DNA from: Candidatus Altiarchaeota archaeon | Lineage (GTDB): Archaea; Altiarchaeota; Altiarchaeia; IMC4; SCGC-AAA252-I15 | Reading direction: 5' to 3' | Assembly: GCA_028712125.1 (NCBI GenBank) | Contig: JAQTQS010000024.1 | Location: forward strand, 1 to 20,035 | DNA: 20,035 nucleotides | Shown here: in pieces, positions 1 to 20,035 of the stretch | Layout: every line of letters starts with the position of its first letter | Numbering within the stretch: the stretch's first letter is position 1 | Translations under genes and position numbers: made by a program | The notes under the pieces: model-generated | Databases searched by the model: none | What the model saw: the letters and a program-made list of their open reading frames with translations, nothing else | Told to the model about the DNA's origin: nothing

Positions 1-233
1 ATGGTATACTCAGTCATGCGCCAGCAGAAAACGCACTTGTGAGTGCACCATGCGACCGCAGGCGTCATCTGCAGGCAGCGGTGGGACTGTATGCCGTAGA
101 ACTGCTGCTTGTAGCAGTAGCCCTCGTTAAGGATGCTCTTCTTAGCCCAGTGACATAGTTTCACTGCGCTGTGACTGCCGGCTGTTTTATAGCGCTGTTT
201 TTCAAGCAGGGGCCGGATGTCTTCGAGGTTCAT
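1..233 (-). CDS. taw1: tRNA 4-demethylwyosine synthase Taw1/TYW1 (radical SAM), N-terminal fragment. The gene runs off the 5' edge of the window.
   Basis: Reverse-complement translation from the ATG at 233 gives MNLEDIRPLLEKQRYKTAGSHSAVKLCHWAKKSILNEGYCYKQQFYGIQSHRCLQMTPAVAWCTHKCVFCWRMTEYT. It carries the Cx3Cx2C radical-SAM motif (CTHKCVFC). It is nearly collinear with the N-terminus of M. jannaschii Taw1 (KQRYQ..GHTAVKLC.W..K....NCYK.KFYGIETHRC.Q.TPSV.WC...C.FCWR). It is absent from the ORF track because it is truncated by the window edge. Confidence 0.8.
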   Translation of the reverse strand, partial: MNLEDIRPLLEKQRYKTAGSHSAVKLCHWAKKSILNEGYCYKQQFYGIQSHRCLQMTPAVAWCTHKCVFCWRMTEYT

Positions 234-272
234 GGCGTTTCAAAAAGGCGGCGCAAGAAGGCGCTTTTAGTA

Positions 273-290
273 AAAAGCATACATGCTTTT
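273..290. promoter_or_regulatory. Perfect 8-2-8 palindrome AAAAGCAT-AC-ATGCTTTT in the divergent taw1 / PRC-barrel intergenic region
   Basis: The arms are exact inverted repeats. The palindrome lies 40 bp from the taw1 ATG and 68 bp from the PRC-barrel ATG, between AT-rich TATA-like stretches. A shorter CTTTT-AGTA-AAAAG palindrome flanks it. Confidence 0.35.
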
Positions 291-357
291 AAACCTAGCT
301 TCGTATATCATAGGGAATATCTATATTAAACCATAGCTTAAACGCAGGTGAACCACC

Positions 358-600
358 ATGGTGACGTATATAATCGCACGACAATTGGGCGGCAAGCCCG
401 TTATTACAGTGGGCGGCGAGGAACTTGGAAGACTGGATGATGTCATCGTTGACGAACACACGGGTCGTTTCCTTTCAATCGTGGTTGAGCCGCTTGCAAA
501 CGTCACCCTTTCTGTGAGTTACCCAAAAGACAAGGACGGCAACCTTCTGATACCCTACGACGCGGTGAACGCTGTCAGCAAGGTCATTGTAGTCAAATAA
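358..600 (+). CDS. PRC-barrel domain protein (small standalone archaeal type, 80 aa)
   Basis: Complete ORF. The pattern QLGGKPVITVGGEELGRLDDVIVDEHTGRF...LLIPYDAVNAVSKVIVV is typical of the PRC barrel (PF05239-like: GxxV....GxxlGxVxDv.vD...g....v....ip...V..v....i.v). An AT-rich TATA-like stretch (tatatcatagggaatatctatatta, about 305-330) lies upstream. Confidence 0.6.
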   Translation: MVTYIIARQLGGKPVITVGGEELGRLDDVIVDEHTGRFLSIVVEPLANVTLSVSYPKDKDGNLLIPYDAVNAVSKVIVVK

Positions 601-678
601 TCCTTTGACTGTTTTAAAGGATGCTTCTTGCGCATTGCGTGACTTATTGTAAAAAATAATTCATGCCGTATTAGCCGT

Positions 679-1077
679 TTAATTTGCTTCTATTATCTTT
701 ACAATAAGGCCCCTTGAGGAGGACAGGCTTGCATTGTTCTGGGATAGGAAATTGTAGACGTCCATATTGCTTGACTTGAAGAATAGAATCAGTGCGGTAT
801 CTGAATTGGACAGTATGTGGAAGGATATGCCGTATCCAAGCATCTCCAGATAAGCCCGCTCCGGGTGGAATACGCTGGACCCGGAGATGATGTTCAGCAA
901 CCCATCGACAGCCCGCTCGACAGGCTCCCAGGAAGCCATCATGTCTACCTTGAAGGACTCAGGGAACATAACGACGCCCTCAAGCCCTTTTTTTGCCACC
1001 ATGCATGCGCAGATTTCAGGATGGCGTTCTTTAAGGTCCTTGAGGACGGCGGTTATTTCGTCGTACTTGGAGGCCAT
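679..1077 (-). CDS. Roadblock/LC7 (MglB-like) domain protein, 132 aa
   Basis: Complete ORF. Its size and pattern (MASKYDEITAVLKDLKERHPEICACMVAKKGLEGVVMF...) are consistent with the Robl_LC7 fold. Its start codon lies 1 nt after the TGA of the upstream KaiC-like gene (mRNA reads TGA A ATG), indicating translational coupling. Confidence 0.55.
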   Translation of the reverse strand: MASKYDEITAVLKDLKERHPEICACMVAKKGLEGVVMFPESFKVDMMASWEPVERAVDGLLNIISGSSVFHPERAYLEMLGYGISFHILSNSDTALILFFKSSNMDVYNFLSQNNASLSSSRGLIVKIIEAN

Positions 1078-1078
1078 T

Positions 1079-1822
1079 TCACTCCACTATTATGCCGTCT
1101 TTGGTGAACTTCATCGGGGAAAGCGTTATCTGCACCTCTGTGCCGCGCATCTTCCTTACCGAGAGAAGCCGCTCGATTTCGCCTCCGAGCTCGCTCGTCC
1201 GCAGGAGTATAACGCCGTCGCATGCGAACTCGCTGATTGTGTCGCGAGAGAGGTATTCGCTTTTTTCAGCGACTTCGGAAATCAGCAGCGAGGTGGTGTT
1301 GAGCTTGTTGATTTCCTTCACTACGAAGTATATGTCCTTGCGGGTGATGTTATGCCCTTCCTCCGGGAACTTGAAAACGCGCTTCTCCCCTGATACCGCG
1401 CTCATCTCCTTGGATATGCGGGAGTGGTATACGACGCCGTGCTCGAGCATCACTGTCAGGGAGTCGATGACCAGCCGCCTGGCTTTTAATTTCCTGACTT
1501 TTTCCTTGATGGATTCGAGCACGTCCTCCATGTCGAACGTCTCGACGACGTACACTTCAAGCAGCCCTTCGCGTTCTAGCTTCTCCAGGTCCCAGCCGAA
1601 CTCGCATGCCTGGCTTAGGATTTTGTCGCGCGATTCCTCGAACGTCACGTAAAGGCCCGGCTCCCTTGCCACAGCCCCCTGGTGGAGGAACTGGAGGGAT
1701 AGGATTGTCTTGCCGGTCCCGCATGAGCCTGTCAGCAGCACGCTGTGGTTCCGCGGGATGCCCCCGCCTATGAGTTTGTCGAGTCCTTTTATCCCGGTAG
1801 TCGCGCGGTCCATGTTCTGCAC
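1079..1822 (-). CDS. KaiC-like / RadA-like single-domain RecA-superfamily ATPase (archaeal KaiC homolog), 247 aa
   Basis: The N-terminal GIKGLDKLIGGGIPRNHSVLLTGSCGTGKTILSLQF carries a Walker A motif (GSCGTGKT). A hhhhD Walker B follows (RRLVIDSLT). Together these are the canonical KaiC/RecA-like signature. A GGTG Shine-Dalgarno-like element sits 8 nt upstream of the ATG on the mRNA strand. Confidence 0.85.
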   Translation of the reverse strand: MQNMDRATTGIKGLDKLIGGGIPRNHSVLLTGSCGTGKTILSLQFLHQGAVAREPGLYVTFEESRDKILSQACEFGWDLEKLEREGLLEVYVVETFDMEDVLESIKEKVRKLKARRLVIDSLTVMLEHGVVYHSRISKEMSAVSGEKRVFKFPEEGHNITRKDIYFVVKEINKLNTTSLLISEVAEKSEYLSRDTISEFACDGVILLRTSELGGEIERLLSVRKMRGTEVQITLSPMKFTKDGIIVE

Positions 1823-1879
1823 CTATTTTAATGTAGCAGTAAATTATTAACGTCATATACTTAAACTAAACATTGTGCT

Positions 1880-2611
1880 ATGGATTCTTCGTTGATGCGG
1901 TCTTGGGCGGGGATGGCTATTATGTCAGTTTTTTTACTTTGCGCTCTTAGTGCCTTTGCTTGCGCCTCGCAGAAGGCATTTATAGAGGGTTCGGTTACGG
2001 ATACGGCGACCGGCAAGCCTTTTATGAACGTCTCGCTTGACGTGTTCGTCGCTTCCGACCCTTCCAATCCATACGCCACGGTTAGGACTGACGAGAGGGG
2101 GCGCTATAATATCAGCGTTGACGACGGGAATTATGAGATTTACGTGCGCGTCGGCGCGACAAACCCGCGGCAGTCGGTGTATGTACACGCAGGGGAGATT
2201 CAGCAGTTGAACTTCAAGATTAGCATGAAGTCTATTAGCGAGGAGCAGCTTTCCAGCAACTGGATGTTCTGGGTGCAGGTCGGGATTGCTGCGCTCATTA
2301 TAGGAATCATCGCGGTTGACCAATTGTTCTTCAAGCGAAAGCGCGTGCTCAGCGACCTTGCCGCGGAGCGTGGCAGGCTTGAGGCCGAGCTGAAGAAGGG
2401 CGAGGAGGGCGGGCAGGATGATTTGGGGAAATTGCGCAAGGACCGCAGCCAGCTGGAGTACATGATTAACCTGACGAGGACGAAGTATCACCAGAGGAGC
2501 ATTAATGAGGAGAGTTTCAGGGAGATTATCCGGGATTATCAGGAGAAGCTGATTGAGGTGGAGGCCCGTATTGCCGCGCTTGAGGCCGAGAAGAAGGATG
2601 TCGTGAAGTAG
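1880..2611 (+). CDS. Membrane protein with signal peptide, carboxypeptidase-regulatory-like (CarbopepD_reg/Ig-like beta-sandwich) extracytoplasmic domain, one TM helix and a cytoplasmic coiled-coil tail
   Basis: The N-terminus (MRSWAGMAIMSVFLLCALSAFACAS) is signal-peptide like. GSVTDTATGKPFMNVSLDVF...RTDERGRYNISVDDGNYEIYVRV matches the CarbopepD_reg_2 consensus (GxVxD..tGxPl..a.V........tD..G.Y.f..l..G.Y.l). The hydrophobic stretch WMFWVQVGIAALIIGIIAV is followed by KRKR and then an E/K/R/L-rich heptad-like segment (RLEAELKKGEE...LIEVEARIAALEAEKK). A TATA-like tcatatactt lies about 25 bp upstream. A T-rich terminator follows the stop. Confidence 0.7.
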   Translation: MDSSLMRSWAGMAIMSVFLLCALSAFACASQKAFIEGSVTDTATGKPFMNVSLDVFVASDPSNPYATVRTDERGRYNISVDDGNYEIYVRVGATNPRQSVYVHAGEIQQLNFKISMKSISEEQLSSNWMFWVQVGIAALIIGIIAVDQLFFKRKRVLSDLAAERGRLEAELKKGEEGGQDDLGKLRKDRSQLEYMINLTRTKYHQRSINEESFREIIRDYQEKLIEVEARIAALEAEKKDVVK

Positions 2612-2621
2612 GCTTTCGGTG

Positions 2622-2660
2622 TTATTGTTTTTTGTCTTTTTGTTTATAAACACGGACACA
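2622..2660 (+). terminator. Oligo-T tracts downstream of 1880..2611 (archaeal intrinsic-terminator-like)
   Basis: ttattgttttttgtctttttgtttat lies immediately 3' of the stop codon. Archaeal RNAP terminates at oligo-dT runs. Confidence 0.45.
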
Positions 2661-2722
2661 TACACTCTATCGGATATAATAAAGGTATATAATAAGCGGA
2701 TGCGATATTCTATTACCACAAC

Positions 2723-3970
2723 ATGAAACCAATCGTCCTTTGCATTGACCGGGATGACGACATCGGCAGGAAAACAAAGACCGCCGGGCCCATCATCGGA
2801 ATTGAGAAGAACATCGAGGTAGCAAAGGCTCTCGCGCTCGCGGACCCCGAGGACACCGACTTGAATGCGATATTCGGGGCGGTGAAGATTGCCAAGGACC
2901 TTGGCACCGAAGTGGTCACGCTCACGGGGGACTTTAAGGTCGGCATCATATCAGACGCAAAGCTGGTAAAGCAGCTGGAGGAGGTCATAAAGAAGCTGAA
3001 CCCCTCCTCGGTTATAATGGTTTCCGACGGCGCCGAGGACGAGCAGATAATCCCTATAATCCAGTCGAGGATTCCAATCGACTCAGTCCAGACGATAATC
3101 GTCCGGCAGAGCAAGGAGCTGGAAAAGGCCTATTTCAAAATCATCCACTTCTTTCGGGAGATTTCAAAACACCCGGACGTGGCCCGTATGCTGTTCGGCC
3201 TGCCGGGGCTTGTGATGGTCATGCTTGCGATAGGGGGCATGCAGGCTTTGAGCCTCATCATGGGCGTGGTCGGAGCCTACCTGATTCTGCGCGGCCTGGG
3301 CTGGGAGGAGGAGTTCTTCAACAGGGTCATGGGTTTCGTCAAGTCGCTTTCGTCCGAGAGGGTCAGCACGCTGATATACCTGATAGGAATCGTCATGGGA
3401 CTGTTCGGGGCCATGACCTTTACGAACGACCTCGACAGAGGCTCGCTTACGGTCCGGGAGCTTGTTTCATCCGCCGACCGTCTTGCGTCCTTCATACTCA
3501 GCTCGTCCTCCATAGACCTGTTCGCGCTGGCGCTAATCACGTTCATGGTGGGCCGCATCATAGACCATTACGCGGACAAGGACTACCTGAAGATTATGAA
3601 GTACCTGCGTCTTATCGCGCTGGTCGTGCTCATAATGGTCGTCCTTCAGTCCGGTGCGAGCTTCATGGAGGACCCGGCATCTTACGGCCTCACGACCTTC
3701 ATTTCAAACATGATAGCGGGCGTCATCTCGTTCGTCGTGTGGATTAAGCTGACGGAGTACTGGTTCATCAACGAGATAAACGTCATGAAGACGATCATCA
3801 GGGACCTTCTCGGCAAGGAGGTCGTCGGGAGCGATGAAAAGCGCCTTGGGAAGGTCTCGAAAGTCCTGCTTTCAGGTCTTGAGCTCAGGGCTTTGAAGAT
3901 AGGACGGCGTGTTATCGCAAGAAAGGACATAATATCAACGGGCGAAGTCATCAGGGTAAACGCGAAGTAA
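2723..3970 (+). CDS. DUF373-family archaeal integral membrane protein (415 aa) with a C-terminal PRC-barrel-like segment
   Basis: The N-terminal soluble domain (MKPIVLCIDRDDDIGRKT...VTLTGDFKVGIISDAKL...VIMVSDGAEDEQIIPII) is followed by 6 or more hydrophobic helices, as in DUF373 proteins of methanogens. The C-terminal LLGKEVVGSDEKRLGKVSKVLLSGLELRALKIGRRVIARKDIISTGEVIRV resembles a PRC barrel. A TATA-like ggtatataata lies about 30 bp upstream. Confidence 0.6.
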   Translation: MKPIVLCIDRDDDIGRKTKTAGPIIGIEKNIEVAKALALADPEDTDLNAIFGAVKIAKDLGTEVVTLTGDFKVGIISDAKLVKQLEEVIKKLNPSSVIMVSDGAEDEQIIPIIQSRIPIDSVQTIIVRQSKELEKAYFKIIHFFREISKHPDVARMLFGLPGLVMVMLAIGGMQALSLIMGVVGAYLILRGLGWEEEFFNRVMGFVKSLSSERVSTLIYLIGIVMGLFGAMTFTNDLDRGSLTVRELVSSADRLASFILSSSSIDLFALALITFMVGRIIDHYADKDYLKIMKYLRLIALVVLIMVVLQSGASFMEDPASYGLTTFISNMIAGVISFVVWIKLTEYWFINEINVMKTIIRDLLGKEVVGSDEKRLGKVSKVLLSGLELRALKIGRRVIARKDIISTGEVIRVNAK

Positions 3971-3974
3971 CAGC

Positions 3975-6362
3975 CTATTTTTGGAATACCAGCTCGTACG
4001 CGTCCCCCTCGGCGCCGACAACCTTCAGCTCCTTGATTTTACCGGTGCCCTTTATGTCTTCGCTGATGTGCCTGACGTCCTCCAGCCTGCCCTTGCCAAT
4101 CCTGACTTCAAGCGCGCTTAGTTCAGCGCCAAGCGACATATTGTTCTCGGACTTGAACTTCCGGATGTCGGAGACTATGGACTTTGCCAGCATCCCAGAT
4201 TGCTCATAGTCCTTGACCGGATATTCTCCGGACGGGACGGGCCAGCTCTTCGCCGAGGCATAGCCGTCTTTCATCAGGTTGGCCCATATCTCGTCGGCTA
4301 TGTGCGGCATGTAGGGGGACATGAGACGCAGGAGCGTGCTCATTATCGCATGGAGGGTGTATTGGGCTGCCCGCCGGGATTCGGCCCCGTAGATTTCGGG
4401 CTTGTACAGCCGGTGCTTCACCATCTCCAGGTAGTCGTCTGCGAGGTCGTGCCATACGAAGCCGCGAATCTGGTCGAGGGGTATGTTGAACACGTAGTTG
4501 TCCAGGCTTTCAGTAGACTCGTCGACGATGCGGCTAAGCCTTCCGAGAATCCATTTGTCCACGGCACGAAGCTCTCCTTTGCTGCCGTCGTAGTCAGCAA
4601 GGTGCATCTCTATGAACCGTGATATGTTCCAGAACTTGGTGAGGAACTTCTGGCTGTGCTCGCACTCCTCCCAGCTGAACGGGTAATCGGAGCCAAGCGA
4701 GCCGCACGCGGCCCACTGCCTTAGCGCGTCTGCGGAATACTTAGAAAGCGGCTCTTCCGGGGCTATGATGTTGTTGAGCGATTTTGACATCTTCCTCCCG
4801 TCGGGGCCGGCCACCATCCCGTTTATCATCAGGTCCTTGAAGCAGGGCTTGCCTGTGAGCATCAAATCGCGGAAGATTGTGTAGAACGTCCATGTGCGGA
4901 TTATCTCATAGCCCTGTGGCCGGAGGGATACTGGATAGGTCTTAGCGAAGAATTCGTCGTCAACGCCCCATTGGGATACCCGGAGCGGGCTGACCGAGCT
5001 GTCCACCCAGCAGTCGCATACGTCCGTCTCCCCTTTCGCCTTTCCTCCGCATTTCGGGCATTTCCTTGTGCTGTCTCGCGGGTCTATGGGAAGCTCGCTT
5101 TCCTTCGCAGCGACGACCTCGCCGCAGGAGCATACCCAGAAGGGGATGGGCGTTCCGAACACGCGCTGGCGGGATATTATCCAGTCCCAGTCCATCGACT
5201 CGGTCCAGTCTACCAGGCGCTGGAGCATGTAGTCCGGATGCCATTTCATCGTGTTCGCGGCCTGTATGATGTCCTGCAGGTATTCCTTGACCTTGATGAA
5301 CCACTGCTCTGTCGGCAAAAGCTCGATAGGCGCCTTGCAGGAGCCGCGCTCGGTATGCGATGTGACCTTGTGGACAAGCTTCTCAACCTTCCGGACGACG
5401 CCAATATTCTCCAAGTCCGCGACCATCCTATCCCTGGCCTCTTTCACAGGCAGACCGGAGTAGACCCCGGCGGCCGCGGTCATCAGCCCGTCCCGGCCTA
5501 TGGCTTCGATGACCGGTAGATCGTATTGCTTCTGCCATGCGATGTCCTGCTCGTCGCCGAACGTGCAGAGGTATACGACGCCGGTGCCGAATTCCATGTC
5601 CACCGCGCTGTCGGAGAATATCGGGACGTCGCGGTTGAACAACGGAAGCTTTGCCTTCTTCCCGACGAAACGAGCGTACCTCCCGTCGTCAGGGTGGACG
5701 AAGACAGCAACGCACGCAGGCATCATCTCGGGCCGGGTGGTCGCTATCGTAAGCTTGTGGCCTTCGGCTTCGAGGTCTATGTGGTAGAGCTTTCCTTCCT
5801 TTTCGATGTAGCCGACTTCGGCTTTGGCAAGGGCTGTCCCGCAGTTCGGGCACCAGAGCACTGGATGTTTTTCCCGGTAGAGCATGCCTTTCTGGTAGAA
5901 TATTAGGAGTGATTTTTGCACCATGCGCTTGTAGTCGTCGTCCATCGTCCGGTACGAGTAGTCCCAGTCGGTGCTGTAGCCGAGCGACTCGAACTGGCTT
6001 TTCATACGGCTGACGGCGTTCTCAGTCCACTTGATGCACTCGGCGATGAACTTTTTCCGGTCTTCCTTCGGAACGCCCATATTCTTCTCAACCTGAAGCT
6101 CGGTCGGAAGCCCATGGCAGTCGAAACCCTGCGGCAGATAGACGTTAAAACCGCGCATACGCTTGTAGCGGGCGACTATGTCAATCCACACGTGGTTGTA
6201 CACGTGGCCCATGTGCAATGTCCCGGAAGTGAAAGGCGGCGGAGTGTCCAAACTGTAGACCGGCTTGTCAAGCTTCGGATTAAAGGAATTCGCCTTGTCC
6301 TCAAGCCACCTGGCCTGCCACTTCTTCTCAAGCGCATTCGCGGTATAGTTCTTGTCAAGCAT
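3975..6362 (-). CDS. valS: Valyl-tRNA synthetase (class I aaRS), 795 aa
   Basis: A HIGH-like motif (PPFTSGTLHMGHVYNH) and a KMSKS motif (GRKMSKSLNNII) are present. The editing-domain motif TTRPEMMPACVAVFVHPDD matches ValRS TTRPET...VAVHPED. A CPKCGG zinc knuckle is also present. Size and motif order fit archaeal ValRS. Confidence 0.9.
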   Translation of the reverse strand: MLDKNYTANALEKKWQARWLEDKANSFNPKLDKPVYSLDTPPPFTSGTLHMGHVYNHVWIDIVARYKRMRGFNVYLPQGFDCHGLPTELQVEKNMGVPKEDRKKFIAECIKWTENAVSRMKSQFESLGYSTDWDYSYRTMDDDYKRMVQKSLLIFYQKGMLYREKHPVLWCPNCGTALAKAEVGYIEKEGKLYHIDLEAEGHKLTIATTRPEMMPACVAVFVHPDDGRYARFVGKKAKLPLFNRDVPIFSDSAVDMEFGTGVVYLCTFGDEQDIAWQKQYDLPVIEAIGRDGLMTAAAGVYSGLPVKEARDRMVADLENIGVVRKVEKLVHKVTSHTERGSCKAPIELLPTEQWFIKVKEYLQDIIQAANTMKWHPDYMLQRLVDWTESMDWDWIISRQRVFGTPIPFWVCSCGEVVAAKESELPIDPRDSTRKCPKCGGKAKGETDVCDCWVDSSVSPLRVSQWGVDDEFFAKTYPVSLRPQGYEIIRTWTFYTIFRDLMLTGKPCFKDLMINGMVAGPDGRKMSKSLNNIIAPEEPLSKYSADALRQWAACGSLGSDYPFSWEECEHSQKFLTKFWNISRFIEMHLADYDGSKGELRAVDKWILGRLSRIVDESTESLDNYVFNIPLDQIRGFVWHDLADDYLEMVKHRLYKPEIYGAESRRAAQYTLHAIMSTLLRLMSPYMPHIADEIWANLMKDGYASAKSWPVPSGEYPVKDYEQSGMLAKSIVSDIRKFKSENNMSLGAELSALEVRIGKGRLEDVRHISEDIKGTGKIKELKVVGAEGDAYELVFQK

Positions 6363-6474
6363 TAGAAACCACTGAGTTAAGCTATGTGAGGCGGCGGATA
6401 AAAATCCGGCCGGAAGTTAGGGTATAGAAGCCTGCCGAATCTGTTTTTCTGGAAATAGGAGTTATTACCCGCGT

Positions 6475-6915
6475 TTATGGAAGGTTGAAGTTTGCGATAT
6501 CCCCTACCGCGATTCCAATCCGGTCGGCCGTTCCTGCGTTGACTTCAAGCACGTAGTGGGACGATACTAGGGGGGTTACGGAAAGGCACGGGTCGCTCTT
6601 GCAGGGCTGCACGTTCTTTTCAATGTGCACGACCTGCCGGTTGCCGTCAAGCCAGAGCATGTCCAAGGGTATGAGCGTGTTCTTCATCCAGAATGGGTAT
6701 ATGCCGTCGTCCTCGAATATGAATAGCATGCCGGCGTCCGGGTCAAGGCTCTTTCGGTGCATCAGGCCGCGCGCCCGCTGCTCCGGCTCGACTGCGAGCT
6801 CTACCGTGAAGCAGTCGGACTTGAAGCAGACGGTAGGCTGTTTTTTACTGCTTTCGCACCCGCATGCCAGGACTGCCAGCATTATGACGCCGGCAGTTAT
6901 CACTGTTTTTTTCAT
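6475..6915 (-). CDS. DUF192 (COG1430) family secreted/lipoprotein-like protein
   Basis: The core RARGLMHRKSLDPDAGMLFIFEDDGIYPFWMKNTLIPLDMLWLDGNRQVVHIE...HYVLEVNAG matches DUF192 (RGLM...GMLF....fWMknt.iPLD..f.d....V..i...p...YVLE.naG). The start is trimmed from the ORF-track ATG at 6963 to the internal ATG at 6915. This gives a proper signal peptide, MKKTVITAGVIMLAVLACGCESS (LAC|GC is lipobox-like). Confidence 0.7.
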   Translation of the reverse strand: MKKTVITAGVIMLAVLACGCESSKKQPTVCFKSDCFTVELAVEPEQRARGLMHRKSLDPDAGMLFIFEDDGIYPFWMKNTLIPLDMLWLDGNRQVVHIEKNVQPCKSDPCLSVTPLVSSHYVLEVNAGTADRIGIAVGDIANFNLP

Positions 6916-6922
6916 CCCGGGA

Positions 6923-7396
6923 TCAGTAGGCCCGCCTGCCCTTACTTTTAGACCATTGGGCAAAGAGTGCCTTGTTTTCCTTTGCCATGATGCCGCCGGC
7001 TATTTTGACGCCGCTCTTGCCGAGCTTCTTCATTGTATTGTTTGACAATGGCATCTCGCGAAAGCCGGCGCATCTGGCGTCTGCTATTCTTGCGCCGTAG
7101 ACTATCTTGTCTATCTTCGCCCAGTGTATCGCAGAGAAGCACATCGGGCAGGGCTCGCATGTCGAGTATATGACGCATCCCGACAGGTCTATCGTCTTCA
7201 GCTTCTTGCAGGCCTTTCGTATCGCATTGACTTCGGCATGGGCGGTGCTGTCCACATCCTTCCAGACTGTGTTGTGGGCACTGCAGACTATTTTATCGCC
7301 CTTGGCGATGCACGCGCCGAATGGGGTCTGGCCTTTTCGGATACCCTCCCGCGCCTTGGCAATCGCTCTCTGCAGGAAATACTCGTCCGCGGCCAC
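6923..7396 (-). CDS. CMP/dCMP-type (CDA-fold) zinc deaminase, TadA/guanine-deaminase-like
   Basis: HAEVNAIRKA and CEPCPMCFSAI form the H(A/C)E...PCxxC zinc-binding signature of the cytidine/tRNA-adenosine deaminase fold. The stop is only 7 nt upstream of the DUF192 start on the same strand. Confidence 0.8.
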   Translation of the reverse strand: MAADEYFLQRAIAKAREGIRKGQTPFGACIAKGDKIVCSAHNTVWKDVDSTAHAEVNAIRKACKKLKTIDLSGCVIYSTCEPCPMCFSAIHWAKIDKIVYGARIADARCAGFREMPLSNNTMKKLGKSGVKIAGGIMAKENKALFAQWSKSKGRRAY

Positions 7397-7593
7397 GTTT
7401 AGTTATTGGATTTTTCAGGTTTAAAGGAGGGCGGCTATTGGCAGGGGAGTATATCATGGGGCGCTATTGCCTGCTTGGTATGCCATGCCGAGGATGGGCT
7501 TTATTTCAAAATGGGTTGGTCTGCAATATCCTTCGGATAGTGTGTGGAATATCCGACTACAAAATAGCATCCGATGTGAAGGAAAAAATGTCT

Positions 7594-7617
7594 AATTGTC
7601 CGTTTAATTGTCCATTT
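7594..7617. promoter_or_regulatory. Tandem 12-bp direct repeat AATTGTCCGTTT / AATTGTCCATTT upstream of the trpD promoter
   Basis: Two adjacent 12-mers differ at one position. They lie about 30-50 bp upstream of the trpD TATA-like box, a typical position for an archaeal transcription-factor operator. Confidence 0.3.
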
Positions 7618-7645
7618 ATGTTCATTTTTGTTTGTTTATACTCAC

Positions 7646-7655
7646 TATTTATATT
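7646..7655 (+). promoter_or_regulatory. TATA-like box for trpD
   Basis: tatttatatt is centred about 27 bp upstream of ATG 7679. This is consistent with a leaderless mRNA. Confidence 0.45.
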
Positions 7656-7678
7656 CATTATAGGCGTATATTTTCTTG

Positions 7679-8698
7679 ATGGTTGAGGATATTTTACAAA
7701 AGCTTGTCGAAGGCATCGACTTGAGCCGCGAGGAGGCTGAATCGGCCATGGAGGGAATCATGGCAGGGACGCTTACAGACGCCCAGAAGGCCGGCTTCCT
7801 GACCGCTTTGAAGATGAAGGGGGAGACCGCTCTGGAGATTGCTTCCATGGCGCGCATAATGCGCAAGCATGCGGCGACTATAAAGCCGAAGGTCAAGGGA
7901 ATATTGGTTGACACCTGCGGTACCGGGGGCGACAGGAAGGGTACAATAAACGTTTCCACTGCAGCAATGTTCGTCGCGGCCGGAGCCGGAATTCCGATTG
8001 CGAAGCACGGCAACCGAGGGGTGAGCAGCGGATGCGGGAGCGCGGACGTGCTCGAAGCATTGGGCGTGAAGGTCGACCTCCCGCCTGAAAAGGTTATAAG
8101 GTGCATCGAGGACATGGGCATCGGCTTCATGCTCGCGCCGGTATTCCACGCGGCTATGAAGAACGTGATGCCGGTGAGAAAACAGCTCGGGTTCAGGACG
8201 GCTTTCAACATCCTCGGGCCGCTGACCAATCCCGCGGGGGCAGAGGGGCAGGTGCTCGGCGTCTTTGAAGGCGGCCTGACCAATAAGATGGCCGAAGTGT
8301 TGATGCTGCTTGGCGTAAGGCACGCGTTCGTAGTCCACGGGATGGAAGGATTGGACGAGATTTCTATTTCGGACGAGACGATGGTCTCGGAGCTTAGCGA
8401 CGGGGGAATAAGGAATTACACCATAAAGCCTGAAGACTTCGGATTCGAGAGGGCCGTCCTCGGCGAAATCAAGGGCGGCTCGAAAGAGGAGAACGCACGC
8501 TTACTGATGGGAATACTCGACGGCAGCATAACAGGGCCGAAAAGGGACATCGTGCTCTTGAACGCCGCGGCCGCAATAACCGCAGGCGGCAAGGCTAATG
8601 GCATGAAGGACGCGGTCAGGCTCGCTGAAAAGTCGATAGACAGCATGAGCGCGCTTGAAAAGCTGGAAAGCCTGACAGGGTATTGCGCAAAAATCTGA
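7679..8698 (+). CDS. trpD: Anthranilate phosphoribosyltransferase
   Basis: The motifs DTCGTGGDRKGTINVSTAAMFVAAGAG (GTGGD PRPP-binding) and AKHGNRGVSSGCGSADVLEALGV (KHGNR) are collinear with bacterial TrpD. The start is taken at ATG 7679 (the ORF-track start at 7676 is TTG). No other trp genes are in the window. Confidence 0.88.
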   Translation: MVEDILQKLVEGIDLSREEAESAMEGIMAGTLTDAQKAGFLTALKMKGETALEIASMARIMRKHAATIKPKVKGILVDTCGTGGDRKGTINVSTAAMFVAAGAGIPIAKHGNRGVSSGCGSADVLEALGVKVDLPPEKVIRCIEDMGIGFMLAPVFHAAMKNVMPVRKQLGFRTAFNILGPLTNPAGAEGQVLGVFEGGLTNKMAEVLMLLGVRHAFVVHGMEGLDEISISDETMVSELSDGGIRNYTIKPEDFGFERAVLGEIKGGSKEENARLLMGILDGSITGPKRDIVLLNAAAAITAGGKANGMKDAVRLAEKSIDSMSALEKLESLTGYCAKI

Positions 8699-8710
8699 TA
8701 GTAATGCACT

Positions 8711-8731
8711 CCGGAACGTCACGCCTTCCGG
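8711..8731 (+). terminator. Hairpin CCGGAA-n9-TTCCGG downstream of trpD, followed by a weak T-run
   Basis: A 6-bp GC-rich inverted repeat lies 13 nt after the trpD stop, with GTGTTTTA about 25 nt further on. Its terminator function is speculative. Confidence 0.25.
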
Positions 8732-8782
8732 CCGCAGGCAAACAGACTTGTAAGCGGGTGTTTTACGAACCGCCTAATCTGA

Positions 8783-8790
8783 TATTTAAA
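8783..8790 (+). promoter_or_regulatory. TATA-like box for the stomatin operon
   Basis: TATTTAAA is centred 26 bp upstream of ATG 8813. It predicts a leaderless transcript starting at the start codon. Confidence 0.45.
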
Positions 8791-8812
8791 ACCAGCGGGT
8801 AATACTTATATA

Positions 8813-9613
8813 ATGGCAGTCGAAGACGTTTGCGGGACGATTTTCTCCCTTGTGTTCATGATAATCCCGCTGATGGTCTTTTTCATACCCGGCCTGCTTT
8901 TCGTCCTCGGCATCCTTGGGACTTTCATAAAGGTCATAGCCCAGTACGAGCGCGGCATACTCTTCGCCTTCGGTCGTTTCGTGGACGTGCGAAAACCGGG
9001 CCTGAACATCATCATACCGTTCTACAACCGGATGGAAATCATCGACATGCGGATTAACACGCTCGACGTCCCGAAGCAGGAGGTCATGACCAAGGACAGC
9101 GTGCCGGTGAAAATAAACGCGGTGATATACTTCAGGGTGAAAGACCCGAAGAGAGCACTCCGGAACGTCGAGAACTACATGTACGCGGTCGCCAAATACG
9201 GGCAGACGGCGCTGCGAAACGTGGCGGGCGATGCGACACTGGACGCGCTCCTGAGCGAAAGAAAGGAGATAGCCGAAAAGCTTCGCCAGATAGTCGACGT
9301 CGCGACCGAACCTTGGGGGATAGACGTCACATACCTCGAGCTGCAGGACATAGAGCTTCCGGAAAGCCTCAAGCGCACGATGGCCAAGCAGGCCGAGGCC
9401 GAGCGGGAGAAGAGGTCAGTCATAATCGCCTCCGAGGGCGAGGTCATAGCCTCAGACAACCTTGTGAAAGCCGCGAACATCCTCTACAACGTGAAGGGCG
9501 CGCTGCACCTCCGGACGCTTAACGCCCTCAACGACATCAGCTCTGACGAGACCAACAAGGTCGTGTTCGTAGTCCCCTTGGAAGTATTGCGGGCGCTGGA
9601 GGAGGTGGACTAA
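8813..9613 (+). CDS. Stomatin-family SPFH/band-7 protein, membrane-anchored (266 aa)
   Basis: The N-terminal hydrophobic helix (IFSLVFMIIPLMVFFIPGLLFVLGILGTFI) is followed by the stomatin core IAQYERGILFAFGRF...PKQEVMTKDSVPVKINAVIYFRV...AKYGQTALRNV...LLSERKEIAEKLRQ...ELQDIELPESLKRTMAKQAEAEREKR...GALHLRTLNAL. Confidence 0.88.
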   Translation: MAVEDVCGTIFSLVFMIIPLMVFFIPGLLFVLGILGTFIKVIAQYERGILFAFGRFVDVRKPGLNIIIPFYNRMEIIDMRINTLDVPKQEVMTKDSVPVKINAVIYFRVKDPKRALRNVENYMYAVAKYGQTALRNVAGDATLDALLSERKEIAEKLRQIVDVATEPWGIDVTYLELQDIELPESLKRTMAKQAEAEREKRSVIIASEGEVIASDNLVKAANILYNVKGALHLRTLNALNDISSDETNKVVFVVPLEVLRALEEVD

Positions 9614-9615
9614 AG

Positions 9616-10359
9616 ATGGGCCTTTCATTATTCAAAATAATCAACCAGTACGAGAGAGGAGTATTATTCGCCTTCGGGGAGTATGAAGGCATGCGCGAGC
9701 CCGGCTTCAATTTCCTCATACCGATTTACCACGACCTTGTCATCGTCGACACGCGCATCAAGACGGTGGACATCCCGAAACAGGAGGTCATGACAAGGGA
9801 CAACGTGCCGGTCATGATAAACGCGGTCGTCTACTTCAGGATAGAGCAGCCGGAAAAGGCAGTAATTGAAGTCCGCGACGTAATCTACGCGGTCTCGAAA
9901 TACGCCCAGACAAGCCTGCGCAACGTCACAGGCCAGGCAACCCTTGACGAGCTATTGTCGGCCCGCCAGAAAATCGCAGAAAAACTCAGGGAGATAGTTG
10001 ACGTCGTAACACAGCAGTGGGGCGTGGACGTCACGGCCATCGAACTCCAGGACATCGAACTGCCTGAAGACCTGAAGAGGACGATGGCCAAACAGGCCGA
10101 GGCCGAGCGGGAGAAGCGTGCGGTAATCCTCAACAGCGAGGGAGAGGTCGGCGCTGCCGAGAACATTGCGAAGGCCGCCAAGAAATTGTACGCGGCCCCG
10201 GGAGCGCTGCACCTGCGGACTTTGCACACTATCAATGACATAAGCTCTGACAAATCGCAGACGGTGATTTACGCACTGCCGATAGAGGTTCTCAGGGCTG
10301 TTGAACGGCTGGTAGACCTGCTGGAGATAAAGACAGGGCAAAGGCAGACTAAAAAGTAG
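9616..10359 (+). CDS. Stomatin-family SPFH/band-7 paralog lacking an N-terminal TM helix (247 aa)
   Basis: It starts 2 nt after the stop of the first stomatin. It has the same domain order (NQYERGVLFAFGEY...PKQEVMTRDNVPVMINAVVYFRI...ELQDIELPEDLKRTMAKQAEAEREKR...GALHLRTL). There is no hydrophobic segment before the SPFH core. A 36-nt stretch (10081..10116) is identical to 9378..9413 at 35 of 36 positions. Confidence 0.88.
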   Translation: MGLSLFKIINQYERGVLFAFGEYEGMREPGFNFLIPIYHDLVIVDTRIKTVDIPKQEVMTRDNVPVMINAVVYFRIEQPEKAVIEVRDVIYAVSKYAQTSLRNVTGQATLDELLSARQKIAEKLREIVDVVTQQWGVDVTAIELQDIELPEDLKRTMAKQAEAEREKRAVILNSEGEVGAAENIAKAAKKLYAAPGALHLRTLHTINDISSDKSQTVIYALPIEVLRAVERLVDLLEIKTGQRQTKK

Positions 10360-10370
10360 AAGTCAAGAAA

Positions 10371-10703
10371 ATGGCTACTGAATTCCAGATGGCGACAATG
10401 GCCGGGACGATAACAGCGGCCTTTGCCATAATGATCGGCGGTTTCTGGGTTAAGGCGTCTAGCGGGGGCATAAAGATACCGGGAGTCAGGAAGGTCTTAG
10501 AGTGGGCGTTCGGCGGAAACCAGCCGGTAGCGCGCATCGCAATGTTCATCGGCTTCGCGCTCTCGGCGGTCGCGGTCACCTTCTTCTCGAAATGGATACG
10601 CTCCCAATTAGACCACGCCGGGATAGGCCTTGAACAGGAGGCTGTGGTTACAGTCATGATGGTCGTGGTACTGTACTTCCTGTACGACTTCTTCATCAAT
10701 TAG
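10371..10703 (+). CDS. Small (110 aa) 3-TM membrane protein of unknown function, third gene of the stomatin operon
   Basis: There are three hydrophobic segments (AGTITAAFAIMIGGFWV, AMFIGFALSAVAVTFF, VVTVMMVVVLYFLYDFF). It starts 11 nt after the stomatin-2 stop. I recognise no family; it does not resemble NfeD. Confidence 0.5.
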   Translation: MATEFQMATMAGTITAAFAIMIGGFWVKASSGGIKIPGVRKVLEWAFGGNQPVARIAMFIGFALSAVAVTFFSKWIRSQLDHAGIGLEQEAVVTVMMVVVLYFLYDFFIN

Positions 10704-10742
10704 ACTGGCTTGTAGGATATCTGGAAAAGATATTGGGAATGG

Positions 10743-11126
10743 CTAATTCTTACCAAGAATACGTAATGCCAGCAGTCCGGCATTCGTCCCGTTGTCTATT
10801 CCGACGCACGCCACCGGCACTCCTTTCGGCATCTGGGCTATGGCCAGCAGCGCGTCAAGGCCGTTGAGCTTCCCTGAGACTGGCACGCCGATGACTGGTT
10901 TTTTCGTGTGTGATGCGACGACGCCGGGGAGCGCGGCGCTGAGGCCTGCGATGCATATGAATACTTTCGCGTCGGATTTCTTTATCAGCTCGCGGAGGCG
11001 GTCCGGCTCGCGGTGGGCCGAGCAGATTTCGGTCGTATAAGACGCCTTGTCTTTCAGCGCGTCCTCTGTTTTTTTGATTACTTCCTCGTCGCTGCTGCTT
11101 CCCGCGATTATTAATACGTCGGCCAT
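10743..11126 (-). CDS. purE: N5-carboxyaminoimidazole ribonucleotide mutase / AIR carboxylase catalytic subunit PurE (short archaeal form, 127 aa)
   Basis: [19 protein letters not shown]...[11 protein letters not shown]...[30 protein letters not shown]...[18 protein letters not shown] is collinear with the PurE core (vaIvMGSkSD....SAHRtP......iiAgAGgAAhLPGmvAa.T..PViGVPv...L.SivQMP.GiPV.t..ig). The ORF-track N-terminal extension to 11531 is an antisense read-through of dapB and is trimmed here. Confidence 0.8.
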
Positions 11127-11160
11127 AATATCTATTAAGACGATGGTGATAAAAGTCGCG
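11107..11160. promoter_or_regulatory. Compact bidirectional promoter. The dapB TATA (ATTATTAATA, 11107..11116) lies inside the purE 5' codons, and the purE TATA (rc CTTTTATCA, about 11147..11155) lies inside the dapB 5' codons.
   Basis: Only 16 bp separate the purE start (11126, -) from the dapB start (11143, +). Each TATA-like element sits about 27 bp from the opposite start codon, predicting two leaderless divergent mRNAs. Confidence 0.4.
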
Positions 11161-11952
11161 GTGGTCGGGGTCGGGCGGACTGGAAGCCTTGTGGCGCGAA
11201 GATTGTTCGACCGCAGGTTCCAGGTCGTCGCGGCCTTTGCAGGGCCGCAGGACCAGGCGGTGGGCACTGACTTGGGCGAGACTGTGGGCTGCGCGCTGGC
11301 CGGGATTAACGTGAACAGTTCGGCCGAGCTTGGCGAGATATTGGATGCCGTGAAGCCCGATGTCGTCGTGGATTTCACCAGCGCCGACGCCTTTGCCGGC
11401 AACCTCCCGGTCTTTGCGGCAAGGAAGCTTAACCTGGTGGTCGGCACCACCGGCTTTAATGAAAAGCAGATGGCGTCGATACACGACATAATTATGAAGA
11501 ATAACATGGGAGCGGTTTTCTCGCCGAACATGAGCGTTGGCGTGAACGTATTCTGGAAATTGTGCCAGGAGGCCGCTAAAAGCCTGAAGGGCTATGACGT
11601 TGAAATCATCGACAAGCACCACCGGTTCAAGAAGGACGCGCCCAGCGGGACGGCCTTGAAGGCCGCGCAGATTATCGCCGAGACGCAAGGGTTATCCCAG
11701 AAGGATTTCGTCTACGGCCGGCAGGGAGCGTCGCTTCGTAAGGACGGCGACATAGGCATTCATGCGATAAGGGCCGGGAACATCGCGGGAGAGCATACGG
11801 TGATATTCGCCTCGCAGAACGAGAGGGTCGAACTGACGCACATAGCCCACAGCAGGGAGGCTTTCGCCGACGGCGTGCCGAAGGCGGTGGAATTCATCAA
11901 AGGCAGGAAGGGCATCTACGACATGAGCGACGTGCTCGCGCTGGATATCTGA
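11143..11952 (+). CDS. dapB: 4-hydroxy-tetrahydrodipicolinate reductase
   Basis: The N-terminal [21 protein letters not shown] is a Rossmann GxxGxxG, followed by collinear DapB motifs (VVDFTSADA...VVGTTGF...[11 protein letters not shown]...[18 protein letters not shown]). The start is moved to ATG 11143; the upstream part of the track ORF is S/L-rich low complexity that overlaps purE. Confidence 0.88.
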
Positions 11953-11975
11953 AGAAACTTAATAAATTATATATG

Positions 11976-12347
11976 TTATTTAGACTTTAGGAATTTTTCA
12001 TATTCCGTTATAGAGTCGAACACTATTGGAATGCCATCATAACCGCATTTCTGGCATGTGCAAATTCCCATTACCGGACCGTCTTTCTTAAGCCAGTATT
12101 TCGTATGCTTGAAGGGAGATACATCACGGCTTCCACACCTTGTACACGCCGTTATTTCATTTAAAACGGGCTTCTTCCTTGCAGATTCATCCTCTTTGGT
12201 GCATAGGCCGAGTATCACATCAAAAAATAAAAACCATAAAGAAAGGAAGAGTCCTGAGAATATCAATTTGGCCGCAGAATCCTCGGCACTATAAAGCCAT
12301 ATTATCGCAGCTATCAACAACCCGATTGAAGTAGTTACCATGCTCAT
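11976..12347 (-). CDS. Membrane protein with 2 TM helices and a C-terminal C4 zinc-ribbon (CxxC...CxxC), unknown function
   Basis: The hydrophobic helices are SIGLLIAAIIWLY and LIFSGLFLSLWFLFFDVILGL. The zinc ribbon is ACTRCGSRD...ICTCQKCGY. The start is uncertain. ATG 12347 is used here; the in-frame GTG at 12392 would overlap the Rpp30 stop by 10 nt, a coupling-type overlap. Confidence 0.5.
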   Translation of the reverse strand: MSMVTTSIGLLIAAIIWLYSAEDSAAKLIFSGLFLSLWFLFFDVILGLCTKEDESARKKPVLNEITACTRCGSRDVSPFKHTKYWLKKDGPVMGICTCQKCGYDGIPIVFDSITEYEKFLKSK

Positions 12348-12382
12348 CTTTTTTGGTTTTCCGGATTCAGAGCGAAGGAACT

Positions 12383-13138
12383 CTAGTACCACCCGTACTT
12401 TCTTTTCGGCTCTTTCGGCTTCTGGCCGCCCCAGTCCGTCACTTCAAGGCCTTTGAGGAGTATGTTCGGGTTTTTCCTGTCTTTCATCTTGGAGACGACT
12501 TTTCTCGGATAGCTTGAGACGACTTTGCTGGCGTCGTGCTCCGGTATGCCGATGAGCCGGCCGGCTGCCGCAAGGTCCAGCGGCGCGCGAATTCCCAGAG
12601 TGTCGCGGGCGCCGGAGGCGAGGACGATTGGCACATGGTATTTCAATGCGACCTTGACGTTCTGCCTTATGCGGCCTGCGAGCTGGGCGTACCACCTGCC
12701 CGTGCAGGATAAGAGTTGCGAGAAGTCTATGCCGAGCGCTGTCCCGCGTTCGGCCATCATGGCTGCCATGACGTGGTCGAGTCCCGCGTTCTTGCTGTCT
12801 ATATTGTCTTTTTCGCGGCCTTTTTCCGGGTGCAATAGGATGTCTACTTCGTGGCATTCGGCCGCTGCGCGGTTGGCATCGTCGCTTCCGCCGGCTGCGA
12901 TGATTATGTCGGCGGCGTCAAGGGCTTTTCTCGCGTTTTTCTCTATGTCCTGGGTTATTATTGCGCCGTTGTAGACTTCCATCCCGCCGATTTTCGGTGG
13001 AAGGCTTGGCATTTTAGCGCCGGTGTATTCCCGTGCCACGCAGACGCCTGTCCAGCCGCATGCGGCAAGCCTGTCCAATGCCTCGGTACCGGGCGTCCTG
13101 ACGCAGAGGTCGTAGCAGGCCCGATTTTTCTTATCCAT
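12383..13138 (-). CDS. rnp3: Ribonuclease P protein component 3 (Rpp30/Rnp3, TIM-barrel PHP-like) with a Lys-rich C-terminal tail
   Basis: ...DIIIAAGGSDDANRAAAE..VDILLHPEKGR...GLDHVMAAMMAERGTALGIDFSQLL...KYHVPIVLASGARDTLGIRAPLDLAAAGRLIGI...VVSSYPRKVV is collinear with Pyrococcus Rpp30 (VDAIISPW...[21 protein letters not shown]...[29 protein letters not shown]...ISMYPEII). The extra tail is KMKDRKNPNILLKG...KPKEPKRKYGWY. Confidence 0.75.
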   Translation of the reverse strand: MDKKNRACYDLCVRTPGTEALDRLAACGWTGVCVAREYTGAKMPSLPPKIGGMEVYNGAIITQDIEKNARKALDAADIIIAAGGSDDANRAAAECHEVDILLHPEKGREKDNIDSKNAGLDHVMAAMMAERGTALGIDFSQLLSCTGRWYAQLAGRIRQNVKVALKYHVPIVLASGARDTLGIRAPLDLAAAGRLIGIPEHDASKVVSSYPRKVVSKMKDRKNPNILLKGLEVTDWGGQKPKEPKRKYGWY

Positions 13139-13574
13139 CTTTGCCTATGAGTTCCTGTGCGATACTGAGCGCGTTTTCCATGCTCTTCGGGAAGCATGCG
13201 AGCTTGACTTTAAGGTGTATCGGGTCGCGGGTGTACAATGCAATCTTGCCCTCCGAAAGCTGTTTCTTGCCGAGCATGATGTAGAGGTTGCAGTCCTCGT
13301 CTATGCGCGCCGCTAGACTGTTTGCCAGCTCTTTACGGCCTTCAACGCCAAGGCCGCCGAGTATCTTCTCTAGGAAGAGTTCGGCCTTTTTCGCAGGCGA
13401 GACGACCGCCTTTAGGGAGTACAGCGGCGTGGTGAATACGCAGCCGTCGGTCTCAGGCTCCAATCTCTCCTCGCATAGTTCAGCTTCGGGGAGCAGGCCG
13501 GCCAAAAGCCGCCTGCCTTCGGCCAGCGCCTCCTCCCTGAAGAATCCTGAGACCGTTATGTGGTGGACTTTCAT
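13131..13574 (-). CDS. Hypothetical protein (147 aa), translationally coupled upstream of Rpp30
   Basis: Complete ORF. Its stop overlaps the Rpp30 start by 8 nt (ATGGATAA). The opposite strand encodes only a Ser-rich low-complexity ORF. I recognise no family with confidence. An N-terminal HHITVSGFF resembles a single 2H-phosphoesterase HxTx motif, but no second motif is present. Confidence 0.45.
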   Translation of the reverse strand: MKVHHITVSGFFREEALAEGRRLLAGLLPEAELCEERLEPETDGCVFTTPLYSLKAVVSPAKKAELFLEKILGGLGVEGRKELANSLAARIDEDCNLYIMLGKKQLSEGKIALYTRDPIHLKVKLACFPKSMENALSIAQELIGKDG

Positions 13575-13603
13575 CTGCCATTGGCCGGCTTATCGCATGG
13601 CAT

Positions 13604-14446
13604 CTACGGTTCGGTGCTTGTTTCCTCGTTTGCATACGTGGAAATGTCGAACAGCATGTTGCTTCCCCCGCCGTTGACCATCACCTTCGGCAGGTGGCCG
13701 TCCCATTTCTCGGCAATCGTCAGCGGAATCAGCTTCTCGTTCTGCTTCAATGCCTCGGCACGTATGGATATCGCCTCAGCTTCGGCCTTTGCACGGATTA
13801 CCGTCTGGTTGGCCTCGACCCTTATCCTCTCGAGGTCCCGGTCGGCCTTGAGCTTAAGCTGCTCGGCCGTGACCTTCGCCTCTATCGCGTCGTTGAAGGA
13901 CCTGCTGAACTGGAAGTTCGTGATTGACATCGTCTCCACGAGGATGTAGCGCGGGGCCAGCTTTTGGCTGATGGACTCCCTTATCTTCACGGCGACGTCA
14001 TCCCTCTTGGTTATCAGTTCTTCGGCCGTGAATTGCGCCGTGATTGCCTTCACGCTCTCCTTGATGGCGGGGTCTATGACAGTTAATTCATAGCCGGGGC
14101 CTATCTCCTGGAACACCCTCTGGGCGGCGTCGGGCGAGATGTGGTAGTTTAACGCGATTGCCGTGTTCACAATCTGCATGTCCTTCGAGCTTGCTTCGGT
14201 CGTGTCCTCCATCTTCTGCGTCTTGATGTTGATGATGACGACGGACTGCACCAGCGGCATCTTAACGTGTATCCCCTCGGTGTAGGAGTACTGCGCGACT
14301 TCGCCGAACGTCATCAAAACGCCCCTCTCCCCGGGGCCGACGATGAAGTAACAGTTCCTCAACAGGGTTACGAATATTACCGCGGCTATTAATCCTATCA
14401 ATAGTCTTAATGCCGGGCTCATTGGTTCGTCAAATTTTGCTGTCAT
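13604..14446 (-). CDS. Prohibitin/HflC-like SPFH (band 7) membrane protein, 280 aa
   Basis: An N-terminal TM helix (LRLLIGLIAAVIFVTLL) is followed by an SPFH core (FIVGPGERGVLMTFGEV...IKTQKMEDTTEASSKDMQIV...AQFTAEELITKRDDV) and a C-terminal coiled coil (AEQLKLKADRDLERIRVEANQTVIRAKAEAEAISIRAEALKQNEK). Confidence 0.8.
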   Translation of the reverse strand: MTAKFDEPMSPALRLLIGLIAAVIFVTLLRNCYFIVGPGERGVLMTFGEVAQYSYTEGIHVKMPLVQSVVIINIKTQKMEDTTEASSKDMQIVNTAIALNYHISPDAAQRVFQEIGPGYELTVIDPAIKESVKAITAQFTAEELITKRDDVAVKIRESISQKLAPRYILVETMSITNFQFSRSFNDAIEAKVTAEQLKLKADRDLERIRVEANQTVIRAKAEAEAISIRAEALKQNEKLIPLTIAEKWDGHLPKVMVNGGGSNMLFDISTYANEETSTEP

Positions 14447-14450
14447 TTTT

Positions 14451-14480
14451 CCTCCTCACAATTTTTTTATATTTTTTTCT
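14451..14480 (-). promoter_or_regulatory. Promoter and RBS of the prohibitin-like gene. The mRNA-strand GGAGGA Shine-Dalgarno lies 5-6 nt before the ATG. The mRNA-strand AAATATAAAAAAA TATA-like box is at 14461..14480.
   Basis: The reverse complement of 14447..14480 reads agaaaaaaatataaaaaaattgtgaggaggaaaa followed by ATG. Confidence 0.5.
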
Positions 14481-14495
14481 ATGCCGGTTTTTCGG

Positions 14496-16550
<2,055 letters not shown>

Positions 16551-16745
16551 GGTATCATTATAGGTTTATTGCGGAATAAAAAGAGGTGCGGCAGGCTTAG
16601 GGTTTGGCGTCGAGCGCGTTTTTAGGGAGCGTTTTAGAGGAGCCGGCCGGATGGTTCCCGTAACGGTAGTGAAACGGTCATTTCATCGTGGATTGGGGCT
16701 CAAGTGCCTCGGCCGGCCTTCGGGCATTATTTAATAGGAACGTCC

Positions 16746-16762
16746 ATATACATAGATATTTT
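16746..16762 (+). promoter_or_regulatory. TATA-like element for the UPF0147 gene
   Basis: atatacatagatatttt lies about 25 bp upstream of ATG 16779. Confidence 0.35.
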
Positions 16763-16778
16763 GTTTTGTGAATTTGAG

Positions 16779-17024
16779 ATGAGCTCTGAAATGTCGCTAA
16801 GGCTTGATGAGGCTATCAAGGATACTTCTATTCCAAGGCGGGTGAAGCTTGTGCTGGAGCGCGTCAAGGCGGATATTGCGAGCACGAAGAAGGACAAGGA
16901 CATCAATATCACGACTGCGGTCTATGAGCTTGATGAAATCGTCAATGACGTCAACATTCCCATGCACGCGAAGACCATCATCTGGGACGTCATCAGCGCG
17001 CTGGAGTCGTTGAAGGGCTCTTAG
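16779..17024 (+). CDS. UPF0147-family small archaeal protein (81 aa)
   Basis: MSSEMSLRLDEAIKDTSIPRRVKLVLERV...TTAVYELDEIVNDVNIPMHAKTIIWDVISALE matches the UPF0147 pattern (..L..AI.VLeeI.nDtSVPRNIRR.A..a...L......VRAANAIsiLDEIsqDPNMP.HARTLIWNVVSQLE). The start is trimmed from 16704 to the ATG at 16779, downstream of the TATA-like box. Confidence 0.65.
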   Translation: MSSEMSLRLDEAIKDTSIPRRVKLVLERVKADIASTKKDKDINITTAVYELDEIVNDVNIPMHAKTIIWDVISALESLKGS

Positions 17025-17069
17025 TTTTTGGATTTATTCATGCAGTTTAATGGGTAATCCGGCAGCAGA

Positions 17070-18047
17070 ATGGAAAGCGAGCTTGTAAAAAGGAATCTGG
17101 CTGAAATCGTGACGGTTGAGGAGCTCGACTCTTTGCTCGCCGGAAACCGGCGGATTTCGACCTACTGCGGCTATGAGACGTCGGGCCCTGTGCATATCGG
17201 GACGCTGGTCGCCGTCAACAAGCAGATTGATTTCATGGAAGCCGGCTTGGATGTCAAGGTCCTGTTTGCCGACGTCCATACGCGCCTGAACCGCAAGGGC
17301 GGGGAAGAGTGGATTAACCGGATTATAGAGTACTGGAGGGAGTGTTTTATCGGCGCGGGATTGAAGGCTGATTTCGTGGTCGGCAGCAGCTTCCAGTTCG
17401 ACAAGGATTATGTCAGGGACGTTCTTGAGCTCGGCCTTAATTCGACATTGAACAGGGCCTTGCGAAGCATGCAGGAGGTTGCGCGCGACATCGAGAACGC
17501 CCACGTGTCTCAGGTTATCTATCCGCTGATGCAGGCTGCGGACATCAAGGCTTTGGGCGTTGACATCGCGCATGGCGGGATGGAGCAGCGCAAGATTCAC
17601 ATGCTCGCACGCGAAACGCTGCCATTAATCGGCGGCAAGAAGCCGGTGTGCGTCCACAACCCGCTATTATGCTCGCTGCAGGGGCCCGACGTGAAGATGT
17701 CGAGCAGCAAGCCGGAGACGATGATTGCGGTTGACGAGAGCCCTGAGTCCATCAAGAGCAAGATTAACGGCGCCTTCTGCCCGCAGGCGAGCGAGGGCAA
17801 TCCCGTGCTTGAGATTTGCAAACTGCTGTTGTTCCCGCGGACCGGTACACTTGAGGTGAAGCGGCCGGCGAAGTTCGGGGGGGACGTGTCGTACGATTCT
17901 TTCCAGGCGCTTGAGTCCGACTATGCGGCCAAGAAGCTGCATCCCATGGACTTGAAGAATGCGGCGGCTGATAGCCTTGCGGAGCTTCTGCGGCCGGTTC
18001 GGGAGCACGTCGGGAAGAAGGGCGTTTCCTGCTGCAAGCCTTTCTGA
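17070..18047 (+). CDS. tyrS: Tyrosyl-tRNA synthetase (archaeal type, 325 aa)
   Basis: It is collinear over its whole length with M. jannaschii Tyr[22 protein letters not shown] aligns with [64 protein letters not shown] aligns with [58 protein letters not shown] and KMSSSKP (KMSKS) are present, and the C-terminal tail [10 protein letters not shown]...KRPAKFGGD...LHPMDLKNA matches. It is TyrRS, not TrpRS. Confidence 0.88.
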   Translation: [325 protein letters not shown]

Positions 18048-18063
18048 GCACTGCGTTTTCTTT

Positions 18064-18894
18064 TTAGGTCGGGGATATGGTGGCGTTCGGCAGCTGCTTC
18101 TGGAGCTCTTCCATCTGCTTTCTGGCAATCTCAACGTCGGTGAGGCATTCAGACTGGGTGGTCTTGTTCTGTATGAGCGTGCATAGGTCGAAGTTTATCT
18201 TCTTGGCTGCTACGGTCTTGTAGCATTGGTCCTTGGTCGGCGTCGCGCGGACGCTTGCGCATGTCTTTGCGTCGGGGTTGAGGGCGGCAACCTTCGTATA
18301 GCACCAGTCTTTGCTGTTCTGGTCGGTGATTTCGTCGCAGTAGATGCTGCTCTTGTTGACGAGCGCAAGGCAGGTGTTCATCGAAGCCTGTGACGCTATG
18401 AGCCGGCAGGTTGCAAGGTCCTTTTTGTCTGATGCAATCCGGTAGTAGCATGAGTCCTTCTGCGGGATGTCGGCTATTCCCGAACATGTTTCCTTGTTCA
18501 GGGTCTCTATCGCGACGTCGCGCAGGCACTCGTCCTTACCAAGGCCGTCCTCGACGCGCGCGCAAAGAACGCTTTCGCCTGCCAGCTTTGCCACCGCCTT
18601 AAAGCAGTCGTCCTTGAAAGGCTGCAATTCTATCAAATCGCACAATGTGGAATTCACCGTGTTAGTGGCCGTGGTGAAATAGCATTTCGAACGGGCGCTC
18701 GCGTTCGCAAGCCCCCCGCAGCCCGCATCCGACACGACACAGGGCCCGCAAGGTCCGCCGCAGTCTATGCCAGTCTCCCCCTGGTTTAACACTCCGTCTT
18801 TGCACGACGGCGCTGACGGCCGGCTTGCGTTGAAGGCCAGGTATGACGCTATTGCGGCTATGGCGATGAGTATTGCCGCGTGTTGGATTTTCAT
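18064..18894 (-). CDS. Secreted cysteine-rich tandem-repeat protein (276 aa)
   Basis: A signal peptide (MKIQHAAILIAIAAIASYLAFNA) is followed by an N-terminal Cys cluster (CKDG..NQGETGIDCGGPCGPC....GCGG). Seven 26-residue repeats follow, each with 2 Cys of consensus KDxC[YF]xx[VI]A...x...[TL]Cxx[IV]. The Cys at residues 71-250 are spaced alternately 14 and 12. The tail is Q/E/K-rich. A TATA-like promoter lies in the 46-bp gap upstream. Confidence 0.7.
   Translation of the reverse strand: MKIQHAAILIAIAAIASYLAFNASRPSAPSCKDGVLNQGETGIDCGGPCGPCVVSDAGCGGLANASARSKCYFTTATNTVNSTLCDLIELQPFKDDCFKAVAKLAGESVLCARVEDGLGKDECLRDVAIETLNKETCSGIADIPQKDSCYYRIASDKKDLATCRLIASQASMNTCLALVNKSSIYCDEITDQNSKDWCYTKVAALNPDAKTCASVRATPTKDQCYKTVAAKKINFDLCTLIQNKTTQSECLTDVEIARKQMEELQKQLPNATISPT
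18139..18690 (-). repeat. Seven tandem 78-nt (26-codon) coding repeats of the Cys-rich protein
   Basis: Protein-level periodicity is very regular. A recurring gtcctt (the KD codons read on the plus strand) appears about every 78 nt. DNA-level identity between repeats is low, so the repeats are ancient rather than recently expanded. Confidence 0.6.
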
Positions 18895-18940
18895 TTTTGC
18901 CTATATGTATGGGGGATGGGGCTTATAAATCAGTTTAGGG

Positions 18941-20008
18941 TCAGTGACGGTTGGTCTCGAACACTATGCCGTCGGCCGCGTCAAGGTAGTAGTAGTTGCC
19001 GCGGTCGCTTGTGAATACCGTCGGTTCGCCGGTTATTCCTTCGCCGCCTTCGGATGATACGACGACCCACAGGCCGTAGTAGTGCTTTAGCGGGAGGTTC
19101 AGGTCGAGGTTGTCGGTCTGGTTGAAGAGGTATGAGTCGTTTGTGAGGAGCCTTATGTTTTCGGCCAGAAAGTCCATGCTCCACAGGTCGTTTAGGACGT
19201 TGTCGGCGTACTGTTCTTTTTGCGGGTAGAAGTAGAGGCTTAGCGGTGAGCGGGGAGGGATGTAGTAGGATAGTATGCCGGACGACGGCGTTTTTCCGGC
19301 AGAGTATATGGCTTCGTTTTGGGAGGTGTAGGAGTCGCCGGCAAGCGCGCTTGCCTTGATGAATGCGGACGCGGTGATTATGAGGAGCGCTGCGAGGAGG
19401 AATTTGAATTGAGCGCTCCGGATGTTTTGCCGGAACTCGCTCTGGTTTAGAGAGCGGATGCGGGCCAGCACGAAGACCATTATCCCGAAGCCGAATATCA
19501 GGCCGGTGATTATCCTCAGGGCGTTGTTGCTCTCGCGGAGGTTGAATATAGTCTGCGTAACGCCGTCCAGCGCTATCGGGATTGTCGCCATGACGAGGAA
19601 TTTCTTGGTCTTAAGGAAGGATGGCACGCCCTTCAGGAAGACGAATCCCCCTATGACTATCCCAAGGTATATGCCGGCGTCGCGGGCGCAGACCGCCTGC
19701 TGGACTCCGTTTATGAACAGCGAGCGCATCGGGAGCTGGTGGCACATCATCAGCCCGGACACTATGTTGTATGCGAGCGCGCCCATGCCAAGGAGTATGC
19801 GGTTTTCAGACCGGATGAGAACCGGGCTTGCTAGCACGAGAAGCACGAAGGAGAGGAATACCATGAACAGCCATGCGTAAAAAAGATGCTTAACCCAAAG
19901 GACGGCCCGAGAGAGTGACGTTTCCGCGTCATAGCGCGCCTTGTCGAACGTTTTCTGTTCGTACATGGCGTCGAGCTTGTCAGCCATCCGGTCGAATAAT
20001 CTTGCCAT
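18941..20008 (-). CDS. DUF2085-domain membrane protein with a C-terminal extracytoplasmic domain (355 aa)
   Basis: CHQLPMRSLFINGVQQAVCARDAGIYLGIVIGGFV matches the DUF2085 signature (CHQ.PeRSF...G.q.pVCARCtGiY.G). There are 5 or more TM helices, then a soluble Y/N/S-rich C-terminal domain. Confidence 0.6.
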   Translation of the reverse strand: MARLFDRMADKLDAMYEQKTFDKARYDAETSLSRAVLWVKHLFYAWLFMVFLSFVLLVLASPVLIRSENRILLGMGALAYNIVSGLMMCHQLPMRSLFINGVQQAVCARDAGIYLGIVIGGFVFLKGVPSFLKTKKFLVMATIPIALDGVTQTIFNLRESNNALRIITGLIFGFGIMVFVLARIRSLNQSEFRQNIRSAQFKFLLAALLIITASAFIKASALAGDSYTSQNEAIYSAGKTPSSGILSYYIPPRSPLSLYFYPQKEQYADNVLNDLWSMDFLAENIRLLTNDSYLFNQTDNLDLNLPLKHYYGLWVVVSSEGGEGITGEPTVFTSDRGNYYYLDAADGIVFETNRH

Positions 20009-20035
20009 AGTTTACTTCAAACGCTCTTTCAAGAG

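What the first reader, a model, noticed from the sequence alone, without database searches (positions are those of the whole stretch)
679..2611. A KaiC-like ATPase and roadblock/LC7 coupled operon sits divergent from a sensor-like membrane protein with an extracytoplasmic beta-sandwich and a cytoplasmic coiled coil
A single-domain KaiC/RecA-like ATPase (1079..1822) is translationally coupled to a roadblock/LC7 protein (679..1077). The mRNA reads stop TGA, one A, then ATG. Roadblock proteins normally partner small Ras-like GTPases (MglA/Arf-like), so a pairing with a KaiC-like P-loop ATPase is unusual. A gene for a signal-peptide membrane protein (1880..2611) lies 58 bp away and is divergently transcribed. 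That protein has a carboxypeptidase-regulatory-like Ig beta-sandwich outside, one TM helix, and an 80-residue coiled coil inside. The three genes together look like an uncharacterised archaeal signal-transduction module of sensor, ATPase hub and roadblock adaptor.
Basis: partly seen in the sequence, partly recalled or inferred. Interest (0 to 1): 0.7.

Follow-up and report, generated by a model that had tools for sequence, protein, structure and literature searches.

The report
KaiC-like ATPase with roadblock-fold partner
In an uncultured archaeon (Altiarchaeota), a small unannotated protein with the "roadblock" fold, a fold otherwise known as a partner of Ras-like GTPases, is encoded as the tightly coupled, evolutionarily conserved partner of a KaiC-type ATPase, and the pair sits beside different sensor-type genes in different loci, which suggests an undescribed signalling module.

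Summary
All three ORFs exist, and the KaiC-like gene and the 132-aa gene are joined by TGA-A-ATG. KaiC is more likely to start at ATG 1813 than at GTG 1822.

It founds an unannotated family found mainly in Altiarchaeota. A KaiC-like gene lies immediately upstream on the same strand in 10 of 10 close clusters and 27 of 38 distant clusters that could be assessed, down to about 23% identity. The pairing is therefore real.

The ATPase keeps its catalytic motifs but resembles the KaiC CI domain and lacks the S431/T432 phosphosites.

The link to the membrane gene is weaker. It is adjacent in the close clade and in one rearranged locus, and absent in four others. However, its highly conserved C-terminal tail recurs on 7TM-DUF835 proteins next to a distant pair. 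Other paralogous pairs carry FIST, wHTH or V4R partners instead.

Verdict: a new variant of the proposed archaeal KaiC-hub signalling, with the mechanism inferred rather than shown.

The parts
1079..1822 (-). Single-domain KaiC-like (RecA-superfamily) ATPase. The ORF starts at GTG 1822, but the likely real start is ATG 1813 (244 aa).
   Evidence: - Pfam KaiC PF06745: 189.8 bits.
- Best PDB sequence matches are KaiC, E 4e-59.
- Motifs read from the sequence: Walker A GSCGTGKT, catalytic Glu pair in VTFEES, Walker B RRLVIDS, and KMRGT aligned to the KaiC LKLRGT segment.
- The C-terminal half aligns best to KaiC CI (residues 161-244). It has Glu-Phe at the positions of S431/T432.
- A roughly 24-residue insertion follows Walker B.
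- The protein falls below every NCBIfam equivalog cut-off.
679..1077 (-). 132-aa protein with a roadblock/LC7-type fold, belonging to an unannotated family. Translationally coupled to the KaiC-like gene.
   Evidence: - No Pfam, NCBIfam or PDB sequence hit.
- AF2 model: pLDDT 85.8, topology a-b-b-a-b-b-b-a.
- Foldseek: the top 50 hits are all roadblock-fold proteins.
- A KaiC gene is adjacent upstream in 10/10 close and 27/38 distant non-redundant clusters.
1078..1081 (-). Coupling junction: KaiC stop TGA (1081..1079), one A (1078), then the ATG of the 132-aa gene at 1077.
   Evidence: Read directly. In related loci where the two genes are adjacent, the gap between them ranges from -26 to +80 nt, and in the close clade from -11 to +2 nt.
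1814..1879 (.). AT-rich divergent intergenic region between the KaiC-like gene and the membrane gene. Contains TATA-like elements (TTAATAATTT, TATACTTAAA) and is presumed to hold back-to-back promoters.
   Evidence: Sequence read. The promoter assignment is an inference from typical archaeal TATA spacing and was not tested.
1880..2611 (+). Single-pass membrane protein: signal-like N-terminus, CarboxypepD_reg beta-sandwich ectodomain, TM helix at about 127-151, and a helical cytoplasmic tail carrying the conserved motif KYHQRSINEESFREIIRDYQEKLIEVEA.
   Evidence: - Pfam PF13620: 39.9 bits over residues 35-114.
- Hydropathy profile and regional identity.
- AF2 predicts helices 121-204 and 210-242.
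- The tail is 86-90% identical among the full-length close-clade orthologues (L001, L003, L004), against 44-65% for the ectodomain.
- The tail matches the C-termini of two 7TM-DUF835 proteins in L012 (E 2e-10 and 4e-9).
640..678 (-). Region downstream of the 132-aa stop, with an oligo-T run (TTTTTT) that is the likely end of the two-gene transcript. The convergent PRC-barrel gene ends at 600.
   Evidence: Sequence read. The terminator role is inferred.

Best explanation
Genes 1079..1822 and 679..1077 form a two-gene operon. It encodes a catalytically competent, CI-like, single-domain KaiC-family ATPase and a dedicated small partner with a roadblock fold.

**Proposed mechanism (inferred).**
- The roadblock-fold protein, probably a dimer as in other members of the fold, binds the KaiC-like ring depending on its nucleotide state.
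- It either tunes ATP turnover, as MglB or Ragulator roadblock proteins do for GTPases, or reads the ATPase state and passes it on, as KaiB does on the KaiC CI ring.
- Input or output comes from a variable third component. In this window and its closest relatives that component is the single-pass membrane protein, which has a variable CarboxypepD_reg ectodomain and a strongly conserved cytoplasmic helical tail.
- In paralogous pairs in other Altiarchaeota loci the third component is a 7TM-DUF835 (inactivated KaiC) protein with the same tail, a FIST sensor protein, a wHTH regulator or a V4R protein.

**Shown:** the gene structures, the fold, intact ATPase motifs, absence of the canonical phosphosites, and conserved adjacency.

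**Inferred:** physical binding, the direction of signal flow, and participation of the membrane protein.
For: - **Coupling.** The junction is TGA-A-ATG.
- **Conserved pairing.** KaiC lies immediately upstream on the same strand in every close-clade locus (12 including the window; L009 shown by BLAST). After collapsing at 90% identity it is adjacent in 10/10 close and 27/38 distant assessable clusters, with 4 more within 2 kb. Flanking genes differ completely between these loci. Identity of the small protein to the window copy falls to about 23%.
- **ATPase.** Catalytic motifs are intact and the domain is CI-like.
- **Third partners are signalling-type proteins.** FIST is immediately downstream in 21/36 distant clusters, often overlapping by 4-8 nt. 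Others are wHTH (L021, L022), V4R (L056) and 7TM-DUF835 (L012).
- **Membrane-gene link.** The gene stays adjacent in two different arrangements, divergent in L001-L006 and convergent in L007. Its tail is shared with the L012 7TM-DUF835 proteins and is more conserved than the ectodomain.
- **Literature.** DUF835 is classed as an inactivated KaiC domain, and KaiC-like ATPases are proposed as archaeal signalling hubs (PMC5847659).
Against: - No interaction was tested.
- 7 of 38 distant clusters have no KaiC within 2 kb upstream, and some have only a FIST neighbour. The small protein is therefore not strictly tied to an adjacent KaiC.
- The membrane gene is absent beside the pair in L008-L011.
- The tail motif also occurs without any KaiC/roadblock neighbour (L092).
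- Nearly all named sequences come from one phylum, so part of the conservation reflects paralogy within a lineage.
Confidence: 0.55

Rival explanations
1. The 132-aa protein is a small-ligand sensor domain of the GAF/PAS/profilin-like class rather than an NTPase-binding roadblock protein. On this view it senses a metabolite and passes the signal to KaiC.
For: - No member of the family matches Robl_LC7 at sequence level.
- The most conserved residues (GLEG, FPxxF, WEP) cluster in loops and at the start of helix 2. That region could form a pocket.
Against: - Size (120-135 aa) and the a-b-b-a-b-b-b-a order match MglB, including the C-terminal helix. GAF domains are larger, according to my own background knowledge.
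- The weak sub-threshold sequence hits are themselves to roadblock-fold proteins: Asgard Roadblock3 9jue over its full length at E 0.73, MglB at E about 1, SLM4 at E 0.24, and MAPKK1_Int at E 0.058.
Confidence: 0.12
2. The pair acts in DNA repair or recombination rather than signalling. The KaiC-like protein would be a RadA paralogue (like Sulfolobus aRadC/SSO2452 or RadB) and the small protein its mediator.
For: - The ATPase has weaker matches to RadA/Sms, RadB, RecA and DnaB_C models.
- SSO2452 is among its PDB matches, E 1e-24.
- The window is otherwise a housekeeping neighbourhood.
Against: - KaiC models score far higher than Rad models (189.8 bits for Pfam KaiC against 46.5 bits or less for RadA/RadB).
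- Recurrent neighbours of the pair are sensor or regulator types: FIST, 7TM-DUF835, wHTH, V4R and a membrane protein with an ectodomain. None is a nuclease, helicase or other repair gene.
Confidence: 0.08
3. The KaiC/roadblock pair is a self-contained unit, and the divergent membrane gene is an unrelated neighbour kept only by local synteny. The shared tail would then be a general membrane-protein module, for example for oligomerisation.
For: - In L001-L006 the whole region is syntenic (DUF373, PRC, Taw1, HD), so adjacency there says little.
- The gene is absent from L008-L011.
- The tail occurs in small TM proteins, and in one locus with no pair nearby.
Against: - In L007 the membrane gene has moved to the other side of the pair yet remains directly adjacent, overlapping the 3' end by 4 nt.
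- The otherwise rare tail motif turns up on both 7TM-DUF835 genes immediately downstream of a pair that is only 24% identical.
- The tail is much more conserved than the ectodomain.
Confidence: 0.3

Closest known systems
MglB/MglA, and Ragulator-Rag (roadblock/LC7 proteins as regulators of small GTPases)
   Same: - The small protein has the same fold and size, including the C-terminal helix seen in MglB. MglB is the best structural match.
- It is encoded next to a P-loop NTPase.
   Different: - The partner is a RecA-superfamily KaiC-like ATPase, not a Ras-like GTPase.
- No GTPase is encoded in the window.
- There is no sequence match to Pfam Robl_LC7.
Proposed archaeal KaiC-like 'signal transduction hubs' (Makarova, Galperin and Koonin 2017, as cited in PMC5847659 and PMC4858521)
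   Same: - A single-domain KaiC-like ATPase is linked to variable sensor or adaptor genes, including DUF835 (inactivated KaiC) proteins.
- In that framework the second component varies and has been predicted to be KaiB-like or DEATH-like (PMC4858521).
   Different: - Here the dedicated second component is a roadblock-fold protein from an unannotated family.
- I found no description of that pairing in the searchable literature.
- The 2017 paper itself could not be read.
Cyanobacterial KaiC-KaiB
   Same: - The ATPase belongs to the KaiC family and resembles the CI domain.
- From my own background knowledge, CI is the ring that KaiB binds after ATP hydrolysis. A small partner reading the ATPase state is the analogy drawn here.
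   Different: - One domain instead of CI+CII.
- Glu-Phe replaces the S431/T432 phosphosites.
- No KaiA or KaiB is present in the window.
- The partner has a roadblock fold, not a thioredoxin-like fold.
- There is no evidence of oscillation.
Streptomyces conservons (CvnA membrane sensor kinase, CvnB roadblock/LC7, CvnC, CvnD GTPase); comparison drawn from my own knowledge
   Same: - The operon logic is similar: a membrane sensor-like protein, a roadblock-fold protein and a P-loop NTPase.
- The roadblock/LC7 structures from Streptomyces avermitilis are among the structural matches: 3leq is annotated cvnB5, and 3kye is annotated only as a Roadblock/LC7 domain.
   Different: - The NTPase is KaiC-like, not MglA-like.
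- There is no histidine-kinase-like domain and no DUF742 component.
- The lineage is archaeal.

Membership tests
Roadblock/LC7 (Pfam PF03259 Robl_LC7) | Sequence match to the family model | tested here: not met
   The window protein gives no hit, even at E<=1. 0 of 35 family members hit PF03259 at E<=10. The family profile against PDB gives only E 0.7-1.4 to Roadblock3 and MglB.
Roadblock/LC7 (Pfam PF03259 Robl_LC7) | alpha-beta-beta-alpha-beta-beta-beta sandwich fold of about 100-130 residues | tested here: met
Roadblock/LC7 (Pfam PF03259 Robl_LC7) | Homo- or heterodimer through the edge strand and helix 2 | not testable with these tools
   Only single-chain prediction was available.
Roadblock/LC7 (Pfam PF03259 Robl_LC7) | Partnership with a small Ras-like GTPase (MglA, Rag or Arf-like) | tested here: not met
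   No GTPase domain was found in any substantial ORF of the window. The conserved neighbour is KaiC-like.
KaiC family (Pfam PF06745) | Sequence match above the curated cut-off | tested here: met
   189.8 bits against a cut-off of 26.6.
KaiC family (Pfam PF06745) | Walker A, catalytic Glu pair, Walker B, Arg finger | tested here: met
   GSCGTGKT, VTFEES, RRLVIDS and KMRGT are aligned with the corresponding KaiC CI segments. One search confirms the C-terminal part against PDB chains.
Bona fide circadian KaiC (NCBIfam PRK09302 / TIGR02655) | Two tandem domains (CI+CII) and a score above the equivalog cut-off | tested here: not met
   The protein is a single domain of 244-247 aa. It scores 136.6 bits against a cut-off of 408, and 115 against 546.
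Bona fide circadian KaiC (NCBIfam PRK09302 / TIGR02655) | Ser431/Thr432 autophosphorylation sites | tested here: not met
   The equivalent positions are Glu-Phe, as in CI (alignment to 7s65_A residues 427-461).
Bona fide circadian KaiC (NCBIfam PRK09302 / TIGR02655) | KaiB (and KaiA) partner genes | tested here: not met
   No KaiA or KaiB family hit among the window ORFs scanned.
ArlH/FlaH archaellum ATPase | Score above the NCBIfam cut-off, and an archaellum gene context | tested here: not met
   52.8 bits against a cut-off of 215. The window has no archaellum or pilus genes.
CarboxypepD_reg domain (Pfam PF13620) | Sequence match above the cut-off | tested here: met
   39.9 bits against 32.3, residues 35-114. 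Orthologues carry the same annotation.
SHOCT-like short C-terminal module (resemblance of the tail motif, recalled from memory) | Match to the Pfam SHOCT model | tested here: not met
   The Pfam scan of the whole membrane protein at E<=1 lists no SHOCT hit.
Anti-phage defence systems (PADLOC) | Match to any defence-system model | tested here: not met
   None of the three proteins gives a hit.

The most novel reading that the evidence does not exclude
Roadblock-fold proteins are not restricted to GTPase regulation. In Altiarchaeota, and in at least one Micrarchaeota MAG, a divergent roadblock family has become the standard reader or regulator of RecA-type KaiC-like ATPases. Together they would form a multi-paralogue signalling system resembling two-component systems, in which the ATPase/roadblock core is combined with interchangeable sensors (ectodomain-TM-tail, 7TM-iKaiC-tail, FIST, V4R) and wHTH outputs.
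Probability: 0.4. Interest if true: 0.75.

Novelty: new variant of a known kind. Interest (0 to 1): 0.58.

Why it matters
- KaiC-like ATPases are abundant in archaea and have been proposed as signalling hubs, but their second components are mostly unknown (PMC4858521).
- A conserved, translationally coupled roadblock-fold partner provides a concrete two-protein system that can be expressed and tested.
- If confirmed, it would extend the old idea that roadblock/LC7 proteins regulate NTPases from Ras-like GTPases to RecA-type ATPases.
- It would annotate a family of about 40 database clusters that currently carry only 'hypothetical protein' or 'uncharacterised protein' labels, or no name at all.
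- It would also define a short cytoplasmic tail motif shared by otherwise unrelated membrane proteins.

Tried and rejected
- **Sequence searches with the 132-aa protein.** Pfam, NCBIfam, PDB phmmer and a 35-sequence profile against PDB gave nothing significant.
- **Foldseek against afdb50.** The library was not available.
- **Natural fusions.** The three long hits of the family profile (P0044, P0047, P0050) are spurious repeat proteins (FF/U-box, HEAT and ankyrin), so no Rosetta-stone fusion was found.
- **Literature.** The 2017 KaiC-hub paper is not held. Searches for KaiC with roadblock, LC7, MglB or FIST found no description of the pairing. The supplements of the T4P paper contain no arCOG02603 entries.
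- **Locus scans.** Two alignments were too diverse for the scan, so narrower ones were used.
- **The insertion after Walker B as a marker of roadblock-paired KaiCs.** Rejected, because many paired KaiCs lack it.
- **Defence-system reading.** Rejected, with no PADLOC hits.
- **Type IV pilus or archaellum context.** Rejected for this window, which is otherwise made of housekeeping genes.
Full report
**Source and gene structure.** The window is a contig of a Candidatus Altiarchaeota MAG. The 132-aa protein is identical to an NCBI entry named 'hypothetical protein PHG85_03795 [Candidatus Altiarchaeota archaeon]' on a 20,035-bp contig.

On the minus strand the junction reads GAG-TGA-A-ATG, so the KaiC-like stop and the start of the 132-aa gene are one base apart. 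Orthologues of the ATPase are 244-245 aa and start at the equivalent of ATG 1813. The GTG at 1822 is therefore probably not the real start. An oligo-T run follows the 132-aa stop, and the next gene, a PRC-barrel protein at 358..600, is convergent. The pair looks like a bicistronic unit.

The rest of the window is housekeeping: ValRS, MetRS, a class Ib aaRS, anthranilate phosphoribosyltransferase-like, DapB, RNase P p30, three SPFH proteins and DUF373. It contains no small GTPase, KaiB, pilus or archaellum genes.

**The ATPase.**
- Pfam KaiC scores 189.8 bits.
- PDB sequence matches are led by KaiC at E 4e-59, followed by the single-domain Pyrococcus proteins PH0284 and PH0186.
- Every NCBIfam equivalog cut-off (circadian KaiC, the archaeal KaiC subgroups, ArlH, RadA, RadB) is missed. 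This is a distinct single-domain subfamily.
- Walker A (GSCGTGKT), the catalytic Glu pair (VTFEES), Walker B (RRLVIDS) and the KMRGT segment are present.
- The C-terminal half aligns best to KaiC CI (residues 161-244). The positions equivalent to the CII phosphosites S431/T432 are Glu-Phe, as in CI.
- A roughly 24-residue insertion follows Walker B. It is shared by the close clade and by some distant relatives, but not all, so it is not a marker of the pairing.

**The 132-aa protein.**
- It has no hit in Pfam or NCBIfam at E<=1, and none in PDB sequences at E<=10.
- A word-indexed search found only eight relatives at 45-73% identity.
- An exhaustive profile search found 43 cluster representatives, 22 of them below 1e-10. 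Nearly all are stand-alone proteins, the complete ones 120-137 aa. The only hits above 400 aa are spurious repeat proteins.
- None of 35 members matches Robl_LC7.
- An AlphaFold2 model from the 9-sequence alignment has pLDDT 85.8 and pTM 0.83, with the order helix, two strands, helix, three strands, C-terminal helices.
- All of the top 50 Foldseek matches are roadblock-fold proteins.
- Weak sub-threshold sequence hits also point to roadblock-fold proteins: Roadblock3, MglB, SLM4 and MAPKK1_Int.

I conclude that the fold is roadblock-type, and that the family is not a sequence-level member of Pfam Robl_LC7.

**Is the pairing conserved?** Loci came from three sources:
- Exact-protein look-ups gave L001-L006, L012-L014, and L092-L093 for a tail-only protein.
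- A genome scan gave L007-L011.
- A metagenome scan with a distant subfamily gave 77 further loci, L015-L091.

I called ORFs and searched them with a family HMM, with the window KaiC-like protein, with a FIST protein and with a tail HMM. After collapsing at 90% identity, the results were:

| Group | KaiC-like gene immediately upstream, same strand | FIST gene immediately downstream |
|---|---|---|
| Close clade | 10 of 10 assessable clusters | 0 of 9 assessable clusters |
| Distant subfamily | 27 of 38 (4 more within 2 kb) | 21 of 36 |

- Gaps between the two genes range from -26 to +80 nt, and many are overlaps or 1-10 nt.
- Flanking genes differ entirely between loci. Upstream neighbours include a 1107-aa surface protein, TFIIE/HD genes, a P-type ATPase and RNase Z. 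The adjacency is therefore not residual synteny.
- Identity of the small protein to the window copy falls to about 23%, while the paired ATPase in L012 is still 48% identical.
- Named members come from Altiarchaeota or Altiarchaeales MAGs, plus one Micrarchaeota MAG and 'uncultured archaeon' records.
- Some Altiarchaeales contigs carry two pairs in tandem (L021, L022). The family is thus a lineage-enriched, paralogous expansion.

**Third components.** In the distant subfamily the gene after the small protein is most often a 420-460-aa FIST protein, frequently overlapping by 4-8 nt. Other neighbours are TrmB/MarR-like wHTH proteins lying between two pairs (L021, L022), a V4R protein (L056), and LuxE/LuxC-like enzymes after FIST in L025.

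In L012 the order is thioredoxin, KaiC-like, roadblock-like, then two proteins with a 7TM region, a DUF835 domain and a C-terminal tail. HisKA_7TM passes the threshold in one of them. DUF835 is listed as an inactivated KaiC domain in PMC5847659. These partners are sensor or regulator types, which fits a signalling role better than DNA repair.

**The membrane gene.**
- It has a hydrophobic N-terminus.
- The CarboxypepD_reg domain covers residues 35-114.
- The TM segment lies at about 127-151 and is followed by KRKR.
- The cytoplasmic part is predicted as helices 121-204 and 210-242 with high confidence (pLDDT above 90 for about 180-230).
- The ectodomain was poorly modelled from a single sequence.

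Adjacency:
- Orthologues (53-66% identity) sit divergently next to the pair in L001-L006, but there the whole region is syntenic.
- In L007 a 31%-identical orthologue lies on the other side, convergent and overlapping the small gene by 4 nt.
- It is absent next to the pair in L008-L011.

The tail:
- Residues 185-235 are 86-90% identical among the full-length close-clade orthologues (L001, L003, L004). The ectodomain is only 44-65% identical.
- The tail matches the C-termini of both L012 7TM-DUF835 proteins (E 2e-10 and 4e-9; shared core K[YF]Hx[RQ]xI[DN]EExFREI).
- A profile of the tail found only a few further proteins. These are short TM-plus-tail or tail-only proteins. The one examined (L092) has no KaiC or roadblock neighbour.

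The tail is therefore a rare, conserved module that appears beside the pair in three independent arrangements but is not exclusive to it. I rate the functional link of the membrane gene to the pair as more likely than not, but not established.

**Mechanism.**
- Shown: an operon encoding an apparently active, CI-like, single-domain KaiC ATPase and a roadblock-fold protein, with conserved coupling and variable sensor or regulator neighbours.
- Inferred: the roadblock-fold protein binds the ATPase ring and either modulates ATP turnover or reads its nucleotide state. This is analogous to MglB or Ragulator acting on GTPases and to KaiB acting on the KaiC CI ring (background knowledge). The membrane protein, through its conserved tail, would couple an extracytoplasmic cue to this core.
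- Signalling would rely on the ATPase cycle rather than on KaiC-type Ser/Thr phosphorylation, because the canonical phosphosites are absent.

**Comparison and novelty.** The closest frameworks are roadblock/LC7 proteins as NTPase regulators and the proposed archaeal KaiC-hub networks. In the latter, second components were predicted to be KaiB-like or DEATH-like and were unknown 'in most cases' (PMC4858521). Roadblock proteins (arCOG02603) and KaiC-like ATPases were each noted separately in archaeal type IV pilus loci. I found no description of a dedicated KaiC/roadblock pair. The key 2017 paper could not be read, so prior mention cannot be excluded. I class this as a new variant of a known kind, of moderate to good interest. 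Its main limits are the absence of any interaction evidence and the narrow phyletic range.

Noticed in passing
window 358..600 (+); L001-L006, L008, L009: An 80-aa PRC-barrel protein is convergent with the 132-aa gene. It is 79-92% identical across loci in which the roadblock-like protein is only about 42-58% identical. The nearby DUF373 membrane protein (2723..3970) also has a weak C-terminal PRC match.
   Followed up: partly
L006 about 974..1582 (-): The orthologue of the membrane protein has an in-frame stop inside the conserved tail motif (INE*SFREIIRDYQEKLIEVEAKIAALESEKKA), and the motif continues in frame after it. This could be a sequencing error, a pseudogene or recoding.
   Followed up: no
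L012 1..5061: The locus reads thioredoxin, KaiC-like, roadblock-like, then two tandem 7TM-DUF835 proteins that carry the same C-terminal tail as the window's membrane protein. Whether the thioredoxin-fold gene is KaiB-like was not examined.
   Followed up: partly
L018 and L026 (three KaiC-like genes in tandem before the roadblock-like gene); L021 and L022 (two KaiC/roadblock pairs separated by a wHTH gene): Some Altiarchaeales contigs carry tandem arrays of KaiC-like genes and duplicated pairs.
   Followed up: partly
L025 5403..9159: The FIST gene after the pair is followed by LuxE-like acyl-protein synthetase and LuxC-like acyl-CoA reductase genes. This is an unexpected metabolic neighbour for a signalling module.
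   Followed up: no
window 8813..9613, 9616..10359 (+) and 13604..14446 (-): The 20-kb window holds three SPFH/Band 7 paralogues, two of them adjacent and separated by 2 nt.
   Followed up: no
L010 6538..7674 (-): A 378-aa highly charged, helix-rich protein with no Pfam match is convergent with the pair in a locus that lacks the CarboxypepD_reg membrane gene. It does not match the tail HMM.
   Followed up: partly
L092 4374..5291 (+): A 96-aa tail-bearing protein begins inside a TM-like segment, 7 nt after a 206-aa gene. The two may be one split or frameshifted membrane protein.
   Followed up: no

What the first reader, a model, noticed from the sequence alone, without database searches (positions are those of the whole stretch)
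8813..10703. A stomatin operon with a membrane-anchored and a TM-less paralog plus a small 3-TM protein, and no NfeD partner
Two stomatin genes are separated by 2 nt. The first has the canonical N-terminal hairpin/TM anchor. The second starts directly at the SPFH core (MGLSLFKIINQYERG...) and lacks any hydrophobic anchor. The two retain a 36-nt patch identical at 35 of 36 positions (9378..9413 and 10081..10116), pointing to gene conversion or recent constraint. The third gene encodes a 110-aa 3-TM protein of unknown family. In prokaryotes stomatin is almost always encoded with an NfeD (STOPP) partner, and none is present here. This suggests a hetero-oligomeric stomatin ring or cage in which only one subunit type is membrane-inserted, with a novel small membrane partner.
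Basis: partly seen in the sequence, partly recalled or inferred. Interest (0 to 1): 0.65.

Follow-up and report, generated by a model that had tools for sequence, protein, structure and literature searches.

The report
Paired stomatin genes, one without anchor
An uncultured archaeal group (Altiarchaeota) carries two back-to-back stomatin genes, one with a membrane anchor and one that lost it, and they most likely build one mixed membrane-scaffold ring; the small membrane gene next to them is a fast-changing local add-on, not a core partner.

Summary
The window is a whole 20-kb contig of a Candidatus Altiarchaeota genome assembled from a metagenome. It carries stomatin A (8813-9613, hydrophobic N-terminus), stomatin B (9616-10359, no hydrophobic segment) and a 110-aa three-helix membrane gene C (10371-10703). 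No NfeD gene is present.

The A-then-B pair is not a local oddity. It recurs in all 10 related loci that hold both genes. The stop/start junction is conserved, and A's last codons (EEVD) form the ribosome-binding site for B. Anchor-less B proteins form one clade, sister to the anchored A clade.

Losses are complementary: B lost the anchor but kept the Lys-rich C-tail, and A kept the anchor but lost the tail. The few clade-discriminating residues lie in the cap region, where the human stomatin 16-mer alternates two conformers. The 35/36-nt patch is real, and it belongs to recurrent local gene conversion seen across nine genomes.

Best reading: a hard-wired alternating A/B stomatin ring anchored by A only. 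This is inferred, not shown.

C is a real but fast-evolving gene confined to one sub-lineage. Elsewhere its place is taken by TatA, by an unrelated gene, or by nothing. "Almost always NfeD" is overstated. Verdict: a new variant of a known kind, of moderate interest.

The parts
8783..8791 (+). TATA-like box (TATTTAAAA) 22-30 nt upstream of A's ATG. It is a putative archaeal promoter, implying a leaderless or very short-leader transcript.
   Evidence: Read from the sequence. Similar AT-rich boxes lie 22-47 nt upstream of A in 7 related loci. This is inference only; no promoter model for archaea was run.
8813..9613 (+). Stomatin A: the membrane-anchored SPFH/stomatin paralog, 266 aa. Its C-terminus is truncated and acidic (...LRALEEVD*).
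   Evidence: Pfam Band_7 at E 6.8e-42. The AlphaFold2 model (pLDDT 78) matches human stomatin chains at E 2e-24, and also PH1511 and QmcA. 37 of the 46 anchored homologs listed end in EEVD, and most of the rest in a near variant.
8819..8926 (+). N-terminal hydrophobic anchor of A (residues 3-38).
   Evidence: Kyte-Doolittle mean up to 2.77. AlphaFold2 models it as one helix, residues 3-38. It is conserved in the A clade.
9598..9609 (+). Shine-Dalgarno sequence for B (GGAGGAGGTGGA), embedded in A's last codons. The core GGAGGTG ends 8 nt before B's ATG.
   Evidence: In 7 of 9 loci the junction reads GGAGGAGGTGGACTA(A/G), then 0-4 nt, then ATG; the other two loci have near variants.
9616..10359 (+). 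Stomatin B: the anchor-less SPFH/stomatin paralog, 247 aa. It starts 10 residues before the QYERG motif.
   Evidence: Pfam Band_7 at E 1.8e-42. No hydrophobic segment. Residues 6-229 align to human stomatin through the C-terminal beta-strand motif (E 8e-50), and B also matches PH1511 at 2.6e-52. 52 homolog clusters share the same short N-terminus.
9101..9124 (+). Gene-conversion hot spot 1 in A (VPVKINAV). Its counterpart in B is 9805-9828.
   Evidence: Over the wider tested interval 9062-9133, same-genome A-B codon identity is 0.76, against 0.57 for mismatched genome pairings across 9 genomes. None of 7362 derangements reached the observed value.
9374..9415 (+). Gene-conversion hot spot 2 in A (RTMAKQAEAEREKR, the start of the wall helix). 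Its counterpart in B is 10078-10119. It contains the 35/36 patch, A 9377-9412 versus B 10081-10116.
   Evidence: Over the wider tested interval 9338-9421, same-genome codon identity is 0.71 against 0.45 for mismatched pairings. Ala and Arg codon choices are shared within a genome but differ between genomes.
10318..10356 (+). Lys-rich C-terminal tail of B (LLEIKTGQRQTKK), which A lacks.
   Evidence: B tails have a median of 25.5 residues after the xP(I/L)E motif, against 13 in A. Outgroup stomatins also end in Lys-rich tails.
10371..10703 (+). Gene C: a 110-aa three-helix membrane protein from a tiny, fast-evolving family with no known relatives.
   Evidence: No Pfam, NCBIfam or PDB sequence match, and no PDB fold match. 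Only 5 relatives were found among 1.84 billion representative proteins. dN/dS is 0.14 against its closest ortholog. The upstream ATG and the MATEFQ peptide are conserved in L001.

Best explanation
The locus is a two-gene stomatin operon conserved across Altiarchaeota. It arose by one ancient tandem duplication followed by complementary loss. Paralog A kept the N-terminal membrane anchor but lost the basic C-terminal tail. Paralog B lost the anchor but kept the tail.

The two genes are translationally coupled, because A's last codons are B's ribosome-binding site. They therefore most likely co-assemble into one alternating A-B-A-B stomatin ring, a domed cage on the cytoplasmic face of the membrane, anchored only through A. 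Their different C-termini would build the two alternating halves of the cap. That would make it a genetically fixed version of the two alternating conformers seen in the human stomatin 16-mer.

Short-tract gene conversion keeps two segments of the genes nearly identical in each genome: a strand of the SPFH domain and the start of the wall helix. The ring works without an adjacent NfeD partner. The downstream 3-TM gene C is a lineage-specific accessory or possible client, not a core subunit.

Shown: gene structure, conservation, coupling signal, phylogeny, complementary loss, conversion. Inferred: physical co-assembly, alternation, topology, any role of C.
For: 1. A-then-B tandem. The pair, with a 0-4 nt gap, is present in all 10 related loci that hold both genes: L003, L004, L005, L006, L011, L091, L092, L093, L094 and the window. 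By my reading of the table, at least 24 further B-type clusters share a contig length with an A-type cluster.
2. Junction. GGAGGAGGTGGACTAR plus ATG recurs exactly in 7 of the 9 loci compared and as near variants in the other two.
3. Phylogeny. In a neighbour-joining tree (no bootstrap), anchor-less sequences form one clade beside the anchored Altiarchaeota clade. In 79 other stomatin loci, none of the 77 gene calls not cut by a contig end lacks an anchor.
4. Selection on B. dN/dS is 0.08. B keeps every ring-building element. It aligns end to end with human stomatin, including the beta-barrel strand. The salt-bridge residues R205, E227, R251 and E262 (as Asp) are conserved in both clades.
5. 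Complementary C-tails.
6. Discriminating positions. Only six positions separate the A and B clades. All lie in the distal wall helix, cap helix, barrel strand and tail. They include F versus Y in the strand and a charge swap, E264 in A versus R231 in B. This is the region where human stomatin alternates two conformers. The same paper notes that FLOT1/2, Erlin1/2 and PHB1/2 are paralog pairs forming obligate hetero-oligomers (PMC12344292).
7. Concerted evolution. At 74 invariant codon columns, same-genome A-B codon identity is 0.556 against 0.428 for mismatched pairings (0 of 7389 derangements reach it). Orthologs score 0.43-0.44. Codon usage alone predicts a difference of only 0.04.
Against: There is no direct evidence of physical interaction. 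No multimer modelling was possible with the tools. The charge-swap and conformer arguments rest on analogy with a human homo-oligomer. Gene conversion needs only proximity, not co-assembly. Tandem paralogs can also act separately. The tree is neighbour-joining without support values. NfeD could be encoded elsewhere in these genomes: only about 149 kb around the loci was examined, and the local HMMs were built from long-form NfeD1b only.
Confidence: 0.6

Rival explanations
1. B assembles on its own into a soluble or peripherally attached homo-oligomer with a job separate from A. The precedents would be the TM-less flotillins, the vault, or the predicted-soluble prokaryotic SPFH8/9 families. On this view the tandem arrangement is only a legacy of the duplication.
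For: SPFH assemblies without TM segments exist: FLOT1/2 and the vault (PMC12624060), and SPFH8/9, which were predicted soluble (PMC2636767). B retains every oligomerisation element.
Against: The stop/start coupling signal is conserved in all loci. The losses are complementary rather than independent. Discriminating residues are confined to the cap and include a charge swap. No locus with B apart from A was seen.
Confidence: 0.17
2. B is a sub-stoichiometric regulator of A rings, for example a subunit that limits ring size, opens the cage or caps growing arcs, rather than an equal alternating partner.
For: SPFH cages occur in open and closed forms and in variable stoichiometries (abstracts listed). 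B lacks the anchor, which might favour exchange on and off the ring.
Against: A strong Shine-Dalgarno sequence with 0-4 nt coupling suggests similar synthesis rates. B is as conserved as A.
Confidence: 0.1
3. Gene C is a degenerate NfeD: the three-helix membrane part of a short NfeD that has lost its OB-fold domain. On this view the operon is a classical stomatin-NfeD operon in disguise.
For: Short NfeD proteins are described as three N-terminal hydrophobic stretches plus a soluble beta domain (PMC2636767). C has three hydrophobic helices and sits next to a stomatin gene.
Against: Pfam NfeD_membrane (PF24961) and NfeD (PF01957) hit none of the six family members, even at E up to 1. hhalign of the C family against NfeD1b membrane domains gives a probability of 0.2%. 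There is no fold match in the PDB, which holds the QmcA-YbbJ complex. C is missing from most Altiarchaeota A/B loci.
Confidence: 0.06
4. B's lack of an anchor is an annotation or assembly artefact, or B is a decaying pseudogene.
For: None found.
Against: There is no start codon and no hydrophobic stretch in B's frame upstream. The same short N-terminus occurs in 52 independent clusters from many samples. dN/dS is 0.08. The start context is conserved.
Confidence: 0.01

Closest known systems
Prokaryotic stomatin (p-stomatin / SPFH1 / 'slipin'): Pyrococcus horikoshii PH1511 and E. coli QmcA
   Same: A and B share the domain order SPFH, wall helix, cap helix and C-terminal hydrophobic strand. B matches PH1511 at E 2.6e-52, and the A model is about 50% identical to it. 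QmcA gives E 1.3e-28. A has the usual N-terminal anchor.
   Different: PH1511 and QmcA are single genes paired with NfeD proteins (PH1510, YbbJ), and QmcA forms a homo-oligomer (26 chains in 8z5g). Here there are two specialised paralogs, one of them without an anchor, and no NfeD nearby.
Human stomatin 16-mer (PDB 9oh9, 9z7u; PMC12344292)
   Same: It is the best structural and full-length sequence match (38-39% identity). That ring alternates two conformers which differ only after the C-terminal beta-strand. This is the region where A and B differ consistently.
   Different: In the human ring a single sequence adopts both conformers, and every subunit has the hydrophobic hairpin. Here the alternation would be encoded by two genes, and only one of them carries an anchor.
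Obligate heteromeric SPFH pairs: HflK/HflC, PHB1/PHB2, FLOT1/FLOT2, Erlin1/Erlin2
   Same: The logic is the same: two paralogs, co-encoded or co-expressed, alternating in one ring or cage.
   Different: These are different SPFH subfamilies. A and B score 69-71 bits against the HflK model, whose cut-off is 159. In those pairs both partners share the same mode of membrane attachment: both have a TM segment, or both are peripheral. Here the attachment is asymmetric.
Tandem SPFH1 duplications with NfeD (NfeD1a-SPFH1a.1-SPFH1a.2, e.g. Shewanella SO4130/SO4129/SO4128; PMC2636767)
   Same: Two stomatin-type genes sit in one operon after a duplication.
   Different: Those operons keep an NfeD gene. 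Whether one copy there lacks the anchor was not checked here. An independent archaeal tandem seen here (L018) has anchors on both copies.
Short NfeD proteins (YbbJ, PH0471, YuaF), considered for gene C
   Same: They are small membrane proteins with three hydrophobic stretches, encoded next to an SPFH gene.
   Different: C has no OB-fold domain and no detectable sequence, profile or fold similarity to NfeD.

Membership tests
Stomatin / SPFH1 (p-stomatin, slipin) | SPFH (Band 7) domain | tested here: met
   PF01145 hits A at E 6.8e-42 and B at E 1.8e-42, far above the 23.6-bit cut-off.
Stomatin / SPFH1 (p-stomatin, slipin) | Co-linear stomatin architecture through the wall helix, cap helix and the C-terminal hydrophobic strand with Pro (human STIVFPLPID) | tested here: met
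   B residues 6-229 align to human stomatin, including QTVIYALPIEVL against STIVFPLPIDML. The A model matches human stomatin chains at E 2e-24.
Stomatin / SPFH1 (p-stomatin, slipin) | N-terminal hydrophobic anchor (TM segment or hairpin) | tested here: not met
   Met for A (residues 3-38). Not met for B, whose maximum hydropathy is 1.17. The short start is conserved in 52 clusters.
Stomatin / SPFH1 (p-stomatin, slipin) | Operon partnership with NfeD (frequent, not universal: 229 of 353 in PMC2636767) | tested here: not met
   No PF01957, PF24961 or PF25145 hit in the window ORFs. The gene lists of 9 related loci show none either. A local NfeD1b HMM search of 149 kb of six-frame translation gave a best E of 0.8. 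The rest of the genome was not visible.
Stomatin / SPFH1 (p-stomatin, slipin) | Assembly into a ring or cage oligomer | not testable with these tools
   Only monomer prediction was available. The ring salt-bridge residues R205, E227, R251 and E262 (as Asp) are conserved in both clades.
Obligate heteromeric SPFH paralog pair (as a working type: HflK/C, PHB1/2, FLOT1/2, Erlin1/2) | Two distinct paralog lineages, each conserved, co-encoded or co-expressed | tested here: met
   Two sister clades appear in the tree. The tandem is found in all 10 loci holding both genes. The Shine-Dalgarno and stop/start junction is conserved.
Obligate heteromeric SPFH paralog pair (as a working type: HflK/C, PHB1/2, FLOT1/2, Erlin1/2) | Physical alternation of the two subunits in one ring | not testable with these tools
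   Only indirect pointers: complementary domain loss and discriminating residues confined to the cap, including an E/R swap.
HflK / HflC (by descent) | Score above the NCBIfam equivalog cut-off | tested here: not met
   A scores 68.8 bits and B 70.5 bits against TIGR01933 hflK, whose cut-off is 159.4. Scores against the hflC model are lower still.
NfeD (candidate family for gene C) | C-terminal OB-fold partner-binding domain (PF01957) | tested here: not met
   No hit for any of the six C-family members. The AlphaFold2 model is all-helical with no soluble domain.
NfeD (candidate family for gene C) | NfeD integral membrane domain (PF24961) | tested here: not met
   No hit at E up to 1. hhalign against 20 NfeD1b membrane domains gives a probability of 0.2%. 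Short-form NfeD1a was not tested directly.
TatA/E (candidate family for gene C) | PF02416: a TM helix, the FG-x-x-K-L-P hinge and an amphipathic helix | tested here: inconclusive
   No Pfam hit. hhalign aligns GGIKIPGVRKVL of C with GGKKLPELARSL of the Altiarchaeota TatA, but at a probability of only 7%. A true TatA occupies the same position in L004, L011 and L094.

The most novel reading that the evidence does not exclude
Altiarchaeota would have the first heteromeric pair within the stomatin subfamily proper. The alternating two-conformer cap, which the human stomatin homo-16-mer achieves with one sequence, would here be hard-wired into two genes, and only every second subunit would be membrane-anchored. 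In addition, the position after B repeatedly recruits small membrane proteins (TatA in one sub-lineage, the orphan 3-TM family here). These could be clients or cargo that the half-anchored cage encloses or regulates, for example controlling TatA oligomerisation.
Probability: 0.2. Interest if true: 0.7.

Novelty: new variant of a known kind. Interest (0 to 1): 0.42.

Why it matters
SPFH cages (stomatin, prohibitin, flotillin, HflK/C, erlin) have recently been solved, and one open question is why some use paralog pairs while stomatin proper uses a single sequence in two alternating conformers. A natural stomatin pair whose differences fall in the alternating cap region, and which has an anchor on only one partner, would be a compact and tractable system. 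It could test how cap symmetry-breaking is encoded, how many anchors a cage needs, and whether NfeD is dispensable. It also gives a clean example of subfunctionalisation by complementary domain loss combined with patchy gene conversion. The practical significance is modest, because the organisms are uncultured and the function remains inferred.

Tried and rejected
- C as NfeD. Pfam at E up to 1, local HMMs and hhalign (probability 0.2%) were all negative, and there was no PDB fold match.
- C as a TatA derivative. The idea came from TatA occupying the same position in sister lineages and from a GG-x-K-(I/L)-P motif. hhalign gave only 7% and Pfam was negative. It is kept as a lead only.
- The 126-aa gene in L092 as a C homolog. 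hhalign probability 0.2%.
- Genome-collection scan with B. It was swamped by generic stomatin motifs. Only one Altiarchaeota-like locus (L011) was returned. The other 79 loci were reused as a background sample.
- Metagenome scan with the C-family alignment.
- AlphaFold database fold library. Unavailable.
- An upstream start for B. None exists.
- Codon usage as the sole cause of the identical patch. It predicts a within-versus-between difference of only 0.04, against an observed 0.13 overall and 0.19-0.26 in the hot spots.
- tRNA and Rfam scans of the window. Nothing found.
- Literature search for Altiarchaeota together with stomatin or SPFH. Nothing found.
Full report
WHAT IS THERE

The window is an entire 20,035-nt contig of a Candidatus Altiarchaeota metagenome-assembled genome. 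The 110-aa gene is NCBI locus tag PHG85_03845. The genes run in this order:
- trpD, 7676-8698 (+)
- stomatin A, 8813-9613 (+)
- stomatin B, 9616-10359 (+)
- gene C, 10371-10703 (+)
- purE (-), dapB (+) and RNase P p30 (-)
- further on, a third and more distant SPFH gene, 13604-14446 (-)

A and B both carry the Band_7/SPFH domain (E about 1e-42). They are 62% identical in protein and 67% in DNA. A has a strongly hydrophobic N-terminus and B has none. C has three hydrophobic segments. AlphaFold2 models it as three long helices plus a short one, at pLDDT 72.

The 35/36-nt patch is real but lies at A 9377-9412 versus B 10081-10116. It encodes TMAKQAEAEREK. Given the protein sequences and the window's codon usage, such a patch has P = 0.0026.

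The stop 2 nt before B is A's stop and is out of frame with B. In B's own frame there are 24 sense codons upstream with no start codon and no hydrophobic stretch. No hidden anchor is therefore possible.

THE PAIR IS ANCIENT AND CONSERVED

A search with B returned about 50 clusters of 239-265 aa that all start 7-13 residues before QYE(R/K)G. The source names attached to them are nearly all Altiarchaeota or Altiarchaeales. It also returned a matching set of 250-266-aa anchored proteins.

In every related locus that holds both genes, the order is A then B with a 0-4 nt gap. These loci are L003, L004, L005, L006, L011, L091, L092, L093 and L094. By my reading of the table, at least 24 further B clusters share a contig length with an A cluster.

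The junction is nearly invariant at the DNA level: GGAGGAGGTGGACTA(A/G), then 0-4 nt, then ATG. A's final codons (Glu-Glu-Val-Asp-stop) therefore double as a strong Shine-Dalgarno sequence for B. This is a classic translational-coupling layout.

In a neighbour-joining tree (no bootstrap), the anchor-less proteins form one clade beside the anchored Altiarchaeota clade. Anchored stomatins from DPANN archaea, CPR bacteria and others fall outside. The few apparently anchor-less sequences inside the A clade are short gene calls. For example, P0082 is L005's A gene, whose ORF extends 25 codons further upstream.

Among 79 stomatin loci from other organisms, none of the 77 gene calls not cut by a contig end lacks the anchor. 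The two that do (L043, L069) lie at contig ends. One independent archaeal tandem (L018) has anchors on both copies.

B is under strong purifying selection, with dN/dS of 0.08.

COMPLEMENTARY LOSS AND WHERE A AND B DIFFER

37 of the 46 A-type proteins listed end in ...LRA(V/L)EEVD, and most of the rest end in a near variant. Their tail is 13 residues after the conserved xP(L/I)E motif. B-type proteins continue as ...ER(L/I)GDLLE followed by a Lys-rich tail, with a median of 25.5 residues. Outgroup stomatins also end in Lys-rich tails, so the A truncation is the derived state. B thus lost the N-terminal anchor, and A lost the C-terminal tail.

Only six alignment positions are conserved at 80% or more within each clade yet differ between the clades. 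All six lie from the distal wall helix to the C-terminus. They include F (A) versus Y (B) in the barrel strand, and Glu264 (A) versus Arg231 (B) just after it.

The residues that form inter-subunit salt bridges in human stomatin (R205, E227, R251, and E262 as Asp) are conserved in both clades. B aligns end to end with human stomatin chains from the 16-mer structures (E about 1e-49), with PH1511 (2.6e-52) and with QmcA. The A model (pLDDT 78) matches the same set.

The human stomatin paper reports that the homo-16-mer consists of two alternating conformers that diverge only after the C-terminal beta-strand. It remarks that stomatin, unlike FLOT1/2, Erlin1/2 and PHB1/2, has no pairing partner (PMC12344292). 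The Altiarchaeota A/B differences fall in exactly that region.

GENE CONVERSION

I aligned the A and B codons from nine genomes and kept the 74 columns whose amino acid is invariant and degenerate.
- A and B from the same genome share the codon in 55.6% of cases.
- Mismatched genome pairings share it in 42.8% (sd 1.6%). None of 7389 derangements reached the observed value.
- Orthologs between genomes share it in 43-44%.
- Genome-specific codon usage predicts a difference of only about 4 points.

The excess concentrates in two stretches. Around 9101-9124 (VPVxINAV) the values are 0.76 against 0.57. Around 9374-9415 (RTMAKQAEAEREKR) they are 0.71 against 0.45. Elsewhere the excess is small, 0.45 against 0.39.

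Within the patch, the choice among Ala and Arg codons is shared by A and B of one genome but differs between genomes. In L005 the patch is 36/36 identical. One caveat: the two stretches were delimited after looking at six genomes. The signal then held in the three genomes added later.

NfeD

No NfeD model hits any window ORF. None appears in the Pfam lists of nine related loci with up to 10 kb of flank. HMMs built from 20 NfeD1b proteins found next to other stomatins give a best E of 0.8 on 149 kb of six-frame translation from 13 Altiarchaeota loci.

The absence is not unusual. A published survey found NfeD beside 229 of 353 SPFH1 genes (PMC2636767). In my background sample, only 20 of 79 loci have an adjacent NfeD1b. 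Most of the nearest relatives of A and B (CPR, DPANN, Anaerolineales) have none. Whether NfeD lies elsewhere in these genomes could not be checked.

GENE C

An exhaustive profile search of 1.84 billion representative proteins found only five relatives. Four of them sit directly after B and before purE and dapB in syntenic loci L001, L006, L007 and L008. The fifth, at E 9e-4, follows a VirB4/TraC-like ATPase and is a doubtful relative.

C is a real gene. Against L001 its dN/dS is 0.14, and the upstream ATG and MATEFQ peptide are conserved there. However, it diverges far faster than its neighbours: it is 29-39% identical where B and purE are 81-87%, with dN of 0.65-0.73 against 0.10-0.14. In L006 and L008 it is separated from B by 50-58 nt of AT-rich spacer that looks like a promoter of its own.

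In other loci the position after B holds something else:
- L003 (B 84% identical): convergent small genes.
- L004, L011, L094: a bona fide 46-aa TatA (PF02416, E 1e-14).
- L092: an unrelated 126-aa membrane ORF.
- L005, L091, L093: nothing co-directional.

C has no Pfam, NCBIfam, PDB sequence or PDB fold match. It shows no profile similarity to NfeD membrane domains (0.2%) and only a faint, non-significant resemblance to the TatA hinge (7%). C is therefore a lineage-specific accessory, not a defining third subunit.

HOW IT MOST LIKELY WORKS

Shown: a phylum-wide, translationally coupled A/B operon; a single origin of the anchor-less paralog; complementary terminal losses; discriminating residues confined to the cap; recurrent conversion; and no nearby NfeD.

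Inferred (confidence about 0.6): A and B co-assemble in a 1:1 alternating stomatin ring on the cytoplasmic face of the membrane. B has no signal or anchor. A's acidic N-terminus and the Lys/Arg residues after its helix fit an N-out, domain-in orientation. A would supply the membrane anchors, and the two tail types would build the alternating cap.

Rivals:
- B forms a separate soluble or peripheral oligomer (about 0.17).
- B is a sub-stoichiometric regulator of A rings (about 0.10).
- C is a degenerate NfeD (about 0.06).
- The lack of an anchor is an artefact or B is a pseudogene (about 0.01; rejected).

VERDICT

This is a new variant of a known kind: a heteromeric SPFH pair, but within stomatin proper, with asymmetric anchoring and no adjacent NfeD. 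Interest is moderate at 0.42. It is a tidy evolutionary and structural case that bears on the recently described alternating-conformer cap of stomatin. It remains entirely inferential, in uncultured organisms, and it is conceptually close to HflK/C, PHB1/2 and FLOT1/2.

Noticed in passing
window 13604-14446 (-): A third SPFH gene: 280 aa, Band_7 at E 2.4e-32, with an N-terminal TM segment and a prohibitin/HflC-like sequence. It is too distant from A and B to be found by phmmer at 1e-10. It lies between an RNase P-associated 'RNA_binding' gene and metG. In the related locus L008 no gene sits between the RNA_binding gene and the next long gene, which I presume is metG. It has no NfeD neighbour either.
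   Followed up: partly
L004 5743-5877, L011 about 5666-5806, L094 6746-6886: In a sister sub-lineage of Altiarchaeota, a minimal 46-aa TatA/E gene (PF02416, E 1e-14) follows the anchor-less stomatin B by only a few nucleotides. It occupies the position that gene C holds in the window.
   Followed up: partly
L092 10782-11162: An unrelated 126-aa ORF with about three hydrophobic segments overlaps the end of B. It has no Pfam hit and no similarity to the C family. It sits in the same position, so small membrane genes recur there.
   Followed up: partly
window 10371-10703; the C-family alignment: After the first helix, the C family has an invariant Gly and Pro in the motif G-G-x-(K/R)-(I/L)-P. This resembles the TatA hinge FGGKKLP, but the similarity is not statistically supported (hhalign 7%).
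   Followed up: yes
L010 748-4321: The weakest C-family hit (P0127, E 9e-4) lies directly after a 1032-aa VirB4/TraC-like ATPase with a PrgI-like N-terminus. This looks like a conjugation or mobile-element context. It may be an unrelated small membrane protein.
   Followed up: no
L024, L026, L028, L030, L031, L035, L039, L045, L048, L051, L057 (downstream of the stomatin match): In Anaerolineales and several other bacterial loci, and in Promethearchaeota loci, the stomatin gene is followed within about 26 nt by a 221-241-aa ORF. The five I scanned (L026, L031, L048, L051, L057) are OMP-decarboxylase-family genes (PF00215). It is an unexplained adjacency that recurs across bacterial and archaeal loci.
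   Followed up: partly
L003 5765-6326 (-) and L007 1321-1578 (+): Where C is missing (L003), two small convergent genes of 101 and about 85-90 aa take its place. The second has a close homolog (MENVRVNVLLP...) just after C in L007. Together they look like a small mobile two-gene module. Neither has a Pfam hit on record.
   Followed up: no
window 11976-12392 (-): A 138-aa ORF with a hydrophobic N-terminal part and C-terminal Cys pairs, giving a weak Elf1-like zinc-ribbon hit. It sits where the related loci L007 and L008 encode a response regulator.
   Followed up: no
window 10349-10699 (-): A 116-aa antisense ORF mirrors gene C almost exactly. It is most likely spurious, because the conservation pattern and dN/dS support the + strand gene.
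   Followed up: partly
L018 9938-11542: An independent tandem stomatin duplication in another archaeon (isolate SMBSF43). Both copies keep N-terminal anchors, and the genes abut with no gap.
   Followed up: partly

What the first reader, a model, noticed from the sequence alone, without database searches (positions are those of the whole stretch)
18064..20008. A secreted protein built from seven precise 26-residue two-cysteine repeats, downstream of a DUF2085 membrane protein
After a signal peptide and an N-terminal Cys knot (CKDG...GETGIDCGGPCGPC...GCGG), the Cys positions are 71, 85, 97, 111, 123, 137, 149, 163, 175, 186, 197, 212, 224, 238 and 250. Their spacings alternate 14 and 12. This defines seven KDxC[YF]xx[VI]A...[TL]C repeats, likely a disulfide-stapled solenoid or beta-hairpin stack, with 20 Cys in 250 mature residues. 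I do not recognise this repeat as a named family. It sits 46 bp downstream of a DUF2085 polytopic membrane protein on the same strand and has its own TATA-like box. It may be a surface, adhesion or metal-binding protein.
Basis: seen in the sequence. Interest (0 to 1): 0.6.

Follow-up and report, generated by a model that had tools for sequence, protein, structure and literature searches.

The report
Cysteine-stapled helical repeat surface protein
This archaeal gene encodes an exported protein built from 26-residue, two-cysteine helical repeats that belong to a large, widespread repeat family missing from the standard protein-family and structure databases; its function is still unknown.

Summary
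ORF 18064-18894 (-) encodes a 276-aa protein with 20 Cys. After an N-terminal hydrophobic helix and a 4-Cys module, 16 Cys alternate at spacings of 14 and 12 (one 11; Cys198, not 197). The period of 26 is far beyond chance.

AlphaFold2 (pLDDT >95 over residues 60-267) predicts an all-alpha solenoid, not a beta-hairpin stack. Each unit is a 15-residue helix plus a short helix, each carrying one Cys.

The repeat itself is common. Exhaustive HMMER finds 4402 cluster representatives for the protein's two modules together. Relatives carry 3 to about 25 units, and most have lipoprotein or membrane-anchor N-termini. The N-terminal CxDGxxNQGExGxDCGGxCxxC module is a separate, equally unannotated extracellular module.

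The window is a contig of a Candidatus Altiarchaeota MAG. DUF2085 adjacency is kept only inside that clade's GatB-DUF2085-X-TyrRS synteny block. It is lost or interrupted in some members, and the gene has its own conserved TATA box.

Best reading: a membrane-tethered or secreted, probably disulfide-stapled, alpha-solenoid binding scaffold. It is a new variant of a known kind, of moderate interest.

The parts
18064..18894 (-). Gene for the 276-aa Cys-repeat protein (stop codon 18064-18066)
   Evidence: ORF list. Orthologs at 32-54% identity sit in the same syntenic position.
18823..18894 (-). Residues 1-24: N-terminal hydrophobic helix, either a signal peptide or an uncleaved signal anchor. There is no lipobox Cys.
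   Evidence: AF2 helix 3-23. Relatives mostly have a signal peptide plus lipobox or an N-terminal TM segment. The L025 ortholog has FIAGC.
18739..18804 (-). Residues 31-52: 4-Cys module CKDGVLNQGETGIDCGGPCGPC, a mobile extracellular module
   Evidence: Many of the listed phmmer hits align only to query residues ~26-55, with up to 39 copies per protein. Carrier proteins have T9SS tails, M43 peptidase, CAP and lectin domains. No Pfam, NCBIfam or PDB model. AF2 pLDDT is only ~53 here.
18700..18726 (-). Residues 57-65: leading half unit (short helix with invariant C59)
   Evidence: C59 is invariant in alignments A1, A2 and A7. AF2 helix 59-61.
18622..18699 (-). Repeat unit 1 (residues 66-91; C71, C85)
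18544..18621 (-). Repeat unit 2 (residues 92-117; C97, C111)
18466..18543 (-). Repeat unit 3 (residues 118-143; C123, C137)
18388..18465 (-). Repeat unit 4 (residues 144-169; C149, C163)
18319..18387 (-). Repeat unit 5, shortened to 23 residues (residues 170-192; C175, C186, spacing 11)
   Evidence: The shortening is conserved in the closest orthologs (P0001 and P0006 show the same spacing of 11).
18241..18318 (-). Repeat unit 6 (residues 193-218; C198, C212)
18163..18240 (-). Repeat unit 7 (residues 219-244; C224, C238)
18094..18162 (-). Residues 245-267: capping half unit, a long C-terminal helix carrying C250 (ECLTDVEIARKQMEELQKQL)
   Evidence: AF2 helix 244-267. Conserved in full-length orthologs.
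18923..18929 (-). TATA-box-like TTTATAA, centred 32 nt upstream of the ATG
   Evidence: TTTATAA or TTTTTAAA sits at the equivalent place in L001, L011 and L013.
18902..18910 (-). Conserved ATACATATA motif just upstream of the ATG; probable initiator region, implying a leaderless or very short-leader mRNA
   Evidence: ATACATATA in L001 and L013, ATACCTTATA in L011.
18941..20008 (-). Upstream neighbour: 355-aa long-form DUF2085 membrane protein. Pfam domain at residues 89-178 (19475-19744). C-terminal extracytoplasmic alpha/beta domain at residues ~227-355 (18944-19330).

Best explanation
The gene encodes an exported protein of a Candidatus Altiarchaeota archaeon.

Architecture, from N to C terminus:
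- an N-terminal hydrophobic helix (signal peptide or signal anchor);
- one copy of a small 4-Cys extracellular module (CxDGxxNQGExGxDCGGxCxxC);
- a rigid right-to-left stack of 7.5 alpha-helical repeat units of 26 residues, ending in a long capping helix.

Each unit is a 15-residue helix with a Cys at its 7th position, a turn, and a 4-6-residue helix with a second Cys.

The residues conserved across the family are xx[KR]DxC[YLFI]xx[VIL]Axxxx[DN]xx[LIV]CxxIx[DN]x. These are the hydrophobic core, the helix N-caps and the two Cys, so they are structural and not catalytic. I infer that the 16 repeat Cys form eight disulfides that staple neighbouring helices. The most likely pairing is short helix n to long helix n+1, the C-x11-C pairs 59-71, 85-97 ... 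238-250. I also infer that the 4 Cys of the N-terminal module form two more disulfides.

The product would be a stiff, oxidation-stabilised alpha-solenoid on the outer face of the cytoplasmic membrane. Its variable surface would act as a binding or spacing scaffold for a protein, glycan or envelope partner, as other alpha/alpha solenoids do.

Status of each step:
- Shown: the repeat, the family, the lack of annotation, and the export signals in relatives.
- Predicted with high confidence: the all-alpha solenoid fold.
- Inferred: the disulfides and their pairing, the tethering, and the scaffold function.
For: Periodicity and Cys pattern.

Family size and shape: 4402 representatives at E<=1e-3, counting both modules of the query. 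89 of the 163 fetched proteins are repeat-class. Relatives carry 3-25 units. The consensus comes from 663 exact units.

Extracytoplasmic location: at least 50 of 89 relatives have a signal peptide plus lipobox, and others have N-terminal TM anchors. The syntenic ortholog in L025 has FIAGC. The N-terminal module co-occurs with T9SS sorting tails, M43 peptidase, CAP and lectin domains. The window protein has 6 N-x-S/T sequons.

Disulfide pairing: there are 16 repeat Cys, with C59 invariant and C250 conserved in all full-length orthologs. All eight 12-spacings are exact, while one 14-spacing is 11. Among 135 Cys chains, 50 start with a short-helix Cys and end with a long-helix Cys, against 19 of the opposite type.

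Precedent: disulfides within alpha/alpha repeats are known in HcpB, HcpC and COA7 (PMC8892353).

Independent transcription: the TATA box and initiator-like motif are conserved in four loci.
Against: - No coordinates were available, so S-S distances in the model could not be measured. The A->B spacing (14 in 94% of units) is more rigid family-wide than B->A' (12 in 72%), which would also fit intra-unit pairs.
- Co-loss tests of Cys were uninformative.
- Altiarchaeota are anaerobes, and no disulfide-forming machinery was examined.
- No ligand, partner or recurrent gene neighbour was found in distant relatives, so the scaffold function rests on analogy with other solenoids.
- Signal-peptide cleavage versus signal anchor was not computed.
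- The AF2 alignment was shallow (15 sequences).
Confidence: 0.6

Rival explanations
1. The protein is a dedicated partner or substrate of the upstream DUF2085 membrane protein. In this reading the two form a two-gene module in which DUF2085 anchors, matures or oxidises the Cys-rich solenoid, perhaps through its extracytoplasmic C-terminal domain.
For: The genes are on the same strand with a 46-bp gap. The adjacency persists in loci where both proteins have diverged to about 32-35% identity (L028, L025/L026, L013, L011, L001). DUF2085 has invariant C89-H90-Q91 and nearly invariant C107 near the membrane surface, plus an extracytoplasmic PepSY-like domain.
Against: - All these loci share one housekeeping synteny block (GatB-DUF2085-X-TyrRS-UPF0147), so the adjacency is not independent evidence.
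- L016 keeps GatB-DUF2085-TyrRS without the Cys gene.
- In L025 a 240-aa gene and an opposite-strand 83-aa gene lie between the two.
- The Cys gene has its own conserved promoter motifs.
- DUF2085 is instead tightly coupled to GatB.
- Distant repeat-family members never sit next to DUF2085.
Confidence: 0.1
2. The paired cysteines are metal or cluster ligands, not disulfides. The solenoid would then be an extracellular metal-binding, metal-storage or electron-conduit protein.
For: The protein has 20 Cys in 276 residues, placed at regular intervals. The host lineage lives in anoxic habitats where extracellular thiols could stay reduced (own knowledge; PMC4500143 was listed but not read).
Against: - Each unit has only two Cys, and there are no conserved His or CxxC/CxC motifs in the repeats.
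- By geometric inference (no coordinates were available), successive Cys pairs sit one solenoid turn apart, so four-ligand sites are unlikely.
- All other conserved positions are core or helix-cap residues.
- Known metal-binding Cys-rich families were not hit in Pfam.
Confidence: 0.08
3. The protein is a disulfide-rich beta-hairpin stack or an EGF/TNFR-like array of small Cys knots.
For: High Cys density and short period.
Against: AF2 predicts only helices across residues 59-267 at pLDDT >95. No EGF, TNFR or other Cys-rich Pfam family is hit at E<=1. The top structural neighbours are all alpha solenoids.
Confidence: 0.03

Closest known systems
Helicobacter cysteine-rich proteins HcpB/HcpC and mitochondrial COA7 (Sel1-like repeat proteins with a disulfide in each repeat; PDB 1KLX, 1OUV)
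   Same: Exported alpha/alpha solenoids in which each repeat carries a Cys pair that staples helices. This is a scaffold-type fold with no catalytic motif (PMC8892353).
TPR / PPR / HEAT-like and de novo designed helical repeat proteins
Unnamed family of C-x13-C-x11 repeat proteins in metagenomes (e.g. P0003, P0008, P0035, P0153; Candidatus Iainarchaeum locus L012)
   Same: Same 26-residue unit and consensus, same export signals, E-values down to 1e-52.
   Different: These relatives have 3 to about 25 units, and most lack the N-terminal 4-Cys module and the C-terminal capping helix. The window protein belongs to a fixed-length orthogroup of 250-290 aa. None of the family is annotated.

Membership tests
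26-residue C-x13-C-x11 alpha-solenoid repeat family (unnamed; defined here) | Tandem units matching xx[KR]DxC[YLFI]xx[VIL]Axxxx[DN]xx[LIV]CxxIx[DN]x | tested here: met
   An HMM built from 663 units of relatives finds 7 units plus a half unit in the window protein (scores 6.6-24.8). phmmer E-values to relatives go down to 1e-52 over residues 59-259.
26-residue C-x13-C-x11 alpha-solenoid repeat family (unnamed; defined here) | N-terminal export signal (signal peptide with lipobox, or TM anchor) | tested here: inconclusive
   The window protein has a hydrophobic N-terminal helix at residues 3-23 but no lipobox Cys. At least 50 of 89 relatives and the L025 ortholog have a lipobox. No signal-peptide predictor was available.
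Sel1-like repeat / Hcp family | Match to the Sel1 (PF08238) or TPR profiles; Sel1/TPR-length repeats of two helices of similar length (unit geometry from own knowledge) | tested here: not met
   No Pfam family at E<=1. The period is 26. The helices are 15 and 4-6 residues long.
Sel1-like repeat / Hcp family | One disulfide per repeat linking helices | not testable with these tools
Cys parity and array termini suggest eight C-x11-C pairs, but this was not measured.
EGF / TNFR-like Cys-rich arrays | Small beta-rich disulfide knots with about 6 Cys per ~40 residues; Pfam EGF or TNFR_c6 match | tested here: not met
   All-alpha prediction, 2 Cys per 26 residues, no Pfam hit.
PPR / TPR / HEAT structural class (alpha/alpha solenoid) | Stacked antiparallel helix pairs forming a superhelix | tested here: met
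   [not shown]
DUF2085 (PF09858), for the upstream neighbour | Match to the Pfam model above the gathering score | tested here: met
   90.1 bits against a cutoff of 25, E=1.3e-25, residues 89-178.
DUF2085 + Cys-repeat two-gene module | Adjacency conserved independently of the surrounding synteny and across lineages | tested here: not met
   Adjacency occurs only inside the Altiarchaeota GatB-DUF2085-X-TyrRS block. It is absent in L016, interrupted in L025, and absent in relatives from other lineages.

The most novel reading that the evidence does not exclude
The 26-residue two-Cys unit defines a large, so far unnamed family of extracytoplasmic, disulfide-stapled alpha-solenoid repeats. An exhaustive search with this two-module protein returned 4402 cluster representatives at 50% identity. 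Family members are lipoproteins or membrane-anchored surface proteins in small-genome archaea (loci here come from Altiarchaeota and Iainarchaeum MAGs). Some members have signal sequences that look bacterial, but that was not tested. Such a family could be a major class of surface adhesion or host-contact scaffolds in these poorly understood organisms.
Probability: 0.5. Interest if true: 0.55.

Novelty: new variant of a known kind. Interest (0 to 1): 0.42.

Why it matters
Uncultivated archaea of the Altiarchaeota and DPANN type have cell envelopes and surface proteomes that consist largely of hypothetical proteins. Here two recurrent extracellular building blocks turn out to have no model in Pfam (2025 copy), NCBIfam (2026) or the PDB:
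- the 26-residue two-Cys helical repeat;
- the CGGxC 4-Cys module.

Together the two modules recover thousands of protein clusters. Defining them would annotate many surface proteins at once. It would also add a short-period, Cys-stapled solenoid to the repeat-protein repertoire, which is of interest for protein design. Finally, it would give concrete candidates for envelope, adhesion or host-contact functions. The individual gene has no demonstrated function, so the value lies at the family level, not in its mechanism.

Tried and rejected
1. Deciding the disulfide partners by co-loss of Cys. The spacing-pattern test found too few Cys losses. In the HMM-aligned units every detected unit had both Cys. 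Both tests were uninformative.
2. Foldseek against AFDB50: the library was not available.
3. The search for related loci with the broad alignments A2, A1 and A6 failed because no stretch was conserved enough. The narrower A3 and A7 worked.
4. The word-indexed homolog search found only 5-15 relatives. The exhaustive HMMER search was needed.
5. Literature searches for the CGGPC motif, DUF2085, and Cys-rich repeats in Altiarchaeum or DPANN found nothing relevant.
7. A recurrent neighbour gene in distant relatives was looked for in P0153, P0003, P0157, P0002, P0158 and L012. None was found.
8. A recent DNA-level repeat expansion was ruled out: there is no tandem repeat.
Full report
**1. What is in the sequence**

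The finding spans two same-strand genes on the minus strand. One is a 355-aa ORF at 18941..20008. The other is a 276-aa ORF at 18064..18894, 46 bp downstream of it.

The 276-aa product has 20 cysteines, at 31, 45, 49, 52, 59, 71, 85, 97, 111, 123, 137, 149, 163, 175, 186, 198, 212, 224, 238 and 250.
- the Cys is at 198, not 197;
- the 175->186 spacing is 11, so one unit has 23 residues instead of 26.

From C59 to C250 the spacings run 12, 14, 12, 14 and so on. All eight 12-spacings are exact.

The period is well beyond chance. BLOSUM62 autocorrelation peaks at lag 26 (0.60), with further peaks at 52 and 75, against a maximum of -0.04 in 500 shuffles. Of the 15 spacings, 14 are 12 or 14, against at most 6 in 20000 shuffles.

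There is no DNA-level tandem repeat, and units share only about 29% identity. The repeats are therefore ancient and individually conserved, not a recent expansion.

**2. Organism and context**

The upstream protein is 100% identical to an NCBI protein named 'MAG: DUF2085 domain-containing protein [Candidatus Altiarchaeota archaeon]', whose longest contig is 20035 bp. The window is therefore that whole contig. The remaining genes in the window are typical archaeal housekeeping genes: RNase P p30, UPF0147, DUF373, and the Met-, Tyr- and Val-type tRNA synthetases. GC content is 54%.

**3. Fold**

AlphaFold2 was run on a 15-sequence alignment. Mean pLDDT is 87.7, and it exceeds 95 throughout residues 60-267.

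The repeat region is entirely helical. Long helices of about 15 residues (65-79, 91-105, 117-131, 143-157 ...) alternate with short helices of 4-6 residues (82-87, 108-113 ...). Each long helix has a Cys at its 7th residue, and each short helix has one Cys. A short helix carrying C59 leads the array, and a long helix (244-267) carrying C250 caps it.

This is an alpha/alpha solenoid, not a beta-hairpin stack. The N-terminal 4-Cys module (residues 25-56) is modelled poorly, at pLDDT about 53.

**4. Comparison with known families**

Sequence searches found nothing:
- Pfam at E<=1: none.
- NCBIfam: none.
- PDB by phmmer or by profile: none significant.

The protein therefore belongs to the alpha-solenoid structural class but to no named sequence family.

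**5. The repeat is common but unannotated**

An exhaustive phmmer search of 1.84 billion cluster representatives gave 4402 proteins at E<=1e-3 and 1046 at E<=1e-10. They fall into two classes.

*Class 1* aligns to residues about 59-260. These proteins carry the same C-x13-C-x11 unit in 3 to about 25 copies.
- From 663 exact units the consensus is xx[KR]DxC[YLFI]xx[VIL]Axxxx[DN]xx[LIV]CxxIx[DN]x. All conserved positions are core, helix-cap or Cys residues.
- Long-helix Cys to short-helix Cys is 14 in 94% of units. Short-helix Cys to the next long-helix Cys is 12 in 72%, with a variable loop.
- Neither 10 long members, nor a set of 66 members, nor 8 canonical members against NCBIfam hit any repeat model. 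The only hits were rare accessory extracellular domains: TSP3_bac, fn3, SdrD_B and DUF5667.
- At least 50 of 89 repeat-class proteins have a signal peptide ending in a lipobox Cys. Many others have an N-terminal TM anchor.
- Gene contexts of P0153 and P0003 contain archaeal marker genes, and L012 is a Candidatus Iainarchaeum MAG. The P0157 locus has no diagnostic marker. Some signal sequences look bacterial; this was not tested.

*Class 2* aligns only to residues about 26-55, the CxDGxxNQGExGxDCGGxCxxC module.
- The module occurs in up to 39 tandem copies, in giant proteins of up to 2818 aa.
- Those proteins carry T9SS sorting tails, M43 peptidase, CAP, C-type lectin, CBM96 or RCC1 domains.
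- The module has no Pfam, NCBIfam or PDB match either.

The window protein belongs to a fixed-architecture orthogroup of 250-290 aa: signal, usually one CGGxC module, 7.5 units including the short unit 5, and a C-terminal helix.

**6. Cysteines: disulfides, and which pairs?**

Twenty Cys divide into 4 in the N-terminal module and 16 in the repeats. In the orthogroup, C59 is invariant and C250 is present in all full-length members.

If pairs were intra-unit (71-85 and so on), C59 and C250 would be left as orphans at opposite ends of the solenoid. If pairs link short helix n to long helix n+1 (59-71, 85-97 ... 238-250), all 16 are used.

Across relatives, 135 Cys chains were examined. Fifty start with a short-helix Cys and end with a long-helix Cys; 19 show the opposite pattern. 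This favours the C-x11-C pairing.

It is not proof, for three reasons:
- the 14-spacing is the more rigid one family-wide;
- the co-loss tests were uninformative;
- I had no access to the model coordinates.

Disulfides within alpha/alpha repeats have a precedent in HcpB, HcpC and COA7 (PMC8892353). Metal ligation is less likely. Each unit has only two Cys, there is no conserved His or CxxC motif, and successive pairs should lie a full solenoid turn apart.

**7. DUF2085 linkage**

The upstream protein matches PF09858 at E=1.3e-25. It belongs to an Altiarchaeota-specific long form of about 355 aa.

Where the Cys-repeat ortholog is found:
- It lies downstream of DUF2085 and upstream of a convergent TyrRS in L001-L004, L011, L013, L019-L022, L024 and L028.
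- The same arrangement holds with a gap in L025 and L026.
- The two proteins in these loci have diverged to as little as about 32% identity.

However, all these loci share one housekeeping block, GatB-DUF2085-X-TyrRS-UPF0147, in which TyrRS is 65-77% identical. Several observations argue against a specific link:
- In L016 the block is intact but lacks the Cys gene.
- In L025 a 240-aa gene and an opposite-strand 83-aa zinc-ribbon gene lie between the two.
- Distant family members are never next to DUF2085.
- DUF2085 is instead always abutted by GatB.
- The Cys gene has its own promoter-like elements, conserved in four loci: TTTATAA/TTTTTAAA, and ATACATATA just before the ATG. Their spacing implies a leaderless or near-leaderless mRNA.

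The adjacency is therefore lineage synteny, not evidence of a two-gene system.

**8. Interpretation**

The best-supported reading is an exported protein, either membrane-tethered or released. Candidatus Altiarchaeum hamiconexum is reported to have a double membrane (PMC4460559), so in this phylum the protein could be periplasmic.

Its body would be a stiff alpha-solenoid, probably disulfide-stapled, acting as a binding or spacing scaffold. The family-level conservation is purely structural, which fits a scaffold with a variable surface and not an enzyme. The ligand is unknown.

**9. Novelty and score**

The kind is known: a Cys-stapled alpha/alpha solenoid on a cell surface. The unit is not in Pfam, NCBIfam or the PDB: 26 residues, one long plus one very short helix, C-x13-C-x11, with its own consensus. 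Yet the family it defines is large. I rate it a new variant of a known kind. Interest is moderate (0.42), and it lies mainly at the level of family annotation and envelope biology of uncultivated archaea.

Noticed in passing
window 18902-18929 (minus strand); L001, L011, L013 upstream of the orthologous ATG: A TATA-like box (TTTATAA or TTTTTAAA) and an ATACATATA motif directly before the ATG are conserved in four loci whose proteins are only about 50% identical. This implies an independent promoter and a leaderless or near-leaderless transcript.
   Followed up: partly
window 18941-20008 (-); L011, L013-L016: The long-form DUF2085 gene is always immediately preceded by gatB, abutting or overlapping it. 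The window contig ends 27 bp upstream of the DUF2085 start, so gatB is presumably just off the contig. This DUF2085-GatB coupling is more conserved than the DUF2085/Cys-repeat one.
   Followed up: partly
[not shown]
   Followed up: partly
window 18739-18804 (-); proteins P0004, P0005, P0007, P0009 and others: The 4-Cys module CxDGxxNQGExGxDCGGxCxxC has no Pfam, NCBIfam or PDB match. It occurs in up to about 39 tandem copies in giant extracellular proteins of bacteria (with T9SS tails, M43 peptidase, CAP) and archaea. In some of these proteins the tandem copies also have a 26-residue period with a C-x13-C spacing, probably by coincidence with the helical repeat.
   Followed up: partly
L025 2527-3509: In one Altiarchaeota lineage, a 240-aa gene of unknown function and an opposite-strand 83-aa zinc-ribbon/TM gene are inserted between DUF2085 and the Cys-repeat ortholog. 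That ortholog carries a lipobox (FIAGC), unlike the window protein.
   Followed up: no
window 8813-9613 (+), 9616-10359 (+), 13604-14446 (-): Three SPFH/Band_7 paralogs lie within 6 kb, two of them directly tandem.
   Followed up: no
window 1880-2611 (+): A 243-aa ORF with a CarboxypepD_reg-like domain, probably another exported protein.
   Followed up: no
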